This document shows, one piece after another, positions 1 to 39,867 of a stretch of 39,867 nucleotides of DNA (position 1 is the first letter of the stretch; each line of letters begins with the position of its first letter). Made by a program: the position numbers and the translations under genes. This stretch comes from a virus: the IMG/VR virus record IMGVR_UViG_3300045988_181388, positions 1 to 39,867 of that record; one strand, 5' to 3'. The notes under the pieces were generated by a model. It had not been told where the DNA came from. It saw only the letters and a list, made by a program, of their open reading frames with translations, and did no database searches.

Positions 1-68
1 ACTACGCAAAGATAGGCTCTTCGGGCAACTACGCACAGATAGGCTCTTCGGGCGATTCCGCAAAGATA
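1..68. repeat. Terminal overlap copy A (identical to 39800-39867); circular closure
   Basis: Direct comparison: actacgcaaagataggctcttcgggcaactacgcacagataggctcttcgggcgattccgcaaagata occurs at both window ends. Confidence 0.95.
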
Positions 69-287
69 ACAAGCGAAGGTAAATACGCTGTTATTTGTTG
101 TGCTGGGCATGGCTCGATTGCAAAAGGAAAGATAGGCTCTTGGATAACGCTTTCGGAGTGGAAGTACAGCAACATCGAGCATGCAAATATTCCCGTTTGC
201 GTAAAGACGGAAAAGGTAGACGGCATAAGAATAAAAGCCGATACGTTTTATAAGCTTGTAAACGGCGAATTTGTCGAGGTGAAATAA
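1..287 (+). CDS. 3' part of the junction-spanning gene (5' part is 39442..39867); joined product is 214 aa, a nonapeptide-repeat (beta-helix-like) phage protein
   Basis: Frame 3 is open from base 3 to TAA at 285-287 (..YAKIGSSGNYAQIGSSGDSAKITSEGKYAVICCAGHGSIAKGKIGSWITLSEW..FVEVK*). The frame is continuous with 39442..39867 once the 68-bp overlap is removed. The ORF is absent from the supplied track because it runs off both ends. Confidence 0.8.
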   Translation, partial: YAKIGSSGNYAQIGSSGDSAKITSEGKYAVICCAGHGSIAKGKIGSWITLSEWKYSNIEHANIPVCVKTEKVDGIRIKADTFYKLVNGEFVEVK

Positions 288-889
288 TGAACACGTTGAT
301 AGATTATCACGACGGAAGTTTTGCCGAAAAGATATCGGGAACGCATGAAGAGGATATCGACCGTCTTAACGATATGTTCGAAGATTCCGATTACGTGCCG
401 ATTGACCCCGAAAACCTTGTATTTGAGTACGTAGGCGATGAAGACGTTTATATAAAGGCATATGCCCGGTACATAATATCGCCGTTTGCGAATTACGGAA
501 AAGACTGCATAACGTTTACGTACGACGCGGTTAAACATATAGCGGAAAATTTATACTTTATCGACAATGAGATGTCGCGAATGTATATTGCAATGGCGTG
601 CGCGGACCGGCTCGGCAACGAGGAGCTTAAAACACGGTCTAAGGCGCGGCTTAACGAGATAATAACGGCTTATGCAAAAGAGCTTGAAGCAAAGCGCAAA
701 CACACGATAAGAGTTCCGAAAGCCTGTATAGACGGCGAGGACTGTTACAAACGCTTTAAGGAGCATACTTGCCCGGAAAGCACAAAATACGCAAGCTTAA
801 CGGATTACTTAAAAGAAAGGTGTCCGCTTGAGGTTGCCGAAAGAGAAGCCAACGAGACGGGAATACCGCTCGAGGTAATAAGACTTTAA
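287..889 (+). CDS. Hypothetical early protein (200 aa)
   Basis: ATG overlaps the upstream stop (TAATG). Long ORF in the operon orientation; no motif recognised. Confidence 0.6.
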   Translation: MNTLIDYHDGSFAEKISGTHEEDIDRLNDMFEDSDYVPIDPENLVFEYVGDEDVYIKAYARYIISPFANYGKDCITFTYDAVKHIAENLYFIDNEMSRMYIAMACADRLGNEELKTRSKARLNEIITAYAKELEAKRKHTIRVPKACIDGEDCYKRFKEHTCPESTKYASLTDYLKERCPLEVAEREANETGIPLEVIRL

Positions 890-906
890 AAAAGGAGTGA
901 AAGACA

Positions 907-1791
907 ATGGCATTCAGAAAAGCACAAAGAAAACAAGTGAAACTAAAGATAGGTATCTCCGCACCGTCTGGCGCGGGAAAGACTTATTCGGCACTTTTAA
1001 TCGCGCACGGTATTTGCGGGAATTGGGACGATATCGCCGTGATAGACACGGAGAACGGCTCGGCGGAGCTTTACAGCGACCTCGGCGGTTATTCGGTTGA
1101 ATCGATAACCCCGCCGTTCTTGCCTGAAAAGTACATAAACGCGATTAAAGAAGCGGAAATGGCAGGCTTTAAAGTCCTCATAATCGACAGCCTGTCGCAC
1201 GCATGGACGGGCGAGGGCGGCTTACTCGATATGCAGGATAAAGCGGTTAAAGCAAGCAAGAGTGGGAACAGCTTCACGGCATGGCGAGAAGTTACGCCGG
1301 AGCATAACAAGCTCGTTGACACGATTTTACAGAGTGACCTCGACATTATCGTAACGACGAGGGCAAAAGCCGAGTATGTCGTTACCGATGATAACGGCAA
1401 GAAAGGTTATAAAAAGATAGGGCTTGCGCCTGTTTTCCGAGACGGTCTCGAATATGAATTAACGACGTTTTTCGATATGACGCAGGAGCATATAGCGACA
1501 GCAAGCAAAGACAGGACAGGCTTATTCGATAAAGGCTTTGTGCCAACGGAAGAGACAGGAAAGGCTTTGAATGATTGGCGAAATCAGGGAACCGCGCTTG
1601 TTTGCGAGGTTTGCAAAAAACCTATGCCGTTCTCACTTTATAAGAAGATAAAAGAAGCTTACGGATTCGCCTGCTGTTGCAAAGAGTGTAAAGAGAAATA
1701 CCTTGCAATGCAGAGCGAAAAGGCGGAAAAGCCCGAAGAGAAGCCAAAGAAAGCCGCTAAAAAGGCGGAAGAAAAGGCAGAAGAAAAATGA
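907..1791 (+). CDS. Sak4-like RecA-fold ATPase (AAA_24 type) with a C-terminal Cys cluster and Lys/Glu-rich tail
   Basis: SD AAAGGAG lies upstream. Walker A is GISAPSGAGKTYSA and the Walker B-like segment is VLIIDSLSHAW. The gene sits in a recombination module with ssb. The C-terminus reads CEVCKK..CCCKECKEK followed by KAEKPEEKPKKAAKKAEEKAEEK. Confidence 0.8.
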   Translation: MAFRKAQRKQVKLKIGISAPSGAGKTYSALLIAHGICGNWDDIAVIDTENGSAELYSDLGGYSVESITPPFLPEKYINAIKEAEMAGFKVLIIDSLSHAWTGEGGLLDMQDKAVKASKSGNSFTAWREVTPEHNKLVDTILQSDLDIIVTTRAKAEYVVTDDNGKKGYKKIGLAPVFRDGLEYELTTFFDMTQEHIATASKDRTGLFDKGFVPTEETGKALNDWRNQGTALVCEVCKKPMPFSLYKKIKEAYGFACCCKECKEKYLAMQSEKAEKPEEKPKKAAKKAEEKAEEK

Positions 1792-1893
1792 TACAATCAC
1801 GAGCGGCGGCGTGTTGTAAATAAAAAAAGGTAAATATATTTGTGGTCGGTTGCTCCGCCGCAAAAGACCGCAGAGAACCTCAAAGGAGCGGAT

Positions 1894-2235
1894 ATGAAGA
1901 AAGCGGAAAAGCCCGAATTTACGGACGAGATGAGAGCCAAGCTTAACTCAATGGTACGGCTTTTGTACAAACGTTTTTACACAAAGCAGGAGCTTATGGA
2001 GATATATAACGTCGGCGAACGTCAAATAAGAATGATGATAACGGCGATATCTCACAGGCTTCCGGTAATGTCAACGAGCGGCACGAATAACGGCTATAAG
2101 ATAGCCACAAGCCCCGAAGAACTCGAGCTTGTGGAGAATTCGTGGGCGGAGCTTTCAAGCCGTATAGAAGAGCTTCAGAAGCGCATATCGCCCTTAATCA
2201 AATTTCGAGACAAAATAAAATACGGAGTAAATTAA
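1894..2235 (+). CDS. Hypothetical protein (113 aa)
   Basis: The ATG at 1894 is preceded by AAAGGAG (1882-1888). I prefer it to the track start at 1840, which lacks an SD. Confidence 0.6.
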   Translation: MKKAEKPEFTDEMRAKLNSMVRLLYKRFYTKQELMEIYNVGERQIRMMITAISHRLPVMSTSGTNNGYKIATSPEELELVENSWAELSSRIEELQKRISPLIKFRDKIKYGVN

Positions 2236-2236
2236 A

Positions 2237-2551
2237 ATGAAACTTGAAAAGAGCAAAGAAAAGAAAGAAGGATTTCACATCACTATTACAGACCTTACGA
2301 CAGGCGAAACGTTAATCGATGAGAGTTCTGAGGCTATACTCGGAAGCATTGTTTGCGACGACGGCGTACATGGTATAAGTTATACACACTGTAACGCGCT
2401 GAAGATTATCAAAGCGGTCACAGTCACCGAAAAGGTTGTTAAATCGACTAAAGAAAAAGTTGTTAAGAAAATCCCGCCCGAACTTATCTCAGAATTGTTA
2501 TTCGGCGATAATGACGAAGACGAGGAAGAAGAGGAAGACGACGATGAATAA
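2237..2551 (+). CDS. Hypothetical protein with a poly-acidic C-terminal tail (DNDEDEEEEEDDDE)
   Basis: ORF tightly packed between neighbours; its 3' end overlaps the ssb start. Confidence 0.6.
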   Translation: MKLEKSKEKKEGFHITITDLTTGETLIDESSEAILGSIVCDDGVHGISYTHCNALKIIKAVTVTEKVVKSTKEKVVKKIPPELISELLFGDNDEDEEEEEDDDE

Positions 2552-2954
2552 AGTAGTCATCATCGGTAATTTAACAAAAGACCCCGAGCTTGCGGAAACA
2601 TCGAGCGGAATCTCCTACACTAATTTAAGCGTTGCCGTTTCCCGTCCGTTCGTAAACGAAGACGGGGAGCGCGCGACGGATTTCTTCAACGTCACCGTGT
2701 GGAGAACCCAGGCGGAAAATTGCGCGAAGTATCTTACGAAAGGTAAGAAGGTATCAATCGTCGCAAGGCTTCAGAACAGAACCTACGAGGATAAAAACGG
2801 AAACAAACGGTATGTAAACGATATAATCGCCGAAGAAGTGGAATTTTTATCGCCGTCCGATAAATCATCGGAAGAATATCAAAGACCGTCTGAACGTGCT
2901 TCTAAGGCTTCAAAAGCTCAACTTGAGGAAGTAGAGGAAGATCTGCCGTTCTGA
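2544..2954 (+). CDS. ssb: Single-stranded DNA-binding protein
   Basis: OB-fold N-terminus MNKVVIIGNLTKDPEL.., then FFNVTVWRTQAENCAKYL..VSIVARLQNRTYEDKNG, and the hallmark acidic tip EEDLPF. The start is chosen at the internal ATG 2544 of track ORF 2436..2954. Confidence 0.9.
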   Translation: MNKVVIIGNLTKDPELAETSSGISYTNLSVAVSRPFVNEDGERATDFFNVTVWRTQAENCAKYLTKGKKVSIVARLQNRTYEDKNGNKRYVNDIIAEEVEFLSPSDKSSEEYQRPSERASKASKAQLEEVEEDLPF

Positions 2955-3361
2955 TGAAATGCTTAATTTGCGGCGCGACCGTTAAAGGCGGGGCGGTATG
3001 TCCGAAATGTTGGAACGGCGTTTTCTCAACAAGACCGACGAGCAAATACAATGCTCGGAAAGTCGTGACGGAAGACGGACAATTTGACAGCAAATTAGAG
3101 TGCCGCCGTTGGAACGAATTAAAGCTCCTCGAAAAAGCGGGAGTTATAAAGGATTTGAAAAGGCAGGTAAGATTGCCGATTATAAGCAAAAGCCGCTATG
3201 GCAAAGAGATAGCTTATATCGCCGATTTTACCTACCTTGAAGGCGAAAAACTCGTCGTGGAAGACACTAAGTCGGAAGCGACGAAAACACCGCTTTACAG
3301 GCTTAAAAAACGGCTTGTGGCGGAAAAATACGGAATAGTAATCAAAGAGATAATAAGGTAA
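2954..3361 (+). CDS. DUF1064-type putative Holliday-junction resolvase/nuclease with an N-terminal zinc ribbon
   Basis: KYNARKVVTEDGQFDSKLECRRWNELKLLEKAGVIKDLKRQV matches the DUF1064 signature as I remember it. The N-terminus carries CxxC..CxxC. The gene lies next to ssb. Confidence 0.65.
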   Translation: MKCLICGATVKGGAVCPKCWNGVFSTRPTSKYNARKVVTEDGQFDSKLECRRWNELKLLEKAGVIKDLKRQVRLPIISKSRYGKEIAYIADFTYLEGEKLVVEDTKSEATKTPLYRLKKRLVAEKYGIVIKEIIR

Positions 3362-3369
3362 GAATCGAC

Positions 3370-4161
3370 ATGGGAAGAAATGAAAAGACATCTTTTGATT
3401 TCTTCCGAGTTGAAACGGATTTTTTCAATAATAAAAAAATAAAGTCCCTACGGCGGCTTTACGGACCGATTGGGTTATCGACGTATCTATATCTACTTGC
3501 TTATATATACGGACATGACGGATATTATGTTAAATTTTCAAACATAGAAGATTTAAGTTATGATATTGCGGAAGCGATATCCGGCGATAACGTTGGAAAA
3601 GTAGCGCGTCGCGTGGCTGAGTGCATTAACTATCTTGCTGATAGTGACCTGATTGATAAAGGCTATCTGGCGGAGGGCATAATCACCAGTGTTTCCATGC
3701 AAGGACAATATATTGCAATGTGCAAAGCGTGCAGACGCTTAATAAAATTGCCGAAGTACTGTTTGATTGACGAGGACTCTTTTAAGTCAACCGAAAAAGA
3801 AATAACTTCGGAAGAAATACCGATTTCCTCGGAAGAAATACCGATTTCCTCGGAAAAAATGCGACATATTAAAGAAGAGGAAATTATAGTAAGTAAGAAA
3901 GAAAGAAAAGAAAAAGAAATAATAAATAATAAACCGCGCGAGAGCTACGAAACAGTGATGGACGATATGTGTCTCGAAGAGGAAGTAAAGCCGATGATGT
4001 GGTCGTTTATAAGGCATTGCCAACTTAACGGAAAGACGCTTACAAACGATAAGCTGATAAATATACTTTTTGAAATGGACAAGCAAAGGCTAAGCCCCGC
4101 CGAAAAGATTCAAGCTTTAGAAGCGGCGGTAAACGGCGGTTATTATGATATTAAAAGGTAA
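3370..4161 (+). CDS. Replication initiator/organiser (DUF4373 Lin1244-like N-domain, DnaD-like C-region)
   Basis: FDFFRVETDFFNNKKIKSLRRLYGPIGLSTYLYLLAYIYGHDGYY is typical of the DUF4373 N-terminal domain of Firmicutes phage replication proteins. The gene contains an internal tandem repeat. Confidence 0.7.
   Translation: MGRNEKTSFDFFRVETDFFNNKKIKSLRRLYGPIGLSTYLYLLAYIYGHDGYYVKFSNIEDLSYDIAEAISGDNVGKVARRVAECINYLADSDLIDKGYLAEGIITSVSMQGQYIAMCKACRRLIKLPKYCLIDEDSFKSTEKEITSEEIPISSEEIPISSEKMRHIKEEEIIVSKKERKEKEIINNKPRESYETVMDDMCLEEEVKPMMWSFIRHCQLNGKTLTNDKLINILFEMDKQRLSPAEKIQALEAAVNGGYYDIKR
3809..3850. repeat. Perfect 21-bp tandem repeat x2 (cggaagaaataccgatttcct) inside the replication gene, with degenerate flanking copies and a purine/AT-rich tract downstream
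   Basis: Read directly: 3809-3829 = 3830-3850, encoding SEEIPIS twice. A degenerate copy gaaaaagaaataac lies just upstream, and an A-rich tract spans 3851-3945. Confidence 0.9.
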
Positions 4162-4213
4162 AAAAAAGATTAGGAAATTTAACATGAAAGACATTGAAAG
4201 GAGATAAAAAACG

Positions 4214-4438
4214 ATGATAAGTTGTCATCAGGCGATAACACGTCGTCCGCCGATCCGGGGCGAAAATCCGTACAAGGAACACAAAGCAAAAATCCAGGAA
4301 AGAGTGCGCCGCGCTCGTCAGATTGAATACTGTTTAACTCAATGCCCGCACGGCGAAAAGCCATGTAACGGCACATGCGAGGAATTAAAGGCTTTTATAA
4401 GCATAAAGAGAGGTGAAAACAATGTTAGACAAATTTGA
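4214..4438 (+). CDS. Hypothetical small basic Cys-containing protein (74 aa)
   Basis: SD GAAAGGAG lies about 10 nt upstream and the ORF is in the operon orientation. An antisense ORF of similar size exists, so confidence is modest. Confidence 0.4.
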   Translation: MISCHQAITRRPPIRGENPYKEHKAKIQERVRRARQIEYCLTQCPHGEKPCNGTCEELKAFISIKRGENNVRQI

Positions 4439-4604
4439 TGTGGGTTTCTTAGGAGCTTTAGCTTTTGTTTCTGTTGTATTACTTGTCGTTTACATGGTTG
4501 GAGATTCAAAGCACAAAAATATGGAAGCTGTCGGAATGGCTTGGTTTTATCTTATTATGCTTGTTACGCTTATAAACATGGTCAATTTTTTTAAAATATT
4601 TTGA
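4422..4604 (+). CDS. Small two-TM membrane protein (60 aa)
   Basis: ATG 4422 lies 8 nt after GAGG. Hydrophobic segments are FLGALAFVSVVLLVVYMV and WFYLIMLVTLINMVNFF. Confidence 0.6.
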   Translation: MLDKFDVGFLGALAFVSVVLLVVYMVGDSKHKNMEAVGMAWFYLIMLVTLINMVNFFKIF

Positions 4605-4616
4605 GAGGTGAGCGAA

Positions 4617-4841
4617 ATGGTTGATTTAGCTATCGGAATTATATCGCTTTTAACGCTTATTGCGGTTAATATGGTGCTGTTTATGCCTATGCGCCCGGGG
4701 CGGAAAGATATTATCCGAACGGTGGCAGTATGCGTTTTTATTTGGGGAAGCATACTCATCTCGCTTGTATGCGTTGCAAGAACGCTCGCAGGCTTATTAA
4801 ACGGCGATTTATTGATGAGGTGCATATTATGGAACAGATGA
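4617..4841 (+). CDS. Small membrane protein (74 aa)
   Basis: ATG 4617 lies 8 nt after GAGAGG. Hydrophobic segments are LAIGIISLLTLIAVNMVLF and VAVCVFIWGSILISLVCV. Confidence 0.6.
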   Translation: MVDLAIGIISLLTLIAVNMVLFMPMRPGRKDIIRTVAVCVFIWGSILISLVCVARTLAGLLNGDLLMRCILWNR

Positions 4842-5008
4842 ACGAGCGTGAATACCTTATCAGGCGGGCAGATTGCATTTCTAAGGCGTTTTTACAGTCT
4901 AATGAGTATAAGTGCCTATCCGATGAGAAAAGACAAGATTTAGCCGTGTTTGCGGTCTTTGTAAAAAACTATTTAAAAAAGGAGACGCGGGAAGATGAAA
5001 GTAACTAA
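4829..5008 (+). CDS. Hypothetical protein (59 aa)
   Basis: The internal ATG 4829 of track ORF 4730..5008 is preceded by GAGGTG. Confidence 0.5.
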   Translation: MEQMNEREYLIRRADCISKAFLQSNEYKCLSDEKRQDLAVFAVFVKNYLKKETREDESN

Positions 5009-5678
5009 AGCGCATTGTTTTTTTGAGCAAAGCGGAACATTTAAAAATGAGTTTAAAAAACTCGGAATCGAAGCGGAAGATTATGACATTCGGAATGACT
5101 TCGGGGAGACGGACAATGTGGTCGATTTAATGAATGAGATAGCATACGCATATTATCTCGATGAAAAGACCGTTTTTGATTATATCCATGCAGGCGAAAT
5201 AATCTTTGCTTTTTTTCCTTGCACACGGTTTGAAAACCAAATACAATTGGCTTTTAGAGGGGAACAATATCAAGACAAGAGCAAAGATGAAATTTCTAAA
5301 CTTGAAAGGGGTATGAAACTTCATCTTGAACTTCATAACTTGTATAAATCAATATCGATGTTGGCGATAGTGTGTTTGAAAAAAAATATTCCGCTCATAA
5401 TTGAGAACCCGTATTCGACGGCGCATTATCTGACGAGATATTGGTGTTTAAAGCCGAAAGTTATTGACATTGACAGATCGCGGCGCGGAGATTTATTTAA
5501 AAAACCGACGCAGTATTGGTTTATCAATTGCGAACCCAGTAAAAAAATATTATTTGAGCCTGTTGAAATTCCAGGCGGGGAAATAAAAATAATCGAAAAA
5601 ACCTCAAACAAAGTAGAGCGTTCGATGATTACTTCGGAATATGCAAGGCGGTTTATAAAAGAGTTTATTTTAGATTAA
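4995..5678 (+). CDS. Compact C5-cytosine-methyltransferase-like protein (227 aa)
   Basis: Ordered motifs resemble C5-MTase motifs: I (CFFEQSGTF), IV with a Pro-Cys (FAFFPCTRFE), VI (PLIIENPYS), and later RSRRGD / TQYWF / ERSMITSEYARRFIKEF. The protein is too short for a normal target-recognition domain. Confidence 0.5.
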   Translation: MKVTKAHCFFEQSGTFKNEFKKLGIEAEDYDIRNDFGETDNVVDLMNEIAYAYYLDEKTVFDYIHAGEIIFAFFPCTRFENQIQLAFRGEQYQDKSKDEISKLERGMKLHLELHNLYKSISMLAIVCLKKNIPLIIENPYSTAHYLTRYWCLKPKVIDIDRSRRGDLFKKPTQYWFINCEPSKKILFEPVEIPGGEIKIIEKTSNKVERSMITSEYARRFIKEFILD

Positions 5679-5697
5679 AAAGGAGAAAGAGTAAAAA

Positions 5698-6117
5698 ATG
5701 AAAATTAAAGACGTAAAAATCGGAATGAAAGTTATAGGCAACGATGTTGCCGATGAATATTATCTTTATACAAAAAAAGGATATATAGGAACTGTCGAAG
5801 CGGTTTGTGGTGATTATATTTATATACGAGGTGATGACGACGGTAAAACCTATTCAGTTTATCCGAAAGCCTTTGACAAATACGAAAAAGACGAAGAGGT
5901 TTTAAAAGTTTATCGCTCGGCGAACGGATACTATGTAGAATATAACGGTCAGATAGTGGCAGGTTCTCGTTGTCACCCTAACGACAAATTCAACGAACAG
6001 TTTGGACTTAACCTCGCGCTTCGGAGATTCTGCAAAACCTTAAACGATAGGACTGTTGTTGAGCAAAAGACGGTTACAAGAACGATTCTTAAGGTTAATG
6101 ATTTAGTTGGGGAGTGA
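5698..6117 (+). CDS. Hypothetical protein (139 aa)
   Basis: SD AGGAG lies upstream. The C-terminal motif SRCHPNDKFNEQFGLNLALRR recurs in phage proteins of unknown function (from memory). Confidence 0.6.
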   Translation: MKIKDVKIGMKVIGNDVADEYYLYTKKGYIGTVEAVCGDYIYIRGDDDGKTYSVYPKAFDKYEKDEEVLKVYRSANGYYVEYNGQIVAGSRCHPNDKFNEQFGLNLALRRFCKTLNDRTVVEQKTVTRTILKVNDLVGE

Positions 6118-6197
6118 AGTTATGTTTTTAAATGAAGAAGAACAATGTAGACGAACTTTTGAAGAAATATAACAAATAATACAAGAGGAAAGCGAAA

Positions 6198-6728
6198 ATG
6201 AAAGACTTAAAAGTTAATTGTGCTATAGGCGATGAGGTTTATAAAATTTGTACAGAATGCAAGTACGGACTTAACGGCGAATGCCATTATTATAACGCTG
6301 ATAGATATAGCTCTTGCTATAATACTGAAAGCGTAAAAATTTATCCAGACGGAAGTTATGATCAAGGCGAATTGCAGGTCGTAAAAGTACGGGTTTGTAA
6401 AAATATGTTTTTTATTGCAAACGAATGGTTTAATATTGCTTATTTTTTTGATAAAACAGAAGCCTATAAAGCAATGGATGAGTATGCGAAAATTAGAAAA
6501 ATAGAATCAATAAAAGACCGTGTTGAACAATTTATGCGTTGGCATGCAAGGCGTTATACAGGTGTTAATTTTAGAGATAAGTCAGTAATAACCTTTTACT
6601 GCCCGATTTGTCGTTTTGAAACAAAGGAATTTGAACGAAACGTCGCAGATGAGTATGGCATTCCAGAATATCATATAGAGTATTGCCCTGTTTGTGGCAC
6701 AAGGAGACAGAAAAATGAAAAGGAATAG
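6198..6728 (+). CDS. Cys-rich (zinc-ribbon-like) hypothetical protein (176 aa)
   Basis: SD AGAGGAAAG lies upstream. Cys motifs are CTECKYGLNGECH and CPICRF..CPVCG. Confidence 0.6.
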   Translation: MKDLKVNCAIGDEVYKICTECKYGLNGECHYYNADRYSSCYNTESVKIYPDGSYDQGELQVVKVRVCKNMFFIANEWFNIAYFFDKTEAYKAMDEYAKIRKIESIKDRVEQFMRWHARRYTGVNFRDKSVITFYCPICRFETKEFERNVADEYGIPEYHIEYCPVCGTRRQKNEKE

Positions 6729-7029
6729 AAAGAAACGAACGGAATCAAAGGAATTGAAGAGCTTAAGATTTAAAAAGTCACTTATTATTATCGCCATGAT
6801 AGTAATAACGCTTTTATCGCTTAGCGGCGAAGCTGTCGCTGTTATTCATCAAATTAAGCTTCAAACCGAGAGATTCGGGGCTGTAATGCAGTTTGCGTAC
6901 ATATGGAATTTATACGATTTATTTAGTCTGACGCTTTTAGGACTTGCGGGGAATCTTCCGCTGTTGGTAAAACTCGACGATTTAAACGAACAAATTGAAA
7001 GAGAAATTTTTTTAAAAAGAGGATATTGA
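6715..7029 (+). CDS. Membrane protein (104 aa)
   Basis: ATG 6715 follows AAGGAG. The N-terminus is basic, followed by TM segments LIIIAMIVITLLSL and LFSLTLLGLAGNLPLLV. Confidence 0.55.
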   Translation: MKRNRKKRTESKELKSLRFKKSLIIIAMIVITLLSLSGEAVAVIHQIKLQTERFGAVMQFAYIWNLYDLFSLTLLGLAGNLPLLVKLDDLNEQIEREIFLKRGY

Positions 7030-7030
7030 A

Positions 7031-7255
7031 ATGAAATGCAGAGAAATTACTGTAACGATTGAAGAAGATATTGTAGACCTTGACATAGCAACAAGAAAGA
7101 AGTTTATGAAGCCTTATCAATTAAAATGCGTAATGTACGATGAAAATATCGCAGGATTTAATAGCGCTTTAGATAGTGAAATGGTAAAAATGAGAGCGTG
7201 CGAGATGTTGGATAAACTCAAAGAAAGTATAAAGCAAGGAGTGGTTAATTTATGA
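7031..7255 (+). CDS. Hypothetical protein (74 aa)
   Basis: Tightly packed ORF in the early operon. Confidence 0.55.
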   Translation: MKCREITVTIEEDIVDLDIATRKKFMKPYQLKCVMYDENIAGFNSALDSEMVKMRACEMLDKLKESIKQGVVNL

Positions 7256-7545
7256 ATCAGACAATCAACGATTTACTCACCGAATTTGACAAAATGGGCT
7301 TTGCGCCTACAAATGTTTGCGACAACCCCGAAAGAAAGGCAAAATTATGGAAATCGGCGTTAGTGTACGAACTTGGATTACTCTTAGATGAACATGCCGC
7401 AATCAGAAAAAAAGAGGTTGAAGAGTTTGCCGAAAAGTTGAAAGCAAAAGTTCTCGACAAAACGTGCATAAATAAAGATTTCAACATAAATATTAGCGAC
7501 ATATACAAAATGATAGAAGAGACTTTAAAGGAGTATGAGAAATGA
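7252..7545 (+). CDS. Hypothetical protein (97 aa)
   Basis: ATGA start/stop overlap with the upstream gene. Confidence 0.55.
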   Translation: MNQTINDLLTEFDKMGFAPTNVCDNPERKAKLWKSALVYELGLLLDEHAAIRKKEVEEFAEKLKAKVLDKTCINKDFNINISDIYKMIEETLKEYEK

Positions 7546-7826
7546 ATCGTGAACCTATGAAACATTTATCGTTTAAATTAGGCGACCTACCTATCATGAA
7601 AAACAACGGCGATACTTACGAGCTTGAATTGTGCCGTAAAGCCGTTGCAAGCGTTATGAAAGACGTAGAAAAAGCAGATGACAAAGTGATATATGAAGCA
7701 ATGATTGAATTCGCCAAAAAGGGAAATTTTACCGATATTTATCTGATAGACGAGGATTTTTTACGCTCAGCAATAACTCATGAAATCGAACGAAGAAGGA
7801 GAATGAAAGATGAAATACAGTCATGA
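7542..7826 (+). CDS. Hypothetical protein (94 aa)
   Basis: ATGA overlap with the upstream gene. Confidence 0.55.
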   Translation: MNREPMKHLSFKLGDLPIMKNNGDTYELELCRKAVASVMKDVEKADDKVIYEAMIEFAKKGNFTDIYLIDEDFLRSAITHEIERRRRMKDEIQS

Positions 7827-8007
7827 AAGCGAAGAGTTGAACGCCCTTTTAGGGCATAGAGTAAAAATTACGCTTTTCGACGACACAATCATAACGGGCG
7901 TATTAACTCGCGCAGAGTGGAAGCCAGGTCGGTACGAATGCGAAAATTATACTTTCCGCAAAACACACGTTAAGAAAATCGAGGTGGTAAAATGGAATCA
8001 GTTTTAA
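7810..8007 (+). CDS. Hypothetical small protein (65 aa)
   Basis: SD GGAGAATGAAAG context; overlaps both neighbours. Confidence 0.5.
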   Translation: MKYSHESEELNALLGHRVKITLFDDTIITGVLTRAEWKPGRYECENYTFRKTHVKKIEVVKWNQF

Positions 8008-8531
8008 TATCAATTAAACCCGAATGGTTAGAAAAAATCATAAGAGGCGGGAAAACAATCGAGGTGAGGAAGTCCGCGCCGAAAGAAGTACCGTTTAGAG
8101 CGTATATCTATTGCACGAAATCAAAGGAATATGAAGTAACCGTAGATGAGGTACGTAACGACGGTAAGGAAAGACATCACAGTGGCAAAGGAAAAGTTGT
8201 AGCGATGTTTGTTTGCGATAGGGTTGAGGTATTTACACCGTCAGAATATGGAATAAAATTTAAAAGATTTAAAGCATTGCACGAAACAGGTTTAACCGTT
8301 TCCGAAATGAGAGAGTACGCAAACGGCAAGCCCCTCTACGGATGGCATATAACCGATTTGAGGATTCTTCCTCGACCGCAAGATTTAAGCATTTATTCGG
8401 GCAGGAAGAGAGTTTTAAAAGGTGAAAAAGTCGAAATAGAAAAGCCCTGCATTTTCGGCAGCGGCAATAGGCTCAAATGGAAGCCTATACCGTTAACCCG
8501 TCCGCCGCAGTCGTGGCAATATTTATACTAA
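7992..8531 (+). CDS. ASCH (PUA-like) domain protein
   Basis: The N-terminus LISIKPEWLEKIIRGGKTIEVRK and the later GKVVAMFVCDRVE resemble the ASCH signature (from memory). Confidence 0.6.
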   Translation: MESVLISIKPEWLEKIIRGGKTIEVRKSAPKEVPFRAYIYCTKSKEYEVTVDEVRNDGKERHHSGKGKVVAMFVCDRVEVFTPSEYGIKFKRFKALHETGLTVSEMREYANGKPLYGWHITDLRILPRPQDLSIYSGRKRVLKGEKVEIEKPCIFGSGNRLKWKPIPLTRPPQSWQYLY

Positions 8532-8542
8532 GGAGAGCAAAT

Positions 8543-8890
8543 ATGAAAAAAGAGATAAAAAAAGAAAAAGTTGTAAATTTTATAATTATTTTAGTTACGG
8601 TTTTGGTTGTATGCGCCCTTGTTTTTGTTTATTTAAAAGTATTAAAAACAAAGCGGATTGAAACAGCGGAGAACGTTCCGACGGCTTCATGGTTTGAAGA
8701 AGACTTAAAAGACCTATTCATGACGGAGAGCGTTCGCGTTATAGATGTAAACGACAAGATAAGCGAGCGGGCAATCGTTACCGTGGCGGTTACCGAAGTT
8801 AACGGAAGCGATAAGTATTACCATTGTTTGTATAGAGTAAAAAGCGTAATGGGAATCGGCTACGTTTGGGAACTTGAGAGATATATATAA
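8543..8890 (+). CDS. N-terminally membrane-anchored protein (115 aa)
   Basis: ATG 8543 follows AAGGAGAG. The N-terminus MKKEIKKEK is followed by the TM segment VVNFIIILVTVLVVCALVFVYL. Confidence 0.6.
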   Translation: MKKEIKKEKVVNFIIILVTVLVVCALVFVYLKVLKTKRIETAENVPTASWFEEDLKDLFMTESVRVIDVNDKISERAIVTVAVTEVNGSDKYYHCLYRVKSVMGIGYVWELERYI

Positions 8891-8945
8891 AAGCAATAAG
8901 AATCCTGGGAATTGAAAGACACAAACAATTAACCGAGGTGAAACA

Positions 8946-9413
8946 ATGAACAGAATAGAAGTCAAGGAGTATTTACGAAGATATAAGAGAGCATGCTCGG
9001 ATTATGAGAGGGTTAAATATAACCTATACGCCGTTAATAACGACCTTTACGGATTACAAGTCACGAAGTATGATAAAATACCCGTACAAGGCGGAAACGG
9101 CGTTAAAGACCGTTTAGAGGGGCTTATGGATAAGTCTGAAAAGCTTTCAAAGCAGCTTAACGAACTCGGGGAGAAGAAAGACGCAATAGAAGAAGAAATC
9201 GAGCAGTTTATCCGCGCGCTTAATAATCCCGATTGGGAAAATATACTGTTTGACTTCTACATAAAAAATATGACCTACACCGAAATTGAGAAAAAAGGCG
9301 GCTACGCTTGGGGAGTTCCGAAAAATATAACTTCGCTTGCATGCGTCCGCCTGGCTCAGATATGGACGGCAAGAAAGTTAATCGCCGAAGTTAAAGAAGA
9401 AACCCATTTGTGA
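8946..9413 (+). CDS. Late-gene regulator, DUF1492 / sigma-70 region-4-like (RinA/ArpU-type position)
   Basis: Last gene before the terminase module. The N-terminus is EYLRRYKRACSDYERVKYNL, the middle is coiled coil, and the C-terminal HTH reads ILFDFYIKNMTYTEIEKKGGYAWGVPKNITSLACVRLAQI. Confidence 0.55.
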   Translation: MNRIEVKEYLRRYKRACSDYERVKYNLYAVNNDLYGLQVTKYDKIPVQGGNGVKDRLEGLMDKSEKLSKQLNELGEKKDAIEEEIEQFIRALNNPDWENILFDFYIKNMTYTEIEKKGGYAWGVPKNITSLACVRLAQIWTARKLIAEVKEETHL

Positions 9414-9432
9414 AAGAAATTTTCATAAATCA

Positions 9433-9474
9433 ATTACCGAAAATTACCTAAAGTTACTTTTCAAGTGCTATAAT
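9433..9474 (+). promoter_or_regulatory. Candidate late promoter: three RTTACY repeats phased at 10 bp plus an extended -10 (TGcTATAAT)
   Basis: ATTACC at 9433, ATTACC at 9443 and GTTACT at 9453. TG at 9466-9467 and TATAAT at 9469-9474. There is no good -35 hexamer. Confidence 0.5.
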
Positions 9475-9494
9475 GGTAGCATAAAAATTTATAA

Positions 9495-9522
9495 ACGTCG
9501 TCCGAGAGGTCGGCGTTTTTTT
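9495..9522 (+). terminator. Intrinsic terminator between the late promoter and terS
   Basis: GC-rich hairpin acgtcgtcc-gaga-ggtcggcgt (one mismatch, one G-U) followed by T7 (9516-9522). Confidence 0.6.
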
Positions 9523-9538
9523 CTTGTAAGGAGTAACC

Positions 9539-10030
9539 GTGAGAGGCAAAAAGAACGATAGCAGGGCAAGGGAACTCGCTTATCAGCTTCTTGCGGAAGG
9601 GAGAACACCCTCAGAAGTTGAAAGAGAGGTTAAGGCTCATGGATATCAGTTTTCGCGGGGCAGTGTTTACAACCTCAAAAATGAAATTGAGAAGGATCCC
9701 GAAGCAAAAAAAGCTTTCAACGAACTAAGACAATTAAAAAAAGAGGAAATAAGCAGGCTTAACGATGAGATTCTTAACCGTTCGGCAAACGAACTGATAA
9801 GACGGCTTACAGCTCACCCCGAAGCTTTTCCGACAAAAGAGCTTATAACAACCTATGGCATAGCAATGGATAAGCGTAAGCTTTTAACGGACGGAGAGAC
9901 ATCGGAGACAAAGCAAGGACAGTGTAACAGTGTTATAGCTCTTACCGATAAACTCAAAGCTCGTGCCGTTGAGGGCGTAGAAGAGCCTACAACCGACGAG
10001 ATGACGGAAAGCGAGGCAGACGGTGAGTAA
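9539..10030 (+). CDS. terS: Terminase small subunit (N-terminal HTH)
   Basis: GTG start follows AAGGAG. The gene lies immediately upstream of and overlaps terL. HTH-like segment is RARELAYQLLAEGRTPSEVERE; the C-terminus is acidic. Confidence 0.6.
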   Translation: MRGKKNDSRARELAYQLLAEGRTPSEVEREVKAHGYQFSRGSVYNLKNEIEKDPEAKKAFNELRQLKKEEISRLNDEILNRSANELIRRLTAHPEAFPTKELITTYGIAMDKRKLLTDGETSETKQGQCNSVIALTDKLKARAVEGVEEPTTDEMTESEADGE

Positions 10031-11360
10031 TATTAAATTTACAAATAAAATGCTTGACGCCGTTTCTGTGGCGTTAAAACCGCAAGTTAATTTATTGACG
10101 TTTGAAGGGACAGTAAGGTCTTCGAAGACCGTTACAGCCGTTCAAGCGTTTTTTTATAGAGTGATACAATCCGACGGTTTTCTTCACCTTATCGCAGGGC
10201 GTGACTTTGACACAATAAAAAACAACGTGCTTGAAGCTGACGGATTGGGGCTTTTACCGCAGTTTGAGCCGTATTGCAAGCTTGACAAGGACAAAATCGG
10301 CAGCTATTACGTTAAGGTCACTGTCGGACGGATAAACAAAAAGATTATGCTTGTCAATTACTCAAACATATCGCAGTGGAAGAAAGTCCTCGGCTCGTCT
10401 ATCGAATGCGTTTTTGTGGACGAGGTAAACATCGCGGACAAGCAGTTCGTTGACGAGTGCTTTTCTCGTCAAGTATCATTCGACCACCCTTTTACGATAT
10501 TTACGCTTAACGGCGATATACCGACGCATTGGTGCTACACCGACTACATAAACACCTCGACGATTATCGGTAATGCTCCCGCTTCGATTATCGCGGACAT
10601 GGCTAAGGTTGAAAAAGTCAAAGGGCGGTATTACATGCATTGGACGTTTGAGGACAATCCCGTAATGACCCCCGAAAAGATAGAGAGAGCGAAAGCACTC
10701 TATCCGATAGGCTCGTATTACTACACGATAAAAATACTCGGCGAGCGTGGCGCGCCCGGGGAACTCATCTTTCTTGACTATCTGACCGATGATATCGTAC
10801 AGCATTTTGAGTATACCGATTTTGACATTTACACCGTCGGCATAGATATAGGCGCAACGAGAGCAAAAAACTCCGTGTCTTTAATAGGCTTTAAAAGGGA
10901 CTTTTCGGCGGCGGCTGTTATTGACTGCCAGGCGTTCGACTTATGCGGCTACAAGGAAAAGACCGAGCGCATAAAGAGCATTGTGGACGGTTGGAAAGAA
11001 CACGGGATATATATCGAGGGCGTTTTCATTGATAGCGCAGAACAGAATTATATAACAGATATGAAGACGGCTTTCAATGCCGAACATCTTCCGCCTGTCG
11101 CAGGGTCGTACAAGGCTACAATCAAGGCGAGAATCGATTTGCTTATAATCTTGTTTTCGCTTAAACGTTTGAAGTTTAACGACAATGCAGGCGGAAAGAG
11201 GGCTTTACAAGCGTATAAAATCGCAAAGTGGGCGGAAGACAAAAAAGGCGAAGAAAGAGAAGATAACAACGAGCCGCAGAACGATATCATGGATAGCGTA
11301 GAGTACGCTATAACAAGACACATGAATGCGCTGTTAAAAGCGGCAACGGAGCGTAAATAA
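10023..11360 (+). CDS. terL: Terminase large subunit
   Basis: Walker A-like FEGTVRSSKT, Walker B VFVDEVN, and nuclease-domain acidic motifs GIDIGATR, FIDSAEQ and MDSVEYA. Size is 445 aa. Confidence 0.9.
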   Translation: MSNIKFTNKMLDAVSVALKPQVNLLTFEGTVRSSKTVTAVQAFFYRVIQSDGFLHLIAGRDFDTIKNNVLEADGLGLLPQFEPYCKLDKDKIGSYYVKVTVGRINKKIMLVNYSNISQWKKVLGSSIECVFVDEVNIADKQFVDECFSRQVSFDHPFTIFTLNGDIPTHWCYTDYINTSTIIGNAPASIIADMAKVEKVKGRYYMHWTFEDNPVMTPEKIERAKALYPIGSYYYTIKILGERGAPGELIFLDYLTDDIVQHFEYTDFDIYTVGIDIGATRAKNSVSLIGFKRDFSAAAVIDCQAFDLCGYKEKTERIKSIVDGWKEHGIYIEGVFIDSAEQNYITDMKTAFNAEHLPPVAGSYKATIKARIDLLIILFSLKRLKFNDNAGGKRALQAYKIAKWAEDKKGEEREDNNEPQNDIMDSVEYAITRHMNALLKAATERK

Positions 11361-13114
11361 TGGGTTTAAGAGATTTTTTTACAAGGCGGCGGTTAAACCG
11401 CTTGCAAAGGGATTTAGACATGTTAAGGAATACTATAAAATTTAATCCGTATGCGATAACGATAACCGATAACGAGACTGATAAAGCCTTTTCGGAAAAG
11501 ATAACGGAATACCGCGTCTGGAGTATGGGGAACGCCTATATTTTGCGGCGGTTCTTTCTCGGCACAGTGCAGGAGTACGGCACATGTAATTACTTTTGGA
11601 CGCGTGCGCCGCTTCATTATCGCATGCTTCATAGCGGACTCCCCGGGCTTATATGTTCGAAAATGCCGAGAGTGCTATTCGGCAACGGCATATCTCCTAC
11701 GGTGTCCGTTTACAAAGACAACGGCGACGTGGATAAGACAAAGACAAAGACGGCTACCGATTACGCGTTACAGCTTATCGATAAGGTTAATTTACGAGAC
11801 GTATTGACCGAATGCGCCACGAATGAGAGCTGGGGCGGTCACTCGTTTATAAAATTTTCTTACGATACCGAGTTGTCAAATTATCCGATTATCGAAGCTT
11901 CGGATATTATGTCAACGGAAGTAGTCAAAGAGCGCGGCATTACCGTAGCGATTATTTTCAAAACATGGTACGAGAAAGAGAAAGGGCAGAATACAGGCTT
12001 AGGAAGTCGCAAATACCGCCTTGACGAGATTTACACGACCAACGACAGCGGGGACGCGGTTATTCGTTATGAGCTTTACGAGACTTCGACGGGCGAAGAT
12101 AAGCGTGTGCCGCTTAACTCTATACCCGAAACGGTTAAGGTTGTTGAAACAGTAAACGAGAACGACGAGATAGTATTTAAAGGCTTACAAGGCATGCTTG
12201 CTTTTGAAAAGCCTAACCGCTTGCCGTCGTTAATGTTCCCGCATTCGAACTACGGTGCTTCCGACTTTGAGGGCGCGACCGATTCATTCGACGCGGTAGA
12301 CGAAGCGTATTCGACGATTATCAACGAGATACGAGACAACAGAACGTTAAGATACTTCAAAAGTACGGCGTTCAGAAGAGACAAGGACGGCAAAGTTATA
12401 ACACCCGATGACGGCTTTACGAAAAACTATGTTTACACCGAAAGCGACGTAGACCAGGAGCAAGGCGGCGAAAAAAACCGCATGATAGACCAGGTAAACG
12501 ACAAGACGGAAGAGCATAAGCAGAAGTATTTAACGGCTGTTACGGTGGCTTTAAACAAGGCGGGCTTATCTCCTTACTCGATAGGTATAACAGGGCTTGA
12601 AAGTATCAATCAGAGCGCAGAGAGCCAACAGGAGCGCAACAAGGTAACGCTTGAAACGCGCAAGGCAAAACTTGAGCTTTGGAAGCCGTATCTTTCGGCA
12701 GTATTAACAAAGCTTTTAGCATTTAATACATACCTTTTAAATACGGTAGGCGCAAAGCAAGACGATTTACCGCTTGAAGATATGGATATAACGCTGTCAA
12801 CTGTAACGGTCGATTTCGGCGAGTATTTGCAAGATACCGACAAAGACCTTGTGGATATTTGGGGACTTGCAAAATCGCAAGGCATATCGTCCACGCAAAA
12901 CGCCGTTCGTGAGCTTCATAAGGATTGGACGGAAAAGCAGATACTCGACGAAACAAATACGATTGCATTCGAGCAAGGCATGGCTACGGACACGCCGAAC
13001 GGACTTCCCGAGCTTACGGGCGTTGACATGGGCGACGATGAAAACGACGAGGACGATAAAGACAAGGGCAAAGACAAAGACAAGGACAAGGACAAGGGCG
13101 GTGATACCGCTTGA
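11360..13114 (+). CDS. Portal protein
   Basis: 584-aa ORF directly after terL (ATAATG overlap) and before the MuF-like gene. The C-terminus is an acidic/KD-repeat tail. Confidence 0.8.
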   Translation: MGLRDFFTRRRLNRLQRDLDMLRNTIKFNPYAITITDNETDKAFSEKITEYRVWSMGNAYILRRFFLGTVQEYGTCNYFWTRAPLHYRMLHSGLPGLICSKMPRVLFGNGISPTVSVYKDNGDVDKTKTKTATDYALQLIDKVNLRDVLTECATNESWGGHSFIKFSYDTELSNYPIIEASDIMSTEVVKERGITVAIIFKTWYEKEKGQNTGLGSRKYRLDEIYTTNDSGDAVIRYELYETSTGEDKRVPLNSIPETVKVVETVNENDEIVFKGLQGMLAFEKPNRLPSLMFPHSNYGASDFEGATDSFDAVDEAYSTIINEIRDNRTLRYFKSTAFRRDKDGKVITPDDGFTKNYVYTESDVDQEQGGEKNRMIDQVNDKTEEHKQKYLTAVTVALNKAGLSPYSIGITGLESINQSAESQQERNKVTLETRKAKLELWKPYLSAVLTKLLAFNTYLLNTVGAKQDDLPLEDMDITLSTVTVDFGEYLQDTDKDLVDIWGLAKSQGISSTQNAVRELHKDWTEKQILDETNTIAFEQGMATDTPNGLPELTGVDMGDDENDEDDKDKGKDKDKDKDKGGDTA

Positions 13115-14946
13115 GCGATTTAAGGTCGTTTACGCCTGTTGAGCCTAACACGGCGGGAAAGGCGTTGATAGCCGTTCAGACGGTCGTTACAAGGATAAAA
13201 GAACTGATAGTCGGAAGCGTGGCGAAAGGTGTCAATAAAGACGAAATAACGCGGCAACTCAATAAGCTTATTTCCGATTTCTGCAAAACCATAGACAACG
13301 AAGCGTTACGAGAGCAGAACCGCAAAGCATTGGTTACGGCGGCAAAAAAGTGGTATTACACGACAACGACGACGTTTGAGATAGTAAACAGAAACATGCT
13401 ATCGATGAGCGGTAATATTTACCGTATCGGCGCAAATGATTCTACAAGCCACATAACCGAGCTTCGACCCCGACAAGACCGAGGAATTAACCTCGGCAAG
13501 CCGTTAATCGAGGATTATAAAAGAAGCGTAAGATTGGCGATGAAAGCCTTAGCGGCGGATCCGCCGCTTGTAGTTACGAGACGAGACGGTAAAACGTATA
13601 CAATGCCGATTCGGAATCGTGCGGAGATAGCTGTGAGATACGACGCAAACGTAAAGGATTTGCAGAGGTTTGCAAATTCGGGCGTTGACCTCGTTTGGAC
13701 TTCACAACACCCGAACTGTTCGCCGAGGTGTAAAGACTATCAAGGCAAGCTATGGAGTATAAGCGGCAAAAGCGGCAAGATAAACGGCATTACATATCGC
13801 CCCTTGTCGGAAGCTATACAAGGCAAGTTAAAGGACGGCAACGGCATTATAACAGGCTATAATTGCCGTCATAGACTTATAGAGTACACGTCGAACTCAC
13901 ACCCGCCGCAGGAGCTATCAGAGGCGGAGATTAAGAAAGAATACGCTATCGATAAAAAGCAACGCTCTTACGAGAACAATATTCGGCAGATGAAGACGAA
14001 CGAAAGGCTTTTACGAGCGACAGGCGATATCGAGGGCGCAAAGGCGTTACGTAAACGGTGGCGGCGAGCTACGAAGCTATATCAGGCGTACTCATTCGAG
14101 AACGGCAGACCGTTCTACCCAGACCGTTGCGTAATCGATGAAGTAGAAATCAAAGATAAAAATTACACTACCGAAGAAAACTTGCAAAATTCCGAAAACA
14201 ATGTTAAAATAAACATACAGGACTTTGTTCCCGCGGCTACGGTTACGGAAGCAGAAAAGCAGGCAAAAGAATTTTCGGCAAACGTTAATTATGCAGGCGT
14301 AAATAATGTTGACGCGCTTAATATGGTAAATAAGACCTTAAAGCGATTGACAACCGAATATCCGATTGATAAGCTTGACCTTATAACGGTAAAAAAATTA
14401 GGAAGAAGTCATGCAAATGCAAGCGCAAATGCAAAAGGGCTTAATATTGATTTGAATTATTTGAATAAAAACCCGGATCGCGTTGATTGGAAATCGCGAA
14501 TTGCCAAATATCCCGAGATGATAGAACAAGCGCAAAAGGCAATCGAAAGCGGAGAGTACCCTAAAAGTTACGTAAATAGGCTTAAAGATCTCATCAAGGA
14601 AATGCGAGAAGAAATGAAGTATACGAGACATACTGTTTCATCGGATTCAGAGAACAGAATTGCGACAACAATTGCGCATGAATACGGGCATATTTTGGCA
14701 GATCAATATTTCGGGCAGATAAACCATTCGAGGCTTTGTCCCAATTACGCAAGTACATTCAAAAGCAGAGAAATAGTTGAAATGGCATACGCCAGAGCAA
14801 AGACAAGCGGAGATATTAAGAAAATTTCTATGTACGCAAATGATAACAGCCATGAATTTTTTGCTGAATGTTTTGCGGCTCATATAAACGGGGAACAGTT
14901 GCCTGATTATATCGAAAATATGTTAAAGGAGACATTGAAAAAATGA
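13111..14946 (+). CDS. MuF / SPP1 gp7-like minor head protein fused to a C-terminal anthrax-LF-like (ATLF/M34-type) zinc metalloprotease domain
   Basis: TTG start overlaps the portal stop. The MuF-like core reads HPNCSPRCKDYQGKLWS..ITGYNCRHRLIEY. The C-terminus has IAHEYGHILADQYF and, about 50 aa later, SHEFFAECFAAH. In lethal factor the corresponding motifs are HEFGH and EAEFFAEAF. Confidence 0.75.
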   Translation: MSDLRSFTPVEPNTAGKALIAVQTVVTRIKELIVGSVAKGVNKDEITRQLNKLISDFCKTIDNEALREQNRKALVTAAKKWYYTTTTTFEIVNRNMLSMSGNIYRIGANDSTSHITELRPRQDRGINLGKPLIEDYKRSVRLAMKALAADPPLVVTRRDGKTYTMPIRNRAEIAVRYDANVKDLQRFANSGVDLVWTSQHPNCSPRCKDYQGKLWSISGKSGKINGITYRPLSEAIQGKLKDGNGIITGYNCRHRLIEYTSNSHPPQELSEAEIKKEYAIDKKQRSYENNIRQMKTNERLLRATGDIEGAKALRKRWRRATKLYQAYSFENGRPFYPDRCVIDEVEIKDKNYTTEENLQNSENNVKINIQDFVPAATVTEAEKQAKEFSANVNYAGVNNVDALNMVNKTLKRLTTEYPIDKLDLITVKKLGRSHANASANAKGLNIDLNYLNKNPDRVDWKSRIAKYPEMIEQAQKAIESGEYPKSYVNRLKDLIKEMREEMKYTRHTVSSDSENRIATTIAHEYGHILADQYFGQINHSRLCPNYASTFKSREIVEMAYARAKTSGDIKKISMYANDNSHEFFAECFAAHINGEQLPDYIENMLKETLKK

Positions 14947-15269
14947 AACAGTGTTTAAAATGTTTTTCATACGACCAAGAAAAGGATGACATGATTCGCG
15001 GGTTGGACGACTGTATCATCGAAGGGGAAGACCATAGCAATTGGCATTATTGCGGAGAATATAACGGCTCTCCCAAAACGGATAATCCTAAGGAAAACGG
15101 ATATACAAATCGGATTCCCGATGATGTAATAAACGATAAAGGAAATTGCCCGTTTTTTCTTGATATTGAAAAAATGTGTGATAAACAGTTTATCAAAAAG
15201 GGCAAACCAATACCTGATATTTTTCAGGATAAAATAGCCAAATTGGCAGAAGCAAGAAATCGCAAGTAA
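14943..15269 (+). CDS. Cys-rich small protein (108 aa); candidate inhibitor/immunity partner of the upstream metalloprotease domain
   Basis: ATGA overlap with the upstream gene. Cys motifs are CLKC, HYCGEY and GNCPFF. The gene is followed by two terminators. The function is inferred. Confidence 0.55.
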   Translation: MKQCLKCFSYDQEKDDMIRGLDDCIIEGEDHSNWHYCGEYNGSPKTDNPKENGYTNRIPDDVINDKGNCPFFLDIEKMCDKQFIKKGKPIPDIFQDKIAKLAEARNRK

Positions 15270-15282
15270 ACACAACTTAATC

Positions 15283-15311
15283 AAGGCATAGGGTTAACCT
15301 GTGCCTTTTTT
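15283..15311 (+). terminator. Intrinsic terminator
   Basis: 10-bp stem aaggcatagg / cctgtgcctt (one G-U), loop gttaa, then a T-tract. Confidence 0.75.
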
Positions 15312-15337
15312 AATGCAATTTTTTAACTTAATAATTC

Positions 15338-15366
15338 AAGACGAGGTAATAACCCCGTCTTTTTTT
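15338..15366 (+). terminator. Second intrinsic terminator
   Basis: Stem agacgagg / ccccgtct (one mismatch or bulge) followed by T7. Confidence 0.7.
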
Positions 15367-15474
15367 ATACCGGCTCGGCGGAGCTTTAAACGCAAATAGG
15401 TCTGGCAAGACGCTTAAACATGCACTTGTCGGCGGGAGATACCGCTTAAAACGAAGACAAGATAGGAGAACAAC

Positions 15475-16077
15475 ATGACACTTAAAGAACTACTCGGAAA
15501 CAGCTATCGCGACGGTATGACCGTTGAAGAGGCGGACAAGGCACTCGGAGAAGCAGGCGCAAAGCTTTTTGACCTTTCAAAAGGCGAGTATGTCGGGAAA
15601 GGGAGATACCAGACCCTTGAAGCAGACGTAAAGGCAAAAATGGAAGAAAATGCCGCGCTTGTAAAACAGCTTGATGAGCTTAAAAAGAACAGCTCTGAGA
15701 ACGTCAAAGCCGAAATCGCTAAACTTCAGGAACAGCTCAAGGCAAAAGATGAGGAATACACGCAGAAGTACAATGCGCGGGAAAAAGAATACCTCATCGA
15801 CGGCATTTTGAGAGACGCAAAGCCGAGGAACCTCGGCGCGCTTAAAGGCGCGTTAAACGGTAAATTCGACTTTACGAAGGCAGAAGTCAAAGACGGCAAA
15901 GTAGCAGGACTTTCCGAGATTCTCACTCAGCTTAAAGAATCCGACGGGTATTTATTCGAGGATTCCGTAGCTGCACCAAAAGGCGCGGGCTTACCCCCCG
16001 CAGGCAAGAACGCAGGCGCAAAGACCGATGAATTTAACTTCGGCTTTACAGGCGTCAGAGCCAAACCGCAGGGTTAA
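15475..16077 (+). CDS. Scaffolding protein (Phage_GP20-like)
   Basis: SD AGGAGAA lies upstream. 200 aa, helical and charged, e.g. LKELLGNSY.., KAEIAKLQEQLKAKDEEY, EYLIDGILRDAKPRN. The gene lies immediately upstream of the capsid gene. Confidence 0.75.
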   Translation: MTLKELLGNSYRDGMTVEEADKALGEAGAKLFDLSKGEYVGKGRYQTLEADVKAKMEENAALVKQLDELKKNSSENVKAEIAKLQEQLKAKDEEYTQKYNAREKEYLIDGILRDAKPRNLGALKGALNGKFDFTKAEVKDGKVAGLSEILTQLKESDGYLFEDSVAAPKGAGLPPAGKNAGAKTDEFNFGFTGVRAKPQG

Positions 16078-16115
16078 AAACAATAAAAAATAAAAAACAG
16101 GAGATTTAAATTATC

Positions 16116-17012
16116 ATGGCATTCGCAAAAGCAGCACTTAATTACGCAGTAGAGTATTCGCAGGCACTCGCGCAGGCATATCCCTACGCCCTTTATTTCG
16201 GCAAACTTTACAACGTTGAGAACGATTCGAGATATCGCTGGGTAAACGCCGACACTATCAAGATTCCTAACCTCTCCGTTAAAGGACGTGTAAACGCGGA
16301 CAGAGACGCAATCGCAACGGCGGCAAGAAATTACAACAACACATGGGAAACCAAAACGCTCTCGAACTTCCGTATGTGGTCTACGCTCGTTCACCCTATG
16401 GATATCGACGAAACGAACGTCGTTGCTTCGATTACGAACATAACCAAAGTTTTCAACGAAGAGCAGAAATTTAAAGAAAAAGACTGTTACCTTATCAGCA
16501 AGATATACAAAGACTGGACGGATCAGTCTAAGACCGCAGACGCAACGGCAATCACCTCGGCGAATATACTTACCGTTATCGATAAGCTTATGGAGAATAT
16601 GACCGAGAAGAGAGTACCCACGCAGGGTCGTATCCTTTACCTTACCCCCGCGATGAATACATACCTTAAATCGGCGTTACAGCGTAGACTCACGGCTACG
16701 GACGACGTCGTTCGCAGACAGATTGAAATGCTTGACGACGTTGAAATCGTCGAAGTACCTTCCGATTGTATGAAAACGTCTTACACGTTCACCGAAGGTT
16801 GCGAAGTCGCGGCAAAAGCAGGGCAGATTAACCTCTTTCTCGTTCACCCCTCGGCGGTTATTACCCCCGAGAAATACAGCTTCGTAAGCCTTGACCCGCC
16901 TGACGCCAAAACAAGCGGTAAGTATTACTACTACGAGGAAGCTTACGAGGACGTATTTATCCTCAACAAGAAAGTTGACGGTATCGCTTTCAACATCACC
17001 GCTTCGGCGTGA
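16116..17012 (+). CDS. Major capsid protein
   Basis: SD AGGAG lies upstream. 298 aa, positioned after the scaffold gene and followed by a strong hairpin. The sequence resembles Firmicutes siphophage capsid proteins (from memory). Confidence 0.8.
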   Translation: MAFAKAALNYAVEYSQALAQAYPYALYFGKLYNVENDSRYRWVNADTIKIPNLSVKGRVNADRDAIATAARNYNNTWETKTLSNFRMWSTLVHPMDIDETNVVASITNITKVFNEEQKFKEKDCYLISKIYKDWTDQSKTADATAITSANILTVIDKLMENMTEKRVPTQGRILYLTPAMNTYLKSALQRRLTATDDVVRRQIEMLDDVEIVEVPSDCMKTSYTFTEGCEVAAKAGQINLFLVHPSAVITPEKYSFVSLDPPDAKTSGKYYYYEEAYEDVFILNKKVDGIAFNITASA

Positions 17013-17021
17013 TAAACAAAC

Positions 17022-17055
17022 GAGCGGCTTTGAAATACACAGCGCAAAGCCGCTC
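17022..17055 (+). terminator. 11-bp stem-loop after the capsid gene (attenuator or mRNA stabiliser; no U-tract)
   Basis: gagcggctttg..(12-nt loop)..caaagccgctc. Confidence 0.45.
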
Positions 17056-17080
17056 CCCTTTACGGGGTAGGAGATAAGAA

Positions 17081-17518
17081 ATGACTTTTCAGGAAGCGAA
17101 CAAATTTATAGACGAATACGCAAGTTATACCGGCAAAGATTTAAACGAGGTAGTAAAGCTTCACCCTCAACTTTCCTTATTGTTCGGGAACGGCGCGGCG
17201 TTCGTTCAGCGTGTAGAAAGAATCATCACGGAAGAAATTAAATATCGCGCTCCGCTCGTTAATCTCGATGATATGTCGGATATCCAAAAAGCGGCTTTCA
17301 GAAACGCAATAACGGAGCAGATAACCTACACCGTGGCAAGCGGTGATTTTAGCCTTATAAGCGGCTACAATGACGTAGACAACACGTCTTTAAGTACGAA
17401 AGAAATACGGCAGAAAATGTTCTCGCCGTTAGCTATAAAGATATTAACCAACGCAGGACTTTTATATTCGGGGCTTGACAGAGCCGTTGTGCCGTGTTGG
17501 CTCAGAGGTTTAAGATGA
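17081..17518 (+). CDS. Putative head-tail connector protein
   Basis: Called on position and size only (145 aa, first gene after the capsid gene). Confidence 0.4.
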   Translation: MTFQEANKFIDEYASYTGKDLNEVVKLHPQLSLLFGNGAAFVQRVERIITEEIKYRAPLVNLDDMSDIQKAAFRNAITEQITYTVASGDFSLISGYNDVDNTSLSTKEIRQKMFSPLAIKILTNAGLLYSGLDRAVVPCWLRGLR

Positions 17519-17850
17519 TAAAAATCGGCATGGACCTGGCAATACTCAACAGGCACGTTGTAAGCGAAGGCGGGGAGTATTTGGGCGCAAAGCTCAAAGG
17601 CGATAATTTCCTCGCATATGAAACGGAGTTACCGCTTGCAAGCGAAAAAAACGTTATAGCGGGTACAACCTCAACGGTGAGCGACGTAACGCTTGCGCTT
17701 GCCACGTCCGATAATATCGCCGCAACGATAGTAAGCGACGACACGGTGGCGTGGAAAGGTAGAACGTATTCCGTCTCGAACGTAAGCGCACGCAGAAAGA
17801 AAGGCGGCATGCTCTTCTCAAAAGAGTACGTCGTTTACTTAAAAGGTTGA
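17515..17850 (+). CDS. Putative head-closure / head-tail adaptor protein
   Basis: ATGA overlap with the upstream gene. Called on position and size (111 aa). Confidence 0.4.
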   Translation: MIKIGMDLAILNRHVVSEGGEYLGAKLKGDNFLAYETELPLASEKNVIAGTTSTVSDVTLALATSDNIAATIVSDDTVAWKGRTYSVSNVSARRKKGGMLFSKEYVVYLKG

Positions 17851-17851
17851 T

Positions 17852-18238
17852 ATGTGGAAAAAGCTATATTTGGCGCAAGATATTATTCTGGCGCATTTGC
17901 GGGTTTACTGCCCTATCCGAACGGGAAGACTTGTTGCAACGATAACGCCCGATAATAACAGCCTTGTTATTACTATCGGCGACGAGAACGTTCAATATGC
18001 GCCATATACAAATGAAAGTTGGGATAATTTCGCCCCGCCTTTAAAAGGGCATAAGAACCCGAACGAGGGTTGGATAAATAAAGCCTTAGACGCGGCTCTT
18101 CCGATAGTTGACAAATTCCTTGCTGGGTCTGTAACGGAAGAAGAAGCGAGGGAGATTGTAAAGGCGAACAACTCGATATGGCAAGCGAAATTCGCAAAAA
18201 GGGCTAAAAAATTCAGAGAAGAGGCTAAAACAATATGA
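17852..18238 (+). CDS. HK97 gp10-like tail-completion/neck protein
   Basis: CPIRTGRLVATI resembles the P-x-x-TG-x-L motif of the gp10 family; position also fits. Confidence 0.45.
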   Translation: MWKKLYLAQDIILAHLRVYCPIRTGRLVATITPDNNSLVITIGDENVQYAPYTNESWDNFAPPLKGHKNPNEGWINKALDAALPIVDKFLAGSVTEEEAREIVKANNSIWQAKFAKRAKKFREEAKTI

Positions 18239-19134
18239 GATTCGAAGAGGTATTCAAAGGTATATTAAAAGATAAAATCGTTGCGGCGGCGGGAGCAAAC
18301 TCGGTGTTTTCAATTCATGCCGTTAACGATTTGTTTTTTAAATCCGAAAACTTCATAAAAGGCGATAACGACGTTATTATGGTCGTTCAGGGCGGTAACG
18401 TGACGAAAAGCAATATCCCCGATTACGATTTAAACACTATGCCGTTAATCGTTAATTTTATTGTACCGCTTATCCGCAAAAACGCCTTTATGGGCGTTCT
18501 CGGCAATGTAGCCGAAAAATATAACGGCACACTTGAAGAAGCGGCGCAAGGAAGCGATAACGGCGTTATAACGCAATACAGAGCTATATATAACACGCCG
18601 TTCGTTATAGGCGAATCGCAGGAGATACGTTGCGGCACGGGGACGATTAAAATCTGCACCGTTCAATGGATTATCTCGCTTAATTACGGCAAAAACGCGT
18701 ATGTAAAAACGCCGACGGTTTACTTAACAATCAACAACGTTCCTATTCCGATTACGCACATTATGCGGTACGAACACGCCTACGCCCCCGCTTACGACGA
18801 TTATCAGAAATTCGGAGATAAAATCCGCACGTCAAAAAAACTTTCGGCAATTCGCACATGGGTTTTTCAGATCGCGAAAATAACGCTCTCGGAAAGCACA
18901 AAATCAAAAATTAAAAGCTTGATAGATTCCCCGAAGCTATTTGACAGCTTTATTAAAGGAATTACAAACGATGAAAAATTACAATTTCTTTTTGAAGCAT
19001 TTGAATGGGGTTTAGAATTAACCTACGCGATAAAATTAAAAAGCGATTATGGCACAATAACAGTTAACCATTTGTCTGTTTCATCGGGAATCGAAAACAA
19101 CTCAGGCTCGTATCTTTTAACGTTAGAGGTGTAA
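18235..19134 (+). CDS. Putative tail tube / major tail structural protein (299 aa)
   Basis: Called on position only. Confidence 0.35.
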   Translation: MRFEEVFKGILKDKIVAAAGANSVFSIHAVNDLFFKSENFIKGDNDVIMVVQGGNVTKSNIPDYDLNTMPLIVNFIVPLIRKNAFMGVLGNVAEKYNGTLEEAAQGSDNGVITQYRAIYNTPFVIGESQEIRCGTGTIKICTVQWIISLNYGKNAYVKTPTVYLTINNVPIPITHIMRYEHAYAPAYDDYQKFGDKIRTSKKLSAIRTWVFQIAKITLSESTKSKIKSLIDSPKLFDSFIKGITNDEKLQFLFEAFEWGLELTYAIKLKSDYGTITVNHLSVSSGIENNSGSYLLTLEV

Positions 19135-19135
19135 T

Positions 19136-19618
19136 ATGTCGGTATCAAAGGACGAGGAAAACAGAGTATATACAATAAAACTCGACGTAGGCATACAAGG
19201 CGACGGTGGCGAAAATGCGGGCGATACGCCGCAGGATAAACAGGATAACGAGAACGGTCAGATAGCCGCGGGAGCAGGGCAAACAAAGTCTAAAAACGTT
19301 TCAAAAGGAGCTTGGGCTTTAAACCTTGCAAAACAGCAAGGCACTAAGTTGGCTTCCGATTTAATCGGTAATATCGGCGATATTACGGGCGATTACATCG
19401 CACAGGCAAATATACAGGAGACGCTCGGAATCGTGTCAACGTTCGGCGGTATTGCCGCGGCAACGGCGGCGGGCGGAGTAGCCGGGTTTGCCGTTTCTGT
19501 AATCGGCGCGGGAGTTTCCGCGGGAATAGGCGCAGTGAATTATCAGCGGCAAATTTATATGCAAAATAAAAATGCCAAGTGGCTCGCTCAAAGAGTAGGC
19601 TACTCGGCATTTAAATAA
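19136..19618 (+). CDS. Glycine-zipper protein (160 aa), possibly a minimal tape-measure-like or ejection protein
   Basis: Contains GIVSTFGGIAAATAAGGVAGFAVSVIGAGVSAGIGAV and occupies the slot where a tape measure would normally sit. Confidence 0.45.
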   Translation: MSVSKDEENRVYTIKLDVGIQGDGGENAGDTPQDKQDNENGQIAAGAGQTKSKNVSKGAWALNLAKQQGTKLASDLIGNIGDITGDYIAQANIQETLGIVSTFGGIAAATAAGGVAGFAVSVIGAGVSAGIGAVNYQRQIYMQNKNAKWLAQRVGYSAFK

Positions 19619-19867
19619 TTATTTGTTTTTATCGTCTGTTTCGTCGCTTACATCAGATTCTTTATCTTTATCTTCAGAAATGAAAATATATATAAACACA
19701 GATATCGACAGAATTATTTGTACTGCATGAAATACAGCAAAATATATAAGATAATGTACATCAGAAACGCCTATATTGCGTAATCCGTTTACAAAATACC
19801 ATACGCATGGATAAACTGAAGCCAACGCGTTAATCATAAGTATTATTTTTATAAATAAATTCTTCAT
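19619..19867 (-). CDS. Antisense-oriented small membrane protein moron (82 aa, about 3 TM, acidic C-tail)
   Basis: ATG 19867 lies 5 nt after GAGGTGG. TM segments are LFIKIILMINALASVYPCVWYF, YLIYFAVFHAVQIILSISVFIYIFI. AT-rich by eye. This is the only minus-strand gene inside the late operon. Confidence 0.65.
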   Translation of the reverse strand: MKNLFIKIILMINALASVYPCVWYFVNGLRNIGVSDVHYLIYFAVFHAVQIILSISVFIYIFISEDKDKESDVSDETDDKNK

Positions 19868-19886
19868 AAAGCCACCTCGCACACAC

Positions 19887-19915
19887 ATAATAGCATATAA
19901 GGAGCTACATGTCAA
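19887..19915 (-). promoter_or_regulatory. Near-consensus promoter TTGACA-N17-TATTAT for the antisense moron
   Basis: On the minus strand, TTGACA is at 19915-19910 and TATTAT at 19892-19887. The -35 element overlaps the start codon of the 881-aa tail gene. Confidence 0.6.
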
Positions 19916-22554
19916 ATAGATTTAAGATAATTCACACATCAAAAAAAACGGGCGTAGAAACCGTAATATTCGATAATACGTCCGATAGCGTTATTGAAGA
20001 CGTTGGAGACCTTTTAATCGGTGTTCCGATAACCGAAAGCGTAGACGACGGCATGAGTACAGCCGTACTTCATTTAAAGAGCTGTAAAGGCGACGTAGCC
20101 GTCCCCGCGCTTTTTGAGCCTTACGATAAAGTTGAGGTTCAAAAAAGCGTAAACGGCAGTATACAAAGCGAGCTTTACGTTATTGCAATAGATAACAGGA
20201 AGGTTGACAACGAGAATTTAAAGACTTACGAAAAAAGCATATCGCTCGTTGAGGCGACAAAAATTCTCGATAGTATTTTTATTTACAACTGCAATTTAAC
20301 GAATAAAAACGAAAATCTTAGCGACCAGGCTAACAAATTATTAAGAAATGCTGAAATAACTCTTTTAGGCGAAAAAGAAAGATTATATATCGAAACATCT
20401 AACTCGGACAAAACAAAAACAGCGACATGGTTTTTGCTTAATAATTTCCCGTCGGAAGATTTCTTTTTTGATAATACAACGCTCAGAGAAGCGTTATATC
20501 GGATTTTTGAAGTTGCGCACGTTCGACCTTACGTTAACGAGATAACGTATAAAAACGGCGATATTGACAGGATCCAAATTTCACACAAAAGTAAAATAGA
20601 ATTTGAAGAGATAAAATCGCTTGCAGATGCAGGAGACTTTATCGGCGACGAAGCGGAAATCTCTATCGATAATTATTTCGGAACAATAAAAGCTCGCGGA
20701 TATAACTCGATATCAAAAAACACAATAAAAACGGGAGAATTGCCGTTTACAACTTCAGAAGCTCAATTAACGACAAATAATATGATTGCCGATTTAGGCT
20801 TTCCTATTGAAGATATAAAATCGTTTAAAATAGGCGGAAGTAAAATAAGAATAAGCGTAGAATATTATCATGCGTCAGTCCAAGAGTTGACATATGTCGA
20901 TTTGGCTTATTTTTACGATATTACCGACAAAATAGTAGATAATAGCATTTATAGCTTATTATCAAAAGATGAGCAAAATTTAACAATGCCGTATACGAAA
21001 GGCGATAGCACTATCGGATTTTCTAAATCTTATAAAACATTGCTTTTTACGCATTCTTCGATATCCGAAATTTTAAATCTTGATTTAAAAAAACTTGGCA
21101 ATAGCGATATTTATAAATACTGCAAAGAAAATAATATTGCAGATACGTCGGGGACAACAAAGTATTTAGGCAATGTGGCAATAACTAAAATAACATTTAC
21201 AAACGGAATTGAAAGCTTGTTTTTTCAAGCTGAATTTATTCCGAGAATTAACACAGTAATCGAAATTTCAAAGCCCGGGGTTTACGATAACGACCGTTTG
21301 AAAGTAGCCATACCCGACAACCAAAGCGCGAACAGCATAGATATAGCGCGGCACGGGCGATCGCTTGCAGGGCTTGCAAGAAGGACGGGAAACGAAGAAT
21401 TAACGCTTAATTTCATTTGCGACGGCTTCAATAACCTTTTGCCTGTAATGGGTAAATTTACGGGTTTAACGGGGCGTAATTCCTACCTTAACGATTACGT
21501 CATAACAAAGCGCGAATACGCTATTTACGACGACTATTTAAAGGTTAAATATTACTGCACAAAAGACTATCAGGCGATAAACGAAAAAATCGGCGTAGAC
21601 AGGGAAAAGCGATTATATAATATTCCCCTCGAATCGTCGGATTGTCCGATATTTATCAAATATTTTGTAACTATTGAAAAAACCGAAAAAAATAACGAAA
21701 CAGAATTCAGCGGCGTTGAAAATTACGCCATGATTTGTAATTTATTTATAAACAGTGAGGGTAATGGAAGATATGAATATCTTTACATGTCAACTCCCGA
21801 AGCGCATGCGGCGCAAACAATAAACGGTGAGAATGTAACACAGCTTGAGAGGAATCAATACTTTGCTCTTCCGCTTTTACCTTACACAAGCGATAAAAGC
21901 GTTATATTAGCCGCGCAGACTTTGGATAATTATTCCGTCGGTTATTCAAGAAGCGGCAGAAAGTTTTCTTATTGGGGCGGCGGCGGAATGCAGATGTTAT
22001 ATAATCCGTATACCGACATTAACGGGGAATGTTCACTGTTCAATCTCCGTTTAGCTTCAAGGCAAGCTGTTAATAAAAACTTGAATATATATCCTAAAGT
22101 AACGGTTGGCGACGAAACGTTAATTTCAGACGACTTGATATTTACATATAAAAAAGACAGGACGCAACGCCCTGTCTTCTTTATTGCGTTTGAGTTCTTG
22201 CCGTCAAAAGAGCTTTATGGCAAGGTTGTGTTCGGTGAAGCGGCGGCAAGTCAAAATTTCCTTGTAGTCGGCGAAGAACCTAAAAAACGCTACGTATATT
22301 CGTCGAGTGAAATTTATCGTGAGGGTGAAACAAAGATAAAAGGTACGCAAGTATGCGAAGTATTTAATAATCTTGTTCCGTCTTATAACGCCACAACAAG
22401 GACGGCTTTCTTTACAGTAATGAAAGATTTTCCTTTGACGGACTCTATAAAATCATATGCAATCGGCGACGAAAGCGGCAATCTGTTAATCGCTTTTAAT
22501 ATGGCGTTAACCAAAGATGAAAAACTATATTTCAATATTTCAAGAAAATTATAA
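19909..22554 (+). CDS. Large tail/baseplate structural protein (881 aa)
   Basis: Called on size and position upstream of the fibre genes. The central part is AT-rich by eye. No enzymatic motif recognised. Confidence 0.55.
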   Translation: MSNRFKIIHTSKKTGVETVIFDNTSDSVIEDVGDLLIGVPITESVDDGMSTAVLHLKSCKGDVAVPALFEPYDKVEVQKSVNGSIQSELYVIAIDNRKVDNENLKTYEKSISLVEATKILDSIFIYNCNLTNKNENLSDQANKLLRNAEITLLGEKERLYIETSNSDKTKTATWFLLNNFPSEDFFFDNTTLREALYRIFEVAHVRPYVNEITYKNGDIDRIQISHKSKIEFEEIKSLADAGDFIGDEAEISIDNYFGTIKARGYNSISKNTIKTGELPFTTSEAQLTTNNMIADLGFPIEDIKSFKIGGSKIRISVEYYHASVQELTYVDLAYFYDITDKIVDNSIYSLLSKDEQNLTMPYTKGDSTIGFSKSYKTLLFTHSSISEILNLDLKKLGNSDIYKYCKENNIADTSGTTKYLGNVAITKITFTNGIESLFFQAEFIPRINTVIEISKPGVYDNDRLKVAIPDNQSANSIDIARHGRSLAGLARRTGNEELTLNFICDGFNNLLPVMGKFTGLTGRNSYLNDYVITKREYAIYDDYLKVKYYCTKDYQAINEKIGVDREKRLYNIPLESSDCPIFIKYFVTIEKTEKNNETEFSGVENYAMICNLFINSEGNGRYEYLYMSTPEAHAAQTINGENVTQLERNQYFALPLLPYTSDKSVILAAQTLDNYSVGYSRSGRKFSYWGGGGMQMLYNPYTDINGECSLFNLRLASRQAVNKNLNIYPKVTVGDETLISDDLIFTYKKDRTQRPVFFIAFEFLPSKELYGKVVFGEAAASQNFLVVGEEPKKRYVYSSSEIYREGETKIKGTQVCEVFNNLVPSYNATTRTAFFTVMKDFPLTDSIKSYAIGDESGNLLIAFNMALTKDEKLYFNISRKL

Positions 22555-22565
22555 AGGAGCAAAAC

Positions 22566-24536
22566 ATGAGGATAACGGTTAATAAAAACGGTCAGGTCGT
22601 AAATATAACCGATTCAACGCTTGTTGCAAATTCCACTTACGGCAACGCAAAATTTATTCTTGCTTTTGACAAAAGCCTTACGTCAAGCGAAATATCGAAT
22701 TTTGCGACGTGTGCGTATTCGGTAATACGTGCGGACGGCGTGCAAATCGGGAATATGTACATGGCGTTGAAAGGCGAGCAGTTCGAAGCCGAAATAGAGC
22801 CTGGATTCGGCATACTTGACGTAAGCGGAAGCATTAAGATATCTTTCCAGGTAAAGACGAAAGGCGACGGCAAGACAAAAGACGATGGCAAGGTATTTGC
22901 TACGATAGCCGTAGCGGCGTTTGTTCAAAATAATATCGGCAAGTATACACAAGAAGAAGCTAACGACGTAGAAACTAAGCTTGAAGCAAAGATTGAAACA
23001 ATATATGCAAATATCAACGCAAAGGTTGATAAAATCGACAGCGACAACGTAGGGGACAAGGCTTATATAAAAGGCGAGACAGGGAACACCGAATCGCCCG
23101 ATTATGTTTATATCGAGCGAAACGGCGAAAAGAAAAGCAGAGCGATTCTCGGTGCAACGCAAGACGGCGATTATATTATTCCCAACGCCGAGAAACCCGC
23201 AAATCCCGTCAATCTCGGGCAATTGCTCGAGCAGTTAAAGCTTTATATACAAGCGATTGAAAAAGGCTCTGCGGGCGGCGTTGCGCCTTTAAATGAAAAT
23301 ACTCTTATCGACGAGAAGTATATTCCGTCCGATATTATAAACGCGGCGGGTAACGTTATAAACAAGGTCGATAAAATTCCGCAAGGACCTTACGATAGAG
23401 TATATATTGCTCAAGGCTTGTACGATAGCTCCCCCGACAAATTCAGGTCAGTCAATTCAAAAGGCACGCCTTACGCATATTCTTTGCTCGGAGCCGACGC
23501 GGCGGGCGTGTATCGTGTCCCAGACGCTACGGACAAGTTAAGCCCGGTCAATCTTCAACAGCTTTTAGCTAAGCTCGAGAAGTATATTTTAGCGACGGAA
23601 AAAGGCTCTGCGGGCGGCGTTGCCGTGCTTGACAATTCGGGAAAGGTTCCCGCTTCGCAATTGCCGGGCTTTGTTGACGACGTTCTCGATTCTTACGTTC
23701 GCCCGGGCGCGGCACTTTATTCCGCCTCGTGGTTATCGCTTGAGAAAAACGGAGCGGCTTTAACGCCTGAAGAGGGTAAGCTTTACATCGTAAAAGAGGG
23801 CGAGTATGCAAATCATCAATACCGGTGGACGGGTTCGCAATACGGCGAAATAGCAAGCTCTCTTGCACTCGGAGAGGTAACAGGCACGGCTTACGACGGC
23901 GGCAAAGGTAAAGCTTTAAGAGACGAATTAACAGCCGAAGCAAAGCGCATAGACGATAACGAAGCGGATATAGCCGCACTGCGCACGGACGTAGACACAG
24001 GCGAGACGTATATCGGAGCCGCCGAGCCTGATAACAAGCGGTATAAAACGTGGATTGATACCACGGAAGAGCTTTTCTTTTCAAAGTCGATATTAAAAAG
24101 CGGCGATTATATCGTCCTTACCGAAGAACAAGACGCAGACGGCACGCCGATTATAAAGATATCCGTAAAGCCGCCTTACAAGCGGCATAATATTAAAATA
24201 TCTTTTGCGAGCAAAGTGACTGAAACTGACACGGTTACGCTTTCAACAACAATGAGCGCGAGCGTAATATCCACAAGAGCGTCTTTCGTCGGAATGACGT
24301 GGAACGAGCTTTGCGACGAACTCGGATTAAGCGAATCGGGGCAGGATGACTATATCCCCGCAAAAGGCATTCGAAGAAGCTCAGCCAACAACTTTGAAAT
24401 TGCCATTACAGGGTTTAATCGAAATTATTTATTTAATGTCGCCTATAGTTCAGCGTCAGGGTTTACAAGAATGGATGTTGCTTCAATTTATATAATGAGC
24501 GGCTTAAAAATTACCGACAGTGTAAAGGAGATATAA
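22566..24536 (+). CDS. Tail fibre protein with a duplicated module
   Basis: EKGSAGGVAPLNENTLIDEKYIP and EKGSAGGVAVLDNSGKVPASQLPGFV match the GGVA-LD--GK-P--QLP motif common in phage fibres (from memory). Confidence 0.65.
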   Translation: MRITVNKNGQVVNITDSTLVANSTYGNAKFILAFDKSLTSSEISNFATCAYSVIRADGVQIGNMYMALKGEQFEAEIEPGFGILDVSGSIKISFQVKTKGDGKTKDDGKVFATIAVAAFVQNNIGKYTQEEANDVETKLEAKIETIYANINAKVDKIDSDNVGDKAYIKGETGNTESPDYVYIERNGEKKSRAILGATQDGDYIIPNAEKPANPVNLGQLLEQLKLYIQAIEKGSAGGVAPLNENTLIDEKYIPSDIINAAGNVINKVDKIPQGPYDRVYIAQGLYDSSPDKFRSVNSKGTPYAYSLLGADAAGVYRVPDATDKLSPVNLQQLLAKLEKYILATEKGSAGGVAVLDNSGKVPASQLPGFVDDVLDSYVRPGAALYSASWLSLEKNGAALTPEEGKLYIVKEGEYANHQYRWTGSQYGEIASSLALGEVTGTAYDGGKGKALRDELTAEAKRIDDNEADIAALRTDVDTGETYIGAAEPDNKRYKTWIDTTEELFFSKSILKSGDYIVLTEEQDADGTPIIKISVKPPYKRHNIKISFASKVTETDTVTLSTTMSASVISTRASFVGMTWNELCDELGLSESGQDDYIPAKGIRRSSANNFEIAITGFNRNYLFNVAYSSASGFTRMDVASIYIMSGLKITDSVKEI

Positions 24537-24537
24537 C

Positions 24538-26484
24538 ATGTCAATTTTAAAGTACAAAGACCCGAAAACGGGCGAATTTAAACGCATAAATCCTTACAAA
24601 GCCGAATTATCGTTTGTCGGCAAAGACGGAATTGTAGTCAATAAAGAACACAACTCCGAAATGGTAGAAATAAGCGGAAGCGGGTTGGTACAAAATTATA
24701 ATGGTCCAAAAGGTTATTATAGAGCATATGTAACTGATTATACTAATTGGAACACTAATATGATTATACGCCAAGAAGGAGATAATTCAGCTAATACTCT
24801 CTTACAAAGAAAAGCAGACGGCTCAGGTGAGATTGTAATGCCTGAAAACCCAGTAGATTTAAGTATCACCAACAAAAAATACGTAGCTGACAACTACGTG
24901 GAGAAAGTAAAATTTACAAACCTCGAGCAAGCTCTCAACGGCTATATTCTCGACACTAACAAAGAAGCCTACGCCGACCTTGACAGCGCAGTTTTAAAAA
25001 ACAGCGTAGCGGTAGGCGATAACGTATACCCGATAGCGGATAAAACGCGCGCGTTAGTCTCCCGAATTGAGGGCAAAACAACGAAAATGGTGCAGTTGCT
25101 TGATAAAAGTGTAATACCTGCAACACAAACGGTAAACGGGATTACTTACACAAATAACAATGACGGCAGTATAACGATAAACGGAACAGCGACGGCAGAG
25201 TCTTATATAATTATCGTCGCGAGAGATAAAGTAACTAACGGCAATAAAATTTTATTTGGCTCGGAGCAAAACACAAGTGATTACGGTGTCGCATGGGGAA
25301 CAATTTTAAATTCTTCAAAGTTCATTACTTCGACAACTCGTAATAACTATACCGTAAAGGTTAATTCGGGAGTGACTGTCGATAAAGTAAAAATTTATCC
25401 TCAACTCTTCGACCTCACAGCAATGAATCGCGAAGACATAACCACCGTCGAGCAGTTTAAAGCGGGATTCCCCGACCTTTACCCTTACGAAAACGGGAAT
25501 ATTTACCCCGCGAAAATTAGCGGCGTGAAGTTTACGGGAAAAAATTTAAAAAATATCCCAAACGGAATAGGAAGCAAGGACTATGCGGCAAATGAATTGC
25601 CTAAAAATATATCATTGGCATTATCTGCAAGACTAAGCTTAAAAGAGGGTAATGCAAGAGTAAGAGCTTCTTGGATTAAAAATGGAACCAGGGAATATAC
25701 TTATGGGAATATTATAACTGCATCCACGGGTATATCAAAAGTTGTATTTACGATTCCGTCGTCTGCAACGGATACGAGAATTGCGCTACAAACCTTTGGA
25801 GATGATGTTGGGTTCGAGTATTCTAACGTCCAAATCGAAGCAGGTACAGCCGCAACCGCCTACGAACCTTATATCGAGCCTGTTTCCGTCACGCTTCCCG
25901 AAACCTACGACTTGCACGGCATAGACGACAACAAGGATTATCTCGAAATTACGAAGAACGAGGATAACGAGCTGTACACACTTAAAAAGGTGCAAGTTAT
26001 CGAGAAAGTTATATTGAACGGAACAGAAAATTGGACGCCGTACTCGTACGGAGATAAACCTTTTACAAATGTAGGTTACTCTACACCGTTAAACCCTAAA
26101 TTTATAAAGTGGACTTATCGTGGCACAATGATGAATCTACTTAATAAATTGCCGACTGTAATAATAGACCAAAAAGGTTATGGCGCGGGCGATGAATCTG
26201 CTACATTATACGTTCGTTTGCCGAATATAGCTACTGCCGCTGATATGAAAGCTCATGTTTTATCAATGTATGAGGCAGGAACGCCGTATATTTTTTACGG
26301 AGCAATTGCAACGCCTGTTGAAACGGTTATCGCGGCGAACCTCACTTATGAGCAAGTGACGGCGATAAGGCATAACGGCAGCTTAATTGAGGTTGAGGGC
26401 AACACCAATAAGGGCTACGCAAAACCGACGATAAAAAATACGATAGTTTACAGATTAACAGCTACAAACAAGGCGGAGGGCTGA
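24538..26484 (+). CDS. Tail fibre / receptor-binding protein (648 aa)
   Basis: Position is distal to the first fibre gene. The N-terminus (ILKYKDPKTGEFKRI) is typical of fibre N-termini. Codon composition is patchy. Confidence 0.5.
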   Translation: MSILKYKDPKTGEFKRINPYKAELSFVGKDGIVVNKEHNSEMVEISGSGLVQNYNGPKGYYRAYVTDYTNWNTNMIIRQEGDNSANTLLQRKADGSGEIVMPENPVDLSITNKKYVADNYVEKVKFTNLEQALNGYILDTNKEAYADLDSAVLKNSVAVGDNVYPIADKTRALVSRIEGKTTKMVQLLDKSVIPATQTVNGITYTNNNDGSITINGTATAESYIIIVARDKVTNGNKILFGSEQNTSDYGVAWGTILNSSKFITSTTRNNYTVKVNSGVTVDKVKIYPQLFDLTAMNREDITTVEQFKAGFPDLYPYENGNIYPAKISGVKFTGKNLKNIPNGIGSKDYAANELPKNISLALSARLSLKEGNARVRASWIKNGTREYTYGNIITASTGISKVVFTIPSSATDTRIALQTFGDDVGFEYSNVQIEAGTAATAYEPYIEPVSVTLPETYDLHGIDDNKDYLEITKNEDNELYTLKKVQVIEKVILNGTENWTPYSYGDKPFTNVGYSTPLNPKFIKWTYRGTMMNLLNKLPTVIIDQKGYGAGDESATLYVRLPNIATAADMKAHVLSMYEAGTPYIFYGAIATPVETVIAANLTYEQVTAIRHNGSLIEVEGNTNKGYAKPTIKNTIVYRLTATNKAEG

Positions 26485-26485
26485 T

Positions 26486-26737
26486 ATGGACAGGGTTTTA
26501 AACGATTTAATTAAAGATAACGAAAGCGTTAAGAAAGACATGTATAACGCACGAGTAAACGCGCTTATACGGCAAAAGTATTCGCAAGATGAAGTCGAAG
26601 CAATCATCGCAAACTATTTAAGCTATTTATCAGGCGAATCGGCAAATCAAACCTACAAAACGGAATACTTTGAATTCCAGGAATACAGGCAGAAGTGCAA
26701 GGAGAAAGCAAAAGATGAAACGAACGATTTCGCTTGA
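26486..26737 (+). CDS. Hypothetical protein (83 aa)
   Basis: ORF immediately after the fibre gene. Confidence 0.5.
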   Translation: MDRVLNDLIKDNESVKKDMYNARVNALIRQKYSQDEVEAIIANYLSYLSGESANQTYKTEYFEFQEYRQKCKEKAKDETNDFA

Positions 26738-27140
26738 TTCCATGACGTTTGTTGGCGTGGATAACATGCCTTTCGACGTTAACCAAAACGAGCCGTTAGA
26801 GCTTGAAATTAAAAGCTCATACGACTTTGAAAGAATGTACTTTTATTTCAAGAATAACGGCGCAGAATCGGTTGTACGCGGCAAAAAAGGCTCGGACGGC
26901 TCACAGATTATAGAAGTGCCGAAAGAGCTTTTAACGGCGGGGAAAATCGACCTTACCGTAAGCCTGCGCGACGGTATGAAGCTTTTAAAAAAGTGGGTCG
27001 TTTCGCCGCTTTTAATATCCGAATACGACGAGGATTTAGTCGTTTCAGATTATTTAAAAAATATTGAAGACAAAATAACACAACTTAACGAAAGAGTTAA
27101 AGCTCTTGAAGAGAAAAACGATAATTTATTAAAATTATAA
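26715..27140 (+). CDS. Hypothetical protein with a C-terminal coiled coil (141 aa)
   Basis: ATG 26715 follows AAGGAGAAAG. The C-terminus reads IEDKITQLNERVKALEEKNDNLLKL. Confidence 0.5.
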   Translation: MKRTISLDSMTFVGVDNMPFDVNQNEPLELEIKSSYDFERMYFYFKNNGAESVVRGKKGSDGSQIIEVPKELLTAGKIDLTVSLRDGMKLLKKWVVSPLLISEYDEDLVVSDYLKNIEDKITQLNERVKALEEKNDNLLKL

Positions 27141-27152
27141 AGGAGAAAAATC

Positions 27153-27926
27153 ATGAAAAAAATCATCTTAATTTTGCTTACAATCGCTCTCGTTTTCGCT
27201 GTGCCGTTCGGCATGGCGACTGCCCACGCCGAAGAGAACGGGGGCGGGACAGAGGCACAGCCGGGACAGGAAAGCGTTATCGAATCGGAATCGGCGGACG
27301 GACCCGAACAAGGCTCCGAGACGATAACCATAACAAAAGACGAGCTTAAACGGCTTATCGATGAAGCGTTGACGGAAAATCAGAAAAATATCATCTCGAT
27401 GTTATCCGAAAAGATTTCGGGCTTGACGGGGCTTGACTTTACGGCGATATATTTAATAATAGCCGCTTGCGCCGTCGTTTTGCTCGGAATTATAGTATTT
27501 ATCGTTAAATACGTGCGCACGAAGACGCGTTTAAAAGCTACACAAGGAGCTTATGCTCTCGAAAAGCAGATTGCCGAGAGCAATTCGGAAATTTTAAAAA
27601 CGCTTTCCAACGACGGTATTGCAAAAATTGTTCTTGACGCAATGAAAGAAGGCGGCGACGACCTCGTGATAAAGCTTGCAACGGCTTTAAAGCTCGATGA
27701 AACAACTATCTCGAAGCTTATAACGGCGCAGGAAATGGCGGAAGAGCGTGAAAAGAAAATCATGCTTGCGCTTAAAGCGATCGCCAAAGATGCGGGAAGA
27801 ACGGAAGTTGTAAACACTCTTTCGGAAGTTCCCGAGAAGTCCTTTGTTGAGAAAATGACCCTTGAAAACGAAAAGCTTAAACTTGCGCTCGGCGAAAAAA
27901 AAGTCGACGAGATACTTTCAAAATGA
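27153..27926 (+). CDS. Type-I membrane protein with a signal peptide (257 aa)
   Basis: SD AAGGAGAAAA lies upstream. Signal peptide is MKKIILILLTIALVFAVPFGMATAHA|EE, the central TM is IYLIIAACAVVLLGIIVFIV, and the C-terminus is coiled coil. Confidence 0.6.
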   Translation: MKKIILILLTIALVFAVPFGMATAHAEENGGGTEAQPGQESVIESESADGPEQGSETITITKDELKRLIDEALTENQKNIISMLSEKISGLTGLDFTAIYLIIAACAVVLLGIIVFIVKYVRTKTRLKATQGAYALEKQIAESNSEILKTLSNDGIAKIVLDAMKEGGDDLVIKLATALKLDETTISKLITAQEMAEEREKKIMLALKAIAKDAGRTEVVNTLSEVPEKSFVEKMTLENEKLKLALGEKKVDEILSK

Positions 27927-27934
27927 GGTAAACA

Positions 27935-28399
27935 ATGAAAAGAAAATTAACTAATCAAGGTAAGGCGGCAGTATATGCCGCCGTTGCTTTGCTATTATAT
28001 ATCGTGCCGTTTATAATCGTCATGATTTATCATCGCGAGAAGATATTTAAAAGCCCGAAAGCGGCTTTATCGCTCTTTTCTATAACAGCGTTGTGCTTCG
28101 TCCTTTTCTTCCTTAAAAACCTTGTAAAAACGCTTTGCAAAATTTTAACGCCGATAGGATTCGGAAGCATGATAGCCTTACTTGTCTCGCTTGCATTAAC
28201 GTCGTATTTAACCGATTTAACGCTTATAGCGACGGCAAGCGTTATCGGAAGCGTGCTTGCCTGGTATCCGTATCAGCTTGCCGCGACGTATACACGCCAC
28301 AGCAAGGACGAGAACGGCGACGTTATCAAGGCGGCGGGAATGGACTTTAAAACGGCAAACGATAAGCTCTTCCAGATAAGCATAAGCGTAAAGGAGTAA
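27935..28399 (+). CDS. Polytopic membrane protein (154 aa, about 4 TM); holin candidate
   Basis: Four hydrophobic segments. The position at the end of the late operon fits a holin. The function is inferred. Confidence 0.5.
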   Translation: MKRKLTNQGKAAVYAAVALLLYIVPFIIVMIYHREKIFKSPKAALSLFSITALCFVLFFLKNLVKTLCKILTPIGFGSMIALLVSLALTSYLTDLTLIATASVIGSVLAWYPYQLAATYTRHSKDENGDVIKAAGMDFKTANDKLFQISISVKE

Positions 28400-28402
28400 T
28401 TT

Positions 28403-29311
28403 ATGGCAGATTTTTTCTCGGCAAACGAAACCGCAAAGGACGTTAAAGAATCTAAAATCATGACGGCGGAAACGGCAAAAAAGAAAGCCGCAACCACGGC
28501 GGCGGGTTGGTTTGTCAGAAACTCAAATAATATATTTACCGTCCTGCTTCTTCTTTCCGCAACGGTTATCGTTTTCGTCGCTTCCGTAGCGTTCGACAAT
28601 CCGTTTACGCGGCGAGAGATTACTGCGGCAATAATTATGCTTGCCGCATGCTCGTATCTGCTGTTCTTAAACGGCTACCGTTCAGGCGAAACGGAATATT
28701 TAAAGACGAAAGACTTTATCGAGACGGAAAAAACGCAGAACGCTTTAATAACAGAAGTAAAAGATAAAAAGCTTTTATACTTGCTTACAGACTTTTGCGA
28801 GGACTATATCCGCGAAGAGTTGAGAGCAAAACGAAACGAGATTCTTTTGCCCGAAAACGTAAGCGAAGAGGAGTTTAACAAGTACATTGCCGGCGAAGAA
28901 ACAAAGCTCAACGAAAGTCAGTTAAAGGCTTGTGAAGTTGCGCGAAAAATAAAGCCGATACGCTTAACGCGTGAGATGATATTAAAATGTTCTGAAACGA
29001 ACAGCCGTTCGCCGCTTAATTCGGAAACGAAAATTAAAGTGATGATAGGCACGCGCTTTTTTTCAAAATTTATATCGGTTTGCGTTACGTCCGTTTTTGC
29101 CTTTTCTTTGAGTTATCGAATAATAACTCAATTCTCGCTCGCAACAGTCTTGCAAGGCGTTGTGTGCGTACTTTTTATGCTGTTCGGGCTTGTGAGCGGA
29201 ATCTCGTTCGGATTCAAGATACAAGGCAAATATACGGCAATTAAAGCTGAAAAAAACACGCTTTTAAAACAGTTTTTAGAGTGGAGCGAAAAGAAAACAA
29301 CAATTGAATAA
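28403..29311 (+). CDS. Polytopic membrane protein with a central soluble domain (302 aa)
   Basis: Two TM pairs flank a charged domain of about 130 aa. Confidence 0.55.
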   Translation: MADFFSANETAKDVKESKIMTAETAKKKAATTAAGWFVRNSNNIFTVLLLLSATVIVFVASVAFDNPFTRREITAAIIMLAACSYLLFLNGYRSGETEYLKTKDFIETEKTQNALITEVKDKKLLYLLTDFCEDYIREELRAKRNEILLPENVSEEEFNKYIAGEETKLNESQLKACEVARKIKPIRLTREMILKCSETNSRSPLNSETKIKVMIGTRFFSKFISVCVTSVFAFSLSYRIITQFSLATVLQGVVCVLFMLFGLVSGISFGFKIQGKYTAIKAEKNTLLKQFLEWSEKKTTIE

Positions 29312-29324
29312 ATAAAGGTGAATA

Positions 29325-29531
29325 ATGAAAAATTTTGACGTCGATACTTGTACGACGGAAGAACTGTTCAAACGCTGTCAGGCGTTGCGTTTTTCTGCCC
29401 AAAACGTCAGTTTAGCCGTCAATTTTTTTATACTGAAGACACCGCATAAAAGCCTTGCAGATAAATACTGCATTGACGAAAAATCCGTTACGATGAGAAA
29501 GTGGCGGATGAAAAAAATATTAAATACATAA
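29325..29531 (+). CDS. Small HTH protein (68 aa, sigma region-4-like)
   Basis: KSLADKYCIDEKSVTMRKWRMKKIL resembles a region-4/LuxR-type HTH. It is the last gene before a strong terminator. Confidence 0.45.
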   Translation: MKNFDVDTCTTEELFKRCQALRFSAQNVSLAVNFFILKTPHKSLADKYCIDEKSVTMRKWRMKKILNT

Positions 29532-29533
29532 AA

Positions 29534-29576
29534 AGAGCCTGTGCGAGTAGCTACTTCGCGCAGGCTCTTTTTTTTT
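29534..29576 (+). terminator. Strong intrinsic terminator ending the late operon
   Basis: Long stem agagcctgtgcgagtag / ctacttcgcgcaggctct followed by T9. Confidence 0.85.
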
Positions 29577-29675
29577 CCTAAATTTACTCAGGAATGAAAG
29601 ACAACTATATTATTTCACATATTTCAAAAAAAATCAAACGATTTTATCAATTTTTTTAAAATTTTTTTTGTAGAG

Positions 29676-29707
29676 CTTTTGTATACCTTTTGTATATGCT
29701 TTGTAGG
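29676..29707 (+). repeat. Three phased 11-bp repeats (cttttgtata c / cttttgtata tg / ctttgtagg) abutting the cargo promoter -35
   Basis: Read directly at 29676, 29687 and 29699. Confidence 0.8.
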
Positions 29708-29736
29708 TTCAAATAAAAGCCGTAAAGCCGTATAAT
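29708..29736 (+). promoter_or_regulatory. Promoter TTCAAA-N17-TATAAT for the cargo operon
   Basis: TTCAAA at 29708-29713 and TATAAT at 29731-29736. The spacer contains the tandem aaagccgt x2. The gene start lies 28 nt downstream, with SD AAGAGGTG. Confidence 0.55.
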
Positions 29737-29763
29737 TCCCTTAGAAAGTAAAGAGGTGAAAAC

Positions 29764-30105
29764 ATGTACGAAAACCCTTATTTTAACCCTTACGGCGGCA
29801 TGCCGCGGCAATATCCACCCCAACAGCCCGCACAGGCGCAGACAAATATTATCTTCGTAAACGGCTTGGAAGACGTTAAAAGCCGCTTACAACCTTGCCG
29901 CTCTCAAATGCTTTACAGCGACAACGACAAAAATCTCGTCTATTTAAAAGCGGTTGACGATACCGGGCATTTTACCGTAAAGGTATTCGACCTCGTAGAG
30001 CATAAAGAGGAGCAAGCTCCAGAAGTGAGCTATCTTACCCGGGCAGAGTTTGAAGAGTTTAAAAAGAGCTTAACGCCAAAAACGGAAGAGGGGGCGAACG
30101 TATGA
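29764..30105 (+). CDS. Cargo protein 1: Pro/Gln/Tyr-rich N-terminus plus a small beta-rich domain (113 aa)
   Basis: Reads MYENPYFNPYGGMPRQYPPQQPAQAQ.. and has a strong SD. Confidence 0.6.
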   Translation: MYENPYFNPYGGMPRQYPPQQPAQAQTNIIFVNGLEDVKSRLQPCRSQMLYSDNDKNLVYLKAVDDTGHFTVKVFDLVEHKEEQAPEVSYLTRAEFEEFKKSLTPKTEEGANV

Positions 30106-30380
30106 ATTTTTTAAAGCAAAGCATGGGCATGGGCGGAGCTGTAAGGCAAGGCGGAGCATTGCCGCCTCAGCTTATGGGCGCGATTCAGGATATAAAACGC
30201 ATGCAAGCCGTGTGCGGCGGAAACATGCAAGCGATGATAAATCAAGTCGCGGCACAACGCCCTGAAATCGGGCAAGCCTTAAAAGCGGCTCAGAACGGCA
30301 ACGCTCGGCAAATAGTCGAGCAGTTATGCCAAAAGCAAGGTATAGACGTAAACGCCTTTATGCAAGCGTTACAAGCTTAA
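30102..30380 (+). CDS. Cargo protein 2: Gln/Ala/Gly-rich helical protein (92 aa)
   Basis: ATGA overlap with the upstream gene. Confidence 0.55.
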   Translation: MNFLKQSMGMGGAVRQGGALPPQLMGAIQDIKRMQAVCGGNMQAMINQVAAQRPEIGQALKAAQNGNARQIVEQLCQKQGIDVNAFMQALQA

Positions 30381-30439
30381 TATTAACGTTCGACGCGCGG
30401 CGAGCGATAATATAAATTAAATTTACAAGGAGAACTTTT

Positions 30440-31036
30440 ATGGAAGGAACAGGCATTACTCCCGTCATGGATATGAATCGCGGCTACGGTGACGCTTGCG
30501 GATTCGGCGGAAGCGGATTGTGGCTCTTTGCTATCCTCGCGCTCATGTGGGGCGGCGGCGGACTATTCGGGAACCGCTACGCACAGGACGGCAGAGCGGC
30601 AACGGTCGAGGATTTAAACAATTCGGCGAACTTTACAAGGCTTGAAAGTCAAGTCATGAATAACGGCAACAGAATTGAGCAGAAAGCGGACGCTGTTTAC
30701 AGCGGAATCTGCGACCTCGGCTACGAGATGTCAAAACAATTCGGCGACACAAAAGCGCAGATGGCAACATGTTGTTGCGAAACTCAGCGTGCTATCGACG
30801 GCGTAAGATACGACGGCGTAATCAACACGGCGGCTTTAAAAGAAGCAGGCACGGCAAATACGCAGAAAATCCTCGACGCTATCTCGCAGAACAAAATCGA
30901 AGCTTTGCAAGCAAAAATTAACCAGCTCGAGCTTCAGCAGGCTGTGGCGGGGGTCGTAAGATATCCTACACAGTACGCTTATAACGCCGGGCAGTCCCCG
31001 TTTTGCGGCGGCGCATGCGGTTGCGGCGTGGCTTAA
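30440..31036 (+). CDS. Cargo protein 3: glycine-flanked TM segment, CCC motif and Cys/Gly-rich C-terminus (198 aa)
   Basis: SD AAGGAGAA lies upstream. Motifs are GFGGSGLWLFAILALMWGGGGLFGN, MATCCCETQRAIDGVRYDG and FCGGACGCGVA. Confidence 0.65.
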   Translation: MEGTGITPVMDMNRGYGDACGFGGSGLWLFAILALMWGGGGLFGNRYAQDGRAATVEDLNNSANFTRLESQVMNNGNRIEQKADAVYSGICDLGYEMSKQFGDTKAQMATCCCETQRAIDGVRYDGVINTAALKEAGTANTQKILDAISQNKIEALQAKINQLELQQAVAGVVRYPTQYAYNAGQSPFCGGACGCGVA

Positions 31037-31065
31037 AATCTAAATTACCGCTTTAACAGCGCATT

Positions 31066-31105
31066 CCCCCTTGTCGTACAGGCTTTGCGCGGCAAGGGGG
31101 TTTTA
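31066..31105 (+). terminator. Intrinsic terminator (probably partial) within the cargo operon
   Basis: Stem cccccttg..caaggggg followed by ttttaaataaaaa. Confidence 0.6.
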
Positions 31106-31129
31106 AATAAAAATTAAGGAGAAAATATT

Positions 31130-31567
31130 ATGACTTGCTTAAAAAACGCACATTATAAGTCGTCCGCTCAGACGTATAACGGCACGGCGCAGGCTTTAAC
31201 GGCGGTTGCTTCGCCGCTTATTCTCGGCGCAGTTATTACCGACACGGGCATATCTTTAACGCCAAGCGCGGCGGGTATAACCGTTAATAAAAGCGGATTA
31301 TACCGTATTTCGGCAGACGTAACAATAACGTCCACGGCGGCGGGCATTATCAATCTTCAAGCGTATATCAACGGCACGGCACGCCCCGAAACGCTTAGAG
31401 CGGTTACCGTTCCCGCGGCGGGCAATACCGTCGTACATCTCGAGACGGTAGCCTACATCTCCGCGTGTTGCGCGATGAATCCGATAATAACAATCGTCGG
31501 CAATGCAGAAGGCGCGGCGGCTGGTAGCGTTTCGCTCATTGCTGTAAACGTCATAAAAGAGGCGTAA
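31130..31567 (+). CDS. BclA C-terminal-domain-like (C1q/TNF-like jelly-roll) protein lacking a collagen stalk (145 aa)
   Basis: The pattern ..ITVNKSGLYRISADVTITSTAAGIINLQAYINGTARPET..VVHLETVAYI..SLIAVNVIKEA parallels the BclA CTD (..ISETGFYKITVIANTATASVLGGLTIQVNGVPVPGT..IIIEKVA), from memory. Confidence 0.5.
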   Translation: MTCLKNAHYKSSAQTYNGTAQALTAVASPLILGAVITDTGISLTPSAAGITVNKSGLYRISADVTITSTAAGIINLQAYINGTARPETLRAVTVPAAGNTVVHLETVAYISACCAMNPIITIVGNAEGAAAGSVSLIAVNVIKEA

Positions 31568-31581
31568 AGGAGCGTGACGAA

Positions 31582-32028
31582 ATGCACCGCGAACTTATAC
31601 ACGATATCATTAAACATGGTTCTGACAGTCAAATGGAAGAGCTAAAAGACGTTTTAATCGATTTAATCGACGACGTTAAAAAGGACGATAAACAAGAATA
31701 CAAGGCTATCGAGATAAGGCTTTATCATATCCTTTACGGCGACAAGCTTTGCGAAAAGTACGCAAAAGAGTGGGTTAAGAAGCTTGAGCGCAACGACGGC
31801 GGCACGGGCGAGAAGTGGAGTATCGAACAAACGGAATCCGTTCGGCAGAATTACGCGCCGCAAGCCGATAAGTGGGAATGGTACGCGGTTTTAAATTCGA
31901 TTTATTCCGATTACTACCATGAGAAATTTGATAATACAATATATTATCAGCTTGCAAAAGATTTCATAACCGACAAGGACGCTGTGCGCGATAAAGTCCT
32001 CGCGTATTATATGTATATCGTCGGATAA
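31582..32028 (+). CDS. Hypothetical protein (148 aa) of a family common in Firmicutes prophages
   Basis: AKEWVKKLERNDGGTGEKWSIEQTE..LNSIYSDYY resembles a recurrent uncharacterised family (from memory). Confidence 0.6.
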   Translation: MHRELIHDIIKHGSDSQMEELKDVLIDLIDDVKKDDKQEYKAIEIRLYHILYGDKLCEKYAKEWVKKLERNDGGTGEKWSIEQTESVRQNYAPQADKWEWYAVLNSIYSDYYHEKFDNTIYYQLAKDFITDKDAVRDKVLAYYMYIVG

Positions 32029-32034
32029 AAAGAC

Positions 32035-32059
32035 AGCTACCGAGAAAACCTCGGTAGCT
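32035..32059. terminator. Bidirectional terminator between convergent genes
   Basis: 10-bp stem agctaccgag / ctcggtagct, with T-tracts on both strands. Confidence 0.8.
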
Positions 32060-32066
32060 TATTTTT

Positions 32067-32510
32067 TTAGTCGTGATAAGGTCTTTCCAATTTATCAACA
32101 ACCGCGTAGGCGGTTATGTCGTTCGGAAGAATTTTCCCCGAAAGCCAATTTTCCAAAGTCCTCTGCGGGACTTTGAGATATTTTGCAAATTTAGGAACGG
32201 TTAAATTGTACTTGTTACGATAAGCGTTTAATCTGTCGTCAAGGTCGAAGTAAATCGGATCATAACTGAAATGAAAGTCATTAGCCGCTTCTTCGTTATA
32301 ATCGTCGCTGCCGTAATCGTCAAACGTCTTATAATTAACGTCGTTCGGAATCTCATTTGAGCGAAGTTCTACACGATAACGCGAATCTTTACATCTGTCT
32401 TTTTCATTGCGAGCGTATTCAATCGCTTCCTTTTTATCAAGAGTTCTAAGCTCTTCCCATTCATCACTGGTGCCGACATTGCTTACAGAATATACCGTAT
32501 ATAATTTCAT
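32067..32510 (-). CDS. Operon gene 3: unknown N-domain fused to a C-terminal XRE/antitoxin-type HTH (147 aa)
   Basis: LTVPKFAKYLKVPQRTLENWLSGKILPNDITAYAVVDKL resembles HigA/MqsA-type HTHs (..rTlqnWE-G-r-P..). Confidence 0.65.
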   Translation of the reverse strand: MKLYTVYSVSNVGTSDEWEELRTLDKKEAIEYARNEKDRCKDSRYRVELRSNEIPNDVNYKTFDDYGSDDYNEEAANDFHFSYDPIYFDLDDRLNAYRNKYNLTVPKFAKYLKVPQRTLENWLSGKILPNDITAYAVVDKLERPYHD

Positions 32511-32523
32511 AATAAATCTCCTG

Positions 32524-32715
32524 TTATTTTACTAAGGTTACATTCCAACCTTTTGCTCTATATGTTTTTAAAAAACTGCCATTATACGAAAGCATCATAA
32601 ATTCGGGGATTCCGAACGCCTTTGTTTTCGGCGTACTTTCAAGCTTTATAACGTCTTCGCGAATTTTAGCATTAAGTTCAAATTTTATCTTTCCGTTTGT
32701 TGCTGTAACTTTCAT
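32524..32715 (-). CDS. Operon gene 2: small beta-rich protein (63 aa)
   Basis: ORF with an SD, 13 nt upstream of gene 3. No motif recognised. Confidence 0.55.
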   Translation of the reverse strand: MKVTATNGKIKFELNAKIREDVIKLESTPKTKAFGIPEFMMLSYNGSFLKTYRAKGWNVTLVK

Positions 32716-32760
32716 TTTTAATATCCTTTGCGGGGATTAGCCGCCCCGCTCGGCTTTTGT

Positions 32761-32958
32761 TTATTTATTTAAAGCGTTTAAATATGCTTTATATTGAGCT
32801 TCAACAGCGGTCATCGCTTCTTTGCTTTCTTTATCAAATTGAGACGAGTAATAATTTATCGCCGTGCAAGCCCATTCTACGAAGTCGGCTTTTTCTTTTG
32901 CTGTTCCGTTTTTTGCTATTTCGATTGCTTGATTGATTGCTTGTTCTAAATTTTCCAT
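32761..32958 (-). CDS. Operon gene 1: small helical protein (65 aa; alternative start at 32994)
   Basis: ATG 32958 lies 8 nt after AAAGGAG. The track start 32994 would be almost leaderless relative to the promoter. Confidence 0.55.
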   Translation of the reverse strand: MENLEQAINQAIEIAKNGTAKEKADFVEWACTAINYYSSQFDKESKEAMTAVEAQYKAYLNALNK

Positions 32959-33005
32959 TTTCATTTCTCCTTTGGGGTTTTCCCCCTCGCTCATCTTGTA
33001 CCTAT

Positions 33006-33034
33006 ATTATACCACCACCGTGGCGGTATGTCAA
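33006..33034 (-). promoter_or_regulatory. Perfect consensus promoter TTGACA-N17-TATAAT with an imperfect palindrome in the spacer
   Basis: On the minus strand, TTGACA is at 33034-33029 and TATAAT at 33011-33006. The spacer contains ACCGCCAC-g-GTGGTGGT (7/8 symmetric). Confidence 0.75.
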
Positions 33035-33071
33035 CAAAAATGAGGGGGTATTTAAAAAAAAATTAAAAATT

Positions 33072-33093
33072 TTTTAGCAACATTTTAGCAACG
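33072..33093. repeat. Arm-type repeat set 1 (ttttagcaaca x2)
   Basis: The 21-mer ttttagcaacattttagcaac is identical at 33072 and 33314. Confidence 0.85.
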
Positions 33094-33220
33094 AAATTTT
33101 TTAAAAAGATTTTTAGAAATATAGAGAAACGAAGTAAAAAGACGGCAAAAACCGATTAAAAAAGGGTAAACAAAGAAAAACAGGGCTTTATATTCAACCC
33201 CTGTTATCTGCACCAATATA

Positions 33221-33249
33221 AAAAGGCTATCGTTTGTCGATAGCCTTTT
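33221..33249 (-). terminator. Hairpin terminator downstream of int
   Basis: Stem of 10-12 bp, aaaaggctatcg / cgatagcctttt, with T-tracts on both strands. Confidence 0.55.
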
Positions 33250-33292
33250 TTCTTAGGTTTTATCTGTGATTTTGCGATTTTTATATGCTTGC

Positions 33293-33314
33293 ATTTAAAC
33301 AAAAATGTTTAAAT
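33293..33314. repeat. Perfect 9-4-9 palindrome ATTTAAACA-AAAA-TGTTTAAAT
   Basis: Read directly. It abuts arm repeat set 2. Confidence 0.85.
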
Positions 33315-33335
33315 TTTAGCAACATTTTAGCAACA
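33314..33335. repeat. Arm-type repeat set 2 (ttttagcaaca x2)
   Basis: Identical 21-mer, same orientation, 242 bp from set 1, next to the int stop codon. Confidence 0.85.
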
Positions 33336-33339
33336 AATA

Positions 33340-34572
33340 TCAAAATTTAAAGTTTTTGAGCACCTCTTTTTCGCGTTCTTTATATAGGTCGCCGTAGGTA
33401 TCAAGCGAGTATTTAACGGAATGTCCGAGACGGTGAGCGACGATGTAAGCATCTTCGGCTTTGGACGCGCCTGTTGAAAAGATAATCGTCGCGTGCGTGT
33501 GTCTGAACTGGTGCGGCGTAATTCGCTTTACGCCCGCAATCTTAATATATTTATCCATATCATACCTTAAAGATTGCGGCGCAAGCGGCTTCGATTTATA
33601 GAACATGAAATCATTTGCCTTAAGTTTAAGCGTTTCGATATATTCTTTTAAAAGAGGCTCGAGGGCTTCGGGGATATCTTCAACAAGCGCACTGTGCGTC
33701 TTTCTGTCGGTTATAGCATAAGTCTTGCCCTTGCCGCGTTCTTCGGCTGTAAGCTTGTTTGTAACGTTTTCATCGATAAGCACGGTATGATTTTCGAAGT
33801 CAATCTTTTTGACTTTTAACGCTGTAGCTTCGCCACGCCTGTTTGCCATGTAAAACATGTAGTTAAAGAAGATATAATATATATAATGTTTGCGCGCGAT
33901 AACGTTCTCTGTCCAATCTTTTCCCGCAGCCTCTCTTGCGGCTTCGTAACAGCCTTTAACGGTCGCATTAAATTTTTGCCAATCTTCAATTGTCCACGCT
34001 TCTTTTTTTGTCTTATCGCGGTTAAAGCCTTTTATGCGTTGATAATCTTTATAAGGCTGGTCGATATTGTATTCGAGCGAAGCGTAGCGAAGAACGCGCC
34101 CGAGTAAATTCCACGTTTTAAATATCGTGTTTTTGGCGTAATCGGATTTTGCGAGTTTATCGCGAAAAGAAAGTAAACAAGGCTTATCAACATCAATCAT
34201 CGAAAGTTTCCGAAGCGGTGCAAAACGGATCTCGAAAATGCCGCGGTCGGTTATCCAGGAAGACTGTTTACATTCCGCTTTCATCTGTTTAAGTACTTCA
34301 TCGCAGACTTCGCCGAACGTAATTCCGATAGGATTTTCGCGCCGTTTTGTGCCGCTTTCATATTCGAGGTAAGCGCGTTCTGCTTCCTTTTTGGAGTTGT
34401 ATGCACCAAGCTTTTTTTGTTTATACTCGCCATATTCAAGGGCGCGGAATTGCGCATACCATTTATTAACGTTTTTAAGCTCTGAACGGCATTTAGGGCA
34501 TAATACGCGCTTTTCGGTTAAATACTTAGCGCATTTTGGGCAATATTTTTCGTAATGTAAATAGCTTGCCAA
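33340..34572 (-). CDS. int: Tyrosine integrase with an N-terminal zinc ribbon and an AP2-like arm-binding domain
   Basis: Catalytic signature is RRGEATAL, HQFRHTHAT, HRLGHS and TYGDLY. The N-terminus has CPKC..CPKC, then WYAQFRA..KKLGAYNSKKEAERAY. Confidence 0.9.
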   Translation of the reverse strand: MASYLHYEKYCPKCAKYLTEKRVLCPKCRSELKNVNKWYAQFRALEYGEYKQKKLGAYNSKKEAERAYLEYESGTKRRENPIGITFGEVCDEVLKQMKAECKQSSWITDRGIFEIRFAPLRKLSMIDVDKPCLLSFRDKLAKSDYAKNTIFKTWNLLGRVLRYASLEYNIDQPYKDYQRIKGFNRDKTKKEAWTIEDWQKFNATVKGCYEAAREAAGKDWTENVIARKHYIYYIFFNYMFYMANRRGEATALKVKKIDFENHTVLIDENVTNKLTAEERGKGKTYAITDRKTHSALVEDIPEALEPLLKEYIETLKLKANDFMFYKSKPLAPQSLRYDMDKYIKIAGVKRITPHQFRHTHATIIFSTGASKAEDAYIVAHRLGHSVKYSLDTYGDLYKEREKEVLKNFKF

Positions 34573-34578
34573 CGTCTT

Positions 34579-34968
34579 TCATCTCCTTATAAATCCTATG
34601 TGAGGATTATATAAATCCCATATCAGAAAAAAAAGTAATACGGCGATCATCGCCACAATAGTAATAAATTGCGCCTTGATGAGCCTGTTTTTATCTCTTA
34701 AACTCCGTTCGTAAACGGTGCAAAGTTGTTCTACAGACTTTGGAGAGATATGCTCGCTGTTATCAGCATTAAGCGAATCGCCTTTAATATCGTCCGCCGA
34801 GCCGCCCAAAGCCTCAACAATTGCGATAACGGTCGTCACGCCCGGGTCAGGCGTTCTCCCCGAAAAAATTCTTTTCACTGTCGAAATCGGCACGCCGCTT
34901 TTATCGGCTATGTCTTGATAAGTCATTTTCGTTTCGTCTTTTAAGGCTTGCATTTTTGTTAAAATCAT
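34579..34968 (-). CDS. Membrane-tethered XRE-family HTH protein (129 aa)
   Basis: The HTH is MTYQDIADKSGVPISTVKRIFSG and the C-terminal TM is FITIVAMIAVLLFFLIWDL. The gene ends 6 nt upstream of int. Confidence 0.75.
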   Translation of the reverse strand: MILTKMQALKDETKMTYQDIADKSGVPISTVKRIFSGRTPDPGVTTVIAIVEALGGSADDIKGDSLNADNSEHISPKSVEQLCTVYERSLRDKNRLIKAQFITIVAMIAVLLFFLIWDLYNPHIGFIRR

Positions 34969-35195
34969 TGTCTTTCGCTCCCTTTAAATATAAAATTGAA
35001 ATTTATTTGCAAATTTGAGCCGTTAGCTCAAAAATGAAACCGTCTTAAAGTTTAAAATCGAGTATAAAAGTTTTAAAATTGGATATTGATTTTCACCCAA
35101 AACGGGTTTATCATATAACCAAACAAAAGGAAATCTTTCATTTAACACAAATTATAGACCTTTTATTCATAAATGTCAAGGGAGAAAGAAAAAAG

Positions 35196-35342
35196 ATGAT
35201 ACATCTCGACGAAAAAACCCAAAATTCGACAAAATTGTTTATCGATATGCTTAACAAAGAGCTTGGCAATTTGCCAAAAGATGATTCCGATAAAATCCTT
35301 ATCGTTATCCGCGATACTTTTCATTTGGGCAGGGAAAAGTAG
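35196..35342 (+). CDS. Small hypothetical protein (48 aa)
   Basis: ATG 35196 follows GGGAGAAAG and the gene is followed by a terminator. The track start 35079 is a TTG without an SD. Confidence 0.4.
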   Translation: MIHLDEKTQNSTKLFIDMLNKELGNLPKDDSDKILIVIRDTFHLGREK

Positions 35343-35367
35343 AAGGGTAGTTGATAAGTGGTTTTTA

Positions 35368-35397
35368 AGCCGAGGTTAAATGCCTCGGCTTTTTTTG
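35368..35397 (+). terminator. Intrinsic terminator
   Basis: Stem agccgagg / cctcggct followed by T8. Confidence 0.75.
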
Positions 35398-35413
35398 TCT
35401 TAATTTTGGTTCA

Positions 35414-36871
35414 TTATGATTTATCGGGTAATAAAGTAGTTTTATTTGTTTTTTGTAAGTAAGATTCTTTTTTTCTGATATAATATTCATAATCATGATT
35501 AACCATAACATAATGAGCAATAGCAATATCGCATACCTTTATAGCCATGTCGAAGTCTTTTCTTCTTTCATATATATTTACAAGTTTATAAAATGAATCT
35601 GAATGATATCCGTCGAGTTCGTTTGTATGACTGAAAATCTCGATATCTTGCCAACATACTTTTATTATGTCTTCCATTATTGCAGGATTGGCTCTGAATT
35701 TGTAAATTTTAGTAATTAAATCTTGCAAGAAGTAATGTTGTCCGACATAAGCCGTGCATTGATATCCCCTGTTTTTATATATATCTTTTTTGGCATAATG
35801 TTGGTCGCGAACTTTCATATAATCATAATAAAGTTTTTCCATATCGGGCGCAAGTGGTTCGGGGGCTTTTATATATTCTTTTGTTTCTTTTAAATGAGCT
35901 TTTACGGCTTCATGTGCGTATTGTAAGATTTTAAGCCCTTCACCGTAAAATCGTTCGCTCATTACTTTAGGAATGGGTTGCTCAGGAAGAGACCAGTTTA
36001 AGTAAATACGCTCAGAAGTAAAATCGGGATTTTCAACAAGAAAGCTGTTAAGATTTAAAGATTCTGATTGATACGTTTGAATTAAATATTCTTTTATTTT
36101 TGATATAAATATTGGGGCATATTGTTTTGTGTATGTATCTGATTTAAACTGAAATTCTTTTCTATATTTAAAAATGTCATCGGCTGTAAAAGGTCTTTGG
36201 CAAATAACAGATAAGGAACAAAAAGCATTAAGATTTGCGCAATCGGTTACATCGTCAAAGTTATTTAAAATAAGTTCCTTGTTTTGATATAAAATTAAAC
36301 TATATATAAGGGTATTAGACGTGTAATTTAAAAACAATTTTTCATTATACGCTTTTCGTAATTTTAAAATAGTATTAAACGCTTTAACAAATTGTCCTTT
36401 GTACAAATGACGTTCCAAGCCATAAAGAAATAAAAAGACATAAGAAAGCTTGTGTTTGCCCGAATATGGGTCTTTCAAAAATTGAATATAGTTATATCTT
36501 TCATAAGGGTTTAAATAAACATAACATGGCGAACGATGTGGTGCTGAATCATCATAATCTGCGGGCGGAATAACAACGGGAATATCAAGATCAATCATGC
36601 TCGGTTCAAATATTTCGTTTTCTTCTGCTTCTTCGTCGGATAGATATCTTTTAATATGCTGTACTTCTATGTTTTTGTGCGAGCCGTTATAAAACCATAA
36701 CAAGTTAAAAACATCTTTATCTATTCCGATATTATCAAAAGTATATTGAATTTTTAACCTTTCAAATTCTTCTTTAGACAACTTAAAAGAGCAAACATCG
36801 CAAAGCCCGTCTTCTAATTTTAAAAATATTCCCCATTTGCCGCAGTTTTTACATTTTTTTATTATACTCAT
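35414..36871 (-). CDS. Zinc-ribbon / TerB-N-like / helical C-terminal domain protein (485 aa); candidate lysogen-expressed defence or exclusion factor
   Basis: The N-terminus has CKNC..CDVC. Residues about 88-156 read FEPSMIDLDIPVV..SPCYVYLNPYERYNYIQFL..LSYVFLFLYGLERHLY, resembling the TerB-N hallmark (from memory). The C-terminus is TPR-like (FYKLVNIYERRKDFDMAIKVCDIAI). The gene is markedly AT-rich by eye and lies 19 nt downstream of the repressor gene. Confidence 0.55.
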   Translation of the reverse strand: MSIIKKCKNCGKWGIFLKLEDGLCDVCSFKLSKEEFERLKIQYTFDNIGIDKDVFNLLWFYNGSHKNIEVQHIKRYLSDEEAEENEIFEPSMIDLDIPVVIPPADYDDSAPHRSPCYVYLNPYERYNYIQFLKDPYSGKHKLSYVFLFLYGLERHLYKGQFVKAFNTILKLRKAYNEKLFLNYTSNTLIYSLILYQNKELILNNFDDVTDCANLNAFCSLSVICQRPFTADDIFKYRKEFQFKSDTYTKQYAPIFISKIKEYLIQTYQSESLNLNSFLVENPDFTSERIYLNWSLPEQPIPKVMSERFYGEGLKILQYAHEAVKAHLKETKEYIKAPEPLAPDMEKLYYDYMKVRDQHYAKKDIYKNRGYQCTAYVGQHYFLQDLITKIYKFRANPAIMEDIIKVCWQDIEIFSHTNELDGYHSDSFYKLVNIYERRKDFDMAIKVCDIAIAHYVMVNHDYEYYIRKKESYLQKTNKTTLLPDKS

Positions 36872-36890
36872 TACATCACACCTTATTGTT

Positions 36891-37253
36891 TTATTTTTTT
36901 GCTTTTACACCTTTAACCAAAATATTAAGCGTATCGGCTATCTTTTTTAAATCGTCTGTAGATAAATTCGATAACGTATCAATATCAAATCCGAGAGCTT
37001 TAAGCCTTTTTTCGGTTATAATATTTTCTCTATTTTCGTTTGTGTTATCATAATATTCCCACCCTGTTAAGTATGCGGGCGAAACCCCTAAAGCTTTTGC
37101 CAACTGTTCAACTGAAGGTAGTGGCGGGGTCGACAACCCGAGTTCAATCTTATTTATAGCCGATAAAGAGCCGTAGCCGCATTTTTCGGCAAGTTCTTTT
37201 TGAGTTAAACCTTGTTCAATCCGTAATTTTTTTACTTTTTCGCCTATAGTCAT
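36891..37253 (-). CDS. CI-like XRE-family repressor (120 aa, no peptidase domain)
   Basis: The HTH is IGEKVKKLRIEQGLTQKELAEKCGYGSLSAINKIELG. The gene is divergent from the consensus early promoter and has SD AAGGAG. Confidence 0.75.
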   Translation of the reverse strand: MTIGEKVKKLRIEQGLTQKELAEKCGYGSLSAINKIELGLSTPPLPSVEQLAKALGVSPAYLTGWEYYDNTNENRENIITEKRLKALGFDIDTLSNLSTDDLKKIADTLNILVKGVKAKK

Positions 37254-37277
37254 TGTCTTTTATCTCCTTGCACGAAG

Positions 37278-37306
37278 AGTATAACCGCAAAAATCCAACT
37301 CGTCAA
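37278..37306 (-). promoter_or_regulatory. Repressor-operon promoter TTGACG-N17-TATACT
   Basis: On the minus strand, TTGACG is at 37306-37301 and TATACT at 37283-37278. Confidence 0.7.
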
Positions 37307-37345
37307 ATAAAATTAGAATTATATTCAAATAATTACTAAAATCGC

Positions 37346-37374
37346 TTGACATTCTATTTTGTGTGTTGTATAAT
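37346..37374 (+). promoter_or_regulatory. Early lytic promoter, perfect TTGACA-N17-TATAAT
   Basis: TTGACA at 37346-37351 and TATAAT at 37369-37374. Confidence 0.8.
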
Positions 37375-37405
37375 TAGCTTGAAATTCAAAAACAAGGAGA
37401 ACAAA

Positions 37406-37687
37406 ATGACACGCGAAGAATTTAATAGTTTAATCGAGCCAGAAAAGACGAAGAGACCGAACGACGAAGATTGGAAGATAATCGAGTTCGTTTATACCTT
37501 TCACCCGTCGATAAGTGAAACACGTGGAAAAGAGCAAATCACCTATTTATATAAAACGTTCGGCATGCGAATCATCAAAGATATGATTCAGACGGCTAAA
37601 AGAGCGGAGGCAATGGAAAAAGAACTTTCCGAACTCCGCGCTAAATACAATAAACTCAAAGACGATTACAACGCTTTGAGCAAATAA
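37406..37687 (+). CDS. First early protein (93 aa), unknown function
   Basis: ATG 37406 follows AAGGAGAA. The track start 37346 is the TTG of the promoter -35 element. Confidence 0.65.
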   Translation: MTREEFNSLIEPEKTKRPNDEDWKIIEFVYTFHPSISETRGKEQITYLYKTFGMRIIKDMIQTAKRAEAMEKELSELRAKYNKLKDDYNALSK

Positions 37688-37787
37688 ATTAGCTTACCCA
37701 TTTTCATTCCCCCTTATCATTACCAGGAGCGGACTTCTTGCGAGGGGTTCGCTCTCGGGGTGGGGAAATAAAACAAGGAGATATTCA

Positions 37788-38024
37788 ATGACTACAGCAG
37801 AAAGAATAAAAGAACTTGCATACAAGCTCAACGAAGAAGCGGACTATTACGGCGCGTATTTTGATGAGATTTTTGCTTGCGGAAATATGCCGCTTGATGA
37901 ATTCACAAAAGCTACCAATGAAGTTGATTCGCGCTATCCTAAGATAAACAGAGTCAAAGCGAGCCTTCTTCTTATTTATCTTGGAAATGCGGCGTTAGAG
38001 GGTACTCTTTCGCCTGTAAATTAA
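37788..38024 (+). CDS. Hypothetical protein (78 aa)
   Basis: SD AAGGAGA lies upstream. Confidence 0.6.
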   Translation: MTTAERIKELAYKLNEEADYYGAYFDEIFACGNMPLDEFTKATNEVDSRYPKINRVKASLLLIYLGNAALEGTLSPVN

Positions 38025-38123
38025 AGCAGTTGCAAAAAATGCAACAACCATAAACAAGGTCAAACGGGCGCAAGCCTTTTTGCCGCTTATTAAAGAAATA
38101 GACCACAAACCGAAGGAACTAAT

Positions 38124-38327
38124 ATGGTAAATTCAAACGCTTTAAAGGGAGCGATAATCAGAGAGGGGTTGACTCAAGTAGAATTGGCTAAATTTGTCAA
38201 CTTAACAAAGCAATCCCTCAATTATAAAATTTTGAATAAAGCAACTTTTAACATAAACGAAGTTGCGATTATTCGAAAGGTTTTAAATTTAAGTTCAGAA
38301 GAACTTATATCCATTTTTTTTGCTTAA
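38124..38327 (+). CDS. Cro-like XRE HTH protein (67 aa)
   Basis: The HTH reads LKGAIIREGLTQVELAKFVNLTKQSLNYKI. Confidence 0.65.
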   Translation: MVNSNALKGAIIREGLTQVELAKFVNLTKQSLNYKILNKATFNINEVAIIRKVLNLSSEELISIFFA

Positions 38328-38396
38328 AAATAAGAATTAAATTCTATCAAACTTTAAATATTTGAATATAATGCTAAAACGAGGAGATGAAAGACT

Positions 38397-38624
38397 ATGA
38401 CGGCGAGTACACCGAAAGAAGTTTTACAAAAGGAGTTTATCAGGACCGCAGATATACGCGTGCTTATGGAGTGCGGCGAAGATATGGCAAGCAAGGTCAT
38501 GAAAGAAGTAAAAGCCTTTCAAGACAGCACAGGCGGTTTACTTCGCGGGGTCTGCCATATAAACGACCTCAAAGCCTGGATGAAGCATAATCGAGAAAAA
38601 GGCAAGGTGCGCGGCAATGTCTGA
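38397..38624 (+). CDS. Hypothetical protein (75 aa)
   Basis: SD GAGGAGA lies upstream. I prefer it to the overlapping Arg-rich ORF 38387..38590. Confidence 0.5.
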   Translation: MTASTPKEVLQKEFIRTADIRVLMECGEDMASKVMKEVKAFQDSTGGLLRGVCHINDLKAWMKHNREKGKVRGNV

Positions 38625-38838
38625 GAGCTTAAGAGATTTACGCAAGGCAAGCGAAAAAACGCTTGCAGAGGTCGCAAGAGCTTTACATGTAAGCGTGCGC
38701 ACGGTTGCCAGATACGAAGACGGCACGCGCCGTATAAATATCGACCAGGTTATTCCGCTTGCTCGCCTTTACCGTGTTTCTGTCGAAGATATCATCGCGG
38801 CGCAGGCTATTTCAGTAGCTGTCCGTAAGTCCGAGTAA
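38617..38838 (+). CDS. XRE-family HTH protein (73 aa)
   Basis: The HTH reads LRDLRKASEKTLAEVARALHVSVRTVARYEDGTRR. Confidence 0.65.
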   Translation: MSESLRDLRKASEKTLAEVARALHVSVRTVARYEDGTRRINIDQVIPLARLYRVSVEDIIAAQAISVAVRKSE

Positions 38839-39015
38839 ATAATCGGCAGAGACGTTAAACAGCTTACAAAGCTTGACGAGAAGCTCAAGAGACGGCTCTC
38901 GCGAACCCTTTTCATATTGACACACTGCGGGAAGAGTTACGCCTAAATATTGAGCCACTTGTAATTGAGTTAAGCCGCATTCTAAGCGGCATTCTTTTAA
39001 ACGTTCGTTAAACAT
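38812..39015 (-). CDS. XRE-family HTH repressor-like protein (67 aa), apparently leaderless
   Basis: The HTH reads FNERLKECRLECGLTQLQVAQYLGVTLPAVCQYEKG. There is no SD. TGtTAAAAT ends 6 nt before the ATG. The 3' end overlaps the convergent gene by 27 nt. Confidence 0.65.
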   Translation of the reverse strand: MFNERLKECRLECGLTQLQVAQYLGVTLPAVCQYEKGSREPSLELLVKLCKLFNVSADYLLGLTDSY

Positions 39016-39024
39016 AAAAAAATT

Positions 39025-39039
39025 TTAACAAAATGTTAA
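39025..39039. promoter_or_regulatory. Perfect 6-3-6 palindrome TTAACA-AAA-TGTTAA (candidate operator)
   Basis: Read directly. It overlaps the extended -10 of the leaderless XRE gene and lies in the 49-bp divergent region. Confidence 0.6.
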
Positions 39040-39064
39040 GTAAAACGCTATTTAAAAAGGAACA

Positions 39065-39292
39065 ATGACAATGAACATGCCCTATCTTATAAGAACAGAC
39101 CCCAAAGACCCACGCGGGGATAGAATTCAAATCGTAACATTCGGCGAGCCTACGCCGATAGCCGAGGATAATTCTTGTTTGTGCGATAGGTTCAAAAACT
39201 CGGAAGGGTGTAAAATGAAACCTTTAACAGCACCTTATACGGGTTGTGTTTCATATAAAGACAACCGCACTCGTTCGGATAAAAGCGAGTAA
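39065..39292 (+). CDS. Hypothetical protein (75 aa; start could be 39071 or 39077)
   Basis: Three in-frame ATGs follow AAAGGA. Confidence 0.5.
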   Translation: MTMNMPYLIRTDPKDPRGDRIQIVTFGEPTPIAEDNSCLCDRFKNSEGCKMKPLTAPYTGCVSYKDNRTRSDKSE

Positions 39293-39304
39293 AGGAGAAA
39301 GGAA

Positions 39305-39445
39305 ATGAAAGACGAGTTTTTGGAATACGGAAACAAACAACCACGCCCGACGTTTAAAGGCTTGTTAAAACAACTATGCGTTTGGGCAATCCTGGCGGCG
39401 ATATTCGTCGTCGGCATGATATTAAACGGGAGCGTGAAGTTATGA
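39305..39445 (+). CDS. Small single-TM protein (46 aa), not in the supplied track
   Basis: ATG 39305 follows AAAGGAGAAAGGA. My hand translation gives MKDEFLEYGNKQPRPTFKGLLKQLCVWAILAAIFVVGMILNGSVKL. Its stop overlaps the next start (ATGA). Confidence 0.5.
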   Translation: MKDEFLEYGNKQPRPTFKGLLKQLCVWAILAAIFVVGMILNGSVKL

Positions 39446-39867
39446 AAGGATTTAAAGCTTTTGAGAAAGGTTTAATTTGCAAAGGTAAGCAATATGCCGA
39501 AAACACGGTATTTGAAGAGCCTGAAGCGATTGTTTGCCGCAAGGGAATGCATTTTTGCAAAAATCCGTTTGACGTTCTGGACTATTATCCGCTTATCGAT
39601 GGTAACGGAGAGTTTTCCGAGTTTGCCGAAGTTGAGGCATTGGACGAGCCTGTAACGAACGATAATAAGAAGTTTTGCTCAAAGAAATTGAAAATTGGCG
39701 CAAAGCTGTCTTTTGCGAACTTTATAGAGGCGGCGGCGAGTTTTGAATTTGAAAAGACCGAAAACGATAAAAAGTCAAATATTATTGGAAATTCGGGCAA
39801 CTACGCAAAGATAGGCTCTTCGGGCAACTACGCACAGATAGGCTCTTCGGGCGATTCCGCAAAGATA
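39442..39867 (+). CDS. 5' part of the junction-spanning gene (continues at 69..287 of the circle)
   Basis: ATG 39442; the frame is open to the window end (142 codons). It starts MKGFKAFEKGLICKGKQYAENTVFEEPEAIVCRKGMHFCKNPFDVLDYYPL and ends in GNYAKIGSS nonapeptide repeats. Confidence 0.8.
   Translation, partial: MKGFKAFEKGLICKGKQYAENTVFEEPEAIVCRKGMHFCKNPFDVLDYYPLIDGNGEFSEFAEVEALDEPVTNDNKKFCSKKLKIGAKLSFANFIEAAASFEFEKTENDKKSNIIGNSGNYAKIGSSGNYAQIGSSGDSAKI
39800..39867. repeat. Terminal overlap copy B (identical to 1-68)
   Basis: Same 68-nt string as 1-68. Confidence 0.95.

Follow-up and report, generated by a model that had tools for sequence, protein, structure and literature searches.

What is a three-gene operon doing at the end of a prophage, behind a promoter of perfect consensus with an apparent operator built into it? 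The operon lies in a temperate phage genome of about 39.9 kb, a prophage of a gut bacterium, which is also the window of this report: the whole stretch of DNA analysed, 39,867 nucleotides long. Replication, packaging, head, tail, and late genes occupy the plus strand up to position 32028. The minus strand carries, in order, the three-gene operon, an intergenic region, a tyrosine integrase gene (33340-34572), a gene for a 129-aa HTH protein, and more lysogeny genes. A first-pass annotation had described minus-strand reading frames of 65, 63, and 147 aa, closed by a bidirectional terminator and convergent with the neighbouring operon, and had proposed a toxin-antitoxin (TA) or defence module. 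The reading frames and the terminator are confirmed:

32761-32958, minus strand: gene1 (cargo A), 65 aa, helical, acidic (pI 4.8), orphan
32524-32715, minus strand: gene2 (cargo B), 63 aa, basic (pI 10), orphan
32067-32510, minus strand: gene3, 147 aa, an N-domain (aa 1-88) plus a C-terminal XRE HTH (aa 89-147)
32247-32510, minus strand: gene3 N-domain, acidic alpha/beta, aa 1-88
32067-32246, minus strand: gene3 HTH, aa 89-147, XRE, HigA2/YiaG type
32035-32059, both strands: bidirectional intrinsic terminator, its stem-loop and T-run scored on each strand, common to the operon and the convergent late operon

The operon tests as one co-directional unit: a single promoter, intergenic gaps of 13-45 nt, and a single terminator, with the small genes placed before the HTH gene. 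An SD sequence, GGAG (32967-32970), lies 8 nt before the ATG at 32958, and the leader upstream of that ATG is the same before unrelated first genes in relatives; gene1 is therefore taken as 65 aa. A 77-aa version starting from the ATG at 32994 was rejected: it is non-coding, and that ATG falls within the conserved leader.

Upstream of gene1 lie the signals that govern the operon:

33006-33034, minus strand: sigma-70 consensus promoter, with TTGACA at 33034-33029, a 17-nt spacer, TATAAT at 33011-33006, and a TG extended -10; 12/12 match
33009-33029, no strand: operator dyad, ATACCGCCAC-G-GTGGTGGTAT, within the core promoter; candidate site for a gene3 dimer
32959-32999, minus strand: 5' leader, with a mini-hairpin GGGG-GAAAA-CCCC (32985-32974) and the SD AAAGGAG; kept across relatives

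The perfect promoter of the first-pass annotation thus stands, with the extended -10 in addition. By our own estimate, chance would supply about 0.01 such promoters per 40-kb window. Among 22 related loci, 21 have both hexamers unchanged; the exception, L022, has TATAGT. The imperfect palindrome noticed in the spacer is also real and longer than first described, reaching one base into the -35 hexamer and three bases into the -10, with one asymmetric position. A generalised operator pattern occurs once in the window (chance expectation, 0.12), with an extra weak one-mismatch half-match at 8774-8790. Moreover, the symmetry is maintained as the sequence changes: across nine operator variants, 96.7% of pair cells are symmetric, and two pairs are altered on both sides, giving six such cells, a count that 1 of 500 shuffles reached. 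We also weighed, and rejected, reading the palindrome as a hairpin in RNA or a terminator: it lies upstream of the transcription start, would have a loop of 1 nt, and lacks a T-run. The leader itself folds at -8.2 kcal/mol (z -2.2).

What might bind this dyad? The proposed candidate is gene3. An AF2 model (pLDDT 87.6) gives a beta-beta-alpha-beta N-domain followed by the C-terminal XRE HTH. The HTH had been called antitoxin-style, aptly: its nearest solved relative is the Vibrio cholerae antitoxin HigA2 (E = 8e-4, 30% identity, rmsd about 1.5 A over about 54 residues), a match that covers the HTH domain only. Foldseek searches with full gene3 against the PDB and BFVD likewise matched only the HTH. 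Structure-based searching, as suggested at first pass, thus placed the HTH and left the N-domain without a fold match (no Pfam family; best Foldseek E = 1 against the PDB). PADLOC gave a weak, HTH-level match to Mad1 of MADS (E = 0.005). A profile search against all PDB chains returned no Aca or Acr protein at E <= 1; these chains we take to include Aca1, Aca2, Aca10, AcrIIA1, AcrIF24, and AcrIIA15. An HTH-only relative of gene3 gave a non-significant match to Aca2 (E = 0.19-0.4), the Aca families compared being those with a solved structure.

The HigA2 likeness is the best argument for a three-gene TA or abortive-infection module, in which gene3 would be antitoxin and autorepressor, and gene1 and/or gene2 the toxin. 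The order of genes, small ones and then the HTH gene, is that of higBA; gene2 is basic; and an operator inside the promoter fits an autoregulated TA operon. HigB2-HigA2 of V. cholerae, too, has its HTH gene last in a small operon. Against this, the N-domain is predicted by the model to be folded, not a disordered toxin-binding tail, and unlike HigB2-HigA2 the locus has neither a conserved partner toxin nor a RelE-fold protein, with the folded N-domain kept whatever lies upstream.

Comparison with other genomes links gene3 to the operator. One related locus, L018, is the only one in which the recognition helix reads QPTLEHW in place of QRTLENW, and the only one in which operator positions 5 and 13 are altered (ACCGTCAA-T-TTGATGGT), so that helix and operator covary in a single lineage. 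Its HTH is 75% identical to that of the window's gene3, and its N-domain 91%. An operator scan of IMG/VR yielded 85 contigs with 82 sites in promoter context, 76 of the 82 reading TTGACA...TATTAT. A gene3-type HTH gene lies within 2.6 kb downstream at 68 of the 82. Of the other 14, 13 lack enough downstream sequence and one is L095, leaving 68 of 69 usable sites. L095 was rejected as a gene3-type locus: a chance-like operator match is followed by a methyltransferase gene and no HTH gene. The operator-linked IMG/VR proteins all carry the HTH at the C-terminus; what precedes it is either nothing (proteins of 55-57 aa) or an N-terminal part of at least four other kinds (75, 111-112, 173-188, and 229-249 aa). 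The GC-rich phage L032 has a perfect palindrome and, immediately 5' to the -35 hexamer, another inverted repeat. Because operator and HTH co-occur across differing genomic backgrounds, the HTH is the likely cognate repressor. Autoregulation by the HTH protein, as first proposed, is likely from the upkeep of symmetry, the L018 covariation, and the 68 IMG/VR loci; on this comparative evidence gene3 probably represses its own operon through the dyad.

The genes under this control are a different story. Homologs of gene3 number about 40 close ones, those of gene1 about 50, and those of gene2 only three. In all 22 related loci compared, the promoter, leader, and gene3 are kept; the genes between them differ from locus to locus. 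Twelve small proteins (46-117 aa), designated cargo A to L, make up 11 configurations:

Cargo A+B: the window and L006-L009
Cargo A alone: L012 and L023
Cargo C (107 aa): L011
Cargo D (58 aa): L014
Cargo E+F: L010, L015, L019, and L020
Cargo E+H: L018
Cargo G: L013, L016, and L017
Cargo I: L004, L005, and L022
Cargo J: L024
Cargo K+L: L026
No cargo: L021, where gene3 starts 150 nt past the promoter

No pair among the twelve is similar at E < 0.01, and where cargo sequences do not align, the DNA to either side is 84-93% identical. Gene3, N-domain included, remains 58-95% identical across loci despite cargo replacement. In distant relatives its N-domain (about 60% identity) diverges faster than its HTH (80-85%).

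The cargo genes also travel separately. Gene1 accompanies gene3 without gene2 in L012 and L023, and gene1 homologs (about 70% identity) occur alone in long arrays of small genes in phages of about 148 kb. A gene2 homolog (84% identity) adjoins cargo F (94% identity) in an unrelated phage that has no gene3 (L027, L028); there the pair lies between terminase and portal, under a different promoter. (The genomic context of a further gene1 homolog, P0096, is uninformative.) An obligate three-component system is thereby excluded: by their distribution, gene1, gene2, and gene3 are mutually independent and not a co-inherited unit.

This bears directly on the TA module. A partnership of antitoxin and toxin is hard to square with a gene3 that stays whole while the genes upstream belong to 12 unrelated families or, as in L021, are absent; with A found without B, B without A or gene3, and A alone elsewhere; and with regulators that consist of an HTH only. 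Pfam, NCBIfam, and PADLOC gave no toxin-family match, to RelE, ParE, or any other, in any of the 12 cargo proteins, and no cargo protein matched a PADLOC defence model. Since the three genes are not a co-inherited functional unit, the TA or defence module proposed at first pass is unsupported; the comparative data have already largely refuted TA, which we regard as very improbable. A true ParE/antitoxin pair does occur in relatives, in another variable slot that lies between the repressor region and the HTH gene close to the integrase.

The position of the operon raises another possibility, which requires the attachment site:

33193-33215, plus strand: attP core, TTCAACCCCTGTTATCTGCACCA, resembling a tRNA 3' end and ending in CCA
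33072-33092, plus strand: arm-type repeat TTTTAGCAACATTTTAGCAAC (P' arm), 38 bp upstream of the -35 hexamer
33314-33334: second copy of the arm-type repeat TTTTAGCAACATTTTAGCAAC, adjoining int

The site was mapped by aligning ten homologous intergenic regions. In L010, a contig from a Clostridia MAG, phage similarity stops exactly at the reverse complement of the tRNA-like 3' end, and past this junction lie a terminator and an unrelated gene (host flank). The IMG/VR provirus contig L011 begins exactly at the CCA of the att core, and contigs L008 and L009 end at 33251 and 33226, 11-36 bp off the core. The two arm repeats, tandem and identical in the window, flank the core; in relatives the copies covary (GTTGCT to GTGGCT), as expected of integrase arm sites, and the integrase has a weak Arm-DNA-bind_4 match. 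The L010 junction, the contig ends, and the arm repeats therefore place attP between int and the operon, with a tRNA-3'-end-like core, arm repeats, an adjacent int, and a junction visible in an integrated copy. No intact tRNA turned up when the window and four loci were scanned, as just a 3' fragment of one is present. The promoter thus lies about 160 bp from the attP core, the host junction in the prophage, and reads inward, which bears out the earlier description of the operon as attP-proximal and at the prophage end.

Could the operon then belong to the integration module, with gene3 as its excisionase (recombination directionality factor) or as some other factor associated with attP? Its distance from the core and the arm-type repeat just upstream of the promoter would suit such a role, and in NCBIfam the HTH weakly matches both an excisionase domain (E = 0.14) and, below cut-off, the Xer activation factor VC1465 (E = 5e-4). 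However, the sole gene3-type operator of the window is in gene3's own promoter, not in the att arms. Related L004 keeps the promoter and gene3 with no integrase called in its 20-kb locus and a Bro-N gene upstream; the 68 IMG/VR operons have no nearby homolog of the window's integrase; and the gene3 protein as a whole is acidic. We rejected the excisionase role on the operator, L004, the IMG/VR operons, and the acidity of the protein, and consider it about as improbable as the TA module.

The cargo proteins themselves offer few clues. Pfam, PHROGs, PADLOC, and NCBIfam scans gave no usable match for any of the twelve (gene1, gene2, and ten others), and sequence searches of the PDB gave none for gene1, gene2, and cargo F. 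Comparison with solved Acr structures (for gene1, gene2, and cargo F) and with NCBIfam models (for all cargo) likewise disclosed no similarity. Seven of the 12 are acidic, and by our own inspection of the sequences none has a transmembrane segment. Peptide and operator strings searched in literature full text returned nothing, or primer noise. The first-pass annotation recognised no family for the three proteins; this is borne out for gene1, gene2, and the gene3 N-domain, with gene3's HTH resembling HigA2. By the comparisons made here, neither regulator nor cargo can be placed in any of the named families tested. No homolog of the 4-kb region, of gene3, of gene1, or of cargo F turned up in GenBank phages or PLSDB plasmids, and in the collections searched the group as a whole is found only in uncultured human-gut (Clostridia) phages.

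Arrangement is more telling. In acr-aca operons, a strong consensus promoter with an inverted repeat in its core precedes a downstream HTH repressor gene, and some aca genes stand alone (PMC9410906; the operon signature is also described in PMC13551039). The present locus resembles the acr-aca operons (Aca1-Aca14) in layout: one or two small orphans precede a conserved HTH gene in one operon; the HTH gene is constant and the upstream genes vary (11 configurations, 12 families, 22 loci); a 21-bp dyad with compensatory changes occupies the core of a consensus promoter; and the regulator can lack cargo, as in L021. It differs in that no cargo here is a known Acr and the regulator shows no detectable membership of a named Aca family. 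The regulator has a HigA2/YiaG-type HTH and an additional N-terminal domain, and the operon contains a conserved hairpin linker after the first cargo gene.

Because a maximal promoter, a palindrome in its core, exchanging orphans, and a constant terminal HTH gene are here combined, we lean, with modest confidence, towards an acr-aca-like accessory cassette at the prophage end, with gene3 as an Aca-like autorepressor and gene1 and gene2 as independent cargo. What the data show directly is how the locus is built, that cassettes are exchanged, that the three genes are independent of one another, that the operator is conserved and linked to the HTH, and where attP lies. By analogy, the likeliest function of the cargo would be anti-defence (anti-CRISPR-type or other), a proposal with about an even chance of being right.

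Several observations count against the acr-aca reading. Neither the cargo nor the gene3 N-domain resembles a known Acr or anti-defence protein in sequence or fold. Gene3 is not detectably in a named Aca family, and its HTH is nearest to an antitoxin. Variable prophage-end genes can be other morons, for example for host takeover or exclusion. Finally, in the large IMG/VR family the first gene, c1 (about 142 aa), is conserved, not variable, and the covariation of protein and operator comes from a single lineage.

The serious rival is a generic autoregulated moron slot, in which cargo would serve host takeover, superinfection exclusion, or lysogenic conversion, and gene3 would only set the level of expression. 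The evidence for a variable slot and an autorepressor applies to it equally; the lack of a cargo match to known anti-defence proteins favours it; and morons typically sit at a prophage end with a promoter and terminator of their own, as this operon does. Lambdoid morons are likewise self-contained units of promoter, gene, and terminator between late genes and attP, varying in content, but the present locus differs in having an autorepressor of its own and, for recombination, a fixed frame made up of the leader, the linker, and the start of gene3. Moreover, small soluble orphans, a terminal HTH gene, a promoter palindrome, and fusions are together the signature by which Acr proteins are found (PMC9410906, PMC7104187), and cargo without a transmembrane segment is unlike many exclusion proteins. 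We consider the generic slot possible, though clearly less probable than the acr-aca-like cassette.

Under the acr-aca-like reading, the maximal-strength sigma-70 promoter would fire at once when host RNA polymerase meets the phage DNA. The transcript would cover the slot of small, horizontally exchanged cargo genes and then gene3, the constant last gene. Cargo proteins would inhibit host defence systems, and a dimer of the gene3 C-terminal HTH would bind the 21-bp spacer dyad and shut the operon down to a low level, which would also hold in the lysogen.

The gene3 N-domain may add to this. Bifunctional fusions of HTH and effector are documented in AcrIIA1 and AcrIIA13-15 (bioRxiv 10.1101/787200; PMC7104187). 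An exhaustive profile search found the N-domain elsewhere as a free protein of 84-90 aa, fused to other HTHs, and, in P0104, joined to the C-terminal module found in cargo J. Similarly, AcrIIA1 (Listeria) and AcrIIA13-15 (Staphylococcus) join a conserved HTH, which binds a palindrome or inverted repeat of its own promoter, to a variable, separable second domain, in prophages of Firmicutes that carry further variable acr genes; here, the HTH occurs alone (55-57 aa) or with at least five kinds of N-terminal part. Their HTH is N-terminal, whereas that of gene3 is C-terminal, there is no sequence similarity, and the gene3 N-domain is a candidate effector only. By analogy, then, gene3 is possibly bifunctional, its acidic N-domain acting as a fused effector.

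One further element recurs between the genes:

32724-32754, minus strand: linker, GCCGAGCGGGGCGGCTAATCCCCGC-AAAGGA, about 31 nt, with a hairpin GCGGGG/CCCCGC just 5' of the next SD

The linker is present in exactly one copy per locus in the 23 fetched loci that carry one (L024-L026 are without it), always after the first cargo gene or immediately before gene3. Within the hairpin, L021 has a single compensatory change and L016 a single G.U change. The fold (-13.8 kcal/mol, z -1.7) is of unremarkable stability, and Rfam gave sub-threshold matches only. The linker could be a recombination flank for cassette exchange, or it could uncouple the repressor from the cargo by stabilising mRNA or by partial termination. 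Given that Aca2 and Aca1 bind RNA (PMC13551039), it could, by analogy, also be an RNA site for the regulator.

Together, these results allow a tentative proposal, somewhat short of an even chance. Gene3 may represent an undescribed, widespread family of Aca-like regulators of human-gut Clostridia phages that marks a hypervariable counter-defence slot; the 12 cargo families and the interchangeable N-domains would be new inhibitors of Clostridial defence systems, and the linker a new element of post-transcriptional control or of cassette exchange. The proposed family would be marked by a C-terminal HTH of HigA2/YiaG type and by the operator ACC(A/G)CCA-N3-TGG(T/C)GGT within a consensus promoter. 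A mis-annotation is corrected in passing: a HigA2-like HTH that ends a small operon need not be an antitoxin. To our knowledge, few counter-defence genes are known from uncultured gut Clostridia phages. If the proposal is true, the operator-in-promoter motif and the HTH profile would provide a guilt-by-association handle on such genes in these phages, and about a dozen small orphans, gene1 and gene2 among them, together with several fused N-terminal domains, would become clonable candidates.

Between the tyrosine integrase gene (int) and the three-gene operon lies a complete phage attachment site, attP. Its parts, and two minus-strand elements of the same side of the window, are as follows.

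33072-33334: complete attP, comprising core, two arm-type tandem repeats and hairpin
33072-33092 and 33314-33334: the two copies of the arm-type tandem repeat, which co-vary
33193-33215: attP core, resembling a tRNA 3' end
33220-33250: perfect 13-bp hairpin beside the core
32724-32754, minus strand: conserved hairpin linker, GCCGAGCGGGGCGGCTAATCCCCGC-AAAGGA
35151-35179, minus strand: promoter TTGACA-N17-TATAAT (12/12 match), the second perfect one in the window

The 13-bp hairpin would, as predicted, act as a terminator for both int and the reconstituted tRNA. An Rfam scan returned a sub-threshold STnc390 match (34.9 bits) spanning the core and this hairpin. Relatives carry at least three different attP cores, which suggests that their tRNA targets differ.

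The hairpin linker occurs once per operon, here and in 23 related loci, either 3' of the first cargo gene (cargo being the small orphan proteins encoded ahead of gene3) or immediately 5' of gene3, the gene for the HTH protein. Among the loci, its hairpin has a compensatory change in one case and a G.U change in another. The 5' leader holds a related mini-hairpin (32974-32985).

Downstream of the promoter at 35151-35179 lie a 129-aa HTH gene (34579..34968), whose product appears by inspection to have a hydrophobic C-terminus, and int. The lysogeny region also contains a second variable slot: the window (35408-37680) encodes a 485-aa protein with a weak TerB_N match and a 120-aa repressor-like HTH protein, whereas close relatives (L006:6083-7111) instead encode a 108-aa HTH protein, a DUF6290/RHH antitoxin and a ParE toxin.

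Cargo B, the 63-aa protein of the operon, also adjoins cargo F in an unrelated phage (L027:4926-8831), between the large terminase and portal genes; a second locus, L028, is arranged alike. The genes that come next in L027 encode a 121-aa protein and an SNF2 helicase, and then a PAPS-reductase/DUF3440 protein and one of the ParB_N family; these last two genes we take to resemble an IbrA/IbrB-like pair. The stretch looks like an accessory island inserted into the packaging module.

Elsewhere in the window, the generalised operator pattern recurs with one mismatch at 8774-8790 (minus strand; ACCGCCACGGTAACGAT), its left half-site intact; this match falls within an ORF of the early region and is probably due to chance. 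Among the IMG/VR loci from the operator scan (L034-L116), the first gene past the operator-bearing promoter usually encodes a conserved protein of ~142 aa, c1, for which a Pfam search gave no match, followed by regulators whose N-terminal parts differ. One of these phages (L111) has two copies of the operator-bearing promoter (L111:7049-7070 and L111:8333-8354), ~1.3 kb apart, and its regulator may therefore control two operons.

Follow-up and report, generated by a model that had tools for sequence, protein, structure and literature searches.

A stand-alone TerB-N protein gene in the repressor operon of a gut temperate phage, a candidate for lysogen protection

What is the role of a large, AT-rich gene placed directly behind the immunity repressor of a temperate phage? 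The question is raised by a complete 39.8-kb temperate tailed phage from the gut, hereafter the window (the whole stretch of 39,867 nucleotides that was analysed). Its structural genes found no match among annotated phages by megablast, and an attempt at host identification found no tRNA gene in the window. The gene of interest encodes a 485-aa protein and lies in the lysogeny module, whose features are as follows.

33340..34572, minus strand: tyrosine integrase (Pfam Phage_integrase, E 1e-14), at the far edge of the lysogeny module
34579..34968, minus strand: 129-aa HTH protein with a hydrophobic helix at its C-terminus (Pfam HTH_3)
35151..35179, minus strand: perfect promoter TTGACA-N17-TATAAT, serving the pair formed by the 129-aa HTH gene and the integrase gene
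35196..35342, plus strand: small convergent 48-aa ORF, edge of the cargo slot
35367..35391, no strand assigned: GC-rich hairpin common to the convergent genes, kept in sibling phages L001 and L121
35414..36871, minus strand: gene of the 485-aa stand-alone TerB-N protein, AT-rich cargo, ATG start
35444..35842, minus strand: C-terminal TPR-like helical repeat, about aa 344-476
35867..36739, minus strand: TerB-N-type conserved core, about aa 45-335, with the motif YGLERHL at aa 150-156
36791..36853, minus strand: N-terminal C4 zinc ribbon (C7, C10, C24, C27), read from the sequence
36872..36890, minus strand: 19-nt intergenic spacer with an AAGGTG ribosome-binding site and no terminator
36891..37253, minus strand: 120-aa HTH_3 (XRE/CI-type) immunity repressor (Pfam HTH_3, E 5.6e-17)
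37278..37306, minus strand: promoter-like TTGACG-N17-TATACT, presumed maintenance promoter of the repressor/TerB-N operon
37346..37374, plus strand: divergent perfect promoter TTGACA-N17-TATAAT of the early (cro-side) operon

The repressor matches the PHROG transcriptional regulator/repressor families, and Pfam identifies no S24 self-cleavage domain in it. The first gene on the cro side starts at the ATG at 37406 and encodes a 93-aa protein with a homologue in L001 and L121. At the other end of the module, the 129-aa HTH protein accompanies the integrase and is 64-91% identical among siblings. The convergent 48-aa ORF is also conserved (55-90% identity in L001, L008, L123 and L124).

The repressor and the TerB-N gene have the layout of an operon. 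A previous inspection of the letters alone, the sequence-only reading, had placed the start of the gene 19 nt after the repressor stop with no terminator between them. This holds: AAGGTG lies 7 nt before the ATG within the gap (36872-36890), and a scan of the minus strand from 37306 to 35414 identified no terminator-like site. Both genes were also said to lie behind TTGACG-N17-TATACT, and this promoter-like site was indeed found at 37306-37278 on the minus strand. Sites with its 10 of 12 promoter matches number 30 (20.8 +/- 5.1 in shuffles), which is not beyond chance alone; the site is credible because of its position at the divergent switch, with 25 nt between its end and the repressor ATG and back to back with the plus-strand TTGACA-N17-TATAAT. 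Operator repeats in this switch region are only suggestive. The same order, with the TerB-N gene directly downstream of the repressor on the same strand, is present in the window and in L001, L007, L008, L121 and L128-L131. L001 has the identical junction between the two genes; L007, L008 and L128 have overlapping ORFs, and in L129-L131 only 3 nt separate the two. This conserved adjacency supports the operon wiring, and the TerB-N gene is most likely co-transcribed with the repressor in lysogens. On the 3' side, the hairpin at 35367..35391 carries a T-run on the plus strand only, and would therefore terminate the repressor/TerB-N transcript less strongly. In L008 a canonical terminator comes directly after the TerB-N gene.

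The 485-aa product is predicted to be soluble (no signal peptide, transmembrane or hydrophobic segment was found in it) and appears to consist of three modules: a C4 zinc ribbon, a core of TerB-N type spanning about 290 aa, and a variable TPR-like tail. In its AF2 model the pLDDT is 91.2 over the full length; the core modelled alone reaches 94.5. The zinc knuckle seen in the sequence-only reading is present (C7-x2-C10...C24-x2-C27), with short strands in the model, and an N-terminal CxxC..CxxC occurs in 18 of 156 family representatives. That reading assigned about 330 residues to a helical or TPR-like region. However, conservation of the family, seen from a deep HMM search, and the alignment with the Shango protein SngA extend to about aa 335. 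Since the TerB-N-type core thus spans about aa 45-335, only aa 344-476 or so can be called TPR-like and the 330 residues are not one module. The tail is helical in the AF2 model and varies more between alleles than any other part (40% identity to the L001 allele). When the PDB was searched by sequence profile, only a marginal consensus-TPR match came back (E 0.022), and the best Foldseek matches of the full model are TPR arrays (E 8e-3, TM 0.19-0.26). Pfam TPR profiles do not match the 485-aa protein, and TPR_1 is found in 13 of 100 relatives. Foldseek identified nothing at E <= 1e-3 either for the full model in PDB and BFVD (generic TPR/Sel1 arrays only) or for the core alone in PDB (best E 0.39, TM 0.23). 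The core fold is confidently predicted and without a solved relative; of the two checks suggested beforehand, the structural one yielded no relative at this threshold while profile comparison supported a TerB-N relationship. No recognisable effector or toxin domain was detected in the protein with Pfam, PADLOC or NCBIfam.

The TerB-N homology is weak for the 485-aa protein alone and solid at the level of families and profiles. Pfam TerB_N (PF13208) aligns with aa 87-158 (profile positions 30-101 of 207; E 6e-4), its 20.0 bits falling short of the gathering score of 25 bits. This match coincides with the segment assigned to TerB-N in the sequence-only reading (36404-36610, aa 88-156). Among relatives collected by exhaustive search, 99 of 100 match both TerB_N and SngA (best PF13208 E 9e-20), and the close alleles P0002-P0006 have precomputed PF13208 matches. 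The PADLOC SngA model also matches the 485-aa protein itself (E 1.7e-6, positions 64-341 of 528). Finally, hhalign aligned aa 86-335 with residues 133-395 of a 769-residue Shango-type SngA (probability 99.1%, E 1.2e-18), which RefSeq calls a "TerB N-terminal domain-containing protein" and which comes from a Shango-type operon of three genes. The profile search by which the TerB-N assignment was to be judged therefore found the similarity. SngA was the sole PADLOC model matched, with no BstA, Rex, Sie or other catalogued defence family; PHROGs and NCBIfam have no family for the protein, and TerB proper (PF05099) does not match it at E <= 1.

Shango (SngA-SngB-SngC) is an experimentally validated anti-phage defence system, and the statement in the sequence-only reading that it pairs a TerB-like protein with an ATPase and a helicase agrees with the literature. 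Membership of Shango was considered for the window gene and rejected because SngB and SngC are absent. In tblastn searches of the whole window, the ATP-binding protein of the Shango-type locus L126 reached a best E of 1.8 and its DEAD/DEAH helicase one of 0.068, nor is either gene adjacent, the neighbours being the repressor and the 48-aa ORF. The protein is stand-alone, as had been proposed. SngA and the window protein share a homologous TerB-N-type core. However, the window protein lacks a counterpart of SngA residues 396-769, the C-terminal half, and carries its TPR-like tail instead, and the SngA-type protein of L126 begins with a hydrophobic helix where the window protein has a zinc ribbon. 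The settings also differ: chromosomal or plasmid defence islands for Shango, a prophage lysogeny operon for the window gene.

Comparison of the sibling phages shows an exchangeable slot. Across siblings, the repressor is replaced by other immunity types (33-41% identity), and the TerB-N gene keeps its place behind it despite the change of repressor type (38-41% identity). In L001 the repressor and integrase are 97.5% and 96.6% identical to those of the window, and the TerB-N protein only 58%. The corresponding dS values, 1.13 for the TerB-N gene versus 0.05 for the repressor, together with a breakpoint just past the zinc ribbon, indicate an allele swap. The siblings L123 and L124 lack the TerB-N gene. 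In L124 the slot is occupied by a HicA-like ORF and a HicB gene; HicB is confirmed, and a PDB sequence search with the 84-aa HicA-like ORF gave no match. L128, on an 86-kb contig and probably integrated, has a separate 57-aa ORF with a precomputed HicA_toxin match. In other siblings HicAB or Gp49/HTH_37 pairs are added after the TerB-N gene, and L129-L131 carry an orphan HicB-like gene at this position. The varied repressors, the allele swap, the added toxin-antitoxin genes and the HicA/HicB replacement together identify the TerB-N gene as exchangeable cargo.

Base composition points in the same direction. The ORF has a GC content of 0.302 (0.41 for the window) and a GC3 of 0.247, both the lowest among the 38 ORFs (mean GC 0.426, sd 0.049), and NCG codons make up 2.3% of it against a mean of 8.3%, in agreement with the early impression of an AT-rich, NCG-poor gene. 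Recent acquisition had been deduced from this. A foreign or accessory character is well founded (low GC, patchy presence in siblings, allele swap), but "recent" cannot be shown, because the same AT-richness (GC 0.28-0.31) is found in all alleles compared, which have diverged to a dS of about 1.1.

The family is large. Word-indexed searches gave only 5-6 relatives and the impression of a rare family, which was overturned by an exhaustive profile search yielding 2262 clusters at 50% identity; a search of IMG/VR identified no close relatives of the 485-aa protein. Neighbourhoods were surveyed with a crude ORF caller of our own and iterated HMMs. The linkage to repressors for which a homologue survey had been suggested is present: in 19 of 101 loci the gene at position -1, on the same strand, is an HTH gene, compared with 5.4% at other positions (P 1.8e-6). 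Pfam matches among the upstream neighbours are to HTH_3 (16), S24 (5) and M78 (4). Integrases are found downstream in 24 cases and upstream in 6. Within 6 kb, about two thirds of the genome copies lack both an integrase and an HTH gene upstream. No helicase or ATPase recurs among the downstream genes of 96 family loci. A cultured Ligilactobacillus salivarius prophage has the same layout and is annotated in RefSeq. The arrangement, first thought not to have been described, thus recurs across a large family and already stands in a public annotation. A literature search returned nothing relevant on a stand-alone TerB-N prophage gene.

The wiring itself also has precedents. The abortive-infection genes bstA of prophage BTP1 and rexAB of lambda lie downstream of cI and use the same promoter as cI (PMC8585504). 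Like the window gene, they are accessory genes placed right after a prophage repressor in a mosaic hotspot, and by analogy expression in the lysogen would be common to all of them. However, their products are unrelated in sequence to the window protein (PADLOC matched SngA only), and their hosts differ from that of the window phage, which is known from gut metagenomes. In Streptococcus phages, ltp belongs to the lysogeny module, lies between repressor and integrase and is transcribed while the phage exists as a prophage (PMC3952083). Ltp and Sie of Streptococcus and Lactococcus phages thus share the position of the window gene in a leftward module. They are small, membrane- or lipid-anchored proteins that block DNA injection, whereas the window protein has 485 aa and is predicted to be soluble. 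In two family loci the next gene downstream codes for an Ltp lipoprotein. TerB proper, Bunzi (BnzA) and Dionysus (DinB) have in common with the window protein a name and, as has been proposed, membership in the Ter superfamily, whose suggested task is "membrane surveillance". Bunzi and Dionysus comprise several genes, including membrane or pore-forming partners, whereas the window protein is stand-alone.

These observations make the 485-aa gene a good candidate, judged from sequence, for the protection of the lysogen against other phages. It would be an accessory cargo gene (a "moron") that occupies the slot on the 3' side of the immunity repressor and is expressed in the lysogenic state, and its most likely role would be to shield the lysogen from superinfecting phages, through exclusion or abortive infection and without the ATPase and helicase of Shango. 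The conserved TerB-N core would be the working part, and the swappable C-terminal module, TPR-like here and a Mrr nuclease or HicB-like domain in relatives, would set recognition or output. The Mrr-fused relative and the restriction genes beside others, as links to conflict systems, speak for this reading. Against it count the missing effector domain, the lack of a structural analogue that could hint at a mechanism, the sub-threshold Pfam score, deviations from the family consensus at four nearly invariant positions (113, 124, 143 and 149), the many copies without an integrase or HTH neighbour, and the relatives in virion modules or fused to a Mu-F head domain. Taken as a whole, with moron cargo, transcription from the lysogeny operon and three-module protection all included, we judge this reading to stand at about an even chance.

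Lysogenic conversion is one alternative, in which the protein would help the host under envelope, metal or other stress rather than against phages. TerB-family proteins were first tied to tellurite and stress resistance and to the membrane; segments resembling membrane anchors are found at the N-terminus in 19% of the family representatives, and placement in the lysogeny operon would suit this role by analogy with other conversion genes. However, the phage has no ter operon and the protein matches neither TerB proper nor other ter genes, nor does it contain a hydrophobic segment. The genes sharing its slot are toxin-antitoxin pairs, and wider neighbours in the family are restriction genes (relatives adjoin a type III-like restriction-modification pair or, in another case, an Eco57I methylase and DUF262) rather than stress genes. 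We consider conversion unlikely.

Alternatively, the gene might control lysogeny, as a sensor or anti-repressor partner comparable to ImmA beside ImmR that governs induction and not defence. The TerB-N gene follows the repressor in every close relative, the enrichment of HTH genes at position -1 extends over the family, and a 120-aa repressor without a self-cleavage domain needs some induction route. However, the family follows three repressor types, short HTH, self-cleaving S24, and HTH with an M78 ImmA-like protease, suggesting that the TerB-N gene is added to induction systems and does not substitute for them. Moreover, siblings with the same integrase backbone manage without it, and many members are located outside recognisable prophages, beside restriction systems, or are fused to a nuclease (Mrr in one relative). 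We consider a control function improbable.

A third possibility, to which we attach a similarly low likelihood, is that the protein serves the phage itself, either as a delivered or early factor or as a counter-defence protein, one that would imitate Shango-like systems or titrate them. A fusion places one relative behind a Mu-F minor-head domain, where cargo domains sit, and PHROG minor head proteins match it. A homologue is found beside the large terminase in a Heliusvirales phage and at two other loci, some copies lying between TerL and portal. Such virion-module or Mu-F-fused relatives indicate roles other than lysogen defence for part of the family. The window gene, on the other hand, belongs to the leftward lysogeny operon behind the repressor promoter, on the strand opposite to all lytic genes, and its protein bears no sign of packaging.

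A toxin-like or addiction module, kept in check by the repressor or a HicB-like partner and stabilising the prophage, is a very unlikely role for the gene. The slot is common to HicAB and Gp49/HTH_37 pairs, an orphan HicB-like gene comes next in L129-L131, and P0060, a relative, carries a fused HicB-like domain; yet there is no HicB-like partner in the window, and the protein is far bigger than typical toxins and has no detectable toxin domain. A spurious or decaying ORF, which very low GC, many stop-free frames in the region and the lack of a fitting PHROG or NCBIfam name might have suggested, was rejected and has practically no likelihood given purifying selection (dN/dS 0.11-0.28 against three alleles), full-length alleles carried by many independent contigs about 40 kb long, the 2262 related clusters and the confident AF2 model.

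If the lysogen-protection reading is extended to the family, stand-alone TerB-N proteins might form a large class, so far unrecognised, of immunity or exclusion proteins encoded by single genes and run from the repressor operons of prophages and integrative elements in Bacillota, Spirochaetota, Bacteroidota and methanogenic archaea. The core alone would act as sensor and effector, while N-terminal (membrane anchor or zinc ribbon) and C-terminal (TPR, nuclease or HicB-like) modules would tune location and specificity. This wider proposal is tentative and we hold it to be more doubtful than the reading of the window gene. If true, it would show as well which part of Shango does the work. The one-gene form is a minimal system in which the function of the TerB-N core can be studied, with natural alleles that differ mostly in one module and a defined, repressor-driven slot in the gut phage of 40 kb. 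Recurrence of the order repressor, TerB-N gene and integrase in distant lineages would add a widespread prophage protection family, with a bearing on phage-phage competition in gut communities. Should the gene not be defensive, its strong positional link to repressors would still call for an explanation.

The TerB-N gene combines an operon-like link to the phage repressor with the behaviour of cargo in a hotspot that it has in common with toxin-antitoxin genes. The features concerned are:

35414-36871, minus strand: TerB-N ORF, 485 aa
36891-37253, minus strand: repressor ORF, XRE/CI-type HTH, 120 aa (Pfam HTH_3, E 5.6e-17, and PHROG repressor/regulator families)
37306-37278, minus strand: promoter-like TTGACG-N17-TATACT (promoter scan)
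37346-37374, plus strand: perfect TTGACA-N17-TATAAT, early promoter facing the 37306-37278 site (promoter scan)

The two facing promoter sites are arranged as in a divergent genetic switch. ORF positions, the 19-nt gap between repressor and TerB-N gene and the minus-strand promoter-like site are all as described in the sequence-only reading; AAGGTG sits 7 nt ahead of the TerB-N ATG. The promoter scan is noisy (30 sites found, 20.8 +/- 5.1 expected), so the case for the 37306-37278 site is its position rather than the quality of its match. The terminator scan found no terminator-like site on the minus strand from this promoter to the end of the TerB-N gene, confirming the missing terminator noted earlier. 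The mechanically called ORF 37346-37687 (plus strand) starts at a TTG (37346) that belongs to the early promoter's -35 hexamer; the first early gene truly starts at ATG 37406 and encodes a 93-aa protein, as in sibling phages L001 and L121. No HTH is recognisable in this protein, and a DUF739-like Cro candidate lies beyond its gene (38124-38327). The switch region (37308-37390) also carries imperfect repeats AAATTAGAAT / ATTCTATTTT and a 22-nt direct repeat (copies 61 nt apart) overlapping the early promoter; these are only suggestive and could be operators.

Sibling phages were assembled repeatedly as contigs of ~40 kb, some from human gut samples. Their close TerB-N alleles (95%, 74-76% and 58% identical) each lie directly after a repressor. 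The backbone (small convergent ORF, 129-aa HTH protein, integrase) is conserved at 55-97% identity, and the repressor is replaced by other immunity types (33-41% identity) while the TerB-N gene stays (74-76%). In L001 the repressor and integrase are 97.5% and 96.6% identical to those of the window phage and the TerB-N protein just 58%, with a dS of 1.13 for the TerB-N gene against 0.05 for the adjacent repressor. The zinc ribbon is 96% identical and the TPR tail 40%, the sharp fall coming past residue ~60. Judged from these alignments, the allele was replaced in L001, with the breakpoint inside the gene. Siblings L123 and L124 have no TerB-N gene: the L123 slot has the same size, and that of L124 (5540-6190) holds a HicA-like ORF and a confirmed HicB in its place. 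In other siblings the TerB-N gene is followed by HicA and HicB (L128, 11632-12213), by an orphan HicB-like gene (L129-L131, one a Hadza gut sample; L129 9771-10175) or by a Gp49/HTH_37 pair (L007 and L008; L007 9622-10241); in L008 a canonical terminator lies directly 3' of the TerB-N gene. The post-repressor slot is thus a hotspot for toxin-antitoxin-like genes, and together the sibling comparisons define a variable cargo slot, presumably read from the repressor promoter. A 48-aa ORF (35196-35342, plus strand), convergent with the TerB-N gene and present in all sibling phages (55-90% identity), ends at a strong hairpin (35367-35391) with a T-run on the ORF's own strand. It marks the fixed boundary of the slot.

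With a GC of 0.302 and a GC3 of 0.247, the TerB-N gene is at the minimum among 38 ORFs, and its NCG codons amount to 2.3% against a mean of 8.3%, in line with the AT-rich, NCG-poor gene first noticed. All compared alleles are equally AT-rich. This supports a foreign origin but does not establish the recency that had been proposed with it. Every allele is under purifying selection, as dN/dS lies between 0.11 and 0.28. A second AT-rich patch (5000-7500, GC 0.34-0.36) lies within the early or replication region; NCG codons are rarest in its ORF 6198-6728 (1.1%), which may be another acquired gene.

The window protein alone matches known profiles weakly (Pfam TerB_N, 20 bits over aa 87-158, below the cutoff of 25; PADLOC SngA, E 1.7e-6, aa 86-389). 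A word-indexed protein search returned five relatives and an exhaustive profile search 2262 clusters at E <= 1e-3, 505 of them at E <= 1e-30. Their common core corresponds to window aa ~45-335, and 99/100 family members match TerB_N, likewise SngA. A Salmonella plasmid carries the textbook Shango arrangement of a TerB-N protein, an ATP-binding protein and a DEAD/DEAH helicase, which agrees with the published description, as does the gene content given in the sequence-only reading. The family profile aligns with the TerB-N protein of this plasmid (99.1% probability, E 1.2e-18), pairing window aa 86-335 with residues 133-395 of 769. The TerB-N assignment of the sequence-only reading was therefore right; the domain boundaries were not, the core spanning ~290 residues and the TPR-like helical repeat being a separate part confined to aa ~344-476. 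AlphaFold models are confident (pLDDT 91.2 full length, 94.5 core alone). The TerB-N protein is thus a constrained, well-folded protein of three modules with a core homologous to that of the TerB-N protein in Shango. Its dN/dS and pLDDT values and the size of the family exclude a spurious ORF. A structure search found nothing resembling the core among solved structures or predicted viral structures.

The flanking modules vary. An N-terminal zinc ribbon like that of the window protein occurs in 18/156 family representatives and a membrane-anchor-like N-terminus, as in the Shango-type protein, in 29/156; the window protein has no hydrophobic segment. The C-terminal module is TPR in 13/100 members. 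Single proteins carry a C-terminal Mrr restriction nuclease (P0101) or HicB-like domain (P0060), or an N-terminal Phage_Mu_F head domain (P0078) or TM2 membrane domain (P0039).

The link to repressors extends to the family, as a context census of 105 non-redundant loci (IMG/VR and one genome per species) indicates; its numbers are approximate, coming from iterated HMMs and simple in-house ORF calling. Clostridia, Bacilli, Spirochaetes, Bacteroidota and several methanogens are among the hosts. A same-strand HTH gene lies immediately upstream in 19/101 loci, against 5.4% at other positions (binomial P 1.8e-6), in agreement with the Pfam domains of upstream neighbours (HTH_3 16, Peptidase_S24 5, M78 4, CI repressor 3), and integrases lie downstream in 24 cases and upstream in 6. 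In the cultured Ligilactobacillus salivarius pBNS11 prophage, an S24 repressor is followed after 18 nt by a 486-aa 'TerB N-terminal domain-containing protein', then DUF3800, MazF and integrase. Some members adjoin a type III-like restriction-modification pair or an Eco57I methylase and DUF262; about two-thirds of genome copies lack both an integrase and an upstream HTH gene within 6 kb. The Heliusvirales gut phage L010 (PV036459.1) encodes a homologue (7908-9434) between the large terminase and portal genes. Clear members occur in Methanocorpusculum, Methanogenium, Methanoculleus, Methanobrevibacter, Methanosarcina and Methanomassiliicoccales (L060, L074, L088, L092, L093, L096, L099, L102, L108), so the stand-alone family is found in Bacteria and Archaea alike.

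No SngB or SngC homologue was found anywhere in the window phage, and membership of Shango is rejected for this reason; no ATPase or helicase recurs among the immediate downstream genes of 96 family loci. The gene is related to SngA in sequence and resembles BstA and RexAB, defence genes sharing the repressor promoter (PMC8585504), in wiring, but belongs to neither group. Literature searches turned up no description of a TerB-N gene standing alone in the lysogeny operon of a prophage, and RefSeq names such proteins by domain alone. The gene is a solid experimental candidate and offers a minimal handle on a domain still lacking an explanation.

By analogy, lysogens would make the TerB-N protein and would be protected by it from other phages, with neither ATPase nor helicase involved; activity would reside in the conserved core, and the exchangeable tail would set the target. 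We consider the chances of this evenly balanced. It is favoured because no function other than defence has been validated for TerB-N proteins and because the precedents share the repressor promoter (BstA, RexAB) or are encoded in lysogeny modules (Ltp, PMC3952083). The Mu-F head-domain fusion and the copies adjoining terminase in other phages suggest instead a gene serving the phage itself, against which strand and operon placement in the window phage argue. HicB-like neighbours and the HicB-like fusion hint at a toxin-like gene with an addiction role. Action in lysogeny control is weakened by the coexistence of the family with repressors or induction systems of three kinds and by the sibling phages that manage without the gene, and stress tolerance by the lack of TerB proper and of any ter partner.

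The window has an exact 68-nt terminal repeat (1-68 and 39800-39867), so the phage genome is complete and closes into a circle of ~39.8 kb. A 27-nt tandem coding repeat (GSSGDYAQI-like units; also L124 1713-2612) encloses the overlap, so repeat number may depend on assembly. The phage is temperate and encodes portal, major head, minor head, tail and replication-initiator proteins and a tyrosine integrase. The 129-aa HTH protein (34579-34968, minus strand) has a C-terminal hydrophobic helix; its gene precedes the integrase by 6 nt (stop 34579, integrase start 34572) and sits behind a perfect sigma-70 promoter (35179-35151). Siblings keep it together with the integrase (64-91% identity) but exchange the switch repressor; it may regulate the integrase. 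The AT-rich stretch 32000-33300, between integrase and late-gene end, is probably the attP region. It contains a perfect TTGACA-N17-TATAAT with extended TG (33006-33034, minus strand), near which a 147-aa ORF (32067-32510, minus strand) may likewise be expressed in lysogens.
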